Below, piece after piece: positions 1 through 14,009 of a stretch of 14,009 nt of DNA. The position numbers were made by a program, and so were the translations under genes. The DNA is from Fibrobacterales bacterium (GTDB lineage Bacteria > Fibrobacterota > Fibrobacteria > Fibrobacterales > JAOPTW01): NCBI GenBank assembly GCA_051532055.1, contig JAOPTX010000073.1:1-14009 (forward strand), in the 5' to 3' direction. Positions within the stretch are counted from its first letter, which is position 1. The number at the start of each line of letters is the position of its first letter. The notes below the pieces were generated by a model that did not search any database, had not been told where the DNA came from, and worked only from the letters and a program-made list of their open reading frames with translations.

Positions 1-981
1 AGGCTTACTGCATCTGCTGGTATGTCTCTGCTATTAATTGCCCTCTGCCCTATCTTAGTATCAACCATTCATGAAGGCCGGATTGGGTGGTTTCCCTATG
101 CTTTTATTGCAATGCAATCAATTGGATTTTCAGTTGAGCGGCACATACTTCAGCTCAGCCAAGCCCTCCAGCACTTTACCCTCTACTCAATCATCTCATC
201 GGGAGCACGAATATTAAAATTCATCATGATATTCATGTTATATTATTTTGATTCATTACAGTTACTATCTACGCTCATGGCATTGATTGTCACTCAGTTC
301 ATCGCATTGATTCCCGGTATGGGCCTCATATGGAAATCTTTGACCACACCGACTGAAACCCAGTGGTTCACTGCTATTCTAACCTATTCTCGTTGGATCG
401 TCGCAACAGAAGCATCATTTTTTCTTGGTACTCGCGCGAACCTCTTTATGCTGAGTTCTTTTTTTGACGCTGCATTTATTGGGGCATGGGCACTTGCTGA
501 GACTATGATCCAAGCACTCACAATGGTCTCTCAATCAGTTAATGCGGTCTTTTCGCCTAAAGTTATATCCGCAAATACAACAGTATCAATGGCCTCCTGG
601 AAAAAGACAACATCCCTATTGTCAATAGTATATGCCAGTGTAATCGCCCTGAGCGCTCTCTGTATCGGACCAGTGATTATGAGTGCTGTCGGTGAAAGCT
701 ACACAGCAAGTATTACACTCTATACCCTGATGCTCCCTGCTGTATGGATAACCATGTCATCAACCTATTCAGTACTCTATTTGCATCGAGCAGGGGTTCC
801 CCACAGGCTCTTTTTTATGGAACTCGTTACCGCCTGTGGATTGCTGCTTGGAAATTCCATCTTTATCCCTTGGGGTGAACAGTATGGAGCTATTGCTGCA
901 GTGACGCTATCTCGAATGGCATATGGGGCATATGTAGTATACTATACCCGGAAAAGTATTCTCAACGAGACGAATCATTAA
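1..981 (+). CDS. Polysaccharide/oligosaccharide flippase (Wzx-like, MOP/MATE superfamily), 5'-truncated by the window edge
   Basis: The frame is open from base 1 (RLTASAG-M...), so the true start is probably upstream. The protein has many hydrophobic helices and Wzx-like segments (LTYSRWIVATEASFFLGTRANLFMLSSFF..IGAWALAETMIQ, VFSPKVIS, IFIPWGEQYGAIAAVTLS). It sits beside glycosyltransferase genes. Confidence 0.8.
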   Translation, partial: RLTASAGMSLLLIALCPILVSTIHEGRIGWFPYAFIAMQSIGFSVERHILQLSQALQHFTLYSIISSGARILKFIMIFMLYYFDSLQLLSTLMALIVTQFIALIPGMGLIWKSLTTPTETQWFTAILTYSRWIVATEASFFLGTRANLFMLSSFFDAAFIGAWALAETMIQALTMVSQSVNAVFSPKVISANTTVSMASWKKTTSLLSIVYASVIALSALCIGPVIMSAVGESYTASITLYTLMLPAVWITMSSTYSVLYLHRAGVPHRLFFMELVTACGLLLGNSIFIPWGEQYGAIAAVTLSRMAYGAYVVYYTRKSILNETNH

Positions 982-1980
982 CTATTCAACGGTACTTTCA
1001 AGTGCAATTGTGGTTAATGATTCCCGTCTGCTCGCTTTATGTGCATACATCTCCTGATCTGCTACTGCAATTAGATCAATGGGACTGTGTACATGAGATT
1101 CTGCAAGGCCGTAACTCAGTGATACCCCTGTAACGTCGTCTGGTAAAAAGTTCGACACATCATCAAGTATCCGTTGAATTAATACCTGAGCGCCATTCAG
1201 ATCAGTGTCAGGTAGGAGTAACAAAAATTCATCACCTCCATATCTCCCACCACTGTCACACCGTCTCAGTTGACGCCGAATTGAATCTGCAACACTCATA
1301 ATTACCCGATCTCCTACCAAATGTCCAAAGGTGTCATTAATAGCCTTAAAATTATCTACATCAAGAATAGCAAGGGTACACTTAGTCCCCTGTCTCTTTG
1401 CTCGCGCCAGCTCTGTACCTACCTGTTCTATTGATGCCTCATGATTAAGAAGTCCAGTCATTTTGTCGTGTATCACTTCCTCTTTCAATGCTTTGTTTTC
1501 ATGAAACAATCGATATACCATCTTATGCAGGTTCTTCTTATTCTTTTTTAAATTGTCCATTGATTCAAAATTTTTCAATTCTATTCTATAATTCTCCAAG
1601 CCCTCACGTATGAATGATACAAGCTCGTTATTATCCCATGGTTTTACTGCTATTTTAAATGGCGACCCCTGATTGATCAAAGAAGTCAACATCGACTGTT
1701 CTGAATATGCAGTAAGCATTACCCGTGTCACCATTGGATACTCATCTCTTACCTTATGTAAAAACTCTATACCATCCATACCCGGCATGCGATAATCTGA
1801 GAGCACCAACCCAATTTCATGGTAACTTAGTAATGCCAAACCTTCATGTGCATTTGAAGCAGTATAAACTGCAATATCTTCAAATTCAAGAATTCTCTGC
1901 AACGATCGTCGTACACCACCCTCATCATCTACTACTAAAACGGGAAAAAGCCTTGTTTTCAAGGCTGTTGACTTTTTCAT
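982..1980 (-). CDS. Response-regulator diguanylate cyclase (REC - coiled coil - GGDEF)
   Basis: REC motifs VLVVDDE, LVLSDYRMPGMDG (phospho-Asp), MLTAYS and KPW. GGDEF-domain motifs DKMTGLLN, ILDVDNFKAINDTFGHLVGD, RYGGDEF with I-site RRCD, and ADQEMYAHK. RBS AAGGAGG lies 5 nt before the ATG. Confidence 0.95.
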   Translation of the reverse strand: MKKSTALKTRLFPVLVVDDEGGVRRSLQRILEFEDIAVYTASNAHEGLALLSYHEIGLVLSDYRMPGMDGIEFLHKVRDEYPMVTRVMLTAYSEQSMLTSLINQGSPFKIAVKPWDNNELVSFIREGLENYRIELKNFESMDNLKKNKKNLHKMVYRLFHENKALKEEVIHDKMTGLLNHEASIEQVGTELARAKRQGTKCTLAILDVDNFKAINDTFGHLVGDRVIMSVADSIRRQLRRCDSGGRYGGDEFLLLLPDTDLNGAQVLIQRILDDVSNFLPDDVTGVSLSYGLAESHVHSPIDLIAVADQEMYAHKASRRESLTTIALESTVE

Positions 1981-1997
1981 AGTTACCTCCTTACCTG

Positions 1998-3170
1998 TTA
2001 CAATCGATCACCTACAACCTTCTGTATCTGGTTCATAAGGATAGTCCGATTATACTGTTTTAAAAATCGACCTTTTGAATTTTCTGCAATCTGTTTCCAT
2101 TCAGTACTATTTTGTAACACTCGAACCACATGCTCAGCAAAAACGTCTGGAGTATCCGCAATCAATAAATCATTACCATTTTTAAAGTTCAATCCCTCCG
2201 CTCCCTTTTTAGTACTCACCACTGGAAGCCCTACTCGTGCAGACTCTATTATTTTAATTCGGGTCCCCGACCCCATTCTGAGTGGTACAATACTCAACGA
2301 TGCCTCATTAATCACTGCCCCAACATCAGGTACAAATCCGGTGCAGTAAGCCCCTTCAATACTTTCAACTTTTTTCAAAAGCGAAGCATCCGGGTCTTTA
2401 CCAACTATTGCAAATCTAACTCTCGGTATCTGTTGCTGTATCGTAGGATATATCTGGTCCAGAAAAAAATGGCAGGCATCGATATTGGGGTGCCAATTCA
2501 TAGTTCCACTGTATACAATAAGGGGATTTTGATCGTTGAACGCGACCTCAATATCGTTACTCTGTGCTGCTTCAGCACAGGTATTTTCAATTATTTTACA
2601 TTTTTTCTGTAGCCCTTCATCAAGTAATAGTTTGTCTACTGCACTACATACACTCAAAATAGATGCTCGGTACATTGCATTATTTTCGTATACAGCCAAT
2701 TTACCAACCTCTTTTTTAACAAGAGACTTCATAAAAGTACGCTTATATTTATGTTCATATTCTTGGTATATAATATGTTCAATATTATGTTGATCCAGCC
2801 ATATAGGTACCGGGCACTGATGAGGAACATTAACAATAGCAGGAAGTGCTTCAGCTATGATCAAATCATACCTATCTCTATTGATAATAGAAGAAAGAAA
2901 TTGGGTGACTCTGGTATTCTTAAATCTCTGTACATACACTGATTTTTTGTTAGAAAGCGCAGCCTGAATCATAGCAAGACGTGACCATCGGTTTTTTTTA
3001 AATAGAAAAACCTGATTAAAAATGGCTGGCAATTGTTCACCTTCATACTCTTGTATAAGCATATCTACGGTGTGTGTGTGCGCAAGTGCCTCAATGAAGA
3101 GTGAATTTCTAACCGCTACGCCACTGGTCTTAGGAAATGGCGAGTGATTGCTGATGATAAGTATCCGCAT
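1998..3170 (-). CDS. Glycosyltransferase family 4 (GT-B); start revised to MRILIISNHSPFP (390 aa)
   Basis: N-terminal MRILII...PFPKTSGVAVR, IWLDQHNIE, YSGTMNWHPNIDA, and VPLRMGSGTRIKIIESARVGLPVVSTKKGAEGL, typical of EPS-associated GT4s. GGAGG RBS lies just upstream of the ATG at 3170, whereas the ORF-track start at 3290 is deep inside the upstream gene. Confidence 0.9.
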   Translation of the reverse strand: MRILIISNHSPFPKTSGVAVRNSLFIEALAHTHTVDMLIQEYEGEQLPAIFNQVFLFKKNRWSRLAMIQAALSNKKSVYVQRFKNTRVTQFLSSIINRDRYDLIIAEALPAIVNVPHQCPVPIWLDQHNIEHIIYQEYEHKYKRTFMKSLVKKEVGKLAVYENNAMYRASILSVCSAVDKLLLDEGLQKKCKIIENTCAEAAQSNDIEVAFNDQNPLIVYSGTMNWHPNIDACHFFLDQIYPTIQQQIPRVRFAIVGKDPDASLLKKVESIEGAYCTGFVPDVGAVINEASLSIVPLRMGSGTRIKIIESARVGLPVVSTKKGAEGLNFKNGNDLLIADTPDVFAEHVVRVLQNSTEWKQIAENSKGRFLKQYNRTILMNQIQKVVGDRL

Positions 3171-4254
3171 AAGTCCTCCGATATATGTCATGGGTAAGGG
3201 CATGTTGTATTTCCGCATCAAAGTCTCTCTGTACCAAATATCGTAACGTTTGCCCCATACGTTCCATATCTTTTTTGTGTGAACAGGCATATTCCATACA
3301 CGCTCCGAGCCCCTCTACGTCTTCTGATTCAAACAGCAGTCCAGTCTCGTGATCAAATATTATTTCTCTCGTACCAGAAACTGCACTTGCTATGACGGGT
3401 TTTCCCCATTGACTTGCTTCAAGGACAACCAAAGGAAATCCTTCAAATCGTGATGGTAGTATCAGTACATCGATCTCATTAAAAAAAGCCTCAATCGACT
3501 CTACATGCCCAAGAAAAGTTACCTGATTATCAATGGAAAGTAACTGAGATAGATCATGAAGCGAAGTTTCCAATTCGCCAGAACCACCAATGAGCACTGA
3601 ACAATTTCTTCCCTTTTGTTTTAAAATATTGACTGATTTCAACATTACATCAACCCCTTTCTGATGTGAAAGCCTCCCTAGAAACCCAAACCGAATAGGT
3701 TGTTGTTCCAATAGTTCTTTAGATTCCTTTTCAATTGGCTCTATTCCATTGTATACAACAGATATTTTCTCTTCGGGTACCCCCTTATAATACATATAGT
3801 GTAATGCCACTGCTTTTGAAACAGCTATATAATGAGTAACGCAACTCCAACCAAGTAACGTATCAAAAAGATAGAACAGCTTCTTTAGTCCCTGTCTCCA
3901 ATTATCCTCTAGGTGAATCGTTTCAAGAATAACCGGTATACCTGCCAATTTACCCATTGGCCCTCCTACACGAGTTGCAGGGTAGAGCTGACAATGTAAT
4001 ACGTCGAGTCTACATTTTTTTAAAAGAGTATAGAATGACCACACCCCCTTGACATCAAATAAACTCCTTGGGGCACCCCCATAAATTGTTACCCCTGTAC
4101 AATCATTGAGTTCTTCTATAATTCTCATTTTCAAAATTGAGGTACAAAAAATAGTAACCTGATACCCCTTGAAATAGGAGTTTCGCACAAGATCCATAGT
4201 ATGTGTTTCAACTCCCCCCCATTCTATTCCATTAAGCAAATGTCCTATGTGCAT
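3130..4254 (-). CDS. Glycosyltransferase family 4 (GT-B, RfaB/PimA-like); start revised to MHIGHLL
   Basis: WGGVE N-terminal motif, VVYNGI, FLGRLSHQKG, EX7E motif PSRFEGFPLVVLEA, and GKPVIASAVSGTREII. AGGAGG (4265-4260) is 5 nt before the ATG at 4254. Confidence 0.92.
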   Translation of the reverse strand: MHIGHLLNGIEWGGVETHTMDLVRNSYFKGYQVTIFCTSILKMRIIEELNDCTGVTIYGGAPRSLFDVKGVWSFYTLLKKCRLDVLHCQLYPATRVGGPMGKLAGIPVILETIHLEDNWRQGLKKLFYLFDTLLGWSCVTHYIAVSKAVALHYMYYKGVPEEKISVVYNGIEPIEKESKELLEQQPIRFGFLGRLSHQKGVDVMLKSVNILKQKGRNCSVLIGGSGELETSLHDLSQLLSIDNQVTFLGHVESIEAFFNEIDVLILPSRFEGFPLVVLEASQWGKPVIASAVSGTREIIFDHETGLLFESEDVEGLGACMEYACSHKKDMERMGQTLRYLVQRDFDAEIQHALTHDIYRRTYADTYHQQSLAIS

Positions 4255-4263
4255 ACACACCTC

Positions 4264-5286
4264 CTAAACATTTTTACAGAGCTGTTTCCAGCTCGAATAC
4301 ATATTATGTTCAAACAACTCATCTGGATTAAAGAACTCCTTTAATGCTTCTCTTCTGATGACCGCCGATGGTGGTAATATCAACCCAAAGTGTGAACCGA
4401 TATATAAACTAAGAAAAGGAGCATGATATACATCTCGCAAATAATGCGTAAGAGTACTTATCCTTGATCTTGATTGCATATAGTTTTGATAAGCAGATTC
4501 AGTATTAACGGGTTTATCATCGATACCCATACATTTCCAAAACACTTCACTTATAGTAATTTTCAACACATCTACATACTTTTGGAAATTCTTCGCTATT
4601 TGTGAATAGACAGCTCTATCGCCCGTCAGTTTATAGCGTAATGCACTACAAGCATACTGTTCAAACAATTCCTGTCTTTGAGTATTCTGAAACCCCCTGT
4701 TTAAATACCCCTCGTCAATCCAGCTATATCGTTTCCGGTATGATGCCGTATAGCAACCGCGATGTAACATTTGTATTGATACAACATCACAATATAATTT
4801 GACTAATGAATAAGGGTCCTTTCGATTATTAAACTCCACAATCCGATTTGTCAATAAATCAATAAGATCATTATCCGGAATTGCCTGTCCTCTAAAACGC
4901 AAAAAATGATTAAAATTATTAGCACCTGAACTCCAGAGAACTCTATTATACTCTGCCGCGTCGATAAGCCACTGTTTTGGTGCAAAGCTTATAAAAGTCT
5001 TTTCGATTGTACCTGATATCGATACATCTATTGTAATCCCTTCATCAAAATAAAGAGCAGCTTGTATGTGAGAAATAACCTCCTGAATATTCTTGTCATC
5101 AGAAATAAGATAGCACTCCACATCGCTTCTCCACTCCCCTGACACACTATCTATTGTCAATTCACCACGAGCCGCACTTCCTATTAAATAAAAGGTATGC
5201 CAATGCTCTTCGGTGCACTCCTGCTTCACTATAGATGTAATCAGACTTAATTGTTCATCTATGAGATATCTATTATTCTGCTGCAT
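4264..5286 (-). CDS. Pol-beta-superfamily nucleotidyltransferase-like protein with helical C-terminal domain, function unknown; start revised to MQQNNRY (340 aa)
   Basis: FYLIGSAARGE...WRSDVECYLI fits the hG[GS]...Dh[DE]h NTase signature, with a candidate third acid in ITIDV. A GAGGT RBS precedes the ATG at 5286, which overlaps the GT2 stop by 14 nt. Confidence 0.7.
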   Translation of the reverse strand: MQQNNRYLIDEQLSLITSIVKQECTEEHWHTFYLIGSAARGELTIDSVSGEWRSDVECYLISDDKNIQEVISHIQAALYFDEGITIDVSISGTIEKTFISFAPKQWLIDAAEYNRVLWSSGANNFNHFLRFRGQAIPDNDLIDLLTNRIVEFNNRKDPYSLVKLYCDVVSIQMLHRGCYTASYRKRYSWIDEGYLNRGFQNTQRQELFEQYACSALRYKLTGDRAVYSQIAKNFQKYVDVLKITISEVFWKCMGIDDKPVNTESAYQNYMQSRSRISTLTHYLRDVYHAPFLSLYIGSHFGLILPPSAVIRREALKEFFNPDELFEHNMYSSWKQLCKNV

Positions 5287-6523
5287 AAGTGACCTCGAGT
5301 GTATTGGTATCACTTTTACCCCATAAAACTGATTGCTCAGAAAATAGGTATTTACTAAAACCAACCATTGATGCCACATTTGTAATAGTAAAATACAGTG
5401 GCAAAGCACAGGCCTTCTGGAGCATGCGATTGGGCACCCCTATCATCCCGAGCCCTGCAAGTGCATAGAACAGTACTTGCGCACCAACAAAATAAAGATA
5501 TCCTCCATAAAAAAAGGAGAGTATCACACTAACCACTAGAAGTATAGGCAATAAAAACCCAGATAAACTCCGTAGTAATTTATGTGAAACCAGTTGCATA
5601 GCAGTAAAATACTGGTGTACCTTTAATAGTTGCGGTATTTCAGGGATCATTTGAAAATTTCCCATTGCAATTCTACATCGTCTCGAAAATTCTCCTTGTA
5701 CATCGGTGTCCACATACTCACAGGCTACCGCCTTAGGTTCACTATGTACATCAAAGCCTTTTTCTATGATTTGTAGTGGTATAAAGAAATCATCATTTAC
5801 AATATTCTCCTTCCAAACAATTGTTTTAAACAAATCTTTACGAACCGCATAGAGGGCCCCTGTTGCATGTGTTGTACTACGCAAATCACTTTCTAACTTT
5901 CTAATACCCATTTCATATCGCCAATATATCCCTTCTCCACTTCCTCGAGAAGAGTGAAATTTATTGACCTTTTTATAAACTCCAGTAACACACCCAACAG
6001 AGCTGTCCCTAAAATGACCAATGAGATGATCAATGGTATGGTGTCCAATCATAGCCGCAGAATCTGAAAACACAATGATATCACCTTCAGCTTGTTCAGA
6101 TGCTTTAATCATTGATTTAAGTTTTCCTAACCGTTCCGGATTATGAATAACAGAGATATTTTGAGAAACATGTTTAGTAATCTCTTCACCAGTAGTATCA
6201 TCAGAACAATCATTTACCATAATCAGACTCAATTTAGGAGAAGCATAGGTCAAAGACTTAAAGTTGTGAACTTTTTCTCTAATCACGCCTGCTTCATTGT
6301 AACAGGGAACTATCATGGTTACTTGTGGATCATTTTTTAATATACGTCGTTGCACTCCATTGTTAAAGGCCTCACGTAGTTTCTGTAAGTAATCTGACGA
6401 ATGCAACATTCGTCGAACTACAGAATGTTTTGCACACCAAAGTAATATTGGATAGAGTACATATACATATACTAAAATCCCCATACCCGTTACAACAATT
6501 CCATTTAAAATATTGAGTGTCAT
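5273..6523 (-). CDS. Membrane glycosyltransferase family 2 (cellulose-synthase-like / PgaC-IcaA-like group)
   Basis: N-terminal TM helix; IVPCYNEA, VNDCSDDTT, GKLKSM, IVFSD, YWRYE, TGALYAVRK, NDDF and EFSRRCRIAMG (QxxRW-position variant); C-terminal TM helices after SHKLLR. RBS AAGGAG, with an ATGA overlap with the wecA stop. Confidence 0.92.
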   Translation of the reverse strand: MTLNILNGIVVTGMGILVYVYVLYPILLWCAKHSVVRRMLHSSDYLQKLREAFNNGVQRRILKNDPQVTMIVPCYNEAGVIREKVHNFKSLTYASPKLSLIMVNDCSDDTTGEEITKHVSQNISVIHNPERLGKLKSMIKASEQAEGDIIVFSDSAAMIGHHTIDHLIGHFRDSSVGCVTGVYKKVNKFHSSRGSGEGIYWRYEMGIRKLESDLRSTTHATGALYAVRKDLFKTIVWKENIVNDDFFIPLQIIEKGFDVHSEPKAVACEYVDTDVQGEFSRRCRIAMGNFQMIPEIPQLLKVHQYFTAMQLVSHKLLRSLSGFLLPILLVVSVILSFFYGGYLYFVGAQVLFYALAGLGMIGVPNRMLQKACALPLYFTITNVASMVGFSKYLFSEQSVLWGKSDTNTLEVTYAAE

Positions 6524-7674
6524 ACTTTCTCCTTAATTGAAGTGATAATATCTCTATTTTTTTTATTCTGTAGCATACCTGCCCTCCCATTAAAAAGAGT
6601 CGAGCGGAATACAAATCGTGACTGATTGAATGTCAATTCCTCATCCAAACGATTTTGGGTATTTTTTGAGTTACTTTGATTACGTTCCAATAGAAACAAT
6701 ACTGCATAGTTCACAGAATAAAAAAGGACGCCCACAGTAGCTGCTACCGCTACAGAGTACCGGTTCAACAGAATGATAAGAATCAGACTCCACAGCGCAC
6801 TTATTATGCCAATGCATTCCACCGTATTACAATGTCCCAAAAACACCTGTACCCGATGGTGTATATGATTCCTATCTGGTTTCATTATTGAATGTCCATT
6901 CATAGCTCTTCTTAGCATAACAACCCCAACATCAACAACAGGTATAGAAAGCAACAAGGGCATCCATCCTACTACCACAGATAGCGAACTACCATTTTGA
7001 TTCTGTATCTGTGCAAAAAGCCAAAATAGAACACCACCCATCCACAATGAGCCCGCATCTCCCATAAACATTTTGGCAGGGTGTGTATTTATAAGAATAA
7101 ACGGAATGCAAGCCACCATTGCATAGAGACTATATTCCGCAATTGGTGTATTCCCCCCGGAAACCCCCAGGTACATTACTACTGCGAAGAGCGAGAGACT
7201 CATACGTACTGCTAATCCGTCGAGTCCATCAATAAGATTCATAGAGTTTATAGCTCCAATGCCTACAACAGTATAAAAACCCCATGAGAGTATGAATGTA
7301 GCCAGAGAGCTATATGACTCCCCGACTAATGCATCAAAACAGATAAGCTGTATTGCTGCACATTGAAAAAGCAATTTAATTGAAGACCGCATTCCTTTTG
7401 CATCATCTATTAAACCAACAATAAATAATAAATACAGCCCAGTGATCGAAAACCAATAACGGTGGAGCTCTTCGATAATCACAAACCCGTAAGACATACC
7501 CGCACACAATATTAATCCACCAAGATACGGTGTCACCTTACCATGTAATTTCCTTTTCCGGTCTGGTTTGTCTACTATGTCAAACCTCTTTGAAATCCAA
7601 AATGCTATAGGAATTGTTATTAAACCAACGCCTATAACGCCTAATATTCTCAATACTGTTTGTGTACTATCCAT
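6520..7674 (-). CDS. wecA: Undecaprenyl-phosphate alpha-N-acetylhexosamine-1-phosphate transferase (WecA/TagO, MraY family); start revised to MDSTQTV (384 aa)
   Basis: DKPDRKRKLHGKVTPYLGG, GLIDD, NSMNLIDGLDGLA, NTHPAKMFMGDAGS and PDRNHIHH (WecA-type HIHH). GGAGG RBS at 7683-7679. The sigma54 promoter at 7712-7697 argues against the 7731 TTG start. Confidence 0.9.
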   Translation of the reverse strand: MDSTQTVLRILGVIGVGLITIPIAFWISKRFDIVDKPDRKRKLHGKVTPYLGGLILCAGMSYGFVIIEELHRYWFSITGLYLLFIVGLIDDAKGMRSSIKLLFQCAAIQLICFDALVGESYSSLATFILSWGFYTVVGIGAINSMNLIDGLDGLAVRMSLSLFAVVMYLGVSGGNTPIAEYSLYAMVACIPFILINTHPAKMFMGDAGSLWMGGVLFWLFAQIQNQNGSSLSVVVGWMPLLLSIPVVDVGVVMLRRAMNGHSIMKPDRNHIHHRVQVFLGHCNTVECIGIISALWSLILIILLNRYSVAVAATVGVLFYSVNYAVLFLLERNQSNSKNTQNRLDEELTFNQSRFVFRSTLFNGRAGMLQNKKNRDIITSIKEKV

Positions 7675-7696
7675 ATTCCCTCCACAGGTAGCGTAT

Positions 7697-7712
7697 TGCA
7701 AAATGAGTGCCA
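7697..7712 (-). promoter_or_regulatory. Sigma54 (-24/-12) promoter of the wecA-to-DGC operon
   Basis: The minus strand reads TGGCAC-TCATT-TTGCA, an exact match to TGGCAC-N5-TTGCW. The predicted +1 near 7686 lies just before the RBS and ATG of wecA. Confidence 0.88.
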
Positions 7713-7757
7713 ATCTATTTGAGTTCAACAAACGGCTCGTTTGGCTATATACCGATT

Positions 7758-7807
7758 TTAATTTGAGTTATTAGAGTGTCATTTTGATTGAGTACTTTCA
7801 ATTTGAG
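7758..7807. promoter_or_regulatory. Putative upstream activator sequences: three phased TCA-WWW-TGA-like boxes
   Basis: TTAATTTGA (7758), TCATTTTGA (7779) and TCAATTTGA (7798), spaced 21 and 19 bp, centred between the two sigma54 promoters. Confidence 0.5.
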
Positions 7808-7860
7808 AGTCAGATCACTTCTAAATATTAATTACTTGCCCGTTGTTGCTCAAATAGTAG

Positions 7861-7876
7861 TGGTATGAAATTTGCA
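7861..7876 (+). promoter_or_regulatory. Sigma54 (-24/-12) promoter of the phosphodiesterase-fold gene
   Basis: TGGTAT-GAAAT-TTGCA has the invariant GG and GC at exact spacing. Predicted +1 near 7887, followed by AGGAGG (7897-7902) and the ATG at 7908. Confidence 0.8.
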
Positions 7877-7907
7877 ACATCAAGCCATAAGGGATTAGGA
7901 GGCACAT

Positions 7908-9125
7908 ATGAAAGGTATTACATTACATTTTATTATTGATGGATTAGGATGGGACATAGCATCTGAGTGCAGCACATTTTCATTTCTCAATACTCACTAT
8001 CACGAGCTTGAAACGGTACTTGGATTTAGTTCTTCGGCGATCCCTTCTATTTTAACGGGGAAAATGCCTGATGAGCATGGTCAAGGCAATCTTTTTTATA
8101 AAAGTAAAAAGAGCAGTTTTCCTTTTTTTAAACTCTACCCATTATTGCCTCGGTATCTGAGGTCTGATAATATTCCTTCAAAAATTTTGAAAAAAGGAGG
8201 ATTACTTTGCAACAAAGCCATCACTGGTTTTGAAGGATATTATCAAGCCTATGATTATCCTGTTGATCAACTCGCTACTATTGCAATTTGTGAAACAAAA
8301 AATATATTCGCCCCTCATGGTGTTTCCGGGTCGAAAACTATTATTGATACCTATACTGAAAGTAATACCAACTGGAAGTGTTATTCATATAAACAGGGGC
8401 CTGATACACAACTCCTAAAAAATCTTATTGCAGACTGTACCCAAAGTTCTGTAGAGCATTGTCTGATATATTTGTGCGAATATGATGCATTTGGTCATTC
8501 ACATGCCACAAATAGATCACTCATGATTGAAAAAGCAAATGAATATGGTCGTGCCTTACACCGTATCTATACCAAACTTTCTGAGCACTATTCTTCTGTA
8601 CAAGTCACTGTCTGTTCAGATCATGGTATGGTTCCGTTGCAAAAAACCGTAGATATTCAGGCTCTGCTCAATGCCAATAACCTCCTTCGCCCAAAAGACT
8701 ATGACGTTATACTCGACAGTTCTATGGCTCGTTTTTATGTCACCGAAAAGGGGGTGGAGTCTGAGATAATGAAGGCGCTGGCACATACCCCCGGTCGATT
8801 TTTAACTAAAGAGGAAATAGAGTACTATCATATTGATTTTAACGGAAAATATGGTAATCTCTATTTTTTACTCGATTCAGGGGTACAAATTTCGCCCAGT
8901 CATATGGGTAGAAAACCCTGCAATGGTATGCATGGTTACGATCCGGTAGATCCTCAAATGAAAGCAGTATTCATGAGTAATTACCCAATAACTGATCCTC
9001 CGAAAAGTATTTGCGACATGCACAGCGTATATAAGAAAACATTGGAGGCTACCACCCCTGTACACTTCCCCAAAAAGATATATGCACCGCTCGGATTTCC
9101 ACCTCAAACTCATCCTATTACTTAA
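7908..9125 (+). CDS. Alkaline phosphatase superfamily protein (type I phosphodiesterase / nucleotide pyrophosphatase-like), apparently cytoplasmic
   Basis: Metal-ligand motifs FIIDGLGWD, YDAFGH, CSDHGM and GMHGYDP; nucleophile helix GFSSSAIPSILTG. No signal peptide or TM segment. Strong AGGAGG RBS. Confidence 0.9.
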   Translation: MKGITLHFIIDGLGWDIASECSTFSFLNTHYHELETVLGFSSSAIPSILTGKMPDEHGQGNLFYKSKKSSFPFFKLYPLLPRYLRSDNIPSKILKKGGLLCNKAITGFEGYYQAYDYPVDQLATIAICETKNIFAPHGVSGSKTIIDTYTESNTNWKCYSYKQGPDTQLLKNLIADCTQSSVEHCLIYLCEYDAFGHSHATNRSLMIEKANEYGRALHRIYTKLSEHYSSVQVTVCSDHGMVPLQKTVDIQALLNANNLLRPKDYDVILDSSMARFYVTEKGVESEIMKALAHTPGRFLTKEEIEYYHIDFNGKYGNLYFLLDSGVQISPSHMGRKPCNGMHGYDPVDPQMKAVFMSNYPITDPPKSICDMHSVYKKTLEATTPVHFPKKIYAPLGFPPQTHPIT

Positions 9126-9132
9126 GCTCTTC

Positions 9133-9161
9133 TTGACACTTACACAAATGAACAGTATACT
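9133..9161 (+). promoter_or_regulatory. Sigma70-type promoter for the signalling cluster
   Basis: TTGACA (9133-9138), a 17-bp spacer and TATACT (9156-9161), located in the gap between the phosphodiesterase stop and the REC-HDOD start. Confidence 0.8.
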
Positions 9162-9186
9162 AAAAGAACTCAAAATACTTATGCTT

Positions 9187-10368
9187 ATGAATCACACAAT
9201 ACTCTTTGTCGATGATGACCCTTCAATTCTCAACGCCTTAAGGCGGGTGTTTCTCTTTAGTGATTATTCTGTCCATTGTGCACATTCTGGAAAAGAAGGA
9301 TTAGACATTCTAAAACACCACCAAATAGATTTAGTCATATCCGATTTTCGTATGCCGGAAATGAATGGGTATCAATTTTTAAATGAAACAATGAAGGTTT
9401 CACCACTTTCCATGCGTGTCATTCTCAGTGGTTTTATGGATAAAGACAACATCCTCAAATCTGTGATTAATGGTGTCGCCCAAAGTTACCTATTCAAGCC
9501 CTGGGATAATGAACAACTCCTTGCCTATATTCAGCATCTATTTTCAATTTATGCTACCCTAAAAAAGGCAGCCATTATCACACAACTCAATCTACCCAAA
9601 CAACTCCCCGCACCACCTCAATTATATGTAGAGCTTAATACTCTCATATCAGAGAATTCATCCCTCGAAGAAATTACTGAATGCATCGAAAAGAACCCAA
9701 CGTGTTGTACCAATATTTTACGAATCACCAATTCTGCAGTGTATGGAATGGCTACAACCAATATTCAGAAGGCGATTTCATTTATAGGGCTCAATGCACT
9801 TCGGGATATTGTTTTTTCAACAACCATTCTAGACACTACTGAAACAAAAAATAATTCTCAACTACCTTCAGATATCATTGAACACCTTATTGAAGTAAAC
9901 ACCCTGTTTAATGCCCTCTATAAATATTTCAACAATACCCCCTTAAGTACCGACCTCCGTACCCTCGGTTTCTTTCATGATATTGGAAAAGTATTTATGT
10001 GTATGATTTTTCCACAGCCCCATCCATCTGATTCATCCATAGTTGCACTCACCTCTGAGAGTGAACAGGAACTCTTTGGAATAGATCATGCACTTCTCGG
10101 CGCTGCAGTTCTCGACTGGTGGAATTTCCCTTCATATGCAATTGAGGTATCGCTCTTTCATCATAATCCGCTCCACCCCGACGTATATAATAAAGATATC
10201 ATTGGCTATATCGCCCTAGCCAATACACTCTCTGATAGTCCAACCTATTCCACATTTACCGAGACTCTTGATCCACAGCTCCTCACCTCTCTCTCAATTT
10301 CAGAAAAAGACCTCTCCACCTGTATTATTGAACTACATACAAATAAATTATATCAAGGTACCTTATGA
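9187..10368 (+). CDS. Response regulator with HDOD output domain (REC-HDOD); start revised to MNHTILFVDDD (ATG 9181 is an alternative)
   Basis: REC motifs ILFVDDD, LVISDFRMPEMNG, ILSGF and KPW. HDOD motifs LPAPPQ, IEKNP..ILRITNSAVYG, IQKAISFIG, FFHDIGK and EQELFGIDHALLGAAVLDWWNFP. The ORF-track start at 9082 lies upstream of the sigma70 promoter and inside the previous gene. Confidence 0.92.
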   Translation: MNHTILFVDDDPSILNALRRVFLFSDYSVHCAHSGKEGLDILKHHQIDLVISDFRMPEMNGYQFLNETMKVSPLSMRVILSGFMDKDNILKSVINGVAQSYLFKPWDNEQLLAYIQHLFSIYATLKKAAIITQLNLPKQLPAPPQLYVELNTLISENSSLEEITECIEKNPTCCTNILRITNSAVYGMATTNIQKAISFIGLNALRDIVFSTTILDTTETKNNSQLPSDIIEHLIEVNTLFNALYKYFNNTPLSTDLRTLGFFHDIGKVFMCMIFPQPHPSDSSIVALTSESEQELFGIDHALLGAAVLDWWNFPSYAIEVSLFHHNPLHPDVYNKDIIGYIALANTLSDSPTYSTFTETLDPQLLTSLSISEKDLSTCIIELHTNKLYQGTL

Positions 10369-11249
10369 AACACGCCATACTGATTGTTGATGATGAACCG
10401 GGAATACTCAAATCTCTACAACGAGTATTTCTCGATGAACCCTATACGGTTGATACGTGTGATCGTGGTGAGCAAGCATTAAAAATGGTTCGTTCGAATA
10501 AATATAGCATCATTATATCTGATGTTAATATGCCTCAAATGAATGGCATTGATTTTTTAAGTCTCGCCCGTGAATCTTCACCAGACAGCATCCGCATTAT
10601 ATTATCTGCATATTCCGACCTTACAACGGTATTGGACGCTATAAATAGAGGCAATGTCTGGAGATATATCACAAAGCCATGGGACAATACAGAGTTACTG
10701 ATTACCGTTAAAAATGCAATTGAACTTTATGAAGTAACCGCAGAACGCAACAAGCTCATTCTAGATTTAAAAGAGCTGAATAGTTCTCTTGAATATAAGG
10801 TCACAGAACGGACCCATGAAATTGAATCCATAAACTCGATTCAAAGTATGTTACTACAAGGAGAAAGTAGTGCATCAATTCTTCCACTCATACATTCCGA
10901 ACTACAACGTATTTTCCCAGATACTACTATTGCAGTGCATAACCGCTCCACTAATCAATGGTATCCAAACTCCAAGGAAGAATTTAAAACAGAAAAATAC
11001 ATGCAGGAATACTACCAAAAATCAATGCCCATTATTTCTAAAAATGAAGCAATTGTCCCTTTATCGTTTATCGATTCCACTCTCGGTGCCCTTCTGATTA
11101 CTCATCTAAAAGAAATGAGTTTCGATCAGACACTCCCCCATTATAAAGCTCTTTGCTCAACTCTTTCATTAGCATTATCACTTGAAGACCTCTCAAAGGA
11201 TTCATCCAGCCTCATTCATGCCATAGATGATATTATCGGTAATATGTAA
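10365..11249 (+). CDS. Response regulator: REC + signalling helix + GAF-like C-terminal region, no recognisable catalytic or DNA-binding output
   Basis: ILIVDDE, IIISDVNMPQMNG, ILSAYS and KPW; S-helix-like LEYKVTERTHEI; C-terminal AIVPLSFIDSTLGALLI resembles a GAF hairpin. ATGA overlap with the upstream gene. Confidence 0.85.
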   Translation: MKHAILIVDDEPGILKSLQRVFLDEPYTVDTCDRGEQALKMVRSNKYSIIISDVNMPQMNGIDFLSLARESSPDSIRIILSAYSDLTTVLDAINRGNVWRYITKPWDNTELLITVKNAIELYEVTAERNKLILDLKELNSSLEYKVTERTHEIESINSIQSMLLQGESSASILPLIHSELQRIFPDTTIAVHNRSTNQWYPNSKEEFKTEKYMQEYYQKSMPIISKNEAIVPLSFIDSTLGALLITHLKEMSFDQTLPHYKALCSTLSLALSLEDLSKDSSSLIHAIDDIIGNM

Positions 11250-13219
11250 TGAATTCAACAGGTACTCATAAGATACTCCGCACTACTGATTATGCTGCAT
11301 ACATCAGTAAACCGAATATGGATATTTCGGAGAGTATCATCTATGACTATTTAAAAGGCCATGGAGTAATCACTGGAATCGACTCCAAGGCTATTACATC
11401 AATCATTCATTCTAATACAACCAATGAAAACAGTACACCAACCGTTGTAGCACGTGCACAGCTTATATCCTTAGAAATAACGATACAAGGTATATCGCTC
11501 TCATTAAATGATTCTTCTCTGAAGGAGTTCATCGATTCCCTCTCAGTACCATACGAGTTTATTTCTCACTATTATGCCAATCACACATGTCTCCTTTCAA
11601 ATCGTCCAGAGTCAAACTATTTTATAGAAAAAAATAATACCATACTCAGTGTCAAAAAAAGACATCAACTTCAATCAATATTCAATGAAACCATTACCGG
11701 AACTGATATCGCTTTTTGGCTCCCTGCCTCTACAGCAATTCGTATTAAGGAGACAGACGAATATATACACTATATTGCTGATATATCTGGATATCTTAGT
11801 TATGATGGGTCAGGCTTAACAATTGTAAGCCCTATAGTTTCAACCTATGATTCAACAGAACTATCATATATCTGCTTTCCTACAAAAAATCAACCCGAAA
11901 TGATTTCCCATTTGAGCAAAGAACTCGCAGCACAATCTCCTGATGCAAATAGAGAAAAGAAAATTGAGTCCGTCATAACGAATCTCAATAACCATCAACT
12001 GTACATAGCAATCCTCAAAACGGGTAAAGCACCGGTGCATGGTCAAGAGAGTATATTACGTATTAAAGTAAAGCAAGCCTTCAAGCCTCAAGAGAATGAA
12101 CGCTCCATCAATTATAGAGATATTACTCCATACCAACCTATTACTACAGGAACCATTATCGCAGAACTCCTCCCGGGGTTCCCTTCACAATCAGGAATAG
12201 ATATCAATGGTAATACAATAGAAGCCCCACCTGTTTCCATTATTTCATTTACTTCAAATAAAAACGTATTGGTAAAACAGAAAAACGGTACACAGGTGTT
12301 AATTGCAAAAATTTCAGGTGTGCTCGATCTTGATGATACTCATGCTGACGTCATGCCAACGCTTATTATTGATGGAGATGTTAACCAAAAAACCGGGAAT
12401 ATCTCACATGATTCTGCTATTATAGTGAAAGGGTCGCTCACGAGTGGGTTTTCCATATCCACTCCATCAATAGTTATTATTGAGAATAGTATTGAAAAGA
12501 ACAGCGCCATTAGCTGTAAACACCTCACAGTAATAGGGGGTATATCTGGCCCCCTGAAAAATGTTTCACTTTCGGGAAACCTAACAACAGGCTATATTCA
12601 AAATTGCACCCTGAGGCTACCAGGCTCTCTACTCGTATACAAGTATATATTCAACTCAAACATATTTGCCCACACCAGTATTACTGTACAAGGTAATTCC
12701 ATGCGTGAAGGTAAAAAAGGTTGTGTTATTGGTGGGGTCCTCAATTGTTTTCACTCTATAGCGCTCCATTCTGCTGGCTCCTCTTTAGAAAAAACAAAGA
12801 TCATAGCCGGAATAGATAATACATTACTCGAACAATACCAAAAAGTACTTCTTACTCACCGCTCATTGGTACTCGCTATTCGCCAACATCAAAACTCAAA
12901 CACCGGGTATTCTCTTGATGCCTTAACCCCCTCTTATTTAGCCTCCCTGGATGGAGCGACTCAAGCACGCATAAAGGACAGGCTTATAACCTTAAAAAAG
13001 ATTTTGTACGACAAACAGCAGCTCGAGAAAACAATGGCCATGTTACAATCACGCTTACACAATCCATTAAAGTCGCCACCAACTATTCACATTATGAAAA
13101 GAATCATACCTGATACCCATATACAAATTTGTCAAGCACATCATACCATCACAAAAGAAGAATACACCACAACCTATACCCTTGTTCAAAATTCTATAGA
13201 GTCACAATCTCAAAAATAG
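11249..13219 (+). CDS. DUF342 / FapA-family protein with N-terminal extension
   Basis: YLKGHGVITGID, GKAPVHGQES, INYRDI, GTIIAELLPG..GIDINGNTI, IDGDVNQKTGNI...IIVKGSLTSGFSI beta-solenoid region, VIGG, AGS...TKIIAG and a C-terminal coiled coil. TAATG overlap with the upstream gene. Confidence 0.85.
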   Translation: MNSTGTHKILRTTDYAAYISKPNMDISESIIYDYLKGHGVITGIDSKAITSIIHSNTTNENSTPTVVARAQLISLEITIQGISLSLNDSSLKEFIDSLSVPYEFISHYYANHTCLLSNRPESNYFIEKNNTILSVKKRHQLQSIFNETITGTDIAFWLPASTAIRIKETDEYIHYIADISGYLSYDGSGLTIVSPIVSTYDSTELSYICFPTKNQPEMISHLSKELAAQSPDANREKKIESVITNLNNHQLYIAILKTGKAPVHGQESILRIKVKQAFKPQENERSINYRDITPYQPITTGTIIAELLPGFPSQSGIDINGNTIEAPPVSIISFTSNKNVLVKQKNGTQVLIAKISGVLDLDDTHADVMPTLIIDGDVNQKTGNISHDSAIIVKGSLTSGFSISTPSIVIIENSIEKNSAISCKHLTVIGGISGPLKNVSLSGNLTTGYIQNCTLRLPGSLLVYKYIFNSNIFAHTSITVQGNSMREGKKGCVIGGVLNCFHSIALHSAGSSLEKTKIIAGIDNTLLEQYQKVLLTHRSLVLAIRQHQNSNTGYSLDALTPSYLASLDGATQARIKDRLITLKKILYDKQQLEKTMAMLQSRLHNPLKSPPTIHIMKRIIPDTHIQICQAHHTITKEEYTTTYTLVQNSIESQSQK

Positions 13220-13229
13220 AGGATTCCCT

Positions 13230-14009
13230 ATGATACTCAGACATATATTTATAAGTATTCTTTTCCTCTGCATCCAAGGAGAGGCCAAAAAACTAACACT
13301 CTATATTAGTGCAGATAAAACCAGCGCCAAAGCCTCTGGTTCCTCAATTGAATTCGGTATTCATACCGCATTAAGTCAGATTGACTACCAAATTCAATCC
13401 TGCTCACTCTCTGTGATTTTTCTTGACCATCGAGGGAGCACACCACGGGCTCGTCATCATCTTGAAAGCATCCTAAAAGATTCCACCGCCCTAACAATGT
13501 TCTCAGGACTCCATTCACCTCCCCTTCTTGCAACACGTGATTATATCAATAGTCAGCAATTCCCAGTGCTCGACCCATGGGCTGCAGCCGCACCGATAAC
13601 CCGCCCACCGAAGGGTGAAAACTGGATTTTCAGGCTATCAATAGATGACAGCAAGGCCGGTCTATTTATAGCGAAACATGCTATACAACGTGAGAAGTAT
13701 AAGCGCCCTTATCTCATACTCGAAGATACAGGTTGGGGACGTTCGAATAATAAATCTATGTCTGCGGCGTTAAAACTATTGAAAACTCCGAGTATGGGTG
13801 TGTCGTGGTTTAACTGGAGCCTGGGAATAAACCAAGCAAAACAGTTATTACGAAAAGCCCACCAATCAGGAGCTGATGTACTCTTTTTTGTTGGCAACGC
13901 CCCCGAAGGTAAAATATTTGCCCAAGGCATGTATGACCTACCCAAGAACGAACGTCTCCCCATTCGTAGTCATTGGGGAATAACCGGAGGTGATTTTCCT
14001 AAGGTTATA
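13230..14009 (+). CDS. Type 1 periplasmic binding protein (LivK-like ABC substrate-binding / sensor protein), 3'-truncated
   Basis: Not in the ORF track because it has no stop in the window. ATG at 13230 follows AGAGGA and opens 260 codons: MILRHIFISILFLCIQGEA-KK (signal-peptide-like), LDHRGS, FSGLHSPP, PWAAAAPIT, NWIFRLSIDD, LEDTGWGRSN, GADVLFFVGN, SHWGITGG. Confidence 0.85.
   Translation, partial: MILRHIFISILFLCIQGEAKKLTLYISADKTSAKASGSSIEFGIHTALSQIDYQIQSCSLSVIFLDHRGSTPRARHHLESILKDSTALTMFSGLHSPPLLATRDYINSQQFPVLDPWAAAAPITRPPKGENWIFRLSIDDSKAGLFIAKHAIQREKYKRPYLILEDTGWGRSNNKSMSAALKLLKTPSMGVSWFNWSLGINQAKQLLRKAHQSGADVLFFVGNAPEGKIFAQGMYDLPKNERLPIRSHWGITGGDFPKVI

Follow-up and report, generated by a model that had tools for sequence, protein, structure and literature searches.

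A divergently oriented nucleotidyltransferase and phosphodiesterase-fold pair that probably serves surface polysaccharide synthesis or its control

The stretch of Fibrobacterales DNA analysed here (14,009 nt; the window) carries an operon of polysaccharide type that includes a gene for a candidate nucleotidyltransferase (NT), and opposite to it a gene of the alkaline-phosphatase superfamily (AP). This raises the question of whether the two proteins work together and, if so, in which step. Our results make it very likely that NT and AP form a real, polysaccharide-linked module. The best explanation is that the two enzymes are a conserved accessory module found with exopolysaccharide pathways of the Wzx/Wzy type, and that the window is a small sigma-54-controlled island capturing this module, in which wecA, GT2, NT, GT4 and GT1 stand opposite AP. 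The pair probably carries out a nucleotide-dependent step, so far uncharacterised, in the synthesis or control of the surface polysaccharide.

Promoters and gene order of the island

A search for the pattern TGGYAY-N5-TTGCW returned exactly two matches in the 14,009 bases, one on the minus strand (7697-7712, TGGCAC-N5-TTGCA) and one on the plus strand (7861-7876, TGGTAT-N5-TTGCA); 0.08 matches are expected by chance, and two or more were obtained in none of 200 shuffles. These sigma-54-type -24/-12 sites lie back to back, each oriented toward its own operon. The first faces the wecA operon, with a GGAGGG ribosome-binding site before the ATG at 7674, and the second faces the AP gene, with a GGAGG ribosome-binding site and an ATG at 7908. 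About 40 nt can be aligned between the two promoter regions in mirror orientation, from upstream of the sites through the -24/-12 elements, and the upstream half of this shared promoter module, found at 7838-7860 on the plus strand, recurs as an inverted copy at 7713-7736 on the minus strand. The initial annotation had proposed divergent sigma-54-type sites with a common upstream motif for the NT operon and the AP gene, and these sequence patterns bear it out. The upstream half-modules are possibly an activator or architectural site. Their combination with a sigma-54 site is unique to these two promoters in the 5.17-Mb genome, which has 85 sigma-54-like sites. The genome encodes rpoN (395 bits, above the family cut-off). 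For the sigma-54 activator family it has 14 matches of full length, none of them inside the window. Three metatranscriptome contigs, all short, fit the window.

The wecA operon occupies the minus strand. Its first gene (6520-7674) encodes the initiating enzyme, a WecA/MraY-family polyprenyl-phosphate sugar-phosphate transferase (PF00953) with about ten hydrophobic segments, and is followed by a membrane-anchored GT2 glycosyltransferase (5273-6523), whose best NCBIfam match is PgaC/IcaA-like and below the cut-off. Then comes NT (4264-5286, 340 aa), whose start at 5286 gives a 14-nt overlap with the GT2 stop; a longer reading frame reaching 5409 was judged unlikely. The GT4 glycosyltransferase (3130-4260; best match stp2/TIGR03088-like, below the cut-off) starts 3 nt past the NT stop, and the GT1-type glycosyltransferase (1998-3290; stp1/TIGR03087-like, also below the cut-off) comes next. 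A response regulator-GGDEF diguanylate cyclase gene (982-1980), 17 nt past GT1, probably closes the operon. On the plus strand, the AP gene (7908-9125, 405 aa) is followed 3' by genes for an RR-HDOD protein, a response regulator and FapA. Note that wzx is absent from the window.

The predicted proteins

NT matched no Pfam model (E<=0.01), no NCBIfam model and no PDB sequence (E<=10), and is a member of an undescribed family. Its predicted model (pLDDT 92.1) combines a Pol-beta nucleotidyltransferase domain with a HEPN-like helical domain. The best fold matches were ANT(3'')(9) (Z 13.8, rmsd 3.3), with residues 5-252 aligning to 7uy4_B across both domains (216 residues), and ANT(9) (Z 12.0). 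In the family alignment G36, E42, N147, R148 and K163 are invariant. The GS...DxE motif comprises G36 and S37, D55 (in 68 of the 72 non-gap sequences) and E/D57 (in 71 of them). A third carboxylate lies on the strand at about residues 87-89 (D or E in 57 of 69 aligned sequences; D87 in the window protein). The hG[GS] and [DE]x[DE] motif, the third carboxylate and the fold that define the Pol-beta superfamily are all present, and both motif and ANT-like fold confirm the initial assignment of NT as a nucleotidyltransferase.

The Pol-beta core with a HEPN-like helical acceptor domain is common to NT, ANT(3'')(9)/AadA, ANT(9), ANT(4')/KNTase and LinB. However, identity to the ANT enzymes is 9-13% and NT falls outside the ANT sequence family. 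It also has about 80 extra C-terminal helical residues and the family-specific invariant N147-R148 and K163, and it is encoded in polysaccharide loci beside a phosphodiesterase instead of in resistance contexts. The remaining fold matches included the protein AMPylators GlnE (Z 10.0), DrrA (Z 8.6) and MntA. The initial proposal that NT activates a substituent found no support. In the structures nearest to NT, NMP goes straight to a hydroxyl of a sugar or protein. The LicD/fukutin/FKRP proteins, NTase-fold enzymes that modify glycans via phosphodiester chemistry with CDP-alcohol donors, are a functional analogy for NT. A LicD relationship had no Pfam match (E<=0.01), none of these proteins was among the best 50 fold matches listed, and the NT-AP pair has no conserved neighbour gene for the synthesis of CDP-alcohol donors.

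AP matched PF01663 over nearly the whole length of the profile (60.7 bits, cut-off 23; E 2.5e-16; profile positions 4-342 of 342) and no NCBIfam model. With its predicted model (pLDDT 93), all of the best 50 Foldseek matches were NPP/ENPP proteins (E down to 1e-17, TM up to 0.69), among them snake-venom PDE, ENPP1 with cGAMP or pApG, and an NPP3-UDP-GlcNAc entry; by sequence, the match to Xac NPP reached only E 0.013. Across 39 AP sequences D11, S41, D193, H197, D238, H239 and H342 are invariant. The bimetal site is intact, with a Ser nucleophile and six metal ligands (D, D-H, D-H, H) in the same order and spacing as in Xac NPP, ENPP1-7 and snake-venom PDE. AP differs from these enzymes in its predicted cytoplasmic location, in the Ser, where the usual NPP/ENPP nucleophile is Thr, and in a family-specific insertion of about 60 residues (approximately 66-125) that carries an invariant FxGYYQxY motif. 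The hydrophobic N-terminus of the secreted and ecto-enzymes is missing, and the chain opens directly with the strand bearing the metal ligand D11.

Neither protein contains a 19-residue segment with a Kyte-Doolittle hydropathy of at least 1.6 (maximum 0.83 for AP and 1.40 for NT). Both are soluble by prediction and have no signal peptide. These maxima agree with the cytoplasmic location originally given to both proteins and, together with the PF01663 match and the intact metal site, with AP as a cytoplasmic enzyme of its superfamily. The precedent first offered for AP (LtaS, EptA and BcsG) did not survive. LtaS, EptA, BcsG and OpgB share with AP the superfamily and covalent-nucleophile chemistry, and they decorate glycans or lipids with phospho-alcohols; however, they are PF00884-type, membrane-anchored and active outside the cytoplasm. 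AP has the NPP/ENPP fold (PF01663), outside the PF00884 branch. We rejected it as an LtaS/EptA/BcsG-type enzyme: it had no PF00884 match and no membrane segment, and none of these proteins was among the fold matches listed.

These folds would also suit the alternative raised in the initial annotation, a synthase and hydrolase of a nucleotide. In this case NT would make a messenger, either a small nucleotide or an oligonucleotide, and AP would break it down, tuning polysaccharide synthesis in the manner of c-di-GMP. The oligodeoxyadenylate synthase HalB and the minimal NTases (Z 8.4-10.8) are among the NT matches, ENPP1, which degrades cGAMP, is among those of AP, signalling genes are neighbours, and the degenerate copies described below, either fused to GT4 or carrying Ala at the nucleophile position, might serve as receptors. 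We nevertheless think such a signal improbable. In the structural alignment the ANT acceptor-binding domain is matched by the second domain of NT, the HalB matches are weaker (Z 9.2, TM 0.29-0.36), no receptor or effector was identified, and the genes lie within biosynthetic operons, often among glycosyltransferase, flippase and initiating-transferase genes.

Co-inheritance and genomic settings

The initial annotation had made its proposal depend on the two families not occurring independently. They do not: NT and AP are co-localised, co-occurring, co-absent and, in places, fused. Among 80 AP loci, 51 have an NT-family ORF (52 ORFs among 6,594), rising to 54 after profile iteration, and in 19 the two genes are neighbours on the same strand, spaced by -12 to 86 bp. 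The other 26 loci have no NT in the locus DNA, and in 18 of these 26 one flank is shorter than 6 kb. In the PVC-group phylum of genome G074 (201 genomes, threshold E<=1e-10), 43 genomes have both families, one NT only, two AP only and 155 neither; in 14 of the pairs counted, the two genes are separated by over 100 kb or sit on separate contigs. In Planctomycetota (n=201), 12 genomes have both, three NT only and three AP only once weak partial matches are removed (raw counts 13, 16 and 12). Of the 12,155 ORFs of the Fibrobacterales genome the NT profile matched a single one, the gene in the window, and neither family was found in 60 relatives from the same order. The pair also occurs in Eisenbacteria, Binatia-type, Fibrobacterota, Thermodesulfobacteriota and Gemmatimonadota-labelled genomes.

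In two genomes AP and NT are fused into one protein, of 788 and 785 aa respectively; the two fusions are 61% identical (hhalign probability 99.6% for AP and 99.0% for NT), and in both the Ser nucleophile is replaced by Ala. A further genome has a GT4-NT-like fusion, apparently without one catalytic acid. Co-inheritance of NT and AP is as tight as that of the subunits of one machine, and joint inheritance with occasional fusion across several phyla argues that the pair probably performs one nucleotide-dependent polysaccharide step.

The usual setting of the pair is a Wzx/Wzy-type exopolysaccharide cluster. The 80 AP loci contain GT4 (51), Poly_export (44), GT2 (30), FemAB (26) and initiating-transferase genes (23), as well as Wzy and Wzx; NT lies between GT2 and GT4 both in the window and in locus L003. 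The related loci include genes whose best NCBIfam matches are to export, chain-length, tyrosine kinase, ATPase, FemAB, ligase-like, stp1 and stp2 models of the XrtA/PEP-CTERM system, all of them, as in the window, below the family cut-offs (window stp1 145 bits, cut-off 317; stp2 127, cut-off 409). Exosortase (PF09721) had no match in the Fibrobacterales genome, which is 94.4% complete. An XrtA/PEP-CTERM exopolysaccharide system under sigma-54 control has been described (Haft et al. 2006, PMC1569441), and in the text of that paper the words phosphodiesterase, phosphatase, pyrophosphatase and nucleotidyl do not occur.

AP adjoins an initiating transferase in the window, in L003 and in a large number of type II loci; of the 80 loci, 23 have BacTransf or WecA. 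This neighbourhood would fit two housekeeping activities that share a pathway and not a substrate, with AP as an editing pyrophosphatase on stalled Und-PP-sugars or NDP-sugars, and NT re-activating the released sugar phosphate or serving an unrelated step. NPPs cleave nucleotide-sugar pyrophosphate bonds, as the NPP3-UDP-GlcNAc match illustrates, and some loci and genomes have AP with no detected NT. Near-perfect co-occurrence (43 genomes with both against three with one) and the fusions argue instead for a shared substrate, and Pol-beta NTases are not known to act as sugar-1-phosphate nucleotidyltransferases, so we regard the housekeeping roles as a poor prospect.

The gene immediately upstream of NT is a tyrosine kinase gene in 14 related loci and a chain-length/tyrosine kinase fusion in another 14 (28 in all), and in L035 the kinase stop and NT start overlap. 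This position keeps alive a regulatory reading, in which NT would nucleotidylylate a component of the assembly machinery on Tyr, Ser or Thr, the likeliest targets being the tyrosine autokinase/co-polymerase or a glycosyltransferase, and AP would remove the NMP, switching polymerisation and export. In support of this, AMPylators appear in the NT fold list, and snake-venom PDE and ENPP1 among the AP matches; the snake-venom NPP-type phosphodiesterase strips NMP from adenylylated proteins in vitro. Signalling genes are also neighbours of AP or NT, as RR-HDOD, RR and RR-GGDEF in the window, and in PVC-group genomes, where AP or NT is sometimes next to SpoIIE/HATPase_c_2, STAS or histidine-kinase genes. 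In these genomes AP or NT can also lie outside polysaccharide clusters. However, the best whole-length structural matches of NT are small-molecule sugar O-nucleotidyltransferases, no kinase gene adjoins NT in the window, L003, L038, L048 or L054 (the two kinase genes of the Fibrobacterales genome are on other contigs), and tight translational coupling of a writer to its eraser is unusual. The AMPylation systems GlnE and DrrA with SidD likewise have a Pol-beta-fold writer, but erasure there falls to a second NTase domain or to a PP2C-like protein and not to an NPP, and their targets are metabolic or host proteins. Overall, we consider protein regulation unlikely, if less so than a messenger or housekeeping roles.

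A tentative two-step glycan chemistry

We tentatively favour, with somewhat less than even confidence, a two-step chemistry in which NT nucleotidylylates a hydroxyl of a lipid-linked glycan and AP processes the resulting phosphodiester. By analogy with the aminoglycoside O-nucleotidyltransferases, NT would use an NTP as donor and, with release of pyrophosphate, load NMP on a hydroxyl of a sugar or repeat unit that is carried on undecaprenyl diphosphate at the inner membrane face. AP is a phosphodiesterase of the NPP type, with two metals and a nucleophilic Ser, and would attack the new phosphodiester. It would either expel the nucleoside, so that the glycan keeps a phosphate or a phosphodiester bridge, or take the NMP off again. 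The usual machinery would then elongate, flip and export the product. It is the predicted cytoplasmic location and the related loci, and these only, that would place the step before Wzx flipping.

Several points weigh against this glycan chemistry. The computed data do not separate a glycan from a protein or nucleotide acceptor. Nucleotidylylation followed by nucleoside removal would be a costlier route to phosphorylation than a kinase, and we know of no precedent for it on glycans. The NMP-removal branch would need extra regulation, because a co-expressed writer and eraser make a futile cycle. The kinase neighbours in 28 loci, the non-polysaccharide settings, the Ala-nucleophile fusions, the GT4-NT-like fusion with its apparent loss of a catalytic acid and the AP loci lacking NT were also counted on this side.

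Exopolysaccharide and capsule loci have been heavily mined, yet the NT-AP pair is nameless: AP is covered by the generic PF01663 alone, and we found no publication on the pair. A broader proposal, to which we give less credence than to the two-step chemistry and which we regard as doubtful, is that the pair is an unrecognised route for decorating or controlling surface polysaccharides via a nucleotidyl intermediate, with the ANT-like enzyme loading NMP on the lipid-linked glycan or on the assembly machinery, the cytoplasmic NPP converting the adduct to a phosphate or phosphodiester bridge or erasing it, and the degenerate fusions acting as binding modules. If true, a nucleotidyl-intermediate step named by no current annotation would be widespread in at least eight phylum-level groups. 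Should the pair install or edit a phosphodiester through such an intermediate, this would be a new glycan tailoring chemistry; should it be a writer and eraser on the assembly machinery, it would add a new layer of control alongside tyrosine phosphorylation and c-di-GMP. Two proteins that are both predicted to be soluble make either reading directly testable. The glycan chemistry, if correct, would also suggest a native use of the aminoglycoside adenylyltransferase fold.

Divergent genes and sigma-54-type sites in the window

The window comprises an entire 14,009-base contig of a genome of 5.17 Mb that is 94% complete. On the minus strand there are six genes, separated by small gaps or overlapping: a WecA-like initiating transferase (6520-7674), a membrane-anchored GT2 (5273-6523), the candidate nucleotidyltransferase NT (4264-5286), a GT4 (3130-4260), a GT1 (1998-3290) and a response-regulator diguanylate cyclase (982-1980). 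The alkaline phosphatase-superfamily gene AP (7908-9125) lies on the plus strand, followed by an HDOD-containing response regulator (RR-HDOD), another response regulator, FapA and a gene for a periplasmic binding protein. The window lacks genes for a flippase, a polymerase or export. The second response regulator (10365-11249, plus strand), located between RR-HDOD and FapA, overlaps its neighbours on both sides, and its C-terminal output region of about 170 residues (residues ~120-294) matched no Pfam family. Note also a 319-residue ORF at 22-981 (plus strand), which runs convergently towards the polysaccharide operon's end, encodes 5-6 hydrophobic segments and has no Pfam or NCBIfam match and no relative among the 80 AP loci (best 80 of 123). 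The first 62 bases of the window are 98% identical to a contig end of the same-genus genome, which may reflect a repeat where the contigs break or the edge of an island; the remainder had no match to the DNA of that genome except 46 bases at 85% identity (1322-1367).

The initial annotation had proposed that the two transcripts depart from twin divergent sigma-54 promoters sharing an upstream motif. In support of this, the pattern TGGYAY-N5-TTGCW occurs twice in the window, at 7697-7712 (minus) and 7861-7876 (plus), when 0.08 occurrences were expected by chance and none of 200 shuffles gave two. Both predicted sites are followed, 20-30 nt downstream, by a ribosome-binding site and a start codon, and both are embedded in a module of about 40 nt that is duplicated as a mirror image. 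The combination of module and site is unique in the genome, compared with 85 sigma-54-like sites genome-wide. Moreover, the genome encodes an rpoN above cut-off and 14 full-length matches of the sigma-54 activator type, none of which lies in the window. Since the exact pattern TGGCAC-N5-TTGC was present in only 5 of 95 loci, including the window's own, sigma-54 control does not generally accompany the module. The syntenic Fibrobacterota locus L003 has a one-mismatch site, TGGCAC-N5-TCGCA, upstream of AP (L003:8437-8560), separated from the AP start by a hydrophobic mini-ORF of 22 codons.

Neither terminators (8 vs 8.7 expected) nor sigma-70 sites (52 vs 48 expected) exceeded chance in the window. 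Between the end of AP and the probable start of RR-HDOD there is a near-consensus sigma-70-type site (TTGACA-17-TATACT, 11 of 12 positions; 9133-9161, plus strand); the downstream regulators may thus have their own promoter rather than belong to the AP transcript. In one metatranscriptome, three short contigs match window positions 1920-2070, 4982-5152 and 12293-12538, where carry-over of DNA is possible; positions lacking such coverage carry no information on expression.

Families and folds of the two proteins

NT had no match in Pfam, NCBIfam or the PDB sequences, and no relatives were obtained by word-index search. An exhaustive phmmer search of 1.84 billion representatives (E≤1e-3) returned 17 proteins, the query and 16 others. 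In their alignment G36, S37, E42, D55, N147 and K163 are fully conserved and E57 and R148 almost fully, while in a wider set of 76 sequences D55 is kept in 68/72, E/D57 in 71/72 and the third acid in 57/69. The AlphaFold model of NT is confident (pLDDT 92.1, pTM 0.90), and aminoglycoside adenylyltransferases were the top matches both in Foldseek and in an all-against-representatives structural search: ANT(3'')(9) with Z 13.8 over 216 residues and ANT(9) with Z 12.0, with minimal NTases, GlnE, ANT(4'), HalB and DrrA next. HEPN domains align structurally to residues 135-256. These fold matches and the kept residues therefore identify NT, as modelled, as a Pol-beta nucleotidyltransferase that looks active and has, besides a HEPN-like acceptor domain, an additional helical tail; its family is previously undescribed. 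A metagenome scan with one of the NT alignments (A5) gave 132 pattern stretches, none of which was confirmed; two other alignments, A1 and A3, had diverged too far to be used for scanning loci.

AP scores well over the PF01663 cut-off. We found 141 relatives, in 39 of which D11, S41, D193, H197, D238, H239 and H342 are invariant. Its model is also confident (pLDDT 92.9) and all of the fold matches listed are NPP/ENPP enzymes; AP is not of the LtaS/EptA type. Neither a signal peptide nor a membrane segment was found in AP or NT, so that, as initially annotated, both proteins appear from their sequences to be cytoplasmic.

Linkage of AP and NT

We then considered 80 loci around AP relatives in one-genome-per-species contigs, the best 80 among 123 stretches confirmed by tblastn. 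The 17-sequence NT profile matched 52 ORFs in 51 of these 80 loci, and after iteration a match was present in 54 of these best 80 of 123. The same profiles, run on the 12,155 ORFs of the window's own genome, matched the window's gene only. AP and NT are co-directional in 19 of the 80 loci, with a spacing of -12 to 86 bp. Note that in 18 of the 26 loci without NT, one flank is shorter than 6 kb. Homologues of both proteins are also encoded by the cultured Victivallis vadensis DSM 14823 (L060).

Among 201 evenly drawn genomes of the Victivallis phylum (E≤1e-10), NT was found in 44 and AP in 45; 43 had both, 155 neither, one NT alone and two AP alone, the latter both as partial matches. For one of these genomes a match was guaranteed, its NT being part of the query alignment. 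The two genes are adjacent in 14 pairs, including one with the divergent orientation seen in the window, and in 14 pairs they are separated by over 100 kb or located on separate contigs. In 201 Planctomycetota genomes the raw counts at E≤1e-3 were NT 29, AP 25 and both 13. After dropping 14 genomes in which the NT match was limited to the minimal-NTase core of about 100 residues, mostly in short open frames, and 10 with partial AP matches of E above 1e-8, the counts were NT 15 and AP 15, with 12 genomes having both, three NT alone and three AP alone. A search of 60 genomes from the window's order, among them one of the same genus (91% complete), revealed neither family. Since related genomes are not independent samples, co-occurrence is given as counts without a test statistic. 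The pattern is nevertheless unambiguous. A narrower NT alignment, A3, had detected NT in only 4 of 10 AP genomes without a nearby NT; it missed known copies and was replaced by A6.

Two Planctomycetota genomes encode both families as a single protein of 788 and 785 residues (L099:3-2369 and L100:783-3140, both on the minus strand), with AP N-terminal and NT C-terminal (hhalign probability 99.6% and 99.0%, respectively). The two fusion proteins are 61% identical to each other and therefore not an assembly accident. They came from the later genome search; the word index had revealed no AP protein of extended, fused length. Both keep the metal ligands and have GFAPG in place of the family GFSSS, so that the Ser nucleophile is replaced by Ala. 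A radical-SAM/SPASM gene lies 3' of one fusion and also near unfused pairs in L048 and L054. The pairing proposed in the initial annotation is thus borne out by shared loci, adjacency, co-occurrence, co-absence and fusion proteins. The predicted AP-NT complex scored 0.11 (mark 0.32), which counts neither for nor against it.

Other candidates were rejected: in L062 only the first ~78 NT residues are in frame with AP, representing a frameshifted or mis-assembled NT, and the pair of ORFs that precedes AP in L050 is not NT (hhalign probability 0.1%). The AP gene is split into two frames in the metagenome-assembled loci L024, L041, L073 and L079, as is the NT gene in L062; these are frameshifts or assembly errors.

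Genomic setting and candidate function

The recurring neighbours across the 80 AP loci (best 80 of 123) are GT4 (51), Poly_export (44), GT2 (30), FemAB-like (26), chain-length determinant (23), tyrosine autokinase (21), Bac_transf (21), Wzy-like (20) and AAA ATPase (14). Their best NCBIfam matches are families of the XrtA/PEP-CTERM system, but all fall below cut-off, and no exosortase was found in the window's genome (94% complete). A full-text literature search for the AP-NT pairing retrieved nothing, and the part of the founding PEP-CTERM paper covered here makes no mention of such enzymes (Haft et al. 2006, PMC1569441). The arrangement varies by group: GT4-GT2-FemAB-AP-export-chain length/kinase-NT-Wzy (Binatia type), export-ATPase-kinase-NT-AP-initiating transferase-GT4-GT4 (Eisenbacteria type), kinase-NT-Wzy-MT-GT4-GT2-AP-GT1 (L028), GT4-GT2-AP-NT-GT1 (L038) and, in the window and L003, wecA-GT2-NT-GT4-GT1 divergent from AP. 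In a Bacteriovoracaceae-labelled genome, a 786-residue protein (L091:283-2643, plus strand) consists of a GT4 domain fused to one that resembles NT (hhalign 97%), with a polysaccharide deacetylase gene next downstream. Its NT-like part seems to have a degenerate DxE motif, with one catalytic acid missing.

The chemistries suggested by the two modelled folds fit together: an ANT-like NT would convert NTP into R-O-P-O-nucleoside, and an NPP-type AP would break or transfer such diesters. R may be a lipid-linked glycan: both proteins appear cytoplasmic, their genes stand among those for glycosyltransferases, initiating transferases and flippases, and there is a fusion to GT4, all of which favour this reading. 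Tight co-translation favours successive steps over antagonism. We therefore tentatively rank a two-step glycan modification first, at rather less than even chances. That the pair serves a nucleotide signal appears quite improbable, and a housekeeping role on a carrier or precursor equally so; part of the probability is assigned to none of these readings. Some observations, however, speak against an exclusively biosynthetic role: AP genes of the PVC group are in some cases found away from polysaccharide clusters, a kinase gene directly precedes NT in 28 loci, SpoIIE/HATPase_c_2, STAS or histidine-kinase genes can stand beside PVC-group AP or NT, the GT4-NT-like fusion seems to lack one catalytic acid, and both AP-NT fusions have Ala at the nucleophile position. 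Protein nucleotidylylation as a means of control is a less likely reading than glycan modification, yet the foremost of the alternatives.

Partner-switching-type genes directly adjoin AP or NT in PVC-group and Bacteriovoracaceae genomes, encoding HATPase_c_2-GAF-SpoIIE (L043:7099-8973), SpoIIE-HATPase_c_2 (L092:22-1095) and STAS (L050:5027-5410) proteins.

Finally, other contigs of the window's genome carry two export/kinase loci and a Wzy-like gene. The latter is on the 3-kb contig C120 (L095:447-2743; E 4e-38 to the Binatia-type Wzy), which also has an ORF homologous to L003:2-1477 (E 1e-57), a gene flanking the syntenic Fibrobacterota operon. C120 is likely to be a separated piece of the same polysaccharide system.
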